Positions 1 through 64,000 of a DNA stretch of 64,000 bases are shown piece by piece. Positions within the stretch are counted from its first letter, which is position 1, and each line of letters starts with the position of its first letter. The DNA is from Trichosphaerium sp. ATCC 40318. Lineage: Eukaryota > Protista > Tubulinea. The translations under genes and the position numbers were made by a program. Where the stretch lies: the NCBI GenBank assembly GCA_038496445.1, contig JALMLS010000507.1:372001-436000 (forward strand), in the 5' to 3' direction. The notes below the pieces were generated by a model. It was not told where the DNA came from and did no database searches. It saw only the letters and a list, made by a program, of their open reading frames with translations.

Positions 1-379
1 CGAAGATTAAATAAAATCACGTTTCTCTAACCGGCATCGAGCGTCCACTCAGCGTTATTACTTTGTCAAAGTAAAAGCAGTTGATTTCGCCATTTTGAGG
101 TCTTTACACGTTCAGTTCCGCGAAGATACTTCAAGACAACGCAATATGAAGTTTTCATGACACTTTCTTTCTTTCTTGGTTTTGAAGACCGTATATGGGT
201 ACTAAATAAACGCTGTAACTACTCTCAACTCCAATACGCCCAGAGATGATGTTTATGTGGTGTTTACACAAATTCGCTGACAAAAAGTCGTTGACTTTCG
301 TACGCTCGGCAGGAACTCCACTCTACACATTAGTTCATTCGGAAAAAGGATCATCGAGCCAGTTCCTTGCTTTTGAAGC

Positions 380-3356
380 ATGCTTCAACGAATCCACTCG
401 CAAATACTCACTAATACCTTCTCGTTCATACTCGATGATGTGGCTGCGATATTTGAGGCTTTTGATAGTGATCAAAAATATCTTGGACAACAATGGTTTG
501 CTAATAGTTCCTACGCATTTTAACTTATATATACTAGCGTAACAGCTATTTTTGACAAATACGGCGTGAAAGGTGTATACAATTTGCTGAAAAATGCCGC
601 AGACCTTGTTGGTACATCTAGAACGCGCGTACGTACCCAGTACACATTTTTTTGTATTTTTTACACCTCTACAATTAAACGTTCTCATTATTGAGCTTTA
701 GGGCGTACCAGAAGCATGTAGAGTAATATTTACAAGGATAACAGAATTTCGTGGTACGTTAACGTCTTTTTTAATGAGTTTTTTTTTTCTGTCACTACAG
801 TGTCCACGTGGTCGATATACTTACGTTTATCAGATGAAGACGTAGTACCTATAGTAGAGAGACATGTGATGGAGTTAAAACAAGTTGTACACAAGGTACA
901 AGAGCCTCATCTGACGTTGATTTCAAGCGTTCTTTTTTTCAACTTGTTTTTTGTATTCATTGCTTGTTTTTAGAACCCTAAAGCATGTTCTATGCTGTGC
1001 AAGGATTTAAGGAAGCGGTTTGGTGGATATACAGGGTTATCAAGCTTGAACACTATGTACGGCAGGAGTGTTTAAAAACTCGTTAATTAACTATCCCTAC
1101 AATAGGTCTTCGTTGAAGCAATACTTCACAATGGGTGATATAGTTGGCAGGGGTACTTTTGGCGTAGTTTATAAAGGTACAATCGCTCATGACATTTGTT
1201 AATCTATTGGTTTTTTACAAACTTTATCTTACAAGGTTATAATACTGCTACTGGAGAGGTTGTTGCTATTAAGTGTATAACTTACTCTCAACAAGCTGTT
1301 CATGTTCAAGCCCAGATACTTAAAGAAATACATGTAATGAAAAAACTCATCCATACACACGTTGTAAGGTACTAGCTCTTTGACAAACAATGAAAAAAAA
1401 AAAGGATGCAAACTTTTTTGTTCCATATGTTGCTGAATGAAGATTTCGTCTCATTTCATGTATAGGTTATATGACCATATTATGGATGATAGAAATTTGT
1501 ATATTATAATGGAATACGCTGAATTGGTATGTAGTTTTTATGGCAACTTCGAAACAAAGAAAAAGACATCTCGATTTCTTTATTTGTGTGGCATTAACAG
1601 CAATCTTAAAAGGGGGATTTAGAAGATTATGTATTGTCCCAAGATAATACATTATCGCTTGACACCATAGTAATGCTCATGCGTGAACTCGTCATTGGCT
1701 TAAAATTTTTACGATCAAAACAAATAGTTCATCGGTTCGTTAAGCCATTTCTATTTTTACTCACTGAACCACCTTACAGGGATCTTAAACCTGCGAATAT
1801 TCTTGTTTTTAAAGAAGGTGAAAAGGTTATCCTCAAACTATGCGATTTCACAACAGCGAAAGAAATGGTTCAAGGTACTTATAACAAAACAATCAAATTT
1901 TTCTTTGCTTATTTTTTATCAAGGTGACATAACTAGTACTGTATGCGGAAGTCCGCTATACATGGCCCCTGAGGTATGTAAATGATATTTAGCAGGTATT
2001 TTGTATTAACATATATGTAGGTGCTTACAGGTGCGATGTACACTAACAAAGCCGATTTATGGTACAACTTTTGTCACGTTTCACTAAAGCTGACCCTTTT
2101 CAGGTCTGTTGGTGTAATTTTTTATCGATTGCTTTATGGGAAGGTACCCTTCACTGCCTTAAATGCATCACAACTTGGAAACAGCATCATGTGTACGACT
2201 GATGAACAAAATATTTAACAACAAAACTTCTCACATACTGTTTTCTTCTTTAGATAATAGATTAGAAATACCACAAGAGCCAAAGCTAGATAATGTAACA
2301 TTAAGCCTTTTGAAAGGTCTACTTCAAAGAGATCCAATACTAAGAGTTGGATGGTTAGTAATGAATAGAAGAACGGTAACGAGTTAACTCTGCAATAGGT
2401 CAGAATTTTTTTTACACGAGTTTTTCCGGCGCAGTGAAAAACCCGCCAAGAAGCCTTCAAATGATCGTGTTGCTTCGAAAGCTGCTATAGAGGCACTTGA
2501 AAAACAAGTTTCTATGTGGAAACAGCGTTACAATGATGAACTAAAGGTATCAAGGAAGCAATCTCTCATAATAAAGGTAGTTCAAAATTTTCTTTTCAAT
2601 TTTTTGTAGTGTTTTACTGACATTTATGCAGCATGCTAATGATAAAACTGACGCTCTGAATTTGCTAATAAAAAACCAACAAGAAGAAACAGACAAACTT
2701 AAACAAAAGATTCTTGATTATGAAGCCAAACAGCAACAAGACCAAAAAGAAAAAAAAAAGCAGGAAAACCAACCTGTTTTAGCTAATGCTTCTGACGAAC
2801 TTGAAACAAAACTTTTAATAGCAGAGGAGACAGAAGCTCAACTAAGAATAGTACGCCTAGTTTCTTAATTTGAAAAAACCAAACCCACGTGATATCTGTC
2901 CACAGCGCAACACACAAGACTCATAAAAAAAAATAGGAAATTATGGACTACGAAAAAAAAGTTAAACAACTTGAAGAGTCCCTCAAAGACCAGGATCAAA
3001 AAAAGCTTATTTCTCAGCAAGCAAGAGAAAGAGAGCATAATACACATATAACAGAGAATAACGAGTTAATGAATAGTACACTTGACTTGCTATCTGAATC
3101 ACAACTTAAGCTAGAACGTCTTGACAAAGAGAATAAAAGGCTGAACGAAGCCTTGAACATATCAAAAGATAAACTAAAAAGCTGCTTACAGCAAGTAGCA
3201 AGGCTTAAGCAAAAAATGAACCGTATGACTAAGCAACATACAGATGAGAGGAATAATTATTTAGAAACTATTGATCATTTAACAAAGGCTGTAGCTGATA
3301 CTGAAAACGAAAAAAAGACATTAGAGTGGATGTTGAAAAATCAAAACAAAAAATAA
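380..3356 (+). CDS. Ser/Thr protein kinase, ULK/ATG1-like catalytic domain, with N-terminal extension and C-terminal coiled coil; multi-exon, 5' end uncertain (may start upstream of 380)
   Basis: Spliced exons give GRGTFGVVYKG, VAIK, HRDLKPANIL, DFT (for DFG), CGSPLYMAPE, KADLWSVG and LLQRDP. The E/K/Q-rich coiled-coil tail ends at TAA 3356. Upstream exons from ATG 380 join in frame through GT-AG introns. Confidence 0.85.
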
Positions 3357-3553
3357 TGTACAAAAAAATAAAATTGATAAATCTCGATCAGAGTGTATGG
3401 CTGACAGTTTATGTAATGCTCAACTGGGAAGGTATTTAAATACTTTTTTAAGTTGAGGAGAGTATTAATGTATTAAATAACTGGTTATGATCAAAGCTGA
3501 TCTAAAGATAGGCCTACAAACAATATTGCCTTTACACTAATCGGTCAGTTTTT

Positions 3554-4293
3554 TCAGGATTCCCAATTGGGGTTCATCCAACCATCATTAACGCCTTCAC
3601 ATCTATGCACACTTTCTTTTTTTTCATAGATGTCTATATTCGAAACATATAAAGTATCCCTACCAAATTGAAGACAAGCATGCTTCAAGAAACCTAACCA
3701 AGATGGCCTAAACACAAAAAATTAGTGTTCCAAATTAAAAAAGTTTTGTTGTCATGACTGCCGAACAAACTTGTAACACACGTGCTCAAAATACCATTTT
3801 TAATAATAAAGTGAGAAGCAAAAACGTACTCAGGTGCTTCTTTTAATACTTCCTTGTCCTCTTTTACCATCTCAGACGCCTCATGTATTCTCTCAAACGC
3901 AGCTTTTTCATAAAAATCAAGTCTTGATAACCACACGTCAGGATATTTTAGAATGCAAAAAGCCACGTGATCTGGACAAAATCCACAAGCGTATATTTCA
4001 GTACCGCTAATAGCTGCCATTTGTTCTGTACTAAGTGGTGTTCCTTGCTCATAAAAATAGTCTTCACCAATTGACTGAAATATCACGTATTTTGAAAGTT
4101 TTGGACGCCAAATTCCTCGAAGAGAAACTAATATTTGGTTCCACTCTTTAGATGTCATTGTAGCCCTCAGTGCATCCTTAGCTGGTACATACTGGAATAT
4201 ATACTCTATTAGTTCATTTGGCAAGCGTTTAATGTTAAAAGACGCTAATTCACCATCTATCGCTTGCTGTTGTAGTACTTTAGTGGCACTCAT
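3554..4293 (-). CDS. F-box domain protein
   Basis: IKRLPNELIEYIFQYVPAKDALRATMTSKEWNQIL matches the F-box consensus. ATG at 4293; one intron, then an exon ending at TGA 3554. Confidence 0.7.
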
Positions 4294-4485
4294 GACAAAA
4301 AAAAAATTGTACAAACCTCCGTTGACTTTTTTTCCGCAAAATTTTGTACAGCCTAATAAAACACCACATTTCTGAATTGTAATGAAATCAACTTATGATA
4401 CCTCTAGCATTTGTAAAGTCAGAAAAACGTAGTGCATAGTGACATAAAACGTCTTCTGTAACTCGATGACCAGATTTTATTAAGT

Positions 4486-7400
4486 TTAGCTATAGGGATC
4501 ATCATCGTTTGTCAAGATAACATCTTTTTCCGTGTTCGTATTAAGTCTCTTTTTTACCTGAAGTGGTGATGGTCCAATAAAGCTTAATACAACAGGAAGA
4601 AGTACAAAACCAGTTAAAAGAGAAAGAAGACAAATAGATATCAACATGTTAAAGTAAATCTTAAAAGCAGGTGCAGATCCAAAATTTAGCATAACAATAC
4701 CCAGAAACGTTGAGAATGCACCACTCAACACAGACGTCCCCATTGATGTTAGAGTAGCCCTAACTCTCTCAATGCGTGTTCCTCGATGTTTCATAAAGGC
4801 ATGTCCGATATGAGCATTGTAGTCAACAGCAAGACCTAGGCAGTACTTTAGGCAAAAAAAAAACCAGGATGTATTTTGTAGGTATATGAGAAAGCTAAAA
4901 TACAAGCTTGAAACCTATATTATCTTGGTACAAGCCAATCATCAATAGATTAAAAGCGTAGTTCAGCGAAACTATACATGGACTTACCAATTGATAAGAT
5001 TAGACTCGCTATAGATAATACGTTGATTTCTATATTCCCTATTGTCATAACAGCTACTAACAGTGTGTCTACTATAGCAATACAACACATTATATAGAAT
5101 GCAATCAAAGGGTGAGGCATAAATATTAATGCAACAACAAATACAGCTCCTAAATTACAATGACCACAAGTTTGATGGTTTGTCGTACCTCCTGCAAACA
5201 GCATGTTTTTAACAGCCTCTGGAAGCATGATTTGTATACGCTCTAGAACACGGTACCACCTTCAGCAAAGTCAAAACACAATAAGCATAAACGAGCATCG
5301 ATTTTTAAGATTTTTCTGTGGCAAAAAAAGAAAAGAAACGGATTTGATTAAGGACGCCCAGAAAAAAAAAACCAAAGTAGTATACTTAATTGTACCAACT
5401 GTATGGGTAAGAAGGTATACTGGAGTATTTATCGCTAATAGCACGAAGTTCTTCCTTTTGCAAAGTGTTAACAAGTTGGCTAACAACAGAACGTCATTAA
5501 GAAGGATACCATGTTACGGATCTTTTCGTTTGATGGTATAATACCAATGTTCCAAAAGAGCGCTTTTGATGCTATAATAGTTCTGTTATCAGCCGAAAAA
5601 GCAACATCCCTATAAATTACATTAAAGCGGGAGTTGTGATCATTGAAGTGATAAGAACTTTGTTCTATTATACCTTCTGTAGTGTTCATGTTCTGGCGTT
5701 TGTAAAAACATATTTATATAAGCAGGAGTACCAATATCTGGTATTGTAGTATTGGGATACGTTTCATTATACCTACTTCAGAATTAGCACGTGATAATCA
5801 AAGTATCTCACCATTTTTGAAAATCAACCCACCAAAACTGCACATTCGGATCTAAACTATCAGTCAGTTTCTTACCCATGTTTTATAAAAATGACCGAGT
5901 ATTGACTTGAAAGCTGAGCTTATTATCTTACCTATCCATCCAGAATCTAAAACATCCTGTGTGACATTACTCATGAGTTGTATATTTTGGTTAGTATAAG
6001 AGAAATCTCTAAAAATCCAATCTACAGTGAATCCCATGCTATCAAAGTACTTTTCAACATCATAAAAGTCTTGTAAATAAGATCCAGACGGTACTAAATC
6101 CTCAAAAACAATACCATCCTTAACATTAGTAGCACCCCAAGCAGCAACGCCAATAAATGCAATAAAGAAAATAATCTAAGAAATAACTCAGAATAAATTA
6201 AGAATGAAGAATTCTAGCGTACAACACATATTCTCGTTACTGTATGGAGTATGAAAGGTGAGTATACATGGTAGAGAATCCATCTAACGATTCCACCACG
6301 CTTTAATGCATCAGCAAACTTTGCTGAGGCAACAATTTTTATATCTTCGTTTAAGTCGTATGTCAACTTATCAGCGAGTGGTTTACCATCATCAACAAGA
6401 AGATCACGTTCACTTGGTATATTTTCTATCCTATAAGCTGTCTTTGCTCTGATACATGGAACACAATCAACACGACGACCCTGAAGACAAAAAAACGTAA
6501 ACTTCAATGTCTTTTGGATAATCATTGAACGCGTACTCTTTCACGTCTAGAGTTGAGCACCATGCATGCTGTAAACCATATAACTTGATATACGTAATCT
6601 AGGAATACGCATACACCACAATAGAAGCAGAAATAACGAATACTTGCTATACTACTAAGACAACCAAAGAAAAAAGCTACAATGTCTGTCATCGATGTTA
6701 CAGTTATTGTACTTCCTGCCATGGCCAATGCAATACCTACTCTCTCATCAGGAGGTAGATTTGGTGATGTAGCTTCATATGAATTTACAATAATAAACAT
6801 ATCATCAACACCAACACCAAGAATAATAAACGGAATGACTTGAGCTACCTAATACAAACAAGTAAATCAAGTAGAATTTCTCGTCTTTTTTTGGCCTCCA
6901 CTCAACACGTACAACTGTGAACTTTATACCTATCATACAACAAAATCCATAAGAGAATATAATTGATAGAAGAATACCGAACATGCCACTCAGGGCGAGC
7001 AATACCTAGGTCATGTTATAACGTCTTTTTTACCTATTAACAACGAACATACCTTTGATTGTACTAAATCTCGTTCACCTAGAGCCAAAACAACGTATCC
7101 AACGACAAGTACATATGCAACAGCTATAGGTATTAAATCTTTTCCAATAGAAGTATTAACTTCATCTGATAATGAATCCTAAAACAGTTGATTAAATAAC
7201 GATAACTGACAAAGTGCAACTGACGTACCTTAACGAATGGAAACGAGTCAGTGAAATTCCGTTCTTGTAGTGCCACAGATACAAAGTCTCTCTCCCAGTC
7301 TTTTAATGTTCGAATAGGCTTTGGCCAGGTTGGTGGTAGTAAAGGGAAAGTACCGGTAGGTTCGTCAAAGTCCTCCAAATACCAGAACAACTGAATTGCT

Positions 7401-8312
7401 TTCGCTGAAATAATATGACTTGAGTTTCGTACAATACCACCCATCACATTATCCTGGAATATTTTTGCACCGTAAGCATTCTGAGCATCTGGATTTGATA
7501 CAATAGGGAGAATATCTTCATCTGTATTTACTACTTGCTTGAAATACGTGTAATTAAATCCAAAATAATCCAAGAACCCATCATACAAGCCTACCAGTTT
7601 CAGTTTACTCACGTGTAGTTACACGTGATAAATTGTTTAACGAAATTTCTTATACAGTAACTGTATTCGTACATGGTCCTCCAGGAAATCTCTTGGCGCA
7701 TAGATGATCCAACCCAACATCTCCAACAGTTCCGTTATCGAAGGTAGCTTCAACTCTAATATTCAATACTTGAAAATAAACCTGAAACAACTCTTCAATG
7801 CCTTGTCTATCAAAGGTAAGCAGTTATGTAAAAAGGTGTAAACCGATAAGAAGATTCTTAATTACCGTGTCAGAATATTCCCATGTGCACCAATCCCGCC
7901 TTTTGTTGTTGTGATGATCCTATTTTGACGAGGAGGTATGCCGAAAGAATTCTTTATAAACTTCTCTTCCTCGGTACCTCTTGTTCCTGTAGGTACCTAC
8001 ATAGTATGTTCATGAGTAAAAGAAAAGTGTGGTAACGTAAACGTGACATAAAGACGCAAACTTTCGTCAACAACACAAAGAAGGTTTTAATGTCTTTTTC
8101 AAGTTTCCAACGCGTCGGCGTACCCAGTCTTGGTATTCATCGTCTGGTTGAATACGCATTAACCCAATACCAGCTCCAAGAGCTAAAATGATGCCCACTG
8201 TGATGATAGTAACAGGGAAACGTGATATTACGTTTTTACCCAAGAAGTAGAACAACATACGAAGATATTTATCCACGTGATAGTTGAAGTACAATAACTC
8301 TCGCCACTTCAT
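4486..8312 (-). CDS. Patched-family / NPC1-like sterol-sensing-domain membrane protein (RND superfamily), multi-exon
   Basis: SSD motif ILGVGVDDMFII, AGSTITVTSMTD, second-repeat GLAVDYNAHI, and SVLSGAFSTFLG...FVLLPVVLSFIGP; many TM segments. Confidence 0.85.
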
Positions 8313-9017
8313 GTTGATATGAGGTTAAAGGGCTTTTATTTACCCGAAGTTGTGCTGACAGTTATCAAAAAGTGATCTTAGATATTGATATAAGTCAGCG
8401 GAAGTTTACTTTCTCCGGATCCATGTTTACAAGATTCACATATCATATTTCTTTGGTAAAAAGGTACAGAGTTTGTTGTATACAAGGTGCCAAATAATCA
8501 AGGCTACAAGCACTTTATTCTAGCCAGCTTAATACTTACAACTTGTCCCTTAAAAAATAAGTTGTCTACTTTCAAACACTATTGATGTTCTCCATTTTGT
8601 TTATCATCAACTGCCAGATACTGTACCTGACGTTGGTTGGTCTCATCCTTTACTCAATCCATGGGCAAAAAAGTCTCAGTTTTTTGTTTGTTGAATAGAG
8701 TTACCCAAGTAGCAACTTATTCATTACCAACTTTCCCACATTTAAACTACACCACCTACTCTACATATTTTTTGTGCAAGCAACCCATGTAACTTGCATG
8801 CACTGTACAAAAGGTTCAAGAAGCAAAAATTCAAAATCATAACTACTTAGGGAGTATATGATAACCGAGTTAATTTACAAGCTGTACCTAGCCAACACAA
8901 TTCGGTTTCCGAAAGACATGAAAATTCTTATTGACTGTACACTTTCAGTGAAATTTTTTCAGGACGAAAAAGTGCGGTAAACTGTGTTACACTATTGCAA
9001 ATACAACACAAATTACC

Positions 9018-9973
9018 ATGGCGCAGGCTCTGCAAGCTATATATTCATTTATCTTTGGTGGCAATGGACTTCCAGGCTTCGAAGTCCCAAATTTCGTAAT
9101 TAAATGCATTGTAACCCAACTAAACAAAGAAAAGTGCCTACAAACCTTATTACAACTTCGTAAAGCGTCTAAAACCCTTGCAGCCATGGTTGACGGTACT
9201 ACAACTGACTAAATATAGACTAACTCCTCATACTAATGCTATGGCGTAGAAACCGTCAGTATACCGTCATCAGATGCTTTCACCACTTGGCGAACAGCTT
9301 TGACGGAAAACTCTTCCAAATGGCAGCGATATGCTCAAAAAGAACAGTGTGATGAGTGGGACCATGATGGGATTGAAGTTTGGGATCATAAAGTTGGCAC
9401 GGAGGCTGTTACTATGCTGTTAAGTACAACTTATGAACATGGATGTACGAAAAAAAAAGCACATGAAATTAGTTCTTTGTGAGTCGTTGACGCTTTATTA
9501 GCACTGACACTGTCAGTATTCCAACAACCACAAAATAGCAGTAATGGAACAGACGAGATTTATAAGTTTATTCGAGAGTATCACGTGCCGTGTTTTGGAA
9601 AAAGACTAACATCACAAAATTACATTGATACTATGACTTATAACTTGGGATGGGGTACACTATAATGTTTTGTTGTACTACAAGAAGTCAATAACAGTTG
9701 CATAGACGCTAAAGCTCATCATAAGAGTCAGATTAAAACACTAGTTAAGAAGTCTTTAGAGGAACTAGACGAATTTTATGGTGGGTACATCGTGTACTAA
9801 ATGCACTTATTGACACGTGTTCAGGTATTGAGAATATCTTTATTGTACCAGCAGGCTTTCCATTCATCCCTCGGGAGTGGTTTAATAAGTACGAGTATGA
9901 TGTAGGAAGCCAATTCATTGTATTGAAGGGAAAAGGGTTGCTAGTAATTGTATTGCATGGCTACACGGATTAA
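9018..9973 (+). CDS. Hypothetical protein with weak N-terminal F-box-like helical motif, multi-exon
   Basis: Exons are separated by canonical introns. VPNFVIKCIVTQL...LLQLRKASKTL resembles a degenerate F-box. The frame ends LHGYTD* at 9973, followed by AATAAA. Confidence 0.5.
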
Positions 9974-10350
9974 TCAATAAATAGTAAAGTGACTTGCAGG
10001 AGTGTTACAGTTGAGATACTCTCATAGATACTTTGACTTGTGCTTGATGAGAATTACAACAAATACAAAGGATGGGTACGAAAGATCAGGTGTTCAATTG
10101 TTCGAATAAATTCGGTGCTATTTTCATGAAGATGGCTTGCCAAGTTTAGTGCAAGACAAACTTTTACCAAAAAAAACACACTTTCCGCTAGTAAAGAAGA
10201 ATTGACATGGAGTGAAATGAAGGGTGGTGTTCAAAAAAACAGTTTACAACTTGGTGTGTGATTATGCTGTGGCCTTGGTAACGCACCCAATACATCCTCA
10301 AATGCCAAGAAACTAGCACATTCGGTTTTAGGCAAAGCGGAGACGTGTAA

Positions 10351-12975
10351 GTGTATGAGTTGTCCATTAGAATATCATGTAATTTACAAAAAAAAACCGT
10401 TAAGACGAAGGTCAACAACTTTAGTTTCTGGGTTTTTTTTTTCAACGTATTTCGGATTGCGCACCTAAACCGATGCGCATTTTACTCTCGTTGTGTTTTA
10501 CGGCATTGATATGTACCATTAGCGCGGCTCCACCTAACATTGTTTTCATGTACGTATAATACAAAATGACACGTGATATGAACTTACTTAGTTAATTTGA
10601 TAGGCTCACTGATGATTTGGGATTTAACGCTCCAGGGTACGTTTACATTTACGCTTTTCGTAATCAGAAAAGTAAAACTATTACAGATATCGAAATCCAG
10701 ACTTGATAACACCAACTCTCGACAGCTTGGCAGCAGATGGTACGTTTCACATGTGACTTGGGTAAAAAAAGAATTGTACTTCTTGAAAGTAGCTACACTT
10801 CGTCATCGCATGGATATCATTTGACGTCTGCCAGGTCTTAAACTTGATTTTCATTACACGTACAAGTATTGCGCACCAACACGTGGATCGTTCTTGACAG
10901 GAAGGCTTCCTTATCATCTTTCTGCAACACGCACAAATTTGATACCTTGGGATTTACCTGACGGTACGAACAAAACTAAAAATGCTTGTTTTTAATCCTC
11001 TAGGAATCGACTTGTCATACACGATGTTACCTAAGAAGCTTAAAAAAGCTGGTTACACGTCTCATCATATTGGAAAATGGCATCAAGTATGTAATCGTCG
11101 GTGGTTATTGTTTTGATAACAGTTTTTTGTATAGGGCTTTTACACTGTAGATTATACTCCAATGGGAAGAGGGTTTGACAGTACATTTGGATTTTTAGAG
11201 GGAGGTGAAGATCACTTCACTCAGGTATGCGTACACGATAGCAAGTACAAGGCAGAGTAAAATTTGATTGTTTTTTAAGGAAACATTCAGAGCGGATGGA
11301 TTATGCCAAGCTCTTGATCTATGGGAAAACAATGCTCCTGCTTATGGTAAGAATGGTACCTACAATGGATACGCTTTTACGAAGGTACACCAAGGATTAT
11401 TGACAAGATGTTTCTTACGTACTGTCCAGCACGCAGTGGATTTGATTAAAAATCATGATAAAAATTCAGGTCCTATGTTTTTGTACTTTGCGTTGCACAA
11501 TACGCATGGTCCTGTAGAGGTATGTATTCAACCTTATTCATTAAAAGGTCATTAACTAGTTTTTGAAGGCACCAGAGCGATTTACGAATATGTATCATTT
11601 TGACCAAAAGTTGAGGAATGTGTTTAACGGAATGATTTCTGTTGTTGATGAATCAGCAAAGAATGTTACACAAGTTCGTTTGGTTTTGTTTTGTGGAAAT
11701 GCTTTGTTGTTGTTACATTGGTTAGGCCTTGAAAGAAAGTGGTATGTGGGAAAATACATTGTTCATTTGGACAACAGACAATGGAACACCTGTTCAAGTC
11801 GCTGGATCTAACAAACCATTGAGAGGTAAGCGAAAATGTGCAAATAGAATGCTAATTGTTTCGCAGGCTCAAAAGGAACGAACTTTGAAGGTCAGTTTAT
11901 TCTTCCCTATTATCTTATCTTTTTTCTTTACAAATGCCATAGGTGGTACTCGTGTTCCTGGATTCGTTAACGGAGGTATTTTACCGGCAAAGATGCGTGC
12001 CAAACATGTTAACGGTAAGCGATTCCATGGGTTTTTTGTACTCAAACTAGTTGTACTACCAAGTTTCATGAACAAGTCCCATTGACACGCCTTGTAATTT
12101 TAATTTTTAGGCACAATACATATTGCTGACTGGTATGCTACTTTTTGTGAGTTAGCAGGTATCGATCCTGCAGATCCAGGTAAGATTGAAATAGAACAAA
12201 TGGCAACCTGTAAGCTTAAAAATATTTAGGTACACCTACACCTGTTGAGAGTTTAAGTATGTGGAAATACCTGAGGTACTTGAGACACCTACAAAGTTTT
12301 TGGTTTAATCATTTTCTTCTCAGCGGACAATCAGATGAGTCACCTCGAAAGAAATTTGTTTACGACCATCGCATGTTTACCTCACCATACACTGGTACTA
12401 ATAGTACTTGTTTTATGGAAACCCAACTTAAATACAATCCTAGGAGCTATCAGGGGTGGTGACTACAAGCTTATTGTAGGTCCAGAGGTAGCTGCTTCAT
12501 GGTACGTTGACTTATAACAATGCTCAAGGTTAATTTGTATTTTGTCCTTTTCTTCTTGTTTGTAGGTTTTCTTTTAACATGGTTTGCTATTGTAATAGGT
12601 TTGGTCAATTCTCTCCGAACACTACATACAATAAAGATATGTACAAAGTGACTGCATGCTCTGTTGATAAGCCTTGCTTATTCAATATTGCAAATGATCC
12701 AACTGAACACTTTGATCTTGCAGAACAAATGCCTGAAAAAGTATCTGAGATGATGAAAGAATTCAAAGCTCTTGAAAAAGAATATCACCCACCTAAATCG
12801 TACGTTTTAACAAACACGTGACTTTGTATTTGTTGAGTTCTTATTTTTTTCTAAACAGGAATCCACCACGTGACACGAAAGGATATTGTGGTGCTGTTTC
12901 AGAATACCATGATTTTGTACATCCATGGCAGAAAGGGAAGCAAACATAGGTATTAACGATTTAGTACCAAGAATA
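10351..12975 (+). repeat. Arm 1 of a ~2.6 kb inverted segmental duplication (partner 30395-33010)
   Basis: Exons, introns and both flanks match the reverse complement of 30395-33010 (e.g. GTGTATG.GTTGTCCATTA upstream, GGTATTAACGA.TTAGTACCAAGA downstream). Confidence 0.9.
10473..12949 (+). CDS. Secreted arylsulfatase (formylglycine-dependent S1 family, ARSB-like), copy 1
   Basis: Signal peptide MRILLSLCFTALICTISA, PNIVFMLTDDLG, FGly motif CAPTRGSFLTGR, GKWH, TTDNG, NKPLRGSKGTNFEGG, LFNIANDPTE; stop TAG 12947-12949. Confidence 0.92.
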
Positions 12976-13101
12976 AAATGTTATTCACAATCAATAACTT
13001 TGTTAAGTTTAACATTTCCGTAAAAATCCGCTCGTAACGTGCATGAATTTTGTTAAGTATGAAAGTTATAACTTTGCCCAAGCGTTGGCTCAGCCATTGG
13101 C

Positions 13102-14963
13102 TTACTTTAGACCTTTGGCTTTGACATGTACTGACGGACGTATCTCTCGGAGTTTTTCGACGGCCTACCACAGTCTTTAGTGTCGTTGTTTATGTGTAAT
13201 CCTACCTTTTGTGTAATACCAATGCACCTTGACAGATTTACTGTTTTTAACATGGGCACGTTGCGTTGTAGTTCCAAGGGAATTAAATCTGTAATACTTG
13301 GAATGTTTGATAAATTTAACGACCAAATTTCAGTACAGGTAATTAGTATCTAGACAAACAGTTAATTAGTTAATGATAGCATAATGTTATACCTCGACAA
13401 TATCCATGTCGTTGCAAAATGTGGATGAGAGTTCCAAGTCTCGCAATGTCTTACATTTTGATAAGTGTTTAATGCCGTTAGCTATACCAAAACAGTCAGC
13501 AAGCTTTACTCATAAGTTGGTAAGTACATGTTAGTCCTTGGCATCCATTTAAAGCTAATCTTCTTATCTTAGTACAATGGTTTGAAACCTCCTTTGATCA
13601 ATGTTTAGAATAGTTTGCTTCTACTGTGGCGTACTATTAAGAAGTCATCTCGAAGGAGGTTACAGAAGTTGACATTTAACACTACCAAGTTATGTCCAAT
13701 TGATGATATTACAGGATTAAAGAATTCAGAACGTATGTGACCACCTACCTTAAAATGTCAAGGTTTTGATTTTTTCGCTCAACAAAAAACACGTGCTTGT
13801 AGAAAAGTCCAAGATAGAAAGATTCGTGAGTGACTTCGCCATTAAGGAAAACAGTTCTGCTTGTTGCATTGTGTAGAATGATATGTCCAGAGTTTGCAAT
13901 GCTGTAAAGATGTAAGAACACTTCGAGACACTATTACATACCAGTACACTTAGAGAAAAGAAGTTCCAGGAGTGAACCTAAAGGTATGAGAAAAGAGGTG
14001 TTTGCGGGTTGTTTACTGTGCACAAGGTGATAACTTGTCAAGAACTTTTCAAGCATCGGCCTAAACACTTCTTAGCTATGTCTAGTTGAGGATGTGTACC
14101 CTCTTGACTTTAACAAGTACTGAATTGACTTCCAAAGTGCAGGACACTGTATTCCACGAATATCAATACATGTCAACTTTGTGCAACCTTTTGTGATAGC
14201 AGTAACTGCCTACAAACATCTGAGTACTGAAAAATATATCAAATTGTTCTTATAACCTTGGAATCCATTTTCTTACAGCCGTTTACATTTATCTCTATTA
14301 GTGATAGACAATGTTTAGATATTGATACAGCAGATACATTAGTAAGTAATACACAGCCATATAAATTCAACGTTTGAATGTTTGGTGATGCTGTGACAAG
14401 CGAAACAATGCCAGCATCTGAAACTTCCCTAAAATCTTTGTTTGTGACTCGAACACTTTTCAGAGTTAACGTACTTGCAACGATACAAGTTTACGTTCTT
14501 CAAATACTGTCCTTGTATAGAACCCAAGCTCAATAAATCTTCATCAAGTGGGTTACATGCAGTTAACTTAATCTAAACAGGACCGTGAGTGTTGTGTTCT
14601 TTGTTGTGTCTACATTTTCTGTGAAAGTGTGCACGTACGTTTGTCAGTTTGTTGAACCTTTTGAGAATTTGTTCAAGGCTGCCACGTGTCATCTGTTGAA
14701 GTTATGTTAAAATATAAGGTTTATAGGCTTTCAGTATCATCGAAACATGCTGTTGGTACCTTGTGGCGGTGAGGAAATAGGTCAAGTACTTGAACTTGCT
14801 TGTGGTACGCATATACGCCTCTTTTCCATGCTCTGGACGTACTAGCGCTTGCGCCAAGTGCGAAATTATTGAGGTAAGCAAATATCTCGTTAAATACGTC
14901 CTGCGGTATCTAAACTAATTATTCGTGGTGTATTATTGCGTGTAATCTAACCTGACGTGACAT
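13102..14963 (-). CDS. F-box/LRR-repeat protein (FBXL-like), multi-exon
   Basis: IPQDVFNEIFAYL (F-box) followed by cysteine-containing LRRs (IQTLNLYGCVLLT, LKTVNLSRCIGIT); ends AKGLK* at 13102. Confidence 0.8.
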
Positions 14964-15140
14964 TTGAATGAAAACGGTTGTTTGACGAGCAGAAAATTGT
15001 ATTTTCGAGTTTTCGCTTAAATCTTCTTGATAAATCTAAATAACCGTTGTAGACACTGAAACCACAGATGTCGATACAGATAAACTGAATAACTCAAGTG
15101 ACATACACCTAGTAACGTTTTTTCCATTTCGCGTAAAACG

Positions 15141-16284
15141 ATGCGTGCAGGTAGGAAGGTGTTGGCACGAAAGACAAGTGTGAAACAAATTGCCAACACC
15201 AAAATAAAAATAAAAGACGCAAACGTAGCAGAAACACCCAAGAGAAAGCGCAAGAAAGGTACTGGAGCCAACAGACGGGTTTTTGTACTAAAAGTGATAA
15301 AGTACCGTATGCGTGGCGTAAAACGTACAACACAATCCGTTCAATGCGAATGAACGCATTAGCACCCATTGTAAGTGTTATATAATTTAAATATCTACAA
15401 ACGCTCAAATATCTCATTAGGATACTGTAGGGTGTCATGCATGGACAAATAAAGGCTATACAGAGAAGGAGAGCCGATTTCACGTGCTTACATCGCTGAT
15501 GCTGTCAGCAATGACAAAAGACGAAATGACTAACAAGGCAATGGAGTCGGTACACATAAATGTGCTATTTGATACGGTTTTTCTTACACGCGACGCTCTA
15601 GCTAGTTGAACACGGGTTGACACCTCAATCTATAGTACAACTTGATGTCAGTAAGATAGCTGAGATTATCTATGGTGTTGGTTTTCATAATAAAAAGGCT
15701 GAAGCACTAAAAGTAAGTTGTTATTACATAACGTTATTGAGTCTGTTTTAAACCCTATTGTTTTTAGAAAATATCGAGTGTATTACTCACAGATTATGAT
15801 GGTGATATACCTGACTCAAGGATAGGTTAGTAGAACTTTCCACAAGGGATAAATTATCCTTTTTGCGCACTATTAGTAATCGTGCCACTTAGAGTTAATG
15901 AAGCTTCCTTCTGTTGGGTATAAAGTAGCAATGCTTACGCTTACACATGCATGGAATAAGTACGTCGCTTTTAAATAAACCAATAACAATGTCACTGATG
16001 ATAATGTCTTTTTTTTCAGGCCTGTTGGTATTGGTGTTGATGTACATGTTAATAGGATTTGTAAGAGACTTGGTTGGGTACACGAAAAAAACACTCCAGA
16101 AAAAACTGCAAAGGAGCTCGAGACATGGCTTCCAAAGAAACTATGGGGAAAGGATGGAATAAACCATCAATTTGTTGGGTTTGGTCAGACTATTTGTAAA
16201 AATACTAACCCTCTATGTGCGAATTGTATGCTTGTTGATTGGTGTCCTTCTGCTTTTGGTCACATTGTAAAAAATAAACGATAA
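15141..16284 (+). CDS. NTH1: Endonuclease III homolog (DNA glycosylase/AP lyase)
   Basis: APIDTVGC, LMLSAMTKD, VGFHNKKA, HhH motif LPSVGYK with the catalytic Lys, VDVH with the catalytic Asp, and 4Fe-4S motif C-x6-C-x2-C-x5-C (CKNTNPLCANCMLVDWC); basic N-terminus. Confidence 0.93.
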
Positions 16285-16549
16285 ATAACATAACATGACG
16301 TTTTTTTTTTTCTTTGGGTTCGACTGCACAGTCAGCTCTGTAATGACATCGCAGATATCGCCCAACTATTGATACTCCAATTTTTTGTCAGCAACGTCCC
16401 AACTTGGGCCGGTGATAAGGTGTCAGTGAGCGTTTCGTGAAGTGTGTAACACAAATTTAATACAACTGTGGGTACAAAACAATATGACATGCGCCAAAAG
16501 GTGAAATCACTTGTATCAAGTTCAAAAGATAATAAAAAAAGATCTTCGA

Positions 16550-16890
16550 GATTGTACTATTTACCCATGTCGTAATACCAGAAAAATATTATGTACGGTG
16601 TCTGCTAGCGTCTCAAAGGAGGCTGAAATTTTAGACTACAAGTACACGTGATATAAGGAAAACAATAACGTGCACTCAGTACTTGAGTACAAACTGTACG
16701 TTCCCAGTACAATAATCCTGAAAAGTACCTGTAGTTTCCTTACAGTAGAAATATGTTCTCTACTTACGAGTACAAACCGACGCGCTTTGAGTACAAGAAA
16801 GTTTTTTTCGGTAAATTTCACTGCTTGTACGGAATGGAACTGAAGTAATACTCTTAGGGGTACACCGAGGGTATTGTTTTCGGTACAAAC
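16550..16890. promoter_or_regulatory. Cluster of 13 GTAC motifs (three as GAGTACAA) in the long intergenic region upstream of the polyprotein gene
   Basis: GTAC read at about 16553, 16593, 16642, 16679, 16687, 16697, 16707, 16725, 16770, 16792, 16827, 16860 and 16883. A regulatory role is inferred only. Confidence 0.4.
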
Positions 16891-17579
16891 AAAATGTATT
16901 AAGATGTGATACAAAACAGGATTTAACTAGCGCCCTTTCTTTTTATGCTCATCAGTAGTAGCGTAAAATCGTGTCGACATATTTTTACTTGTGCTGTGTA
17001 TTATAAACACAATTTTAGTGCGACACCCTTGTAACTCTACAAAAAGTTCGATCCGAAACGTCGTAAACACATCACGTGATATAATTAACGAGATCTAAAG
17101 CTGAAACTGGCGTACTCCCTTTTGTTATTTAGTTTCAAGACACGACCAGATCCATGTGTGAACTGTCCCTAGCCACAAAAAACGCCGGTCCCCGTACTGT
17201 TTTTGTTTCCCTGTATGACCATCCAGTATTGGCGTAAAAGGTAAATATCACTGTACATGGGGAGTACTTTGGGTAGAGTGAATTTGTGAACTGCCGCTTC
17301 ACTAGCGAGCTAGCGACAGCGCTTCCTCTCAAACAACACCTATAGTGAGCTACAAACAAATTACCAATACTTACTCTGCGTTGAGTATCCAATTTTTGTA
17401 AAACGCAGTATTGAAGACTTTCGTGCCAGGTGTGGAAAGTGAAGCATGTTGTAAGGGCATATAGGGTTTAAACAGCGGCACCATTGTGCGTCATTTCGTT
17501 GTATTGAATCCCATTTTTCATGTGTGTTCGCTGTCGAAAAAAAACCAAATAACAAGAGCACACACAAGGAACGCACCTC

Positions 17580-20500
17580 ATGGCGGCTTTAGCCAGTTCA
17601 AAAATGGTAAAGGGCTGCTTCTTATCTATCTTTTTTGTTGGAGCAGGACAAACTTTGCTCTTTTTTTTAAAGTCGTTATTTGTGTTCAAACGTTTTTTGC
17701 TCGAAGCAACCAACCAAAAATACACGAAACAAAAAACCGTCTCCAGTTGCTAATATTGCTTGTTTAGACTCTATTGTTTATCGCTACTACTATGATTTTG
17801 GCTAGCGTATACTGCGCTTCCCACGGAAGAGTTGGTATTTGTGATGCCAACTACCCTACCTGGGGATGCAGACCAGAAGACGTATGTTAACTCTAGAACC
17901 TTTTTAACTTTCGCTCCTTTTTTCCGCTAGTTTGGACAAAACAGTTTTTTTTTTCTCGCATCACGTGACGTGACTTTTTTCAACACGTGATAATACACCC
18001 GATTTTACTGAGTAATGATGTGACCTGACCCGGAAAATTAAAAAAACCGAGATCAACTTACATATTCACAAACAAAAAACCGTTTATCGATCCCATACTC
18101 ACTTACGTTTCTTTGTAGTGGCCTATTGTCGATGGTTCAGTAAACCGAAAAGGATGTACCGATCCAGATGCTGTTATGTCTTGGGCTAGCAGAACTGTTC
18201 GCACTGATGGTATTATACTGTTTGTTGGTGACGAATCATCTCCAGATGATTCATACCAACCAGGAAAAATCACGGACATAACCGTCAAAGTTGTTGACTA
18301 CAGATTGAAGGCAAGTCGTTTTTTCTTTCTCTACGCACAAATTCAAACTTAGTTTTTTCGCACTTTTTTTCCTAACGTTTTTGTGTAGTACCGTGGTCTT
18401 TTACTTTACGCAGAAGATGAAGATGGTAACCGCGTCGGTCGCTTCGCCATTTTACCTGAAAATCCTCGTAAGTAACTTCCCACTTCGAAGTTTTTCTTTC
18501 TAGTTTGGCTTTTCCTTTTGGTTTCAACTTCTTACTTTTTTCTAGAAATCTACCACGTCCCTTTCGGTTTTGGTGATCACCCTTGCGCACACGTTGTTAC
18601 TCACTTCAGCGCTGACCTCAAGCCTTTGGTTTCGACATTCAAGTTTGTCGCTCCTTTAGAAGGAACCGGAAAGATTACAATCCGTTGCCTCATCAAGGAA
18701 GGTGATGCCAATGTTGGCGCCTTTTTCTGGCCTAACTTGGGCGGAGATGTTGAACTCGAGGAATCAGATGTTGAGCTTCCAGAAAAGACTGTATACGAAT
18801 CACTTCCTGGACAATCCTGCACAGAGGCTTGCAATGATATCGGTGGAACTTGCAACAACCAACCTTCAACTGCTACCAACAACGATGCAAGAATCGATAC
18901 TCTCGTCGATACAAACAACTTGCTCTGCAACGCTCCTTTCATTGCTGGATGCTCAAACCTTGGATTATACAAGAAGGGAAGTCACTGCCTCTACCGCGAA
19001 GACACATGCAGCCAACAAGTCACTTGTGATACAAGAGAGCAAAACAGAGCTCGTCTTTGCACTTGTACTGGTGTACCAGGTTCAGCAAGCGCTCGCGCAG
19101 CACAAAGTCCAGCTTCTGTCAAATCCACAAGGTATGCACCAACTTCTTTTAGCCACTTGCTTCTTTTTACCTTATCGTATTTGTTGTTTTAACTCTCGAA
19201 ATAGCTTCGGTTTGTTATTCTCTATGCTTGCTATGGCTATGCTCTTTACTGGTAAAAGCAAAGCAACCGGATCAAGCGCTCTTCTTTTGATCACAGTTTT
19301 GTGCTTATCTACATTCTTCACTGGCGCTTTGGGTCACAATTGGTGTAACAGTAATGCTCGTGCTGTTCAAGAAGGAAGTACTATCGGTCCTTGCCCTCCA
19401 AGAACTGAAGATATCGCTCACGTACAAGTCGGTAACGGACAAGAGTTCGAGATTGAGTGGACTACCGGTCACCCTGGTAACATATTCTCTGACCAACGCG
19501 GAGAAACACCACATGCCTACTTCACAATCATCAAAGCTGAAGATGAAAGCAAACTCGGTCAATTGACATCAGAAATCCTCGACCAATACATTGAAAGCGC
19601 TCCTTCCAGCGCTATCATTCCAGGCGTCAAACAATGGCATCGTCAAATCGCTGGCGGTGACGGTATCAACGTAAGACCTGGTGATGATCCAGATGGTGTA
19701 TACACACGTGAGATCTTCGAAACTGATCCAGAGTGGATTCCACGTCCAGCAGAACCTTTCTGGGGAACAAAACGTTACACAATGAGAAACAAGAACAACA
19801 GAATGTTCGAATACAACCCTGATAAGATTGCCTCCACTATTGCCGTATCATACAGCGATCCTTCAATTCCGTTCGTTCTCGCTGTATACCGTTTCAAACT
19901 CGCTCTTGGATTGGGTCGCCCATTCGATGTTGATTTCGCAAACTTTAAGATTCCAGAAGGCAGCCCTGTTGGTCAGTATATTGTACAATATTACTGGAAA
20001 GGATACTGGGATTGCATTGATGTAGTATCTACTACAGCTCATGTAACAAACAAATACGGAACTATCCCAGTTGGACCACCACCAGCACCTACATTCAAGT
20101 ACGCCTTCTTTGACATGTTTTTTCTCGTTTTGTTTTTCTTGGAATGTAGTAGCATTTATTTATTTCTTCGTAGGCGTGTCGATCACTGCTTTACTCCAGA
20201 CTACCAAACCGTACACGGAGACTGCATGCTCGTTACCAACAATAACCCACAACCTTGTCTTGACATTTGCTCCGGTATCGAAAATTGTGACTACGTCGTT
20301 GTTGTTCCAACTAAGCAACCACCAAATTACGTCATCCCTGGTTACTACCCACCAAGCTGTAACGCTTTGCAATCAGCAAATGCTAATGACGACAACGCTC
20401 TATTGTGTTACGCAGTAACAGCCAGAGAACCAACAACAACTCTCCCTAAAGCCCTCACAACAACCGATCCAGATGATCCATATTTCTACTCAACATGTAT

Positions 20501-21210
20501 GATCAGAAAGAGTACTATCCAAACAGAAGTTCCACCTGTTGAAAACAACCCAGTCATTGCCGCTATTTACAGAGATAAATGTATCAGTTGCGACGATAGA
20601 CAAAGATTCACAGATTACTCAAAGGTATGGGCATGGAACACAGTAACACCTTGTCGCGAATGTGGAGTTAATATCTTCGATGGTGGTGATCAACCGGAAA
20701 TCCCAGACTACAGACCTCCACCTCCACCACCTCCACCAACTGTACCAACAACACTTCCACCTACTGCTGCTCCAACAACAGCTGCACCAACTGCTACACC
20801 ACCTCCAGTTGACGGTCAAGCTTGTCCAGTAGCTATGCTTGATGTTGATCGTACACAATGTAAGTTGATTGCACTTTTTTTTTTTTTCAAGCGATTGTTG
20901 AGTCAATATCCACTTACACTTTTAATTAGACATTGGAGAAGGTTTCAGTTATGAATTCATGAACACTTTCTTCGTCGCCAGATTCCCTACTGGTACTGGT
21001 AGAGTAGACTTTACTGCTACAGTTACTACTGCTAAAGGTCTGACTCCACAATACTGCTTCGCAGGTGGACCAGCCTCCGGCTCTGGCAATGTATTCCAAG
21101 TCACCCTATACCCTGGTAGCCGTCTTGTAGATGTACTCGGATGTGGATGGCAGGCTGTTGATCGCGATGTCACTGTTGTATTGACTGACTGCGTATACAG
21201 TGTATATTAG
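17580..21210 (+). CDS. Secreted/membrane polyprotein: signal peptide - Reeler-like domain - Cys-rich module - TM - internal signal peptide - His1 LPMO-like domain - Cys-rich module - Pro/Thr linker - C-terminal beta domain
   Basis: Exons join in one frame through introns at 17607-17767, ~17882-18118, 18311 (GC donor), ~18468-18545, 19132-19204, ~20099-20173 and ~20860-20929. Reeler-like YQPG...YRGLLLYAEDEDGNRVGRF...C..VVTH...FVAP..GTGKITIRC; ALG|HNW at 19335; EWTTGHPG; GQYIVQYYWKGYWDCIDV. C-ending codon bias resembles actin. Confidence 0.8.
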
Positions 21211-21599
21211 ATGAAAACTTTTTCGTTATTGAGAAATTCAAACGCCCACGGTTTTTATAATGTTTAACAAATAAACACCTTCATTCACTCAAAGCCTCAC
21301 ATTAAATGAATGCACTGTTATCCCTTTTCCTTAAAGAATTTATGGTCTAGTTACACCTACCGATTTCGCACAAAAGCTCTAGAATGCATCAGTGTCAAAC
21401 TTACCCACTTTGCGTTGTTTTTTGACAGCAAATGACATCGACTTTAAAAAATACAATTAATTGATGTCGGTTCATTTCTTTCTAAGTTGTGGTTACCATG
21501 TTAAAATTTTTGTAGCGGGCTGATCCGGGACCGGACCACCTAAAAGTTGTAGTGTCAAGGTAAAGGTCCGAACAGTTTTATTTATGTACAAATATTATC

Positions 21600-24500
21600 T
21601 TAATAGTTCTTGTTAAATGGACAATTTGATGCCCAGTGACCGCGCTTATTACAATAGAAACATTTTGTCTTAGGACATTTGCTAGTCTCATGACCAGTTT
21701 GATTACAATTTTTACATGAAAACCTAGACTTCTTTGATGGAGAACCAGTAAAGGATAAAAACATTGGTTTTCTTTTGTACAATGGGTTCTCAGGAAAATG
21801 ATCTTGATGCCACCTCCAAACCTTCTCATGTACAGTCATCTTACTATAGCTCATTAATAAGATTGGTCATGTGTTAATGATACGTTTTATGCGTACCTTC
21901 TTCTAAATCCCTTGAGGTACATGCCTTCTAAGTTCCTTGCTCTGCTCAGTGCAACATATGCTTGACCATCAGCAAAAGTACGTTCCAAGTCTATTTCGAC
22001 TCTGTCTAATGACATCCCTTGACATTTATGTATTGTAATAGCCCATGCTAATTTTAATGGTAGTTGTATCCTATAACATGTACCAACTTGCGGTATTCTA
22101 CTGCTCATAACGACTAACAAAGTGTTAGCATTTTTCTTAACAAAGAAAAAAATAAGAAAACTGTTTTGCAACTCTTACGAACTTTAGGTGTTACAGATAC
22201 TACAAAAAGATATTGTATGTAGTAATGTGATTATTTTAAACCTTATATATACTACGGGTGTACATAAAAAAGTTGTTGTGTACCTGGAATAATCGTTTTT
22301 TTGAAAGGATGATTTTCGTTTGCAAATTTTATAACAGGCAAAGGGTACTTCTTCTCTTTAAACAATAACAACCCTTTCATTTGCATTATAGTTATTTTAA
22401 TAAGTGTCCTTATCATGCTTGATCTATGTTTTGAACTAGTACCACCAACCTCAGTATTTTCTATTTCTTTGAGCTTTTCTCTAATTGATTCTGTTGGCTT
22501 TCCACTTCTCATCAGATGAGCCATTTGTGCCCTCAACTCATCGTATTTTTTCTTCAGTGATGGCATAACCTAACGCTCTCATCACGTGAGTGAAGAGTAG
22601 ATAAACTTTTGTTTAAAAAAAATCGTCAAAAGAATGTTGCGTACCAGTTTTTTTCTTAGATCAACAAATGCTCCATTGAGTCTGTCCTTGTGCTTATCAT
22701 AGTCTGTGTCCCAATCTACGATTACACCACGAGAACCGTTAACAAGTGTGCTAGTTATATTCTTTGTGAGCATAACCTGAGCACCTTTTTTAAGTTTTAT
22801 CTCTTGTTTCGCCAAGCACCTACATAAGAGATTATAACTCGTGACTGTTTGTAGAAAAAAAAAAAGAGGTAGAAAAAGAATTTAAATTAAGTGCTCTGTT
22901 GAGAGATACACGCATATAAACGAGGGTATTTAAACGTGTTATATGTGGGAGCAATATACACAAATATAATAGTCGTAGACAAGGCGAGAGATTGATGAAA
23001 TGAGAGGTGGGATAACGTACTGATTAAAAAATTTGTCGTGCAATAGGAACTTTCTTGCTTTCGCATCGAAATTCCTTTCTTTTATACTTGTAAATAAGGG
23101 CTTCACCTCGTCTTCAAGGTCTTCTGATTTATGAAACCATATGGCATATTTTTCTCTACAAACTTCAACGAAGTCCTCACTTGTAATAACTTTCTTCAGA
23201 AGAAAAAAAGTTAGTTGTATTTCAAGAACTAAAAAACCTTTAACAAGGACTTTCTCTTACCACCGGACTTGGCAACATATCTAACTCCTTCTTATTGAAA
23301 TCATCAACCACTCTATTCGTAGTGTAGAGACGTGTTGGCTTAATACCATCACCATCTCCGAGAGGTCTATTACAACGCAACAACATTTGTTCTGTTTGTT
23401 TTCTTATTGTTCCAACACGTAACTCATTAAGGCATCTCACAAATACCTCATCCTTCTGTCTGAACGCCTATGTAATATTCTTTAATACATTCATTAATTT
23501 GACTCTCGACATACTTTGGTAAGTTCAAAGTGATTGTTTCCAAACAATCTACGCCATGCGCTTGCCTATTTCAAAACGCTTAACCACGTGCTTGTTTTCT
23601 GTTATTCTTACTTCAAAGCAGTATTTATGTGTTTGCCAACCTGGTTCAGCTTCTAGTTGCTTCAATTGTACTCTATCCGCAACTGTGAACTTACTGAAAA
23701 CCGGAGGAAGTTGAAAGAAATCCTTCAAAATAATTAGCAGATCAATTGAAAAAACCCAGAAAGAGATCGTACCCCTGTTACAATTACTTGAAATGCATAC
23801 TTAGAATACGGTATGTGAATGTCCCCATTATTACCACGTAATTCCCAGGCTTTGTTTATAATGCCATCAAACCTGTAATGATATCATTAACAAACAACCG
23901 AAGAAACATTGGTGTACTTACAACTCACCAGAAATCATAGATATTTCGTCTATAATCAATACCCTCAACTCAAGCCATCTTTATAATGTGTTAGTATCAT
24001 GTATGTGTTGATAGTATGGTGGGTGAGAGTTACATACGTTTTATATTTACCATGCATTTTGTTTAAATCTAAAACAAATATCAAAACAAAGAAAAGTCTA
24101 CTGAAGCGACAGGCTACACTATTGTTGTATGACCTGATACGGAAAACAACACTTTCTAGAGCGCACAAGATATAATGGGATGTTTACCTTCGTCTAGTTT
24201 AACAACACCACATCCTGCAAATGAATGTAACGAAGTACCTTCCAAAGGAACGGAAGCAATGCCTTAGTAAGATGTTTAGTACTACATAAAAAGTTGATAA
24301 AAGTACCTGTAGACGCAGTCACTGCTACTTTGGTGTTAAAGTCTTCTTGACCATATTTAAGCTTTAACCCTTTAATAATCCTCCTAAGAAGAAACGACTT
24401 GCCAGTACCAGCACTACCCGTTATAAACGCAGACTGTTCTTTGTTTATGACGGCGTCATATATTTGTTGTTGTTCTTCACTTAGTGGCAGTTCTTTGATT

Positions 24501-25630
24501 GGTGGAGGCTCTTCATATGTCTTAACTTCCCAGTCAAACGGACCCATGCTCTTTGCACATGCAGCAATCGCTTCAGCGCAAGCAAGATCCTCAGAAGCAA
24601 CACCACGTGATTTTTCTAGTTTAATAGGATATTCTGGTTCTTCTTTTAAGTTTTCGTTCGTAAGTAGATTTGAAAGAGCAGACCAGTTCGGAGAAGTATG
24701 TGAATGATTTAGTTTTGTTGCACCTAATAAAAGTAATAAGTTAGTATGGCTTTAAGTTAAAAAAAGGGTATTCTTGGATACCTTTTAGTGGAGCAGGTAC
24801 AGGGACAACGGGTTGTTTAATTCTGAACGATTCAATGAAAGGGAAGTCTCTTTGATGGATGTCTTTACGCTGTGTGTTGTGACCATCCATCTTGTAGAGT
24901 ATAGAACTAGAACTGTAACGTGTTGGATATGGGTTGTTCACGTTGGGAGATCCATCGTTCGCCCTCCTGTCGTATAATGTTCCTCTTACATTTCGGTTCG
25001 TTTTTGATCTCTTTGTAGGTGATCCAACAGGTTCTGTGGGTTTTGGATACTAAATCAATACAATGAGTGTTGAATTATGATGGTAAACGTATAATAAAAC
25101 ACGCACGTGTGTGCTAAATGCGACGTGATTTCTTTTTTTGGCGCTATTTTTCTGACTTGATTCTGGCAGTTTACTTTGTAGCCTACTAGATGCTAGTGAC
25201 GCCTCTTGTTCGTGGACATACCGTACAAGGCAGAAATACGCGTTATCCAGGCTATATCCGTTAATGGAAATGAATTAATTCAAAAAGCTGGTTGCAAGCG
25301 TTTTCAATTACTGCTGTAGACGTACCATATAATATCGCCGTGATTTGCAACTGTTGTAGTGCCAGGTTTACACGTACAGTATTCGCGATCTTCTGTAGCT
25401 CTTATGATGCCTGTGGGGCGAATGGAACCCTGTACAATTTAAATAAAAATAATTTGTTTGGCGCGTACTGCTATAATCTCCAAAACGGTCCCTGTATTAC
25501 CTATACGCGTGTACGTGCTCGTACGCGCTTTTTTACCATTTTCAGCGTTACCAACAACCAATTCACGTGTATGGCCGCGTTCTAATCGTACGGTACCTTC
25601 GCGAGGTGTTGTCACCTCAATACAAACCAT
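21600..25630 (-). CDS. PIF1: PIF1-family 5'-3' DNA helicase with N-terminal FHA-like domain and two C-terminal CCHC zinc knuckles
   Basis: [36 protein letters not shown]...[38 protein letters not shown]; [14 protein letters not shown] and [14 protein letters not shown]. The 5' exons from ATG 25630 are less certain. Confidence 0.9.
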
Positions 25631-25890
25631 ACACTTATCAGCAAAACACGAATTGACTTGTCAACTTATTTCGCCACGGTTGCACTGCGTGCGCTACAAG
25701 CGTACAGTGCTAATCTGTGATGAAACTAAACCGATGCACGTGATTTTTAGAAAAGTATGTTTCCACTCTTGTGCGTACCTCAAAATTGTAGGTATTCAAC
25801 TACAAAGTAGTCTTTGTACCTCTTCGTCGACGCCAAACAAAAGACTCTATTTGACTGGTTGGAAAGTGAGCTCGCTGCGTTGTTAACTGT

Positions 25891-27565
25891 ATGGCGTTTA
25901 TTGGTGCGTGTAGAAGTGGTTTGTACCACACTCGCGCGTCTAGACGCGTAAGTGTAAGAACTAGAAAAAGTACAGTTATCAGACGCCCACAAACGGTCAG
26001 AACTCCTGTTCGAAATCTTTTTGGCTTTTTTGATGCGAAGTCACCAGATGAGAAAGTTAAGCTTTTGACTGATGATCGTACGTTGTATAAACGCTATTTA
26101 TGCGCATAAAAGTATTCAATTCTCACCTAAAAAAACAGCGGGTGTGAAAATGTTGAAGGAAGGAGCGCTACAAGAAGTTAAGAACGATCCTGAGCGTCTA
26201 CAAAGACATTTAGACCAACTTAGAAGGTATACCATTCAAACAAACGCGCTACGCTTCCAAACGCTCACAAACGTTCTCTAGATATGAAAAACATGGCGTG
26301 TTCACAGATGAAGAAAAACTCGTTTGGATTAAAAAACAACAAGCTTTATTGGACCATTATCGTAGTGGAAAGATCTCTAGCTACTTCCATTGGCTCACAG
26401 GCGTAGCAACGCCAAAGAAAGGACTTCAGGTAACCAATTGATTTTGCACTTTTTTGACACTTTACAACAAACTGATGAAAGTCTTCCTGTGTGTGCTCAA
26501 AAGAGTGTTACAATATCTCTTTTTACGCTCACTGATACCTTCTAGTTAGTAGCACATGAGTTATACTTGAAAAGTAAGATACAATCCGAGCACAGAGCGT
26601 TTAAAGGCAAGTAGAAATTATTATTTATTTTTTCAAAGATTAATAAATATTCAGCTTTGGGATTACCTAACAACTTTCAAAATTGGTTTAATATGCTTGC
26701 ACTTCATCTATGGATTTTAAATACGCGTATGCGTAAAGTTAAAGATGTTGGTGGGACAGTAGAGCAACAACTTGTTGACATTGTTTTTGAAGATATCGAA
26801 ACTGCTGTTGGTATTTTTGGTGTACGTCAGCTTGCTTGAAAGGATTCTATTCTGATGTATTTTATTCATAGCGTACCAATAACCCTATATCTATATCAAG
26901 ATCAACAAAAAGACTACACAAGAACTACAACGGCGCTTTAGTTGCTTATGATGAAGTACTTGGACTTTTTTCTTTCCTACTGCTCTGTGTTTCAACTAAA
27001 GTAATTAAAATAGGGATTAAGAGGTTCTGATCCTCAGTTGGCTGATGCTTTATGGCGGTACATTCAAATTCAAACGAGTTTTTCTTCATTTTTTTATTGA
27101 CTGACATTTAATTTAGTAATATTTTCTCTATGCATCCCGAACTTGTTAGCGCACAAAAGTTAGCAACTTTAGTAGAATATATAAGGCGTAATGTTAGGGA
27201 TTTAGATCAAGTACCAGATGAAGAGTTCCTTAAAGGTAATCAATACCTATGATTCGTTTAAATCTTTTATCACTCATTTTTCAAAAACAGCGAAAATGGC
27301 ATGGACAAATTATGCGCTTGTGGAACCAATCATAGCAAAGAAAGTGAGGCCACCACTAAAACTCACAGTCCATGAAGAAACAGACGAAGAACCAAGTCTT
27401 CTTGTTACACTACAAGCACTTGCTGGCTTGTCAAAAAAACAAGAAAAAACAGAAACAGAGCAACCACAAAAACCTGCGAAAAAACATGCACGTGAGCCAA
27501 CAAGCAAACGCATTGATAGACAACAAACGAGCGTAGAAAAGCCGAAACAAAACCGTACTAAATAA
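25891..27565 (+). CDS. CBP3: Ubiquinol-cytochrome c reductase assembly chaperone (Cbp3/UQCC1 family), mitochondrial
   Basis: Arg-rich presequence; GLPNNFQNWFNMLALHLWILNTRMR, GALVAYDE, SDPQLADALWRNIF and LVEYIR match the family. Confidence 0.85.
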
Positions 27566-27864
27566 ACCTGGATTGTAATAACAATAGCGGTTAAACCACA
27601 AGCCCAGGATCATTCTCACTGTCCACCTCAAGCCCGACTTGCCCTTTCATTCGCTAGGCCTTCCGAACGACACGTGACGCCATTTTTCAGCTCTGTGTAG
27701 TCTTGTGGAAGCTACTTATGACATAGTACCCTACTGCTCTTGAAGAGTTCTGAGATTGTTGAAAAAACGTTTTGCTAGCGTCTGAGACGTGAAGGTAATT
27801 TTCTATTATATTTTACAACGGTTTTTTAATGCATAGGGTATCGTTTTACGCCTATAAGTATGAA

Positions 27865-28258
27865 TTATTCGCCTGTGTAAGTGTTAGTTGGTATGTGACA
27901 TAACAGGCGTTCATTAATCGCTCTACGTACCTCTGATATGGTATACATTGCATCCAGCGCACCACTTTGGGTATGGTGGCGTTGGTTCTCCACGTAGCTT
28001 TGCAAGTACCTCTTCTTGTTTATATTCTTCCCACACGAGTTTAAGCTTAGCAGACGCTTCAACATGCCCAAATAACTGTTTCTGTGCCATACGTTTGGCT
28101 TTAACTGTTGTATCCAATACGTCTAAATCCTCTCCAGACGTGTATTGTGCCCAAAATGTGTTGTGTCTGGGTCCTTTGGAGCCTTTCAGTGTATTTTCAA
28201 TAAATTCTGTTGTAATTTCGCCTTTGGCGGGTTTGGGAGGTGGTGTCCCTTCACTCAT
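27865..28258 (-). CDS. Small hypothetical protein with C-terminal CxxC..H motif
   Basis: Open frame from ATG 28258 ending KWCAGCNVYHIR; one intron (gtacgt...acacag) leads to GE* at 27865. Confidence 0.55.
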
Positions 28259-28439
28259 CGTTTTTGTAGGTTAAAACAATCTGTTTGTTTTCAAAGAACC
28301 AAATACTAATTGTGACCGTCGTCTTTTTACCAGCGGTCGCACCACAGTGTTTGGAAGTACGTTTGTAATTATTCGCTGAACTTCGTCTAACGTTCGCTAG
28401 TACTCTCACCAAGTTATTATCAAATCAATTTAAACTAAC

Positions 28440-30158
28440 ATGGCAGCAAAGCTTGTAGACGAGCTAATCACTGAAGGTGCTATTAAATTAAAAAAAGGCA
28501 AAATATTCGATGTGGCTCTGCAACCGTTTCCGGATTCATTCAATTACGATGGTACGCCACAATACGCGTCTAAATTTCTTTACGCGTGATTTATTTTTAT
28601 CTAACAACCCAAAGAATACGTTGAGGGCATGCTACTTTGCGTGGCAATTGGTGACGCTCTAGGATATCCCACAGAGTCTCATCTTCCTAAGTACTCAATC
28701 CCATCACTCCGAGCCTCGTCTAATGTACCCTTCACTACCTAGTTCGCGCTGGGAAACACATGGAGGAGATATAGTCGCATACAACTCAGGCAGGCAGAGA
28801 GACAAGAAAAAAGAAGAAGCCATTGGAGGCCCAAGTGACGTACTTGTTTGAGGCTGACTCTTTGGGTTATTTTTCTGACTCAGAGGTATTTTAGGATACA
28901 CAAATGACGTATTGGACGCTTGCTCAAATGATAGAAGACAAAGGTTGCTTGAACTTCGAGAATATTGCAAAGTGCTTCTTGCAATCTAAAATTTTTGGTA
29001 AGATTTCTTTGTTTTTTGCTTCTTCTTCGTTTTCCTGGCTTATTAACATGTTGAACTATTTAGGTATTGGTCAAGCTGTTAGAGAAGCTACCAGTAAACT
29101 TCGTTATGACACACACTGGACGCAGAGGTACGTACTTGAAAATAGAGATCAAACAAAACTCAGTTGGTTTTTTTTGAACAGTGGTGCCAAGTCAGCAGGA
29201 AACGGATCATTGATGCGTATGGCGCCTGTCATACTTCCTAACCTTAAAGTTGGAGGATCGCAAATTTGGAGTGATGTTGTACTATTGGGTCTTGTGCGTC
29301 TACCTTTAAGTTTGCCTTTCCTTGAAACTGATTTTAACACTTTAGATGACACATAACGATCCAGTATCTATGGCTTCTTGTATTGCATTTGTCTATATGG
29401 CGTGGCAAGCGCTTTCCATGGAATCACCACCACCACCTAACTGGTATGCACAACATTATAAACAAGGGCAGCTTATTAATGAAGGCAGGTATTTGGAAAC
29501 TTTTTTAAAAGTTGCTGAAGATCTTGAGCCACAAGACAGTTCATACAAACCACGTGGTGGTAAATGGACATCCTACAGGTATGGATTTTTTTCTATCAAT
29601 TTAAATTACTCACGTGATGGAAGTGGTACTTTATGTGGGTATGTAAAGCTGGTAATAGCTGAAGCTTGCAAGCAAAATTGGGATACAAGACAAGCATGTA
29701 ACAACTGGTTTTCTGGAGCATACTTGGTAATGGTCGCTCACTGGCTGTGTTTACTAACTAATTATTGTAGTTGGAAACAGTACCTTGTGTTTTATACATC
29801 CTCATGAAGCATGGCTCTGATTTAAAGACAGCTATCATTCGCTCTGTGAATGATACAAAAGGTAATTGCACTTTTCTTGGTTACCCTGTGAATGTTGTGA
29901 AAATACTAATGTAGCTTTTTTATAGATAACGACACAGTTGCAGCTATTGTTGGTATGGTACTGGGTACGCTCATTTAGCTTTCTCAACAAAAATATAGTA
30001 TATTGTAATGATTAATTGATTGGGTAGGTGCTCTACATGGTAAAAGTAAAATTCCAGAACTGTGGATAAATAATCTCTCCGGAAGAACATTGAAAGCAGA
30101 TAATGGGAAAGTATTCTCCTTGCTTGAAGCCGCAAAGCAGATCTACTGGAAAAAATAA
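28440..30158 (+). CDS. ADP-ribosylglycohydrolase (ARH/DraG family), multi-exon
   Basis: VEGMLLCVAIGDALG, PSDDTQM, SAGNGSLMRMAP, THND and NDTKDNDTVAAIVGMVLGALHG (Mg-binding motifs). Confidence 0.9.
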
Positions 30159-30394
30159 TCAACTACATAACAGCGGCACACATATGAATGTAGTGATAAC
30201 ACTCGCGTGTGGCCATTTCTCTTTTCTTTATCGCCATTTTTGCTTTAATTCCAAGACATTTTAAAGGTCTTTTTTTGAATTTACTTGGTTGTAAAAGAGT
30301 TCGAAGTCGAGAAAATACTGGCCGGAAATAAAAACGAAAATAATTAGTTGACAAAGTACAACATTGTGAGTACATTTTATTCTTGTCTGAAACC

Positions 30395-33010
30395 TCTTGG
30401 TACTAAGTCGTTAATACCTATGTTTACTTCCCTTCCTGCCACGGATGTACAAAATCATGGTATTCTGATACAGCACCACAATATCCTTTCGTGTCACGTG
30501 GTGGATTCCTGTTTAGAAAAAAATTAGAACTCAACAAATACAAAGTCACGTGTTTGTTAAAACGTACGATTTAGGTGGGTGATATTCTTTTTCAAGAGCT
30601 TTGAATTCTGCCATCATCTCAGATAGTTTTTCAGGCATTTGTTCTGCAAGATCAAAGTGTTCAGTTGGATCATTTGCAATATTGAATAAGCAAGGCTTAT
30701 CAACAGAGCATGCAGTCACTTTGTACATATCTTTATTGTATGTAGTGTTTGGAGTGAATTGACCAAACCTATATGGCAGTTGAATCGTAGTAGTTTTTAA
30801 AGAGGAATAGCGAGAAAACCAACAACGAAAAAAGACAACTTAACCTTGAGCATTGTTACAAGTTAACGTACCATGAAGCAGCTTTCTCTTTTCCTACAAT
30901 AAGCTTGTAGTCACCATCCCTGATAGCTCCTAGGATTGTATTTAAGTTGGGTTTCCATAAAACAAGTACTATTAGTACCAGTGTATGGTGAGGTAAACAT
31001 GCGATGGTCGTAAACAAATTTCTTTCGAGGTGACTCATCTGATTGTCCGCTGAGAAGAAAAAGATTAAACCAAAAACTTTGTAGGTGTCTCAAGTACCTC
31101 AGGTACTTCCACATACTTAAACTCTCAACAGGTGTTGGTGTACCTAAATATTTTTAAGCTTACAGGTTGCCATTTGTTCTATTTCAATCTTACCTGGATC
31201 TGCAGGATCGATACCTGCTAACTCACAAAAAGTAGCGTACCAGTCAGCAATATGTATTGTGCCTAAAAATTACAAGGCGTGTCAATGGAACTTGTTCATG
31301 AAACTTGGTAGTACAACTTGTTTGTCTACAAAAAACCCATGGAATCGCTTACCGTTAACATGTTTGGCACGCATCTTTGCCGGTAAAATACCTCCGTTAA
31401 CGAATCCAGGAACGCGAGTACCACCTATGGCATTTGTAAAGAAAAGACTAAGATAATAGAAGAATAAACTGACCTTCAAAGTTCGTTGATTTAGAGCCTG
31501 CGAAACAATTAGCATGTTTGTTTGCAATTTTTTTTGCTTACCTCTCAATGGTTTGTTAGATCCAGCTCCTTCAACAGGTGTTCCATTATCTGTTGTCCAA
31601 ATGAACAATGTATTTTCCCACATACCACTTTCTTTCAACGCCTACACACTGTGACAACAAAGCATTTCCAGAAAAAAAACCAAACGAACTTGTGTAACAT
31701 TCTTTGCTGATTCATCAACAACAGACATCATTCCGCCAAACACATTCCTCAACTTTTGGTCAAAATGATACATGTTTGTAAATCGCTCTGGTGCCTTAAG
31801 TAACTAATTAGCAACCTTCTAATAAACATGACTACAAACCTCTACAGGACCATGCGTATTGTGCAACGCAAAGTACAAAAACATAGGACCTGAATTCTTA
31901 TCATGATTTTTAATCAAATCCACTGCGTGCTTGGGTTGTACGTGAGAAACAATGTTGTCAAGTTTAATCTTTAGTGCCTGTGTAAAAGCATATCCATTGT
32001 AGGTGCCATTTTTACCATAAGCAGGAGCATTGTTTTCCCATAGATCAAGAGCTTGGCATAATCCATCCACTCTCGCTGTTTCCTGAAAAAAACAATCAAA
32101 TTTTACTCTACCTTGCGCTTGTACACATACCTGAGTAAAGTGATCTTCACCTCCCTCTAAAAAACCAAATGTACTGTCAAACCCTCTTCCCATTGGAGTA
32201 TAATCTAGAGTGTAAAAGCCCTATACAAAAACCTGTTAACAAAACAATATCCAATTACTCTTACTTGATGCCATTTGCCAACGTGATGTGATGTGTAACC
32301 AGCTTTTTTAAGCTTCTTAGGTAACATCGTGTATGACAAGTCGATTCCTGGAGGATTAAAAACAAGTATTAATAGTGTATTCGTACCATCAGGTAAATCC
32401 CAAGGAATATAATTTGTGCGAGTTGCAGAAAGATGATAAGGAAGCCTTCCTGTCAAGAACGATCCACGTGTTGGTGCGCAATACTTGTACGTGTAATGAA
32501 AATCAAGTTTAAGACCTGGAGAACGTCAAACGATATGTCGTGTGACGAATTGGTAAAATCAAAGTCGTGGGAAAAGTGGTACTACTTTTCAGAAATACAA
32601 AACTTTCTGACCCAAGTCACATGTGAAACGTACCATCTGCTGCTAAGCTGTCGAGAGTTGGTGTTATCAAATCCGGATTCCGGTATCTGTTATAGTTTTA
32701 ATTTGCGTTTACAAAAGCGTAAATGTAAACGTACCCTGGAGCGTTAAATCCCAAATCATCAGTGAGCCTATCAAATTAACTTGAAGTCATAACACGTGTC
32801 ATTTTGTATTCCGTACATGAAAACAATGTTAGGTGGAGCCGCGGTAATGGTACATATCAATGCCGTAAAACACAACGAGAGTAAAATGCGCATGGTTTAG
32901 GTGCGCAATACGAAATATCGTTGAAAAAAAAATACAGAAACTAAAGTTGTTGACCTTTTTTTCCTCCATCTTCGTTCTTACAGTATTTTTTAATGGACAA
33001 CCCATACACC
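30395..33010 (-). repeat. Arm 2 of the inverted segmental duplication (partner 10351-12975)
   Basis: Reverse-complement match to arm 1, including several almost identical introns. Confidence 0.9.
30424..32893 (-). CDS. Secreted arylsulfatase (S1 family, ARSB-like), copy 2
   Basis: Same exon/intron structure as copy 1; CAPTR motif intact; ends HPWQEGK* (TAA at 30424-30426), two residues shorter than copy 1. Confidence 0.92.
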
Positions 33011-33568
33011 ACATTGTTATAGTACGCGTTCCGATGACAACAAGAAGTACAAACTTCCAGGATAAAGCAGTTTATTTGGCTCAAAGGTTAGATTTGGACT
33101 TTGAAGCTGTCAGGCTCTGTATATGATTCACTCATGTTAACAGCTTTTGTAAACCTTCACATGTGCCATGGGTTTGCACTACTTTTCGAAATTCATTAGA
33201 ACCACGATTGACTAAAAAATGCGCTGTTTTCTGCAAAAATGTTGTACAAAAGGCCTGCAAAAAAAACGGATTTTAGTGCAAACCCCAGACTTTAACATAG
33301 TACTCTATGTGCGTCTTTTAAAGAAGAGGGTATTTCGACACGGCAGCTGTAGATTGTGAAGCTGTTATGCCTATTTGTTCGCTCAAATGGCTGTATAAAC
33401 TTTTTTCGTAGTAGTACTTAGCGCTATGCAAAGGAGTTACAAAACGTATTCACTCTTAGACTAGTTTGTGTACAACGCACGCCATATGCACGTGTGTGCA
33501 CACCACGTGCAGTTTTTAACGTGAAAATCATACAACAACTATCTATACAAGAACAACAACTCTTAACA

Positions 33569-35369
33569 ATGACTCACCTAATACTAACAACAGCGCTATG
33601 CTTAGCGCTCATTACAATGGTAAATGCCTACTGCGATCCTGTTCTCGATTGGCCTCAAGGTGGCTATCAATACGTGTACGGCGAATCTTGTAGTTTTAAC
33701 AAAACTACTCGTTTAATGCTTAATTTCTTAGGGTCTCCAAGAATTTCTCATCCGATGAATGTTGTAGAGAACGATATTGCGATGAACCGAACAGTTTTTG
33801 GTACGTTACATCTTTTAGAGTTTGTTAGAGCTCGCATACTAAAGCGTGAAATAGGCTTCCGAATCTAAGCAAAGATCTCGTATTTGAAGCCTCCGCTTAT
33901 GCTCCTGTACCTGAGTTACTTCTATCAGGTATAGGAGATCATGACAGCGGGCGTACTATAACTCTATTAGGCACTCTCAAAAGGTACGAAAGAACTCTAA
34001 CAATTCACGAGAATTTCATGCTTTTTTTTGACATGTTGCTCTTTACTTGTAGCCTCAGTAACCCCAATGTCGTATTCCATGCGCATATTCTCTTTCTTGA
34101 TGTGAAGCCATGTGGTCAAGTCCAGGATCCGTTTTCATTGGTAAAACAGCTTCGTGATGAATGTACGCTTCCTGTAACCTAGTTTTTATCCTTCTAATGC
34201 ATTTCCAAAGGCTACGATAAGAGTTTGAATCCTCAAGTAGATCCTTCATGTACGTCTCTGAGTACTAAATTACACTTGTCTTACTCTATAATAGGTTGGC
34301 TTTGCGCTTGTAACTTTGGAGGTAGTTCTTTAGGTGTTGTTTTCGTTTTAAAATATTACAGGTTCTCTAACGGCTGTCGCACCTGCTGGAGGCCGACCAC
34401 AAGATAACCCATGGTACCCAGCTCTATTTTCAATTTCTCCCGTAGCCAACAGATGCGCTCAAGTACGTAAACCCACAACGTGAACTCGTAATCAACATTC
34501 TTAGTTCGGATATGGTGCCGGCGGTAAAAGTAAAGCACTTTCTATGTCTACATGGTACCTATTTTGCTTCCTATTTTTAATGTATGCATTCTAACTCTTT
34601 CTTGCTTAGGTTAAATTGGTATGCTATTCGTAGAGCAGAAAATGCAAGTCTACCATACAGGGGAAACGGAGATATCAACATTGACTATTGGCGCCATTTA
34701 GTACCAACTCCACCTCCAACCAAGGCACCAACGAAAGCGCCAACAACAAAACCTCCTACAACGAAGCCTCCTACTACAGTCACACCTACCACTGACCCTC
34801 CAACGACAAGATCCCCAACAACTTACCCTCCAACAACCAAGCCACCAACAACAGAACCCCCAACCACGGCCAGCCCTACCACTGATCCTCCGACAACAAG
34901 AGCTCCAACAACTTACCCTCCAACTACCAAACCTCCAACTACAATGGCACCAACATGTACCTTTCAAACAAGTTGTTTGTTTCACCTGATTTAATACAAT
35001 TATTTAGTGCCTCCTATTTGTCAAACTGATCCTCCTCAATCATCATATCGTCCACCAGGAAGAGTTTGTATTAAACCGAAATACGACTCTCTAACTGATA
35101 AATGCTCGTAAGTGCACTTCAAACAATTTACATTCTTTATTTTTTCTTACTTTTTATTAAAGGTGTTTGACTTATGAATGTAAGACACAGACCGGTGCTA
35201 TTGATCATGTATGCGAATCAAGGTAGTTTGTTTTATTTATATTTGATTATAAACCATGAACAATAACTGACATGTTTATTCTAGTGCATGGCACTGTGTC
35301 CAATTTACTTATTGGCCAAAAGTATTGCATCTTTCCTACCATGGAAAGCATTGTACATGTTACTTTTAA
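33569..35369 (+). CDS. Secreted protein with Cys-containing N-terminal domain, mucin-like PTT repeat stalk and Cys-rich C-terminal module; internal exon structure only partly resolved
   Basis: Signal peptide MTHLILTTALCLALITMVNA; many short exons; PPTTK-type repeats; last exon ends HCTCYF* at 35369, with AATAAA downstream. Confidence 0.6.
34704..34955 (+). repeat. Coding tandem repeat (PTTxP pentamers) with a higher-order 90-bp (30 aa) duplication
   Basis: PTTDPPTTRSPTTYPPTTKPPTT at ~34785 recurs as PTTDPPTTRAPTTYPPTTKPPTT at ~34875. Confidence 0.85.
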
Positions 35370-35719
35370 GAGTTCGTGTTAAGTATAGTCAGAAAACATA
35401 CCCTTCGTGACGACCTTATTTGTAACTCAAAATAAACTTGATATTACCAACTAGACTAAGTATAATTTTCTCGAGAAAATGGAAATTTAATTGATGTGAA
35501 ATTGTACTAAGGAGCATTTTCAGCATCTTGTTGCCGCCCTGTGATAGTCTTGTTTTGCGCGTGAAAACGAACTTGTAGTATATTTTAAGTCTGTAAAAAA
35601 ATCTTTTGAAGTACGTAAAAGATAGATAACTGCTTAACTAAGAATTTAAGTGTACTCGCAAAAAAAAGAATTTCCGGAACGTAACAAAACTCAAGTATAT
35701 GTCCCAACCAACAGAGAAA

Positions 35720-38178
35720 ATGGCGGAGACGCGCTATCGCGCAAGAGCACAAACAGAGACTGGTTTCCACGCAGTAGAACTCCAACAACTCATCGGAGAG
35801 CCTAGTACTGTTGAAAAAACGCATCTAGCGAACTCTATATTAACTTTTAAACTAATTAAAAATAGACGGCAATTCTGTACCAAACGGTTTGAGTGACATG
35901 TTCGACTACCTATTTTTGCATGGTACGACCAAAAAAAAAAAACTTAAACAAAATCACGTGATCTGTATAATGTATCGATCATCTTCGCTTGTTCCATACA
36001 CTATCTTCCTTTACTACATCATATCTATCGTTCAGGGGTTTTTTTGTTTATTACTCTAATTTACGCCTTTAAGGCATAGAGGTTGATGGTTTATTCACTC
36101 AGGCGCAACCAAAGGAACAATTTAAAGAAGCCAAGAAGTATTTGGATTGTATAGTCGTTTTTGATTGTGAGGACTTCGCTGCAAAGTTTGGCGTTAGGAT
36201 GGTTGCTGAAGTAGTTAAATTATATTTTGAGCAACTGTCAACTCCATTACTAGGCCATGACGCTTACTCCCAGTACGTCAAAGTAAATGGTAGTTATCAA
36301 TCACTAAGAGAAGTAGTACAAGTACGTAAAAACACAAACAAAAAAACCTTTACAATTTTGGCTTTACGAGTGAGTTAACCACGTGCTAGAAAACGTTACC
36401 GCCTCTAGTGAAAGATATAGCAGATATGTTATTCGAACTTTTATATGCTATTTACGAAGCAGCAAAAGAAGAAGTAGGGCGGCTAAGCGAAATGGGAATG
36501 GTGTGGGCTCCAATCGTTCTATGTCCTAAAAGGTACGACTTTTTGTTGAACTTCTATATCGTTATATTCTTTAAACTCTGTACTAATTGCCTTAGAGAGA
36601 CTATTGAGACTATGTTAGAAACAAAGAAACGTGTCACAGCTATAAAGAATATGATTAAATACTGGGATAAGATATTCTTTAAAGAAATACCTAAAAAAAC
36701 ACTAATTACACGTCAAAGAATGCCAAAGGGTCTAGCATTATATACCAAAGCTGAACACTTACAAAAAGTCCATAATCAAAAGTCTAAAAAACTAATAAGT
36801 ATACTCAAAGAGATGGATAAACAACTAGAAAATGTGTCATCACTACAAGACCTTAAAAAGGTACGAATCATTTGTGTGAAATTAAACCTAAAGTTTTCTT
36901 CCAAAGATTCACAAAGCGATACAAAAAATACAAAAACAGTTGGACCCTATTGACTATGGAGACCTTCCAGAGGCGATTTCACATGTGAGCGCTATATCAA
37001 GTATTGACTCAGGCGAATTTGGAATGATTGGTAAACGGTACAAATGCTCAAACTTATGCGTTATTTCTTCTAACATAATTTCAAAAGTCCAACAATGGAA
37101 GACGAAACCGTTGTGATTAATGATCTCAACAAAACGTTCTCTGTACTTCCTACAAATATAAACAGATCTTACTTTGGCGTATACGATGGACATGGTGGAG
37201 ATCAAGCAGCACGTATTTGTGGTGAACGCCTACATGTCAACATTTGCACAAATCCTAAATTCATCGAAGTATGAATACATACGTCATACTCCAAACTTGC
37301 CTTCACTCACCGCATTATAGGGTGATATTTTTGGCGCATTTACAGAAGGTTTAGTTACTACAGATGCTGGTAAAAACGAAGATTTGTTTGACCGACAATT
37401 GTATTAACGCTAGTCTTTAGAGATAATCCACAAGAGTTTTGAAGAGTCGTTTACTTCGGGTACCACAGTAGTTGTTCTTGTCTTAATAGGAGAGAAGTTA
37501 TACTTGTGTAATCTTGGCGATTCTGAAGCTGTACTTGGTAAGCTATTTTTGTGAATAGAGTAAAAAAAAATTATCACGTGACTAAAACTCTACAAAGCCA
37601 GACGAGTTGATGATGAGACGCAAATAAACTTTAAATCAGTACTGCTATCTTTTAAGCATAAACCGCAGGATCCAGACGAGAGAGAACGTATCACCAAGCT
37701 TGGAGGATATGTAGTGAGGGTACGTAATTTGTCATTCTTTCATTTATTCACAGAGAATCAAGGGTCGTGTATTCTCAAGTTTGGCTGTAACAAGAGCGCT
37801 TGGAGATATGCAATTTAAAAAACCAAAAGTGCGCACCGACTTTATATCGATAGAACCATACCTCGCTTCTTTTGACCTGACCGACGAAGGTACAGATGTC
37901 AATGTTTCCATTACACTAACCATTGTAAGATCATTTTATAATACTAGCTTGTGATGGATTATGGGACGTACTGACGTACCAAGCCGCTGTTGATTTTGCA
38001 TCTTACTGTATAGAGAAAGGTTGCTCTCCAGAAGAAACCAGGTACATAATTATTAACAAACAAAACTGACAATGACGGTAGCAAAATGTTAGCAGAGCAC
38101 GCATTCGAGAAAGGGTCAACAGACAACATAAGCGTTGTAGTAATCGTACTAGATTGGAGATTATGCGATTCGAAATAA
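35720..38178 (+). CDS. RhoGAP-like domain fused to PP2C (PPM) phosphatase; alternative in-frame ATG at 35699
   Basis: RhoGAP-like: VPNGLSDMFDYLFLHGIEVDGLFT, VAEVVKLYFEQLSTPLL, MGMVWAPIVL. PP2C: GKR.TMEDE, GVYDGHGG, SGTT, NLGDSEAVL, LAVTRALGD, LACDGLWDV, GSTDNIS. Confidence 0.85.
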
Positions 38179-38271
38179 AACAATGTACAAAAAAGCAAAA
38201 ACAATAAACAAAAAAAAGGTTTAGAGAACAAGTATTTATTTTCTCGGATAGTTTTACAAGTATGTAACAAT

Positions 38272-39745
<1,474 letters not shown>

Positions 39746-40264
39746 TTTTAGATTTGTTGTTTATACTGTAAAGTATTTGTATTATGTTTCTCTTTTAGTG
39801 AGGGTTACCGGGAATTTACGAAATTTCTGAATAATACTCGAACGTGGTTGATTTTTGAACAATTTTGGAGGAATTACGTTTAAAAACGATTTCTACTAAT
39901 ATCTGAGCAGCCATTTCGCTTTCTACACAAAAAACAGTGATTGTGAGTAGCACAAAAACCACGCCAATTTACTGCCAAAACTGCAGTATTTCTAAAACAA
40001 GCCATCTACGGAGATGACGATATGAGAGTGCGTTGCACCACAACACATGCTTTAATACGTATTTGCCGTTTTAATGAAAAAAAAACTTTGCGTCTGTTAA
40101 ACACTCCGACTCGCTTTCAATTTGTGAGACATCTACTACGCTACACAAAAGTAATAATGCGTAGTCTATCAAATAGTATTTTATTTTTATCTTATACTTT
40201 TGTACAACACTAAATAGTAGCCTCAAAAATGTGTAGGTGTGCAATTGCAAGCGTATACTAACTT

Positions 40265-41830
40265 TTACTTCTTGTATGTTCTCTTAGCAGACTCAATTGT
40301 GTTTTGCAAGAGCATAGCAATCGTCATAGGTCCAACACCACCTAAATAGAGTGAGAACGAGCGATAAAAAGCGAAAACAAGATTAGGAAAGGTCTTGTTT
40401 TCTCTAAATACAAAAACAAGCAAAACAGGTCACAACGCACCAGGTACGGGTGTAATACGTCCAGCGGTTTCAATGGCGTTACCCGCTACGTCACCAACAA
40501 GTCTGTAGCCTCGTTTGGCCGTAGAGTCCGGAACAGAGTTAATACCAACGTCAAGTACAATAGCACCTTCTTTTAACCATTCTTTTTTGACCTAAAAGTC
40601 ATTTTAGCCAAAACATGTTAACTTGGACCGAGAATCAACGAGTTCACTAGTTTTTTTTTTATCATAATCGTACCATTTCAGGTTTGCCAATAGCTGCAAC
40701 GACAATGTCAGCTCGTTTTACTTTTTCTTCTATTTTTGGTGTGCGAGAATGGCATATTGTCACTGTGGCGTTCGCATTGTTTAAAAGTAGTGCCATTGGA
40801 ATACCAACGATGTTGCTAGCGGGTGTTAGTGACAAGAGAGCATTTTAGGCGTGTAAGATAACCAAGAGCTTTTTTTTTTCCAGATTTCTGAAAGTATTAT
40901 TATTTGATCAGAACGTACCTACGCCCCAACACTACTGCTTCTTTTCCAGATACTTCAATACCTTCACGCTTTAGTAGCTCCATACAACCTTTTGGTGTGC
41001 AAGAGGTAAATTGGGGATCTCTTCCTTTCATTGCTAGGTGACCAACATTCATGGGGTGAAAAGCGTCTACGTCCTTGTCGAAGGAAATACCTGAGTTCAA
41101 AAAGGTCACAAACGCGTCATAGCAAAATGTCATTTGAAAAATATTCAGAAAACAAATTTCAAATGCTGTTTGGGATTTGAGAAAAAGTGTTAAATTGTTA
41201 TGACAGGTAAGAATTGGAGGCGGTGTAATGGTGTACATACTATCTAACACTGTCTTTTCGTCAATATGATCTGGTAGTGGTAATTGTACGAGAATCCCTT
41301 ATGATGTTAGTTTACGCGTGTAAATGGCAAACGTACCATGTAAATCAGTGTTCTTGTTCCAATCCCGAACTAACAATGTGTAAACATCAATAGAGAGGCG
41401 CCACATTCAATGACGCACCTTGCGCTATTATCTCGTCTTGTGTTACGCTTGTAGCGTACTTCTTAAGCTCAAAGTGTACTCCTGTTTGCTTACAAGCTCT
41501 ACCTTTCATGCGAACGTATGTTGCAGAGTCTTTACGCTCGCCTACTAATACAACGCCAATACCAGGTGGCTTATTGCCTGTAACGCGTCAAAACGAATTG
41601 CTTATGGCGCCTGTACCATCAGCTACTATCTGTGTAACTTGTTCTTTCAGCTCGCGGCGTATTTGAGCTGCTATTGCTTTGCCGTCAATTAACTTGGATT
41701 TATTTGCAGTTGTTGCCATTTGTTGAGTTCGTTGGAAACGGTTTGTTTTTTGCTGGCAAATCTTGCTGTTTGACGAAAATCTATGTATTGTTTGAAGTCG
41801 CAATGCATACTTGGGCGTCATACATAGCAT
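40265..41830 (-). CDS. folD: Bifunctional methylenetetrahydrofolate dehydrogenase/cyclohydrolase (FolD-type); in-frame ATGs at 41830, 41821 and 41719
   Basis: [78 protein letters not shown]. Confidence 0.93.
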
Positions 41831-41970
41831 TGCAACGATCAAACAAGCAAAACAACGATAATTTGTTTTGCTAAGTCGCGAAATAAAACGTCAAGCCAAC
41901 CTGCAACGTCAGGTTTCGCGTGCCACGAATACAATAATGTTATTAGTCTAACTTGCCATACGTCAACAAC
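41831..41970. promoter_or_regulatory. Putative compact bidirectional promoter between divergent folD and GBF1
   Basis: Head-to-head starts only ~140 bp apart (41830 on -, 41971 on +). Confidence 0.45.
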
Positions 41971-44900
41971 ATGACACACAAGAACTCTACACACGTAATT
42001 CTTGGCGAGATACAGAATGTACTTTCTGCTATGCGGCTGAATTACCGCTGGTCTACCTCCAGAGTGCGTTATCATTTATCCAAGCAATTTTTGACAGGCT
42101 GCAGCAAACTGAAGAGCATCCATTGATGAATAAGCTGAAGACGCTTCTTGTTGAAGTGGAGTCACCCGTTAAAGGTATTTTTGATCAAACACGCAACTTT
42201 TTACCATTTTTACACTGTACAACGCTCAAGCCGTTCACAACGCTAACACTTATTAAGAGGGAGCTGAATTGGACCGAATGAAAATTTTGGAGCCATTTCT
42301 TGAGATAATTAAATCTGGTAACACTAGTACGTTGTCACTACGCTACGCGGAGTGTTTCCTAATATCAGAATTCACAAAAATGTTTTTACAGACGAACATG
42401 TAATTTTTCAGTCGTTCGGTTACGACGTCTTTGTTGAGTATTGACACTTCTCAAGGTGGTCCAATCACGGGTGTTGCGCTTGAAGCTTTGTACAAATTCT
42501 TGCTCTACGGCTTTCTAGAGCAAGGTGGACCGTTAGGAACACCCGAGTGCCTTATTGCTATAGCTTCAGCTGTAAAAGATTGCAGGTACGTCACCTCCAA
42601 TAGATCACGAGCTTGTATTTACGTTGTTTAAGATTTGCTGCAACTGATGCTGATCTCGATGAACTTGTACTTATGATGATCATGAGGTACAACTGATTCT
42701 TTGTTTTAATAGCTATTACTTATTTCAATGTAGAGTTTTACGCGAGTGCTTATCCTGTGCTCAAGGAGATTACTTGGGCGATGATCTAGTATTTGAAATG
42801 ACTCAAACAGCATTTAAGATGGCTATACAACTTCGTCTAAGCGTTTTGTTACGTAAAACTGCAGAAATGACACTTGTACACATGATACATTGGGTATTTA
42901 AAAAGCATGATAAAAAAGATGTTGAAGGAGGTATTACAGAACTTGTACAAACGGATCATATTAATTGGGGTTATAATAGGCTTCACAATAGCTTCTCCAC
43001 TTCGTTTATTTAGATTTATCTGCTCTACGATTGACCCAAGCAAGGAAGAAAATACAGTCACAATGCAGTCTCTTGGTCTGGTACCCACATTTTTTGCTTG
43101 TTTTCTTGTACGAAATTTCGTTGACACTCTTTTAGGTACTTGCGAATACTGTAATAGAAACGAGATATGATGTTATTCTATCTAATCCTGACCTACACGA
43201 ACTTGTCTGTCATGAGCTGTTTAAGTACTTATTGGAACTTTTACATACTGATAATATATCTATAATTACATTGGTCCTTCGTATTGCCTTTAACCTCTAC
43301 TCAACAATGGCGGAAGGCCTCAAATTCCAAATAGAATATTTCTTTAAGAATCTTATAGAGTTCTTTCATTCTGATGGTGTCCCTTTCCAGCACAAAGAAA
43401 TCGCTTTGGAGACCTTAGGTACATTTTTCAAACAAGAGTTTTTTTTTTCCCGAAGTCGCTACTTTTTTTTCTGATTGTTTTATAGTTTTATTCTGCCAGA
43501 AACCCGCATTTTTAAGCGACTTGTACATTAACTACGACTGCGATGTTAACCACAGTGACTTGATGGAGCTTATTGTAGACTTTCTTTTTAAAGTAAAGTG
43601 ATTTTAAAACCATTCCATCTCTTGCTAATGAAAAAAACGTAGAATTGCTATCCGAAGAGTGGACAGGTTAATTCTATCCATGTTCTTTGTCTTGACACTT
43701 TATTGGGCATTGTTAACTCAATGTGCGAACGTATAAATTTAATGAAAGATGGCGCTGTAACACGTACGTTTATTGACCACTAACTGATCACCATTTGTTT
43801 AATAATGGGTCTAGTTGATGCGCCACCTATAAGCGCAGACGAGCTCGCAAAGAAAAAGGCTGATAAAGTTCTGATGGAAGAGTTCATGACTGAGTTTGAT
43901 AAAAAGCAAGATAATGGACTAAAGTTCTTAGAAGGTTAGTTTACTAAGATTTAGCAACATGTCATTTACTTTCCATAGAAAAGAAGGTCATTGCATCTCC
44001 CTGGAACGCTGCAGAGATAGCAGCATTATTTCATAAAATAGGGCGTATTTCAAAGGTATAATTCCTTCTATTCTTTAATAATGATAACAATTGGTTTTTT
44101 TAATAGACTTCACTTGGAATGTTTCTGGGAAAACGTAAGGACTTTAATATGGAAGTAATGGCTGAGTTCGTAAAGAAACTAGACTACACGCTTCCTTTCC
44201 ATGATAATGTGCGACAATACATGGAGTCTTTTAGGTACCTATTTCATCAAGCCGAAACTTCGTTTACTAACAAAAATATCAAAAAGGGTTCCTGGTGAAG
44301 CTCAAGTAATGGAACGTATTATGGATATTTACTCTAAGGAATACATGGAACGGTGTCCTGATGTTTTCAAAACTTTAGATGATGCTTACCTCATTGCATT
44401 CTCAGTACCGTTTTTGAACACTCAGTTGTATCATCCACAAGTACGTTTCTGCTCTTTTGCATTCTTTTCGTCTTTCTGAGGTATTCTGACTCTAGCTCTA
44501 GATTAGAGACAAGGATAGGCTGACTAGACGCCAATACAAAAAGAGTATGGGTGGGCGAGGACTTACTGATGAGTTTTTGGATGCCATCTACGATGATGTT
44601 GCAACATACGAGATTACTGTACCTGAAGAAAACCTAATTCTATCTCAAGGTACTCTTTTTTTTGTTTTTTTGTTGTATGTCCTCTGTTTGCCTAATCGTT
44701 CTTCTTTAGAAGGTGTAACACGCCAAAAAATGTACAGTGCTTGGCGTAGTCTATACAGGAAATCTCAGAGAAACCCTTACCCAGTGTTGAAGTATGCTAA
44801 AGTGTAATTGAATGCCTCCATTTAACTGTTTTTTTAAAAGGTCAACACCTGGTCATTACGATAAACTCATTTTTGGACAGTTCTGGACGCGAGTCAACAC

Positions 44901-47453
44901 AGCCCTAGCTGCCGTTTTTAGTGCAACAATGGATCAGAGCATTCAGGAGAATGTCATGTCTACTGTGTACACAACTGCATTCGTCTCTTCGCACTTCCAC
45001 TACACAGAAGCATTTGATAACCTTGTGTCGAATATATGTGACCTTTCAGAGATATTAACTACAAGCCCAGACAACTTTATCTTCAGCTTTGCGCAGAACA
45101 GAAAAGCACAGCTTGCAGCTATTTCTTTATTTACACTTGCTCGCCAATACGGACAATGTATGAGTACAGGATGGGAGAGCATTGTCAAATGTATTGTTAT
45201 GCTACATGACGCTCAATTACTCCCTAAAGGCGTGTTCCAATACAAAGTCCTACTCAATGAAAGAACCTACCAAGGACAAGAAGGAGGTACGTGTCAAATT
45301 TCTTGTGTTGGTTGCAATCACTAAGTTGTTTTAAAAAGGTGGTTGGTTTGGTAGCATCTTTGGAATGTTTGAGGATAAGACTATGCTAGAAAAGACTCAA
45401 AAGACAATAGAGGAGTGCAATATACCTGCATTGATAAAGTCGACAGCTTCTGTTCCTGTCGCAGCGCTGAATACTTTACTGGGTTACCTAATCAATTTGT
45501 CTTCACTTACTAAAAAGTACGTACAAGTTTCACTCTATTGCTTCTTTGTTGTTTATTGTTTTAATAGTAGAGTTACACAACACGCAATATCCAGAGCATT
45601 GTTAGCACTTAACTTGATAACACAGATTGCGTTACACAATGAACGTCGTGCATCTATTGTTTGGAGTAAGATTGGAAACCACCTTGTTAACATAGCCCTA
45701 GACAACACTTCTAAAGGTATCATTGCTTTTTAAATTGATTACCTGTGTTCTAATAGTTATCAGATTTGTCAATGGCAGCTCTAGGAGATCTAATGGTGCT
45801 CATGGGCAGGCTAAAGGTATTAAAGCTCGAACGAAACGCAACTGCTTCTACGTTTTGTACTCATTCAGTCTCGTTAGGGATCTGGCCTAGCTGGTGAGAT
45901 GATGACATCATTTAAACGTCTTCTCGAAAAAGCTGTTCGTCAACGTCTTGCTAAGTGTAGAACTGAAATCATATCTACCATCACAAAGTTTGTTGAGAAC
46001 AATGCAGTTTACATTGAGTACGTCTTTGCTGACTTTTAAGTTCATTAATTTCTCTTCGATTTTCTTTTATTTAATCAGTTTACTGATTACCTATAGCGTT
46101 CCAGAACACTGGCAGCGTCTTGCTGATATAATTGCTATTATGCTTCAAATCAAAGGTGTTCTTCCTCTTGCTCTAAAAGCAATAAGTTTTATTGTCTGTC
46201 CTGAAGATCGTGCTGAGAAAGAATCAGAAGAACCTACAGAAAAAAGCTCTACTTCTAATACTACGACTTATCTTTCAAGAAATAATTTCAATGTTATGTT
46301 AGCGCTACTTCTTGCGTTTGCTAAACATGAACATTGTACAGCAGAAGTCACAGAAGAAGTCATAAAATTAATAACACAGTTGGCAGTATGTGTTCCTGTA
46401 TTCGTTCAAAAACAAAACGCTGATACGCCTGACTCAGCAGGAGCTAATAAGGGTATACCTAAACAAACCAAGTCCAACTGAGAACTAATTTTTTCTTCAG
46501 AAATCACACAATATTGGCTCAAGATATTTGTTGCTATTTCGAAGCTTGCACAAGGATCTCAAGGATTTACAAGATCCCTTTCAATTAGTGCCCTAGAGAA
46601 GAATATTCTAGCAAGTGATTTGAAGATACTTACGTCAAGCGACTGGGCTTACTTAATTGAGAATGTACGAGACAAATGTTCCCGAATTACATTGACTTTA
46701 TTGACACTGTTTTAGGTGTATTTGCCTTTCTCTGAGAAATTCATGGAAGCAAATACTACAAAGTCATCTGCGGAGGCAGTGGATGAAACTAGATTACGCG
46801 CTATACGTTTAGTCACAAAGACATTTTTGCAGTACGTGAAAACCAAGTAGTTTTCTGGTTTCCTATTTTCAGTGAAAATCCGCTCTCAATGAGTCTACTT
46901 TATGCTCTTGTTCTCAAAATACTGTCTTTTTGGCCCGGAGAACGCTGGTTGTTGTACAAATTAAACACAAGGGTCTGTGGCTTAATGGTATGGCAATTGG
47001 TCGCAATCCAATCGGTTGCTGGTTCGAATCCAGTCAGGCCCTTTCATTTTTCTTGAGCTGATTTTTGCATGAAACCCTTTGCTCTTTGTTTATCCGCTTT
47101 TAGATACATGTCTGTTATCGTTGCGTACGATAATTTTAACGAACTTTGGCTCAAGATTTTGACATTCTTGGAGACTTTTCACAAGGCAGCAAGTTTGGTA
47201 TGTTGAAATTACGATGAAAGCTTTCATTTTGTTACTCATGTATTCATTGTTTCTAATTGGTTGTATTTTTTAGGCCGAAGCTATTACAGAGTTACTAAAG
47301 AATGTATTATTTGTTATGCAATCAGAAGGCGTATTAAAAGACCCAACAAAGGCTTCTCTTAATCCAAGAGAGACTGCTCTATGGAAAATTACTTGGGAAA
47401 AGTTGGATACTTTTTGTCCTACACTTAAAAAGCAAGTTGAAGCACTAGTGTGA
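41971..47453 (+). CDS. GBF1: Large ARF guanine-nucleotide exchange factor, GBF1/GNOM class (DCB-HUS-Sec7-HDS)
   Basis: GEIQNVLSAMRLNYRW, PFLEIIKSGNTSGPITGVAL, HUS box YINYDCD, Sec7 Glu finger FRVPGEAQVMERIM, EAITELLKNVLFVM; stop TGA 47453. Confidence 0.9.
46971..47042 (+). tRNA. trnC-GCA: tRNA-Cys(GCA) inside a GBF1 intron (46832-47103), with atypical C33
   Basis: Acceptor stem GGGTCTG/CAGGCCC with U73 discriminator; A-box TGGCTTAATGG; anticodon stem ATTGG/CCAAT around loop TC-GCA-AT; T-arm GCTGG-TTCGAAT-CCAGT; followed by a T-run terminator. Confidence 0.88.
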
Positions 47454-47717
47454 GAAGAAGAAACGAGGACCTATTTTAAATAAGTATTTCAATCAAAAAA
47501 TAAAAAATTTAATTCAAAATCTCAATATTTTCTTGTAAGTTTGAGACGAACTCTCCACCAGTCTCTGTATGGCGTGTAAAAGCCAAATGCATGAATATTA
47601 AAATAAGTTAAACCGTGTACCAGCGCGAGATTGTGATAGTGGCACTGTTTCCTGTGAAAATGCGGCACGCGATAGCTATTATTTGATACACATAGAGGAA
47701 TGTTGTATAACATGTTA

Positions 47718-50114
47718 CTATGCTTCTTGGTGTTCAGTTTTGTAGTTGCCACCACATTTCAGACACCAGCGACAATAGTTACTCCAGCTACAATTAGAAC
47801 ACCAGCCACACTATTTGGAGAAAACTAGGCAATAATCTATAGTCACAAGGAGATTGCTTTGTAGCAATTCATTATACTATGAAACATCCAAATAAACTGT
47901 TCAACTTTGTAGAGTGTGATACTAGGCGTTGTCGAACTTTTTTTAATTTTGTACATATTTGGGTCTATCCTACAGGCATCGCCTTGGCTTCGTCTATTAG
48001 TGCCTTCTCCCTTTTTGTTGCCTTTGCTGCTAAAGCATCGATTTTATCATCGTATTGACTGTGGGCATTGTCTATAGTTTCTTGCTTCTTCTTATCTGCG
48101 GCGTTCTTTAATTGCCTCTTTTTCTGGTTACATTCTTTCATCTTATCTTCTTTGGCTCGCTTAGCATTTTTTTCCACATCACCAAATACCCAGTATGTGT
48201 CAATGGTTGTCCTATAAAACAGTTAGTAACAGTGAGACAAACACTCAAATACAGAACTCTGAGAAAAATCCAAGAAACCACTGCGTACAATGAGATGCCT
48301 TTAAAACCATTACACTTCAGGCACCGGTTTACACCATATTTACTTTCCCTGCATGGATTGCGTGTACAATATGTATGAAAGCACTCAGCACAAACATAAC
48401 AGCCACAACCGCCTGTATTACATCTAAACGCGAATCAGATACGCCAGAAGTCAAAACAAATTACATACCCTCTGCATGTTGTCATACAACTTGATTTCAT
48501 GTTACTTCTCCAAGCGGCTACTATATCATCATATGCTTTATCGGCCTCTTTTGACGCTCTTCTACAGAGGTCGTTGTATGCATCATAAGCTTTGTCTGCA
48601 TCGCTAATCTCGCTATCTCTTTGACTAACTGTAGAATTATGTTCCCTCCAAGCTATACCATGAGCAGCCTTCTCTGCTGCGTGTGCTTTTGCAAAGTTTA
48701 CAACAGCGCAATGAAGGTATACTTGTGGAGGCACCGTTGCCTCACCTGGAAATACAATCTTTTTGTGATATGACAACACTGTGTTTATGTTTTGTGCTGT
48801 CCAGCTAACCAATAGTTAGATATCTAAACTAATTGTGTCACGTGACCGTACGTTCTAGTTTCATCATTCCAATCGTATTTTATTGTGGTACCTGAAGATG
48901 TGCTCAAACTGCCACTGTTATCGTTTGTAAAACTCCTGTGTGCTCCTTGTAATGAAATGTTCATGAGTTTGTCATCTACGCTTAAAGTGTATGATGTTCC
49001 AGCTTGATGTCCTTTATTACATTTTAGTGTTTTGCCATCAAAGTCCCAGTCATTTCCACCTACAGAAAGCTTTCCAACACTACCACTGTAAGTAACGAAC
49101 AATAGAAGTCAAACAAGCCAAAAGAGGTAGAAGAACATACGGTGGATTTTCGAATTGGAACTTTGCTTTAAACTCGTTCCATCTTGCAATCCTCTCAAGA
49201 CGCTCTTTTTCTGCCTGGATGCGTCTTTCTTCTGCCTCTTTTTCTTTTCTTATTCTCTCTGCTTCCTTTTTTTTTGCGTTGACAAGTGCCTTGTCAACAA
49301 TATTTGGTGCATCCCTCATTCTATCTATAATTGCTTGGATATCCATTCTTGATCTCCAACTCGATATCCAACGGAACCAGTTTCTTATAATTGCATCACA
49401 ATTTGGGTAATCTGGGTCTATTTTTATATGTAGCGTTGATTGATTTGCTGTTGATATAATAAGGTGTCCAGGAACAGGTGAAAAAACTTTGGTAAAAGTT
49501 CTAAAAAAAGAACACTAGTGTCAACATTTACAGGCTTTAAGACTGTTCTATACCTTAGCGTAGCGAGTCCTATAATCTTAGCAGTAGGTTCGTCGCTTGA
49601 ATACCTACAAAGGATTTAATATTATCACAAAGTAACGGAGAAAAAACAAACAGAAAACATTTTCTGTCTTTAGGTTAAAAGTGTCTTACCATAAAACAAC
49701 GCCTGGAACGGCACGCACATAACCTACTTGCCAACCAGCTTGACCAGAAACATAAGCGCCGTTTACATAAAACCATGCATGTAAGTGCGTGGAGTTAACG
49801 ACTTCTGGTGTCAATTGTTTATAGAGGTATTGATACCACTCTTCTCCTTGTAATTTTGACATTTGTGACTGTTTAGCACTTGCAGCGGCATTTTGCGCTT
49901 GTTTTCCTGCTTTAACAAGGAATTTCTTGCCTTTAGAGAAGCCTTTAAGTGCTTTTTGCTTTGATCCTTTTACTTTAAACTTTTTCTTTTTCTTTGGTTG
50001 CTCGTTCTTCGATTTCTCTAGCTCCTTCTTCTCTGCTGCTTCTTGTTTCGCCCTTTGTTTAGCTTCTTTCTTTATAGCGGCTTTTTCAGCTTCTGTTTGA
50101 GGTCTTACGTCCAT
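47718..50114 (-). CDS. Hypothetical protein: Lys-rich N-terminus, PH-like region, coiled coils and two Cys-rich putative zinc-binding motifs
   Basis: Multi-exon; CMTTCRGGCGCYVCAECFHTYC...RCLKCNG. A probable last exon CGWCSNCSWSNYCRWCLKCGG...* ends at 47718; the alternative end is 47965 if the last intron is not spliced. Confidence 0.55.
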
Positions 50115-50541
50115 TTTGTTTGTGTTTTGTCTCTATAGTAGAGCTGCTTCTTTATTATGAATTATTAATGGAGATTAATGTATTTCAGTGCACTCAGCAG
50201 AAAGTACAGGAGATTTACCTAAAATAGACGTAAAACTCTCAAGAATGACAACGTGGATCGGTGAAACAATCTCTCTACTGTAGGAAATTACTTCTAAGTG
50301 TATCTTACGCATTAATACGCGTTTGAAAAGAAATAATGTCAGAATGTTTGAATTCAGTTTAGGAATTGTAGAACGTACTCTACACAGCCTGTATACATCT
50401 TAGCAATCATAATGTAGGCTTCATGAGAGTTCGCTACATTCTTGCGTAAACTAGCGTTTCACAGAAACTCCGTTTTCTGGTTTTTTAAACCTCTCGTAAA
50501 ACGAATCCAAAGCAAGCATCTCATACCTTAGGATATATACA

Positions 50542-51238
50542 ATGAGTTCTAAGTTCGCTAGACTTGATAGACAACTCGGAAGACAGCTTGTAGGCGAAAA
50601 GAAGCTAGTTAACACAGATAAGAGCACAGAGGACTTTGTAATGGCGAAAGTGACTGTAATAAAGGCTTCAAACTTAAAAGCCGCAAATTCTAATGGAACA
50701 TCTGATCCCTACGTACGATGCTTCTCAAAGCATCTAAAAGCGGTTGGAGCGACAGTAAAAACACCGGTACGCCTAAATATGAGCTATTTTGAGAACAATC
50801 GAGCCATAAAACGAACTTAAAACAAATTTAGGTGGCAGCAAAAACAGTGAATCCAGAATGGGGAGTTTCGTGGCAAATTACAATAAGTGAATCGTGTCCA
50901 CTAATTTTTGAAGTATGGCACAAGGTATGTTGAGTGTTAAGGATATCACTTGTGTTAAAAGTTGATGGCTTATCTTATTGTTTAAGGATAAAGCTGGTAT
51001 CAAAGAGTGTCTAGGATATGCGGAGCTGCCTTACAAAAAAGGACACAATAGTTACAAGCTAGGGCTAGGTCCAAGAACGGATATCATAGGCGCACAAGAG
51101 GATTTTCTTATTAAAGGTGACCTGGAAGTTGAAATTCAGACTTTTGACGATGATGAGTATCCATGGGTTACTCAAGATCTTAGAGATAAATTAGATAAGT
51201 TTAAGATAAATATTAATTACATTGGTCTTGGCGTGTAA
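50542..51238 (+). CDS. C2-domain protein
   Basis: VTVIKASNLKAANSNGTSDPYV, KTVNPEW, LIFEVWHKD, CLGYAEL. Confidence 0.8.
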
Positions 51239-51588
51239 ATAAATATATTTGTAATTATATTAATGAGCTCCAGCGTTTGGAAGATAGTATGTCTTTCCAT
51301 TTACCAGGATTGAATCAACTTGGCTCTATGTACTTGGCCATAAACTGTAATAACAGCACTTCAAAACAGCATGTGACAAAAGTAAAAGTCGTGTACTGTC
51401 CTCGGCCGGCAACAGATCATTGCAATCACGGTGGAATGCTGCTGTGCGTCTATTAATGCTAGATCAACTATCGAGAGGTTAAGTTTGTTTTTATTAAGTC
51501 AACCACGTGCACATGACTAAAAACGTGCACTTTGCTTTATCTACCCCAATACCGTACTAGACTTTGAACAACGTTTGAATATTACCTA

Positions 51589-52996
51589 ATGCTTCAATCT
51601 TCAGGGTAAGCCTTGTGCTCCATAAATTAACTTGCTTTGCCGCTCAATTAAACGAACTCTATAAGTACTACTACCCGCGCTCATAGTTTACGTAGGCCAT
51701 TAGAATTGCTTGACATGCCAACAGAAATTATAGTTTGTATTCTGGCGTCATTGGGCAAGAAAAGCCGTATATCTGCAATGGTTGTTTGTAAACTCTTTTC
51801 TGCCATCATTTTAAATCACTTGGGGTTTTTGAAGGTGACTGTCAAGTCAAGAGACGATATTTTAAAACTAAATGGAAGTCCCCTTTTACAAAATACTGAA
51901 GTAATTATTAACTGTGTTACACTAACCGAGGATGACTTTAAAAATATCTCTGGAGTCCGTCACCTTAAAATAAATGATGTAATGTCATTAACAGATGCAA
52001 TGTTAGAACATATCAGGAGTACGTCGCCTTGCACTACATATAGATATCAGATCAAAATATTTTACTGGATTTAAATCACTTAATGGCATTCATACCCTAG
52101 ATATATCAAATGGATATTTAAAAGATGAATGGCTCCAACAACTTGGTGGTATTCACACCATTGATATTTCAAACACAGATGTAACAGATAAGGGACTTGC
52201 GGCACTCTCTGGAGTTCACACTATTAACATATCAGAGTGTTTCGGAATCACAGACAAAGGTGTTATTGCCATTTCTCATAAGGTACAGAAGATACAGCTT
52301 GACATATGTAATATTACAGATAAAACTGTGAAAGCACTTATAAATGCAAGTGAAATATCTTTTAGCAACTGTTACAATATTACAGATGAAGGAGTAACGT
52401 ACCTGTTGACACAAAATCAAACAACAAAAAAGATAACCAAAATCATACTTGATGGCTGCACGCAAATCTCAAATGAAACACTAAAACTATTGGCTGGTAT
52501 ACCTTGTATAGAACTTAATAATTGTACACAATTGAAAGATGACACTTTATCATGCTTAGCAGGTGTATATCATATTGACTTGAGTGGTTGTAGATCAGTA
52601 ACAAATGACGGGATAAAACAATTGGCAGGTGTAAAACTGATTAATATTTCTGGGCTTGATTGTGTTGATGATAGTACTTTAAAGGCACTTGCTGGAGTAC
52701 ATGCCATTATTCTCAATAGTACATCTGTGACAGATAAAGGTTTGCAATATTTGGTTGGTGTTAAAGTAATAAGCCTTTGTTTTTGTCGTAACATAACAGA
52801 CAAAGGAGTGAGCAGTCTTGTTGGTGTTAAGAAAATATCTTTAAAATCCTGTGAACAAATCACTGATGACGGTGTCAGAAATTTAACAAGCCTTGTAGAA
52901 ATTTGTTATTTTAGAACTAAAATTACAAAGAAACTGGTTGATTGTCTAGGGTGCAAAATAATGCGCTACTATTGGCATGATATGATGTTTGTTTGA
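51589..52996 (+). CDS. F-box protein with ~22-aa leucine-rich repeats
   Basis: LLDMPTEIIVCILASL...AMVVCKLF (F-box); repeats of L.GV..I.LS.C..ITD.G. Confidence 0.8.
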
Positions 52997-53572
52997 AATA
53001 AACCACTTTTATTACGTTGCCTTTTTGTTTTCACGTTTTTCATATTCGAATACTAAACATGCAGGAGTTAGAAGAGGCAGCGCTTGCTACTCTGACTTAG
53101 TGCAAGCTCCGTTTTACATGAATGCGGATCAAAACAAACAACACTCTGTTCAAGCTTAGTGCGTAAAATGTCGATACAGCACCAAAGTACATGTTCAAGT
53201 TTTTCAAGCCTTACTAGGTGTATTTCTTGAACGCAAGTTTTTTGTGAGTACGAAACGCTGCCTTGGTTGCACTTACTTTAAGCGCATATAAAACTTCTTG
53301 CCAGCCTGGGTTCTGCCATTTATAAACCAATCTCCCGAGAACAAAACGAAATACCTCACTTAAAGCTGAGACACAAAACGCTAGCAACACGCTATCTTGA
53401 AGAGGGAATCAATTGAATAATTATCCTATAATAACCACCCATTATAGGCGTTAGTGGAATCTTATTGGAGCACAGATTCAAGTTACTTAAAAGGCTAAAC
53501 TGACGTAGCAAAATCAGTGAGCAATTGAACTGCAAGAAAATCATAAGAATTACACGATGAAACTCTTTTTTT

Positions 53573-55039
53573 TTATTCAGCTTTCAGTTGTTTAACTTGT
53601 TGTCTTAAAGAAATAACTTCATTCTGTAGAGTGTTTACCTTATTTTCAAGCATTGAAAACCTTTCTAACAACCCAGCGACATCAACGTTCTTTGATGAAT
53701 GTGGTACATAAGTGTTTGGAGCTTCAGGTACTTTAAAGTCTCTTGTTGGTGTTGCTTCTGGTGAAAGAGATGCTAATCTACCTTTGGCCTCAGCAGCATT
53801 TTGTTTAAGGTTACGTAGTATCCTTTTTCTGTTTGCTTTTGCGACAGTGAATCCGATCAAAATAATTAAGCTGATTTCTTCTTCTTTGTCTTTAAGACTT
53901 ATCCTGAGGTACTTGTTTATGACTTTCTTCTTTTCTTCATCGTCTGCAGATATAAGAGCACGTTCTAGATTAAATTTCCCTCCAGAAACTGCGTGAGCCA
54001 AAGCTAGAGCTACAGAAGTGTTCGAAAATGTTTTTTGTAGTGTTGAAGCAAATGCCAATTCAGTGATATCTTTATAGGGTTGTAGGTACGTTTCAAGCCA
54101 TCCAATAAGTGCTTCGGTGTAAGTAGCTACATAAGGGGTAGCACCTCTAGGTATATTGAGACAAGGTTCTAGTATGAAGCATTGGAAGAGCTCAAAAAGG
54201 AAATCTCTCATCTGAACACAAAATGAATCTGTGAAATGTTTTGCTTTTCTTTGTTCGCGCCATTTCTCCAGTGTATAATCAAAAGACCTATCTGAATAAA
54301 TACACAAACGCTCCAACGCACTTTCGACATATTCCTCCCTTTCTTTTTCTAACACCAAGTCTTTTGCTTTCGGAGCTAAAAATAACTCAATTAAAAATAA
54401 TGCTAACGTCAACAAAAAAATATAAAAACGAGATAGCGATTCTCTCATCACGTGATATAGTAAATTGTTCATTATAATTAAATAAACAATCCTTGTACTT
54501 TCTCTTACCTTTAATGCCTGTTATCGCGCCTATAATCTTTGGTAGAAGAGTGTGTTTAATAACCATTTTTTCGTGCTAATTAAAAAAAAATAAGATGGAA
54601 ATAAACTCTTCCATAACATACAAAAGAGTACGGCAAACCAAATTCAAAAGCAGGATAAAGTTTGAGCCATGATTCAAAAATATCCAAATGATTGTTTGCT
54701 TGTTTCTTTACTTTCTTATCGCGAAGCGCTTTTTTGCATGTAAGACCACAAGAAGCACCTTGGGTGTTAAAACGTCAGTTTTGTCCGAAAATTTTTGTTG
54801 GATTTTATCCACAAAAAAAAGTTCTTTTTCTCGTTGTACGTGGTGTAGGTGATGGTGAAGTTATTTTTGTAGGTTTAGATTGTCTATTTGTGACCGAGTG
54901 TGACACTCTTATTAAAAACATGTAAGTAGCGGCACACAGCGTAGACGTACTCTTTTTTATTCTTTTTGTCGTTTTTTGTGGCAGATTTTCGCAGCTTTTT
55001 GGCTTTCTTGCCTTCCGTAGCTACTAAACGATCAGTCAT
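53573..55039 (-). CDS. Hypothetical protein, basic N-terminus and C-terminal coiled coil
   Basis: ATG 55039 (MTDRLVATEGKKAKK...), short 5' exons with canonical introns, and a long last exon ending LRQQVKQLKAE*. Confidence 0.55.
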
Positions 55040-55464
55040 GATCTACAGTATACTACACTCGTGATCAGTGGTGAACGGTTTTGTTCAGTTGTTAAGTAAT
55101 ACATTACTTCACAGACGTTTTGGGTAGTTGGGACATTTTATCACGTGTAGTATTCCAAGTTTCGTAAGTGTACAATACCGTCTGACCATAATTTTTGTCT
55201 GAAGCAAAATGTTACGTATTCCTGTTTTAAACTAACGCGTCGCGAGTCCACGTGGTATTTATTTTATTTGTCCTTTACGTAAGTTCAGTTCAACACATTA
55301 GACGTCCTCATCGATCGATATCTTTCACCTCCTTATTATCTTGGCCTGGTACTTTTTTTCCAAATAAACTTCGTAGTTACACTGTAAAACTCGTGGTTTG
55401 TCTGAAGTAGTGGCCAAAGATTGAACGATTACTAAAAAAACCCATAGCACGAAAAATTGTTTAT

Positions 55465-57420
55465 TTACACAGAGTCCGAGAACGAGCTCTCCGTGCTTTT
55501 CCCAGAGTAGCTGTTATCTTTAGAATTAATCAAGGGTTTATTTTCCTAAAACAGTAAATTAACAACTAGTACTAGACAATACAAACAAAAGCTCACCTGT
55601 CGCTTGCCCAACTCTTTCTCTGTTGGTTTGATAAAAAGCAATAGCAAAAACGCAATAAAAAAAGATGCACCAGCCATAGCTCCAGCTACTTTGTAACTAC
55701 CAAACGCATCGTATATGGCTCCAGCAGCAGGTACACCAGCTGCCATTGATAGCCAACCAAACCACAATGTACCAAGAATCACAGAAAAGTTCTCTAAATT
55801 ATTGCTTTAGTACGAGATGAAAGCAAAAAAAAAAATAAATAGAGTACCTGTTCCGAAGACCTCTGCAACAAATGGCGAAAAGTTTCCTATTATTGAACCA
55901 GATGATACGCCATAAGCTACACCATAAGCCATAAGTAATGGGAAACTATCAAGCCAAGGCCAAGCAGTAGTAATGACAGTCATGAACAATAAAGCCAACT
56001 GAATAATAATTCTCTGTCCGACGAAATCAGATATGAAACCAAAGATTAACCTTCCACCAGCAGAAGCAGCACCAATAACTGAAAGAAGGAGAGAAGATTG
56101 TAGAGTAGTAAACCCTTTATCTTCACCATCAGCAATGATATGAGAGAATGGTATAAGGTATCCGTATGCCATGAATAGCACAATAAGAAAAAGTATTATA
56201 AATTGTGAGTTTGTAAAGTATTCAATATTAAAAACTTTCTTGCTTTGTTTGATTGTAACCCTCTTGCGATAAAAAAAAATCAAAGGTAGATTCAACGCGA
56301 GAATACCCGACATTACTTTTAAAGAGTTCTTCCAGCCCATTATACCCTCCAAATACGTAAAAAGAGCTGGATATACAAAAGTACCAACGCCAATACCTGA
56401 ACAAACATAAGAAGAGTAAAAGACTTTAGAAAGACTGCTAGAAACGCCACTTCAAAAAAAATCACAAAACAGATACAAAACTATTTCGGCTTGAAAAGAA
56501 AAAAGTTCCTTGCGAATTATTACGAGTGTGAAATGACTGATAAGTACTTTTTGTCGGTTTTGCCGACAAGAAAAACTGTTCTTATTTTTCTAAAAATACA
56601 ACACACGTGTACGCGCGAGGTGGGTTTTTTTCGTGAATGTCAGAGCTCGCTTTTCTAATAACTCCATGTGTTGTGAAGTGGTTTTGTTTCATATTTTTTT
56701 TTGTGTTTGTGGGTTACGTACCTGCGTTGGCTAAACCAAATGCTAGTCCGGCGTATTTCTCAAACCACATGGCTAGTAATGCATTACCAAGTATTGTACA
56801 GCAAGAACCAAGTCCCATCACAAAACCGTATGTAAATACAAACCAAGCAAATGAAGGAGCATATCCACTAGCGAATAGACCAACTGTTGCAATAGCTGAC
56901 GCTATACCCGTCATAAGAGGGTACCCGAACTTTTCTGCACAATAACCAAAGCCACTCATCACTGTATACGTCTAGCAACTCATTAATTGCGTCTTCGTAT
57001 CATACTACAAAAAAAAATCGCGTTCATGTAATGCGGAGGTGCGCAAGTAGTGACACTTTGAGTTGAGTTGAAAGGGCGATAGTTTGAATTACTTACTGTG
57101 ATTGTGTAGATTGTACTAGCCAATGATGCTTCTCCTCTTTCGATATTATATTCTTCTAGTTTTGTAGTTAGTACAAGTGCTTGTTACGCTGACGAACCTG
57201 TGAGGTTAGTTATAAGAGCGCCAAAGAGAAAGCTTACACCATAAACCGAGAAAAATAGATAAAAACAAACAGCAAGTACTACAAATGCATATCCCTTGTC
57301 TGGTGGAGGTGGTGTTGGGTCGTTAGCGAATAAATCTTCGGTTTCAAACTCTAGGCGCTCAGTTGTTGTGAGAGCTACTTCCTCAGAAAACCTCTTTATA
57401 TCACGTTCCTTTGCGTCCAT
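55465..57420 (-). CDS. MFS transporter, monocarboxylate porter (SLC16/MCT)-like
   Basis: PPPDKGYAFVV, TYGFVMGLG, WFEKYAGLAFGLANAG, GRLIFGFISD, GAIYDAFGSY; 12-TM pattern. Confidence 0.88.
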
Positions 57421-57668
57421 TCTCGTTAAAACTTAAACGTCACTTTTGATACGTGCTGTTCAAAATAAGATTCACAATATTTCGTCATCTCGAGGTAAGA
57501 TACTCCGCCGTACACACCGGAAGAAAATCACAGAGCACCGTTTCCTACATTTTTAGTGTTGAAAATGCGAATGAACATAACCGAATTCGGCTTTACTAAT
57601 ATACGATAGCTACATGGTGCCTTAACAGTGGTAAATTTAACCGGAACAAGTGGAAATTAGAAAAATGT

Positions 57669-58889
57669 TTACTGAGTTTTTTTTGGTACGAACACTTTGT
57701 TGTTTCCGGAACAGTACTGTCCTCCAGATATAAAATCTACGTCTAGGTATGTCATATGATCCATGAATAATTTCCCCACATTTCTTGTAAACGTCGGAAG
57801 CTTATTTTGACAATTTGGATCTTCTCCATTGCTATCACAAACCTTGAAGTGTTTACCATTGTTCTCATAGAAAATCTCTACTGGAAAGTGATGGAAACCG
57901 TTTGCATCATCACCGTACGGTAATAACTTATTTAAAAACCGTATTACTCTATTATTGTGGTATGTCTCACGTCTGATTGGCATCTTTGTTATAATGTCTC
58001 CTTGGTTAACAACTCTATAAGTTTGAAAGTGCTAAAAAACAAGTTAGTACATTTGAAAAGTTATAAATAAGCGTACGTCAGCTGCGTATCTAGCGAACAT
58101 CTCGTTTCCTGTTCTTGGCGATCCAAAGTTTATTACAAGAAGGTTGTTTATTTTGTGGTGGTACGATAAGCTTACTGCTGCGATCTCACTAAGAGCACCT
58201 CCCAAAGACAAGCCTGTAAGAATAATCTAAGAAAAATGAGTACTGTGTGTTTGACACGTAATTGCCGTCGTACACGGTGAGATGGGTATTGTCTTCTTAG
58301 CCTACGCAAGTGCATTACAACATCTTTTTCGAGAACTTGCCAAGCCTGGTAGAATCCCCTGGCAACTTTCATGCCACCATAGCGTCCCCACTTTCCATTG
58401 AAATCTAAATCAAATTATTTAGTTGAAATCAAAATTGTTTTCTTTATTGTGTACTTGTTAGTGTTAAACTCTTCAAGGAAGCTCGTAGAAAACCATACTT
58501 CAAGACACCACCGCGAAAAGAAACAATAACTAGAATAAGTGTTAGAGTAAGTGAATAGTTCCGCGGCTTACTTCTATTGCCATGCCTAACAATGTAGGCG
58601 AGCTGAGACATGGAGTCCTTTCTAATAAGCGCTTCAAAGTGGATATTATCGTTGTCATTACGCTGCTTGCACCTTCAAACGTATTAGGGGGTAGCAATAA
58701 GCGATTTTGCACCAGTAGCATTCATTTGTTTCCAGATTGACATCAGGGCACCAACTGGCGTAACTGTAGAACAAGTAGTCCTTAAAAGCTGCGGAGATTT
58801 AGATAGGAGGTGATATTGCAGAAAAGCGTACGTGAAGGCGCTGCAGCAATACACAGCGCACCCAACAGTAAAAGAAGAAGTACTTTCAT
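57669..58889 (-). CDS. Secreted class 3 lipase
   Basis: Signal peptide; VSFRG, KVARGFY, nucleophile elbow TGLSLGGAL, FGSPRTGN, VVNQGDII, DHMTY. Confidence 0.85.
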
Positions 58890-59195
58890 CCTAGCTATGA
58901 ATTGTTTAGCTCGTTGACTAAATGCAGAATGGCCCTTCTTAATTTGGAGGTAAACATTGTACTCAATTTAGTCCAACTTTTTACAGTAAAAAAGCTAAAT
59001 GTCGAAAGCAACAACATGGATTTCTGCAAAGTACCAAATGTTACTTCCTCCACTCTTCTCTGCGATCTGGCTTGCTGCTCTTATGATTGTCTTGCAGAGC
59101 TCTAATTAACACCGCAATCGATTGAGAAAGTATGGAAGGCTTAAAGAGTGGAGCGGTTAAGCAAACCAAACTGCGTTTTGAACTGCAAAAGCGAT

Positions 59196-60784
59196 ATGAA
59201 GCTCCTGATTATATTACTTGCGTTTACGTGCGTTGTATGCGCTGAAAAATGGCCACGTTTGATACAATGGAACGAAACTGGACCAGCAATATGGATGACA
59301 GAGCAAGAGCTTATGGAAAGGCGCGCAAAGATAAACACGTGGCCTACTGGTTTCCAAGGTATGCCAATATGTTTGTTAACTGACAAGTCAAAAGAATGTT
59401 CAATTTTTCGTTTTATCAGTAGTGTGGCGCTACTGTGGTAACATACTGATGTATTTTAGACATAACAGATACACCTCACTTGAAAGAAGGTATCGCCAAG
59501 CGCAGTGTTATCCCAGGTACGCCAAACAAACCGTTTCGTTAGATTTTAAGACGTTCTTAACACGTGCGTAAGAACAACCTGTACTACAACATATTGTCGA
59601 ACCGTTATTACCTCGTATGACTGCAAGCAACATTGAGGCGTATATTACAACGCTAGAGAATTATCACACCAGGTGAGAATCTTGTTGATCATTTACTGTT
59701 ACTGACATTTACCACTTAGGTACTATACTACTCAAACTGGTAAAGAGAGCGCTGAATGGATACGTGATAAATTCGTTGGTGAGCTTGAAATTTTTTCTCT
59801 TTTTTTCTTTGTTGTTGGTACTTATTTGTACTGGATAGAGTTCGGTGCAGGTAATTCGGCTATTGAGGTTGAATTGTTTGAGCACTCTTGGGCACAACCT
59901 TCCGTGATTTGCCGTTGGAAAGGAGAAGATGATGAGCGAGTGATTTTAGGCGCTCATGAGGATTCTATTGCTGGAGCCGCTAACTCACGTGTACGAGTGA
60001 CGGTTTTACTTGTTCCAAAAACAAAACACACCTTTTTGACGCATCTCGGTAATTTTGGACATAGGCTCCTGGTGCTGATGATGATGGAAGCGGCATAGCA
60101 CAGCTATTTGAGATCTTCCGCGTTCTTGTGGCGTATGGAGAGCAAAGTGGTTTCAGACCAAAACATACTGTCGAATTCCATGCCTACGCAGCTGAAGAGG
60201 GTATGATTTGAGCCTTTTTTGTAGTTGAATTAGCTGACAAAGTATGTTTTTTTTTAGCTGGTCTAAGAGGTGCACGTGCAATCGCTGATGATTATAAAAG
60301 TAAAGGTATTACTGTCAAGGCTATGGTTCAAGCTGAAGTATCTGGCTACGTTGGTAACAGCAGAACAATCGCAATTCTTGATGACACCTACACAAGTAAG
60401 TCCAAAAACCAAATAGAAATCACCGACAGATTTCTAACATTATTTTTTTCCAGACTCGGCGCTTAACAGTTTCATGGCTGAGGACGCCAAAACTTATGCT
60501 GGAATCGACACAAGATTTCAAAGATGTAATTATGGATGTAGTGATCACTACGCTTGGGCTGAGGCAGGTTATGATGTAGCTTGCACTGGTGAAGCAGGTC
60601 CTTCAGGTAAGCCAAGGAAAAAACCTCTTGGGAATGAGAATTGGACTTATTAATTTACTTAGGTGGTGCTAATCCTTATATGCATACTTCAAATGATTTA
60701 TTGATTCACCTTGATTCTTCTTATATACTAGAGTTTGCTAAGATGAATCTTGGATATGTTGTTGAAATCAGTATGCACGCTTAA
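59196..60784 (+). CDS. Secreted leucine aminopeptidase, peptidase M28 family
   Basis: Signal peptide; ILGAHEDS, APGADDDGSG, YAAEEAGLRG, CNYGCSDH, NPYMHTSND. Confidence 0.9.
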
Positions 60785-60924
60785 AGAGATAAATGAAAAT
60801 AAACACTGTTTTTGTTTCTAAACCAAAAGGCTTTTATTTTCTTCAAATGATTTTGTCTATTGTTGCGCCTTCGGCCTTTGGATATTATTTCTTTTTCTAT
60901 CTTTGGAACACTTGCGCCAAAGTG

Positions 60925-61837
60925 CTAATCTGTTGTATCTTGTTTAAGAAGCACAACATACTTTGCAAGGAAGGTATTCTTATCAACAGAAATATTAAGG
61001 TTATCATAACAAGCAATCGGTATACCAATATCAGCAAGGTACACATCCCCACATACATCTGTATTCCATAGCCCAGTTTTTGGCAAAGCCAAAGTCCTAA
61101 CGCACGTGAGAAGAACCTTTAAATCTTGTGGTATCTATACAATGTTTTATTCGCCTTCACAGCCACACCAGCGACTGTTCCAGTGTTAGAATCTAATCCG
61201 CTTGGAGTGTCTAAAGAAATAACATGTGATGCTGCACAACTGTTTATAAACTTAATAACATCTAGAGCTGCACCACGCGGAGCTCCACTAATAAATTCTT
61301 AATGATTGAGAAACAATTAAACTGACATACCGAAGACTATATCCGAGTAATGAGTCTACAATGACATCTGGCATTTTGAAGGTTGAGAGTTCTTCTGTTG
61401 CTATAAATTTGCATGGAGTCGACTTTAATACTTCGTATTGACGCTTTGGAGCGTCTTTAAGCTTATCAAAAGGCCTTGTGGCGACAACTGTGACACTTAA
61501 AACCGTTTTGTTAAGTTAGATTATTTCGGGCGTTGTGGAGAAACGTACTCTACACCATGATTTGCTAAGTGGCGCGCTGCACAAATACCGCCACCGCCGT
61601 TGCCTCCAGAGCCTGCTGCGACTAGCACAGTTTTTTTTAAATACTCTTCACCCAAACAAGTTAAAACGAGCTCCGCCATATTTCTTCCTGCGTTTTCCAT
61701 CATTTGAAGCAGGTCTGGACCTGTTTTTTCCATTGCCATTATATCTACATCGTACATTTGTGCTGTTGTGATAGAAGGAACCTAAGGTACGTGAGGACGC
61801 GTTTACTTGGAACGAGAACTGATCACCTTGACGCCAT
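60925..61837 (-). CDS. NAXE: NAD(P)H-hydrate epimerase (YjeF_N), stand-alone prokaryote-like form
   Basis: LLQMMENAGR, AGSGGNGGGGICAARHL, IVDSLLGYSL, SLDTPSGLDS, TLALPKTGL, LADIG. Confidence 0.85.
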
Positions 61838-62193
61838 TTTCGTTTGTGAAAACAACTCTTCTGATGTCAACGTCGTCTATTTTCACAGGTTTGTCTGGTT
61901 TATCGCTCTGTTTATGTGCCTCACTCATTGTTTATAAGCACAATACCTAAGGATAATATTAAGGCAAGTCTCTTCTAAATAGCTGAAAAACGTCAAAGCT
62001 TCACTGCATCAGTCAACCTACGAGTACAAAGTTCGCATGAGACTTGTCTAACCTGACTTTTTACTTTGCAAGTCACGTGATACAACTAGTCTCAAAACGG
62101 TTTTTATGGAAGCAAGTTGAACACGAAATAGAATCATATGGTAATACGACGTAGTTGAGTGTTTATTTTACATATGTACAAGTGTTGTAGCGT

Positions 62194-62865
62194 CTACTTG
62201 TGCTTGGAAAAAAGAGTTTGCCCAGGTACAAGCAAAAATGCAGAAGTTAGTTGTTCTCGCGTAAATGGTCTTAATTTTAATGGTGCTAGATCTCCCTCTG
62301 GTGGCGCCATTCTAGCGACTTTTTCTAAGCCTTTATAGCGCGGTTTGGCGCGCCGTAGTTTAAATTCTTTTTTTTTAACGCCCTGAATGCCTTGTAGGTA
62401 TCCCTTGCGAAACTCTTCCTCAATACGCTCCGTTTTACTGACTGATCCGCCTAAACCATAATGTACTAATAGATTCTGCGTGGCTGAAGGTACAGTAGGG
62501 TCTTGACGCGGTGGTTTTGTTATTAGGGCCAATGGGCGTTCTTGCTCTCTTAGCGAGATCTGTAGAAGCTCTTCGGCAGTAGGTTCTGCGGCTTCCATCT
62601 ACTATTTGTTGATTAGCTGGAGTAACGACGAAACAAGACTTTTTGGTTTTTAAATTGTCCACTATCGGCGCTTTGCACTAAACTGGCTAGCCATAGTTCA
62701 TGCACGCTTACTAGTATCGCATTTGTATAGATTTGTGTGAACGATAACGTTACCTAATGGCAAACAACGTACCACGAATAGAAGTTAGTGGCGCAGAGGT
62801 AAGCATCAGCAATAACAACCGCTATTTTTAAGTGACAATTCCTAAACCGAGTTGAACACCTTCAT
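62194..62865 (-). CDS. Hypothetical protein; 5' exon structure uncertain
   Basis: Last exon of 134 codons (62194-62598), with short upstream exons bounded by GT-AG from ATG 62865. Confidence 0.4.
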
Positions 62866-63023
62866 TGTGCGATTGGTTGCGTGTGTACGCTGGAAAATCC
62901 ATTTCAAAGTAATGATACGTTTGCAATTGCTAAATCTAGTTCTAGAGCGACGAAGGCGCTCCACTAACCGAGCGCATAGATGGGCAGCCTTATCCTGAAC
63001 AAGAGACGAACGCAGCAAAATAC

Positions 63024-64000
63024 ATGCCCGAAAAAAGGCCATTGCATGCTAGAACGCTTACCTGGTTTCGTCATAGATTCGTCGGTGGACATTGGACCGT
63101 AATTAATGTACGTGTGCAACTAAAAATCCCAACACCATGCTACTTGTTTATTTCAGTGAATGCTGCCTGTCATTTTATAAATGTCTCTTGTTTGATAGCT
63201 TACAGTTTTTAGTTGCATTTACCATTAGGTTCAATGGGCGCTCTTAGTGTTTATGTTGTTCAGATATTTCTACTATACGCAGAAAATAGTTTAGCCGCAC
63301 AAATAATATCAATGTTCCTTGGGGTTATGAGCGTATTGTATGTTATCAATTGGCTGTATCAGCTTGTGTCAGCTGTATTTTACGTTAGTACATTTGCTAG
63401 AAGTGGGTACGTGAAAATTATTTCAGCACATTACCAGCGTGCACCTTTTTTTTTGGTGCTGATATTGTTTAGGAAATTTGCAACATTTTCAGAAGTTGTA
63501 CAAGATGTTGTATTCAATCGAATGAGGAAACAAGGTCAAATAGATGTGGTGTTACTAATAGATACATACCTTGGTGAGTATTGTCTGAGTTCATTCAAAC
63601 AAGACTTAACAATATGCCTGTAGAGATTACTATCGCTTTTTCCAGCTTCTTCATAGGCTTGTACTTCATTGATCCTGCTCAGTTTAATGGAGTAAATTTT
63701 ACAGATAGTCCATGGCGTAAAGGTAAACAAACGTCTTTGTACTGCTTCCTTTAACAACCTATAGCTGTCATTTTTTACTACTACACAGTTCTGGTCAATG
63801 CTGGCGTTGGGTATGGTGAGTATGCTCCCGAACACTGGATTTGTGAGGTATGTGGGAAGTCAGTCTGAAAAGACTAGCAAGCAATTAACAGTACTTGTTT
63901 TACTAGCTGGCTACTGCTTTTAGTGTAATTATTGCTGGTTTGTTCAATATCTTCGCCATCGGTAGCGCTACTGGAATGGTTATAGGTCGTAGAGATAAAC
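63024..64000 (+). CDS. Multi-pass membrane protein, possibly ion-channel-like; 3' incomplete
   Basis: Spliced hydrophobic exons; FSSFFIGLYFIDPAQFNGV...SMLPNTGF resembles a TM-turret-pore layout. Runs off the window end. Confidence 0.45.

Follow-up and report, generated by a model that had tools for sequence, protein, structure and literature searches.

In flaviviruses, hepaciviruses, pestiviruses, alphaviruses and bunyaviruses, host signal peptidase processes envelope polyproteins in which a membrane anchor, a short loop left in the cytosol and an internal signal peptide bearing a (-3,-1) site lie in a row, so that a single translation product delivers two luminal proteins at a constant ratio; PMC7926653 and PMC4974537 contain bunyavirus examples. 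The gene of Trichosphaerium sp. ATCC 40318 described here has the same arrangement. It differs in that it belongs to a cellular protist gene family for which cleavage is predicted, that the cut is proposed to serve chemistry, by freeing an N-terminal His, and not mere separation alone, and that stand-alone secreted versions of the His domain occur as well. Our literature search returned no paper that links signal peptidase to a cellular polyprotein.

Proteins that require a free N-terminal His are assumed to follow an N-terminal signal peptide directly, and where gene models place such a domain internally, this is usually taken for an annotation mistake. With the histidine-brace copper proteins (LPMO families AA9-AA17, LPMO-like X325/Bim1, CopC/YcnI, PmoB), the Trichosphaerium domain has in common, judged by sequence conservation and by its model, an invariant His as the predicted mature first residue, a second invariant His, a near-invariant Tyr on the final strand of a predicted beta-sandwich, and a predicted disulfide between the N-terminal arm and the Tyr strand. 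Its G-Y-x-D-C-x-D-V motif may resemble the F/Y-x-x-C-x-D/N-V/L motif of AA10 and AA9. Unlike in these proteins, however, the second His lies merely 45 residues after the first, and N2, W3 and R9 are invariant or nearly so. Unlike in LPMOs, about two thirds of the family representatives carry the His domain in the middle of the ORF, a position for which our literature search found no LPMO paper. The same search yielded nothing relevant that ties LPMOs or the histidine brace to Reeler, to Amoebozoa or to internal signal peptides.

The upstream half recalls the CYBDOM proteins (SDR2/FRRS1, Drosophila CG8399; Reeler-DOMON-cytochrome b561), which likewise place an N-terminal extracellular Reeler on a membrane protein; Reeler is the N-terminal module of SDR2 and CG8399, and its function there is unknown (PMC10691727). 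The membrane part of the Trichosphaerium protein would instead consist of a hairpin of two helices, with a second ectodomain behind it, and Pfam matched neither DOMON nor cytochrome b561 in this protein, DOMON appearing just in the relatives P0003 and P0032. Fungal ARG5,6 provides a further comparison, since this single ORF carries an internal targeting signal where the mitochondrial processing peptidase splits it. There, too, the organelle's own presequence peptidase makes two cooperating proteins from one ORF, but compartment and peptidase are different and the cut is not needed for a catalytic N-terminal residue.

Gene model and layout of the precursor

We built and translated a model of the gene at 17580-21210 on the plus strand, which comprises 8 exons (2859 nt, 952 codons), has canonical splice sites and contains no internal stop. 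No paralog was found within the window, that is, the whole 64-kb stretch of DNA analysed. The precursor is laid out as follows.

17580-17606, 17768-17881, 18119-18310 (GC donor) and 18389-18467, plus strand: exons 1-4
18546-19131, 19205-20098, 20174-20859 and 20930-21210, plus strand: exons 5-8
17580-17821, plus strand: start codon and predicted N-terminal signal peptide, residues 1-26/27, MAALASSKM TLLFIATTMILASVYCA(S)
18173-18745, plus strand: Reeler-like beta-sandwich domain, about residues 66-204, exons 3-5
18809-19072, plus strand: Cys-rich module, residues 226-313, with 10 Cys and a terminal invariant C-x-C
19070-19131, plus strand: Ser/Ala-rich linker after the Cys-rich module
19132-19204, plus strand: intron 5, 73 nt, phase 2, GTATGC...TTAAC...AATAG
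19206-19247, plus strand: hydrophobic segment 1, FGLLFSMLAMAMLF, 14 residues, proposed stop-transfer anchor of the upstream half
19248-19277, plus strand: loop TGKSKATGSS, with a net charge of +2; in our proposal it lies in the cytosol and corresponds to an n-region for the internal signal peptide
19278-19334, plus strand: putative internal signal peptide, with h-region ALLLITVLCLSTFF (19278-19319, 14 residues) and c-region TGALG (19320-19334)
19335-20081, plus strand: His-first domain, residues 377-625
20175-20672, plus strand: Cys-rich domain of exon 7, residues 632-797, after the intron 20099-20173
20712-20816, plus strand: Pro/Thr-rich linker, upstream of the intron 20860-20929
20712-21210, plus strand: C-terminal region including a domain of about 105 residues and the stop codon (21208-21210)

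Alignment of the spliced N-terminal half with the homolog P0004 gave an E-value of 3e-51, the alignment with P0001 crosses the exon 5/6 junction and reaches the hairpin, and collinear homology spans every exon junction of the gene, exon 5/6 included, which supports the splicing of the model. Intron 5 interrupts the Ser333 codon behind its second base (AG|C) and so joins the two halves of the gene in frame; four of the gene's other introns are of similar size (70-78 nt). These results confirm the phase-2 intron proposed in the earlier note, including the exact peptide quoted there over the junction, and the stop-free model together with the collinear homology supports its claim of a single gene. 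Neither the spliced junction nor a stretch of exon 6 had an exact match in JGI metagenome and metatranscriptome contigs. Codon usage, which had been called actin-like, proved merely intermediate, with an ENC of 42.9 against an actin value of 35.8 and a range of 44-57 in other ORFs; the high expression read from it is speculation. An actin comparison was uninformative on the placement of the organism, with 94-97% identity to animals and to Dictyostelium alike.

The N-terminal signal peptide, with a hydrophobic core score of 2.48, is encoded by exon 1 and the beginning of exon 2, which are separated by the intron 17607-17767. A Met with a hydrophobic stretch likewise stands at the start of 41 of 79 homologs that have the His domain in internal position (internal type). 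The Reeler-like domain is interrupted by the introns 18311-18388 (GC-AG) and 18468-18545. No exon piece of the gene, searched separately, matched Pfam, and for those of this domain the reason is that the two introns split it; against A2, the family profile of the upstream half, hhalign gave them probabilities of 99.9% (E 5e-38) and 97% (E 1.5e-11). Since 23 of the 56 A2 members match Pfam Reeler (PF02014) above cut-off, with a best E-value of 4e-11, the Reeler identity suggested previously holds indirectly, through the profile. The Cys-rich module aligns with A2 where the profile has invariant or near-invariant Cys columns, and in five homologs this module weakly resembles, below the threshold, the C-terminal portion of Pfam Glyco_transf_18.

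The region between the two halves contains everything that had been noticed from the letters: a stop-transfer-like helix, a short basic loop, a signal-like helix, and A-x-G followed by His. The Trichosphaerium sequence thereby has each element of a flavivirus-type hairpin, namely an anchor helix, a positive loop, a signal-like helix and small residues at -3 and -1. Position -3 is Ala374 and position -1 is Gly376, directly followed by the codon of His377 (19335-19337), and signal peptidase is predicted to cut between 19334 and 19335. Both hydrophobic segments are short at 14 residues, and it is not assured that segment 1 would act as a stop-transfer sequence. The Ser/Ala-rich linker with the 14-residue hydrophobic run would also be compatible with a GPI signal, which would not be C-terminal unless the precursor were processed further.

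Based on this layout, we propose that the N-terminal signal peptide directs the upstream half, with its Reeler-like domain and Cys-rich module, to the ER lumen; segment 1 would halt transfer and leave the KSK loop cytosolic. Segment 2 would then restart translocation as an internal signal peptide, and ER signal peptidase would cleave behind Ala-Leu-Gly376. Two products would result in a 1:1 ratio: a Reeler/Cys-rich ectodomain, for which the hairpin would serve as membrane anchor, and a soluble protein that begins at His377 and consists of the His-first domain, the Cys-rich (possibly PAN-like) domain, the Pro/Thr linker and the small C-terminal domain. We consider it probable that this one gene encodes a precursor cut in this way, with the proposed metal site on the soluble protein; for the Trichosphaerium protein we infer cleavage, topology, metal binding and any catalysis.

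The hairpin is best interpreted as the fossil of a gene fusion, made of the C-terminal anchor of an upstream gene and the signal peptide of a downstream gene, and would have been retained because the His needs its N-terminal position. A search for the Reeler/Cys-rich half (107-340 aa) as a stand-alone protein found none, and a fusion of two still-existing genes thus has no direct support from the upstream side.

The His-first domain and its possible roles

The following residues of the His-first domain, numbered from its His, are conserved in the family.

19335-19337, 19359-19361 and 19392-19394, plus strand: His1, Arg9 and Cys20
19470-19472, 20004-20006 and 20013-20015, plus strand: His46, Tyr224 and Cys227

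Among 88 sequences, H1, R9, H46 and G213 are invariant, N2 and W3 are conserved to at least 95%, and Y224 is found in 84, with Phe in three. Cys20 and Cys227 covary, both being present in 74 sequences, neither in 13 and one in a single sequence. His29, His102 and Asp168/200/226/229 are further conserved positions. The Trichosphaerium domain is a divergent member (branch length 1.18; nearest relatives 35-40% identical) and has Thr at position 168, where 85 of the 88 sequences have Asp, and Ala at 170, where 69 have Arg. From the conservation of H1, H46, Y224 and the Cys20-Cys227 pair, a site like the histidine brace is a reasonable inference: the amino group and imidazole of His1 would bind a metal, probably copper, together with the invariant His46, and the Cys20-Cys227 disulfide would fix this site beside Tyr224.

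The earlier label of an LPMO or copper enzyme found no support in profile or fold comparisons. Pfam matched neither the Trichosphaerium domain nor any of the 88 members at E≤1, and searching the PDB sequences with a profile at E≤10 returned no LPMO, the one hit, to HopA1 (E 0.75), being a chance match. AlphaFold modelled the domain as a beta-sandwich (pLDDT 87.5, pTM 0.89), for which Foldseek found nothing significant in the PDB, the matches being generic beta-sandwiches with a best E-value of 1e-2, and no match in BFVD. LPMOs appeared at ranks 22 (AA9 5ufv, TM 0.28), 24 (AA10 9i1u, TM 0.17) and 43 (AA9 8b7p, TM 0.24) of the PDB search, all below TM 0.3. We therefore do not classify the domain as an LPMO. 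By sequence comparison, the domain appears to represent an undescribed family, and the released protein is probably metal-binding.

Downstream of it lies the Cys-rich domain of exon 7, which was found in 72 of the 151 family proteins, in either class, and which has 11 invariant columns, 8 of them Cys. Its model (pLDDT 83) had PAN/apple lectins (SML-2) as top Foldseek matches, which were not significant (E 0.5, TM 0.26), and Pfam PAN_4 matched two of 27 such domains weakly (E 0.017). The exon 8 domain matched nothing in Pfam or among the family members, and the precursor lacks a hydrophobic C-terminal tail.

How the two products would work together can be read in several ways. One reading, possible but less likely than not, is a new histidine-brace copper class that mostly forms the downstream half of a polyprotein behind an anchored partner (Reeler, sometimes with DOMON or a cupredoxin) and would be freed and activated by signal peptidase, the cut creating the catalytic His and fixing the 1:1 ratio between the enzyme and a partner that donates electrons or provides targeting.

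Alternatively, the precursor would be cut as proposed, with the two products forming a redox couple in which the anchored half supplies the His-first protein with electrons or metal, or keeps it at the surface in a non-covalent heterodimer. This is possible but doubtful. It is suggested by relatives whose upstream half combines Reeler with DOMON (P0003, P0032) or has a plastocyanin/azurin-type copper domain (P0082, 32.6 bits at a cut-off of 21.2; also P0094), and by the place of Reeler as the N-terminal module of CYBDOM electron-transfer proteins; fixed 1:1 synthesis and an unanchored released half would also fit a heterodimer comparable to the viral glycoprotein pairs. However, a recognisable redox domain was found in only 4 of 56 upstream halves, none of them that of Trichosphaerium, where no cofactor-binding motif was identified either. 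Furthermore, binding to microbes has been reported for insect Reeler proteins. The earlier suggestion of a recognise-and-attack role is speculation, and the domains of the relatives point at least equally to a redox partner.

The released His-first domain might also be no enzyme at all. It could be a metal-binding or adhesive beta-sandwich, serving for example copper uptake or sequestration like X325/Bim1 and CopC/YcnI, or have a non-metal function that requires the conserved HNW...R N-terminus. This would agree with the lack of a fold or profile tie to any LPMO family, with N2, W3 and R9 being as conserved as H1, unlike in LPMOs, and with the further conserved His and Asp residues, which suggest a more elaborate site. 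On the other side, the Cys-rich domain of exon 7, if it is PAN/apple-like as weak evidence suggests, would suit a carbohydrate-directed enzyme. Nothing in our analysis separates an enzyme from a binder, and we regard a non-enzymatic protein as rather unlikely.

Conservation of the hairpin in the family

A family search with the His-first domain gave 308 representatives at E≤1e-3, and the domain was internal in 80 of the best 150. These 80 are less than 50% identical to each other, and all 80 have His at +1, A/G/S at -1 and A/V/T/S/C/G at -3. Two hydrophobic segments lie within 70 residues upstream of the His in 66 of them, separated by a loop with a median of 4 residues (sliding window), which contains K/R in 48 of the 66 and has a mean net charge of +1.1. 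Because the pattern recurs in all 80 of such diverged representatives, it is far beyond chance. The members that bear names are from transcriptomes of amoebozoans, of rhizarians and of MMETSP, and JGI, Tara-type or Logan assemblies supplied most of the rest.

The N-terminal-type members carry His at +1 of a canonical -3/-1 site in 45 of 46 cases. A genuine example is P0050 (a 60-member cluster, Phyllostaurus), which reads MLKFIVLALFANVKA|HNW and whose Met is preceded, at a distance of 24 codons, by an in-frame stop. This class is overcounted, P0049/L011 and P0002/L002 being mis-called starts of fused ORFs and P0014/L005 being ambiguous. With about two thirds of the representatives, the internal position is the majority state. 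On the tree, the two classes are intermixed, with at least nine switches forced by well-supported branches, implying that the two contexts are interchangeable for the His domain. Tandem polyproteins with several His domains were not found in the family, four second HNW-like motifs being chance occurrences. A hydrophobic C-terminal tail is present in just 3 of 129 family proteins, so the released half would mostly be soluble.

Could the precursor remain uncut? It would then be a two-pass membrane protein with both halves extracellular, in which the His acts by its side chain only, and two hydrophobic segments with a positive loop are also what such an uncleaved helical hairpin would show. Yet this gives no reason for small residues at -1 and -3 in 80 of 80 diverged sequences. 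The h-region, moreover, does not exceed in length the one found in true N-terminal signal peptides (the median is 15 for the internal-type as well as for the 46 N-terminal-type members), other members have the same His at +1 of an authentic N-terminal signal peptide, and the two contexts swap repeatedly on the tree. We therefore consider an uncut precursor improbable. Signal-peptidase cleavage that exposes an N-terminal His is well supported by comparison; as the layout is common to dozens of distant protists, the cell most likely cuts the precursor. The members with an ordinary N-terminal signal peptide also support the earlier idea that the His needs to become a free N-terminus.

The family thus combines a majority internal position with a conserved device that would still yield a His N-terminus, and ORFs of this kind should be kept unsplit in annotation, with internal His-first domains retained. 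If the cleavage is true, the family would be a clear, cellular and family-wide example of the signal-peptidase polyprotein strategy of enveloped RNA viruses, would represent a new candidate metal-binding or oxidative domain family, and would make it possible to test how Reeler, DOMON and cupredoxin modules are connected with a candidate metal centre.

Very improbable is an origin of the two halves from separate messages, in which the Reeler half ends within retained intron 5, whose unspliced reading frame reaches a stop at 19190-19192, with the hydrophobic tail ...HLLLFTLSYLLF, and the His protein starts at ATG 19224, 19233 or 19239 with the signal peptide MLAMAMLFTGKSKATGSS...ALG|H. Either product would resemble a normal protein, and segment 1 does contain three in-frame ATGs. 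However, Phe/Leu-rich peptides arise by chance from T-rich introns, and intron 5 has canonical splice sites and a length typical of the gene. A poly(A) signal is missing at the junction (no AATAAA or ATTAAA in 19101-19260) and present behind the final stop (AATAAA at 21270), and codon bias is identical in the upstream and downstream halves (ENC 42.5 and 42.5). Furthermore, 25 of 79 internal-type homologs have no Met between -50 and -11, and the second half is thus not translatable on its own in these. Complete fused ORFs occur on Trinity/MMETSP transcripts of at least five other species, among them Cavostelium apophysatum, Rhizamoeba saxonica, Flabellula baltica, Lapot gusevi and 'Euplotes focardii', and the mRNA-sized contigs L001, L003, L004 and L011 carry fused ORFs with little other content.

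Gene structure and the junction of the two halves

The window is AT-rich (about 38% GC) and eukaryotic, with genes that carry introns of 70-80 nt. Reading of 17200-21600 and exon assembly gave a model of eight exons on the + strand (952 codons, no internal stops). Of its seven introns, six have GT-AG borders and the remaining one GC-AG; five measure 70-78 nt. The phase-2 intron that the earlier note had proposed between the Reeler-like/Cys-rich half and the His-first half was confirmed by the assembly.

Features of the gene studied
17580-17606, + strand, exon 1
17768-17881, + strand, exon 2
18119-18310, + strand, exon 3
18389-18467, + strand, exon 4
18546-19131, + strand, exon 5
19132-19204, + strand, intron 5 (73 nt, phase 2)
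19205-20098, + strand, exon 6
19335-19337, + strand, His codon (His1)
20174-20859, + strand, exon 7
20930-21210, + strand, exon 8

Across intron 5 the junction peptide reads ...SPASVKST-S-FGLLFSMLAMAMLF-TGKSKATGSS-ALLLITVLCLSTFF-TGALG, followed by HNWCNSNAR. Codon bias is equal in both halves (ENC 42.5 each), a search for a poly(A) signal at their junction found none, and AATAAA lies at 21270, 3' of the final stop. The two halves very likely constitute one fused gene. The family's named members come from protist transcriptomes, and cluster look-ups revealed assembled transcripts that encode fused members as complete ORFs.

Family proteins encoded as fused ORFs on transcripts
P0008, Cavostelium apophysatum
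P0024, Rhizamoeba saxonica
P0034, Flabellula baltica
P0012, Lapot gusevi
P0006, 'Euplotes focardii' (MMETSP)

On each of two family contigs (L003 and L004) a single ORF fills the contig, with flanks of 12-106 nt, and P0049, a supposed member with an N-terminal His domain, is actually a 1144-aa fused ORF on contig L011 whose start had been mis-called.

Retention of intron 5 would extend the Reeler half by 20 residues (over 19132-19192), with a hydrophobic tail ...HLLLFTLSYLLF and a stop at 19190-19192. An alternative anchored product of this kind is possible, but T-rich introns yield such peptides by chance. At the other end of this half, the N-terminal signal peptide may end, within 17816-17830, in ...VYC-A-S, followed by H-G, so that the upstream half might start with His as well. 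The signal peptide of the homolog P0001 ends MKVAIFACLSIWIALTCA and is followed by TSD; no His start is conserved there, and the one in the window is probably due to chance.

Conservation of the hairpin and predicted processing

P0001 and P0002 came up in a word-based search for which the in-frame stretch 19206-20859 served as query. The ORF of P0001 (933 aa) takes up nearly all of its 3.1-kb JGI contig, leaving short flanks that resemble UTRs, and has the same order as the window gene: Reeler, Cys-rich, GLLAILLIFPFLF-SANPR-LAFALFLIFSVASA, then HNW. The Reeler/Cys-rich half of P0002 adjoins its His half on the same strand of a GC-rich genomic ENA contig (L002, 4812-6100) in a different frame, which is why the gene caller began P0002 at MAVGAQA, then HNW; the frame change reflects either an intron near the place of window intron 5 or an assembly frameshift.

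With the mature His domain (19335-20098) as query, an exhaustive search of representatives returned 308 matches at E<=1e-3, of which 159 reach E<=1e-10; the closest is about 40% identical at most. Among the best 150 of the 308, the His domain is internal (beyond residue 100) in 80 and lies at position <=60 in 46. The spacer conservation for which the earlier note had proposed a homolog search was borne out: the aligned residue is His in 80/80 internal members, preceded in all 80 by A/G/S at -1 and A/V/T/S/C/G at -3, and two hydrophobic segments occur within the 70 residues before His in 66/80. A short loop separates the segments; K/R occurs in it in 48 of these 66, and its net charge averages +1.1. 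The final hydrophobic run, with a median length of 15, is no longer than the h-region of N-terminal signal peptides in the family (median also 15). Met is lacking from -50 to -11 in 25 of 79 internal members, which makes a separate start for the second half impossible in those.

Processing would be co-translational: the first signal peptide would open the translocon, hydrophobic segment 1 would halt transfer and leave the basic loop cytosolic, segment 2 would restart translocation, and signal peptidase would cut directly after ALG. This cut, predicted between Gly376 and His377 from the sequence pattern, is likely. Two products would arise 1:1, the Reeler/Cys-rich protein, anchored by the hairpin, and the His-first protein, which would be soluble; later, the signal remnant may be removed (e.g., by signal peptide peptidase), or a GPI anchor may replace segment 1. 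The hairpin has the look of a fusion point at which the C-terminal anchor (or GPI signal) encoded by an ancestral gene met the signal peptide of the next one; a search for stand-alone upstream-type proteins in support of this history found none.

P0050 is a true N-terminal member, in which MLKFIVLALFANVKA precedes HNW and an in-frame stop lies 24 codons 5' of Met; its 60-member cluster includes Phyllostaurus siculus. A maximum-likelihood tree built from 88 domains mixes the internal and N-terminal classes: parsimony counts 18 changes, and well-supported branches force at least nine of them. The His domain thus appears to work equally well behind either signal peptide, as expected if both give the same mature N-terminus.

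The predicted processing would follow the logic known from the envelope polyproteins of flaviviruses, hepaciviruses and bunyaviruses, and the proposed chemistry would be that of histidine-brace proteins. The system would combine both known elements in a new form, for which the comparative evidence is strong. Searches of a paper library returned no description of the family, of an internal LPMO-like domain or of a comparable cellular signal-peptidase polyprotein.

The His-first domain and its flanking modules

Numbered from His1 (precursor His377), H1, R9, H46 and G213 are invariant, and N2, W3, P19, Y85, D168, Y173, D200, Y215, W221, G223, Y224, D226 and D229 are at least 90% conserved. Cys20 and Cys227 are both present in 74 sequences, both absent in 13 and singly present in one, as expected of a disulfide; it would link the N-terminal arm with the last strand at a point three residues away from Tyr224. 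AlphaFold with the family alignment gave a confident beta-sandwich (pLDDT 87.5, pTM 0.89). The earlier note's reading of the domain as a copper enzyme related to LPMOs found no support: a Pfam scan of 88 members found no family, a profile search of PDB no relative, and Foldseek against PDB and BFVD nothing significant, LPMOs appearing only amid generic Ig-like folds (TM <0.3). Because the profile and fold tests failed, assignment to any LPMO family was dropped. Conservation suggests that a site of the N-terminal-His, His-brace type is probably present; that metal is bound with the N-terminal His has even or slightly better than even chances, and a putative oxidative enzyme acting on a polymer is a tentative, rather doubtful reading. 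The window copy is a divergent member, with Thr at 168 (Asp in 85/88) and Ala at 170 (Arg in 69/88; window 19836-19844); its branch in the tree is long (1.18), and its function may therefore depart from that of most of the family.

Downstream follows a Cys-rich domain of ~165 residues, conserved in 72/151 members of both classes and with weak hints of PAN/apple-like character, then a Pro/Thr linker and a lineage-specific C-terminal domain. No C-terminal anchor was found in the window protein. A few long relatives (P0062, P0097) carry a C-terminal WW domain, suggesting that their second half is probably itself membrane-bound.

The separate upstream exon pieces gave no Pfam match; against a profile of 56 upstream halves they scored 99.9% probability (E 5e-38), and 23 of these 56 match Pfam Reeler. 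Behind the Reeler region lies a Cys-rich module that closes with an invariant C-x-C. DOMON follows Reeler in P0003 (residues 339-436) and P0032 (residues 512-558), and P0082 (residues 366-441) and P0094 (residues 13-39) contain a plastocyanin/azurin-type copper domain; in all four the extra domain belongs to the half that precedes the hairpin. In CYBDOM electron-transfer proteins, too, Reeler forms the outer module, with a role that is unknown (PMC10691727). A putative redox-partner or tethering role is therefore at least as plausible as the "recognise-and-attack" pair that the earlier note proposed.

Neighbouring genes

Three exons are ordinary neighbours without obvious link to the gene studied:
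3694-4314, - strand, F-box protein exon
52328-52996, + strand, leucine-rich-repeat (LRR_6) protein exon
55807-56352, - strand, major-facilitator transporter exon

An actin exon at 38272-38985 (- strand, 236 aa) shares 94-97% identity with actins of animals and of Dictyostelium, which makes it too conserved for placing the organism; codon bias in the window was most pronounced here (ENC 35.8, third-position C 40%). Directly 3' of the gene studied, on the - strand (21600-22566), short ORFs encode a CCHC zinc knuckle (Pfam zf-CCHC, E 6.5e-8) and the C-terminal portion of a helicase of PIF1/UvrD type (E 9e-7); they resemble what is left of a mobile element, Helitron-like or of another kind. Two adjoining ORFs in different frames at 28904-29807 (+ strand) both match ADP-ribosylglycohydrolase (profile positions 58-134 and 153-218); a single gene, interrupted by a short intron or a frameshift, probably accounts for them.

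Follow-up and report, generated by a model that had tools for sequence, protein, structure and literature searches.

A predicted copper histidine-brace domain of LPMO type encoded behind an internal signal-peptide-like segment in a spliced Trichosphaerium precursor

Introduction

LPMOs have changed the understanding of cellulose and chitin breakdown, and the range of their known substrates and biological roles has grown with every new family from AA9 to AA18. The cytochrome domain of cellobiose dehydrogenase serves as an LPMO reductant, and FRRS1/SDR2 joins Reeler, DOMON and cytochrome b561 modules in one protein; to our knowledge, no haem binding has been described for Reeler domains. X325 proteins bear their own GPI signal. 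Host signal peptidase cuts viral envelope polyproteins, such as flavivirus prM-E-NS1, at internal signal sequences. An AA18 family has been described (PMC13431639), and AA15 has been reported from algae, oomycetes and Ichthyosporea too (PMC5823890). X325, Bim1 and CopC have likewise been described, and the X325 proteins are surface-anchored (PMC7924993).

Here we describe a gene from Trichosphaerium sp. ATCC 40318, found in a 64-kb stretch of DNA that was analysed as a whole (the window). It encodes a domain that starts with the residues HNW, called the HNW domain below. Our literature searches found no paper on the HNW family or on its Reeler-hairpin layout, nothing joining an LPMO with Reeler, an internal signal peptide or CYBDOM, nothing on DUF7492, nothing relevant on protists and LPMOs, and no paper on internal signal-peptidase cleavage of this kind for any LPMO-like protein.

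Results

RNA contigs show that the HNW domain is part of one spliced precursor of 952 amino acids (17580-21210, + strand). Seven splice joints are supported by these contigs, and a translation check found the spliced ORF open throughout, with the frame kept across the 19131/19205 joint. A single X13 contig of 2894 nt covers 17804-21248 fully spliced, leaving out the first exon and its intron; the stop codon lies at 21208-21210 and mRNA contigs end near 21248. Variants among the RNA contigs comprise 25 synonymous versus 11 non-synonymous changes. The precursor runs from a signal peptide through a Reeler-like module and a membrane hairpin to the HNW domain (Table 1), and it is the removal of the 73-nt intron that brings the Reeler part in frame with the hairpin and the HNW domain. 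The domain does not open a gene by itself, and the Met at 19224, in an earlier note's reach of the sequence, is not the protein start: the RNA contigs join upstream exons in frame, and the domain falls in the middle of the precursor. We also rejected a two-gene reading, with an upstream gene ending in a GPI-type tail at the stop 19190-19192 and a separate gene downstream, because this stop sits in the 73-nt intron, which is spliced out in three runs. A six-frame HMM scan found no second copy of the domain in the window.

Table 1. Features of the precursor gene, in window positions
Feature	Position	Strand	Evidence
Exons 1-5	17580-17606, 17768-17881, 18119-18310, 18389-18467, 18546-19131	+	joints in RNA contigs
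N-terminal signal peptide, residues 1-26	within exons 1-5, 17580..19131	+	
Reeler-like module and Cys-rich module, residues 27-332	within exons 1-5, 17580..19131	+	
73-nt GT-AG intron	19132..19204	+	joint 19131/19205 in X2, X4, X13
First hydrophobic segment FGLLFSMLAMAMLF, residues 334-347, putative stop-transfer or anchor	19206..19247	+	hydropathy
Basic loop TGKSKATGSS, residues 348-357, predicted cytosolic	19248..19277	+	K/R content in relatives
Internal signal-peptide-like segment ALLLITVLCLSTFFTGALG, residues 358-376, ending in an A-x-G signal-peptidase site	19278..19334	+	
HNW domain, precursor residues 377-616, domain residues 1-240	19335..20054	+	family search, alignment, AF2, fold searches
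His1, proposed N-terminal copper ligand	19335..19337	+	His in 107/108 relatives
Cys20, predicted disulfide partner of Cys227 (20013-20015)	19392..19394	+	perfect co-occurrence
His46, proposed second copper ligand (T-G-H)	19470..19472	+	His in 108/108
Tyr224, proposed axial aromatic (W-x-G-Y-x-D-C-x-D-V)	20004..20006	+	103 Tyr and 5 Phe of 108
75-nt in-frame GT-AG intron	20099..20173	+	joint in X1, X2, X13
Cys-rich module(s) after the HNW domain, residues 632-800	20175..20681	+	homologous region in relatives
Pro/Thr-rich linker, residues 805-842	20694..20807	+	read off translation
C-terminal module of about 110 aa, residues 843-952	20808..21210	+	joint and contig ends in RNA contigs; 70-nt intron 20860-20929 inside

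Eighty-nine stored relatives share a homologous upstream half with the precursor, with E-values down to 4e-55. Three of the relatives (P0012, P0016 and P0006) pass the threshold of Pfam Reeler (PF02014), and the spliced N-terminal part of the window gene matches their Reeler regions at E 1e-26 to 3e-34; taken alone, the window exons give no match to PF02014. By transitivity, the upstream half is probably Reeler-like. It contains a Met conserved in 51 of 61 sequences and a His conserved in 57 of 61, which lie 90 residues apart. A weak DOMON match was seen in one relative. Downstream of the HNW domain, a region homologous to the Cys-rich module(s) is present in 83 stored relatives; the window copy of this region has no Pfam match, and the C-terminal module has no relative in Pfam, in the Atlas or among the HNW-family sequences.

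An exhaustive HMMER search of 1.84 billion proteins with a two-sequence profile, counted as representatives of 50%-identity clusters, returned 533 at E<=1e-3; of these, 320 reach E<=1e-10 and 60 reach E<=1e-30. Word-indexed homologue searches gave 1, 0 and 10 matches, all unnamed, so the family is visible by exhaustive search only. Judged by sequence, HNW domains form a large, unannotated protist family that has no Pfam model; its members include proteins of a ciliate and of a radiolarian. Roughly 70% of relatives carry the domain within a precursor, and the Reeler, hairpin and HNW layout occurs in dozens of clusters, Euplotes focardii among them. In other species the domain also occurs by itself, behind an ordinary N-terminal signal peptide that is preceded by stop codons.

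The motifs quoted in the earlier note were found in frame on the + strand, where it had placed them: HNW at 19335-19343, C..GPCP with Cys4 and Cys20, GQEFEIEW-TTGHPG with His46, AYFTII, and GQYIVQYYWKGYWDCIDV, which carries Tyr224 and Cys227. As sequence patterns these lie far beyond chance. The end of the domain, set at 20030 in a span of 19335-20030, had to be moved to about 20054. Conservation was counted in a 108-sequence alignment of HNW-domain relatives, in which His46, Arg9 and Gly213 are invariant. Conserved in at least 90% are His1, Asn2, Trp3, Pro19, Tyr85, Tyr173 and Pro179, together with Trp221, Gly223, Tyr224, Asp226 and Asp229 in the C-terminal part; position 218 is His or Gln in 81 of the 108. 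Cys20 and Cys227 are both present in 86 sequences and both absent from 22, and neither occurs alone, which argues for a disulfide between them. The "early Cys pair" proposed before is therefore not a pair, Cys4 being confined to the window copy (1/108), where it is odd and has no partner. This copy also has Thr at position 168, as opposed to Asp in 101 of 108 relatives. What had been taken for a long insertion (residues ~68-200) is conserved across the family (Tyr85, Ala89-Pro90, Asp168, Tyr173) and is no insertion of the window copy. Two other observations held and proved to be family-wide, namely the unusually short His1-His2 spacing (45 residues versus 90 in TdAA15A) and the very short loop before the axial Tyr, a two-residue W-x-G-Y turn.

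Sequence searches did not connect the domain with any LPMO family. None of the 108 members matched Pfam LPMO_10 (PF03067, AA10/AA15) at E<=1, and the window domain had no Pfam match at all at that threshold. Pfam searches with the downstream part, the upstream ORF and single exons of the precursor returned nothing, and N- and C-terminal fragments of the domain reached no LPMO family at E<=10. In sequence searches of the PDB, no LPMO was retrieved by the whole-domain, N-terminal and C-terminal profiles or by a single member; the only rows, eIF2D at E 1.5, were taken as chance. NCBIfam gave scattered single chance matches among the 108 members. AA9 (PF03443) was the sole Pfam family matched by more than one of them: four gave weak matches, the best at E 0.005, with 13-20 bits against a gathering score of 27.8, and the window copy gave none. 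The match of P0053 (E 0.088, 13.1 bits, profile positions 37-121) spans domain residues 9-112, the stretch with the second His. Members with Gln222 were chosen to look for an AA9-like Q-x-Y-x-x-C motif, which was rejected: of five such members a single one gave a weak AA9 match, and that match lies around the second His, not at the C-terminal motif. Since neither an LPMO profile (Pfam LPMO_10, AA9) nor a solved structure is reached by sequence, no catalogued family can be assigned; as far as these Pfam and PDB searches reach, this agrees with the earlier view that the domain is not obviously assignable to a known AA family.

The AF2 model of the HNW domain (pLDDT 87.5, pTM 0.89) is beta-rich and forms a beta-sandwich. 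In an exhaustive VIA-align search of 48,161 chains, the best two matches were LaX325 (rmsd 3.2, 126 aa aligned) and TdAA15A (rmsd 2.6, 116 aa, 16% identity), each at Z 7.2, a middling value that is typical of the best score for models with no clear relative and is also reached by unrelated beta-sandwiches. Next came AA13, AA9, AA11, AA10 and AA16 at Z 5.2-6.2 (AA11, AA13 and AA16 at 5.3-6.2), all aligned from their own His1; AA14 and AA17 were absent among the 50 matches listed. His-brace proteins made up 18 of these 50 (17 LPMO entries and LaX325), with pilins, adhesins and Ig-like sandwiches interleaved at Z 5-6.5. Structure-based identity was 11-22% in the LPMO rows versus 4-13% in the others, the pilin and adhesin rows being mostly at 4-10%. 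A shape search of the ESM Atlas placed two LPMO-labelled clusters at the top (TM 0.53 and 0.46), and the clusters nearest by language-model features carry LPMO_10. A Foldseek check of the AlphaFold model, as suggested earlier, gave no match at E<=1e-3 in the PDB or among viral models. Counting on from where the structural alignment ends, Tyr224 would lie opposite Tyr184 of TdAA15A.

His1 corresponds to His377 of the precursor and directly follows a signal-peptidase-type site, GALG|H, with small residues at -1 and -3 and a strongly hydrophobic h-region. The same arrangement is found across the family. Small -1/-3 residues precede HNW in 93 of 93 internal and 36-37 of 37 N-terminal relatives, and a hydrophobic h-region in 120 of 130; the two occur together in 86/93 internal and 33/37 N-terminal relatives versus 10 of 2408 control histidines. 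The first residue after the site is His in 130 of 132 relatives, 93 of which require an internal signal peptide. Among the internal relatives, a second hydrophobic stretch lies at -60..-21 in 77 of 93, and the loop before the signal-type segment contains K/R in 89 of 93 (mean 1.8 K/R versus 0.2 D/E). On this evidence His would become mature residue 1 by removal of a signal peptide, and as His377 lies mid-protein, it would be freed as His1 only by internal cleavage of the chain, predicted after Gly376.

Discussion

Taken together, these analyses suggest that the HNW family most likely consists of copper histidine-brace proteins of LPMO type. The LPMO-like His-brace reading of the earlier note is partly upheld, in that the proposed site residues are the best conserved, a signal-type site precedes His1 and the best structural matches are LaX325 and TdAA15A; it is weakened by Z-scores that fall in the range of unrelated sandwiches, by the failure of all sequence searches to reach a known LPMO, and by the Thr168 and the unpaired Cys4 of the window copy. 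In the proposed site, copper would be held by the amino group and side chain of His1 and the side chain of His46, with Tyr224 beneath the metal, and the predicted disulfide between Cys20 and Cys227 would fasten the stretch that follows His1 to the strand bearing Tyr224. Copper binding, the geometry of this site and oxidative action on a polysaccharide are what we infer. As a whole, we regard as probable the joint reading of a secreted protist domain that is a copper His-brace protein of LPMO type, belongs outside the catalogued AA families and is cut from a precursor.

Comparison with described systems shows both likeness and distance. Similar to AA15 TdAA15A of Thermobia domestica (PDB 5msz), the HNW domain is eukaryotic and predicted to be secreted, with His1 after a signal peptide and a second His, and its proposed axial Tyr likewise lies 11 residues before the core end; extra C-terminal modules are common in both families. 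In contrast to AA15, which starts HG and is recognised by Pfam LPMO_10, the HNW family starts HNW and escapes that profile, has an extra conserved helical/loop subdomain of about 130 residues after the second His, and is internal to its precursor in most members. With AA9, AA10, AA11, AA13 and AA16 it shares the Tyr/Phe-x-x-Cys motif, whose disulfide back to the N-terminal part is predicted in the HNW family, yet it lacks the long L2-type region by which the two His are separated in those families. LaX325 (PDB 6ibh), of the X325/Bim1 group, aligns over 126 of 150 residues from residue 1 and is a compact-core His-brace protein associated with the cell surface, with no known polysaccharide activity. 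X325 proteins are, however, fungal and small (about 150 aa), and the comparison with them covers the structural match and the residue at the axial position.

This last likeness leads to the alternative that the domain is a non-enzymatic copper protein of X325/Bim1 or CopC type, which would bind copper at the surface or hand it over for uptake or homeostasis and would not cleave polysaccharides. LaX325 is the joint best structural match, His1 and His2 are closely spaced, the window copy has no recognised carbohydrate-binding module, and the membrane-held partner of the HNW domain recalls the surface-anchored X325 proteins. The axial position, however, is Tyr or Phe as in catalytic LPMOs, at the place where X325 uses Asp as an extra ligand; position 218 (His/Gln) compares with LPMO second-sphere residues; and the large Cys-rich and mucin-type (WxxW in P0016) extracellular modules after the domain compare with AA15 substrate-binding modules. 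We therefore consider a purely copper-binding role rather unlikely.

For the preferred reading of an LPMO-type domain cut from a precursor, we propose the following route. Led by the N-terminal signal peptide, the Reeler-like and Cys-rich part would enter the ER lumen until the hydrophobic segment 334-347 stopped transfer. The short Lys-rich loop would remain cytosolic, and segment 358-376, acting as an internal signal peptide, would enter the membrane again. The chain would next be cleaved by signal peptidase, giving a membrane-held Reeler protein and a released HNW domain that starts with His and carries the Cys-rich and C-terminal modules. The arrangement resembles the flavivirus polyprotein, in which a stop-transfer segment is likewise followed by a short basic loop in the cytosol, then by a signal sequence that re-inserts and a luminal signal-peptidase site, and in which one chain yields two products, as predicted here. 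Unlike the viral case, the HNW precursor is the product of a cellular gene, and the predicted cut would also make a catalytic ligand, the His1 amino group.

Internal cleavage would not be needed in this gene if a separate, shorter mRNA started at a Met at 19221, 19230 or 19236 and encoded an ordinary signal peptide, the joined transcript being read-through or a minor form. Three Met (residues 339, 342 and 344) do precede the signal-type segment, contigs of runs X1 and X2 start at 19231, no X1 contig spans 19039-19230, and stand-alone forms exist in other species. On the other hand, three runs, each from a different study, contain the 19131/19205 joint, whose depth in X2 is 284 versus 420-800 in neighbouring contigs; both halves are found fully spliced on one contig, with a joint that keeps the frame; the same in-frame fusion occurs in 93 relatives, most of them from mRNA-length contigs; and the contig breaks coincide with variant sites. 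A shorter mRNA is thus improbable. Equally improbable is a plain Ig-like or FnIII-like extracellular sandwich that has no copper site, whose His and Tyr would serve folding, another metal or a ligand and whose LPMO likeness would be that of a common fold: pilins, adhesins and other sandwiches do score near the LPMO rows, Foldseek gives no significant match and no sequence-level link to LPMOs was found, but this leaves the His right after the site in 130/132 relatives with no reason, and His1, the invariant second His and Tyr/Phe-x-x-Cys form the LPMO signature, with His-brace proteins as both best matches of the 48,161 chains.

Returning to the LPMO-type domain and its precursor, we can speculate on the partner of the released product. 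Like the Reeler/DOMON redox modules, the upstream half is Reeler-like; in contrast to them, the window copy reaches no Pfam threshold, and electron transfer is not indicated by our data. In a two-part redox device, signal peptidase would split the chain into a membrane-held Reeler/DOMON-like module and an LPMO of a new family, in a 1:1 ratio and at the same spot; with a b-type haem bound through its conserved Met67 and His157, the Reeler part would pass electrons to the LPMO across or along the membrane, and the cut itself would create the copper ligand. We hold this device to be quite unlikely. If true, it would amount to a new LPMO family, a new mode of LPMO activation and the first redox role of a Reeler domain, conserved over protist groups, a ciliate and a radiolarian among them.

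Conclusion

If the HNW domain binds copper, the His-brace proteins would gain a protist branch whose His1 and His46 are arranged unusually compactly. The more surprising part is its biogenesis: in most relatives the essential N-terminal His lies in mid-chain, preceded by a complete internal signal peptide, and one housekeeping protease would thus divide a cellular polyprotein and generate a metal ligand in the same step. This may also help to explain how LPMOs and their partners are brought together at the cell surface.

Gene model and precursor

The genome is eukaryotic, with a GC content of ~38% and short introns. A protein start at Met 19224 is contradicted by spliced public RNA contigs, in which seven introns are removed (17607-17767, 17882-18118, 18311-18388, 18468-18545, 19132-19204, 20099-20173 and 20860-20929). 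The 19131/19205 splice joint is present in three RNA runs from three studies, and a 2894-nt contig of one public run (X13) corresponds to 17804-21248, lacking each of the six introns that fall in this interval. The spliced ORF is open and gives a product of 952 residues (see table). A separate upstream gene ending at the stop codon at 19190-19192 was considered and rejected, as that stop falls within a spliced intron. Every intron uses TAG, not CAG, as its acceptor, and one of the seven, 18311-18388, has a GC-AG boundary (GCAAGT...TAG).

The RNA contigs differ from the window by 25 synonymous and 11 non-synonymous variants, and the three replacements within the HNW domain (the LPMO-like candidate His-brace domain) all lie in variable loops. 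Taken together, the contigs, the synonymous excess and the confinement of domain replacements to variable loops show that the precursor gene is expressed and under constraint. Since contigs do not reveal transcript starts, a second, shorter mRNA encoding the HNW domain separately is possible; such a transcript would leave the identity of the domain unchanged. In-frame translation also recovered every motif quoted in the earlier note on the + strand.

Features of the precursor and its HNW domain (window coordinates)
Feature	Position	Strand	Precursor residues	Basis
Signal peptide		+	1-26	
Reeler-like and Cys-rich part		+	27-332	
Hydrophobic segment FGLLFSMLAMAMLF		+	334-347	
Basic loop TGKSKATGSS		+	between 334-347 and 358-376	
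Signal-peptide-like segment ALLLITVLCLSTFFTGALG		+	358-376	
HNW domain (HNW start at 19335)	19335-20054	+	377-616	in-frame translation
Cys4 and Cys20 of HNW domain		+		in-frame translation
GQEFEIEW-TTGHPG	His46 at 19470	+		in-frame translation
AYFTII motif		+		in-frame translation
GQYIVQYYWKGYWDCIDV	Tyr224 at 20004, Cys227 at 20013	+		in-frame translation
Cys-rich modules		+	632-800	
Pro/Thr linker		+	between Cys-rich modules and C-terminal module	
C-terminal module, 110 aa	20808-21207	+	843-952	

Directly downstream of the gene, on the - strand at 21600-22171, ORFs encode a CCHC zinc knuckle (E 6.7e-08) and the C-terminal portion of a PIF1/UvrD-like helicase of superfamily 1 (Herpes_Helicase, E 8.5e-07; UvrD_C_2), and may be the remnant of a Helitron-like or other mobile element. 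The 64-kb window contains 53 copies of the palindrome CACGTG versus an expectation of 11.4 (sd 3.5; no more than 20 in any of 100 shuffles), spread over introns, exons and spacers, for example at 17962-17967 and 17984-17989 within the intron 17882-18118. The sole Rfam match in the window is a single tRNA gene at 46971-47042 (+, 57.6 bits).

Family and conservation

Word-indexed homologue searches returned almost nothing beyond one 450-aa transcriptome protein, P0001 (30% identity), whose ORF has upstream stop codons followed by a 13-residue signal peptide ending immediately before HNW. An exhaustive search of 1.84 billion cluster representatives with a profile built from the window domain and P0001 matched 533 proteins at E<=1e-3, of which 320 reach E<=1e-10 and 60 reach E<=1e-30. 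Named sources are the radiolarian Phyllostaurus siculus and the ciliate Euplotes focardii (MMETSP); the remaining matches are nameless or 'hypothetical protein', from contigs of metatranscriptome length. Our search of the literature found no paper on this family or on the layout of Reeler, internal signal peptide and LPMO-like domain.

In an alignment of 108 members (A2), Arg9, His46 and Gly213 are invariant, His1 and Asn2 are each present in 107 and Trp3 in 103, and Pro19, Tyr85, Asp168, Tyr173, Pro179, Trp221, Gly223, Asp226 and Asp229 are each kept in 90% or more of the sequences. At position 224, 103 sequences have Tyr and five have Phe, the same alternation as at the LPMO axial position; His or Gln occupies position 218 in 81/108. 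The window copy deviates from the family at Cys4 (aliphatic elsewhere), Asn7-Ala8 (mostly Pro-Ser) and Thr168 (Asp in 101/108). Cys20 and Cys227 occur together in 86 sequences, are both missing from 22 and are never found singly, a statistic inflated by kinship of the sequences. This all-or-none pattern is what a disulfide gives, and we predict such a link, which would tie the stretch immediately following His1 to the Tyr224 strand; the covariation thereby offers independent sequence evidence suggesting that the two are close.

The window domain has no match in Pfam, and at E<=1 none of the 108 members matched LPMO_10. Of the Pfam families, AA9 alone drew matches from several members (4/108, best E 0.005); the match of member P0053 (13 bits, E 0.088) pairs domain residues 9-112 with profile positions 37-121 and includes the second His. 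No LPMO was found in NCBIfam, in three profile searches and one single-sequence search of the PDB, or with domain fragments against Pfam. Given no sequence link in these searches, the HNW domain is not assignable to AA9, AA10 or AA15, and for these families the earlier judgement that it fits no known AA family is borne out.

Fold of the domain

AlphaFold2 with the 108-sequence alignment gave a confident, mostly beta model with two helices after strand 60-67 (pLDDT 87.5, pTM 0.89). Foldseek gave no PDB match at E<=1e-3; AA9, AA10 and AA11 entries were scattered among its weak matches. When 48,161 chains were compared exhaustively by VIA-align, LaX325 came out on top (6ibh; Z 7.2, rmsd 3.2, 126 residues), with TdAA15A next (5msz; Z 7.2, rmsd 2.6, 116 residues); by the tool's own caution, a best Z of 7-8 is typical of models that lack a clear relative. 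Further matches were AA13 (Z 6.2), AA9 (5.8), AA11 (5.8, 5.7), AA10 (5.7, 5.2) and AA16 (5.3), and all of these proteins aligned from their own His1. Among the 50 structural matches listed, 18 are His-brace proteins (17 LPMO entries and LaX325), with structure-based identities of 11-22% versus 4-13% for the others; pilins and adhesins (mostly 4-10%, Z 5-6.5) are interspersed with them.

TdAA15A has His1, His91 and Tyr184 in a chain of 195 residues (PMC5823890). Its alignment ends at model residue 235 and chain residue 195, with Tyr224 and Tyr184 each 11 residues before the end; these ranges, rather than a residue alignment, are consistent with equivalence of the two tyrosines. Two LPMO-labelled clusters headed the ESM Atlas shape search (TM 0.53 and 0.46), and the nearest clusters by language-model features bear LPMO_10 (0.88-0.89, under the 0.9 line). 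A second family member lay closest to a DUF7492 cluster and an 'LPMO' cluster (0.86). These fold results all favour an LPMO-like His-brace fold, though not conclusively.

Neighboring modules of the precursor

Regions homologous to the upstream Reeler-like and Cys-rich part form the N-terminal portions of 89 collected relatives (E down to 4e-55). In the homologous region, P0012 (Euplotes), P0016 and P0006 score above the Pfam Reeler threshold; P0006 has an additional weak DOMON match. Met/His haem ligands are used by DOMON-type cytochromes, the LPMO-reducing domain of cellobiose dehydrogenase among them. Met67 (51/61) and His157 (57/61) of the Reeler-like part (both encoded within 17780-18600), conserved 90 residues apart, resemble these, including in spacing, and are a possible haem-ligand pair that we offer as a lead only. 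Between the Reeler part and the hydrophobic hairpin lies a Cys-rich module (18548-19131, precursor residues 137-332), ten cysteines of which are conserved in at least 50/61 relatives. In P0010 and P0006 it shows weak similarity to the final ~85 positions of Pfam Glyco_transf_18 (the C-terminal region of GnT-V), at E 4.5e-04 and 3.2e-05, both below threshold. The Cys-rich part behind the HNW domain recurs in 83 relatives. The C-terminal module matches nothing in Pfam or the Atlas and has no relatives among ~195 collected proteins of the family; it may be a lineage-specific binding module.

A predicted first-position histidine and its probable role

Among relatives whose matches start at profile position 1, 130/132 carry a hydrophobic stretch and an A-x-A-type site directly before HNW (HNY, HNF or HQW in a few). 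Sites were scored on three features: a small residue at -1, a small or aliphatic one at -3, and a hydrophobic core of 8 residues. All three were found in 33/37 N-terminal and 86/93 internal cases, versus only 10/2408 other histidines of the same proteins; the -1/-3 rule held in 93/93 of the internal cases. In internal cases the histidine lies anywhere from residue 49 to 921, an additional hydrophobic stretch is found upstream in 77/93, and Lys or Arg occurs within 20 residues before the h-region in 89/93 (mean 1.8 K/R versus 0.2 D/E). These features suggest a hairpin whose short basic loop, under the positive-inside rule, would lie on the cytosolic side. In viral envelope polyproteins, this is the topology at which host signal peptidase cleaves. 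Judged from sequence, HNW precursors would share it; unlike in the viral case, signal peptidase cutting before His1 would also free the amino group needed by the histidine brace.

Based on the Tyr/Phe axial residue, the His/Gln at position 218 and the extracellular modules behind the domain, we tentatively favour an HNW domain that cleaves a polysaccharide over one that only handles copper, like X325/Bim1. A sandwich with no copper is improbable: no other reading accounts for a histidine kept as the first residue after a predicted cleavage site even where, as in ~70% of relatives, this takes an internal signal peptide. On balance, we think it rather likely that the HNW domain is an LPMO-type copper histidine-brace domain of an uncatalogued family, freed from its precursor by signal peptidase.
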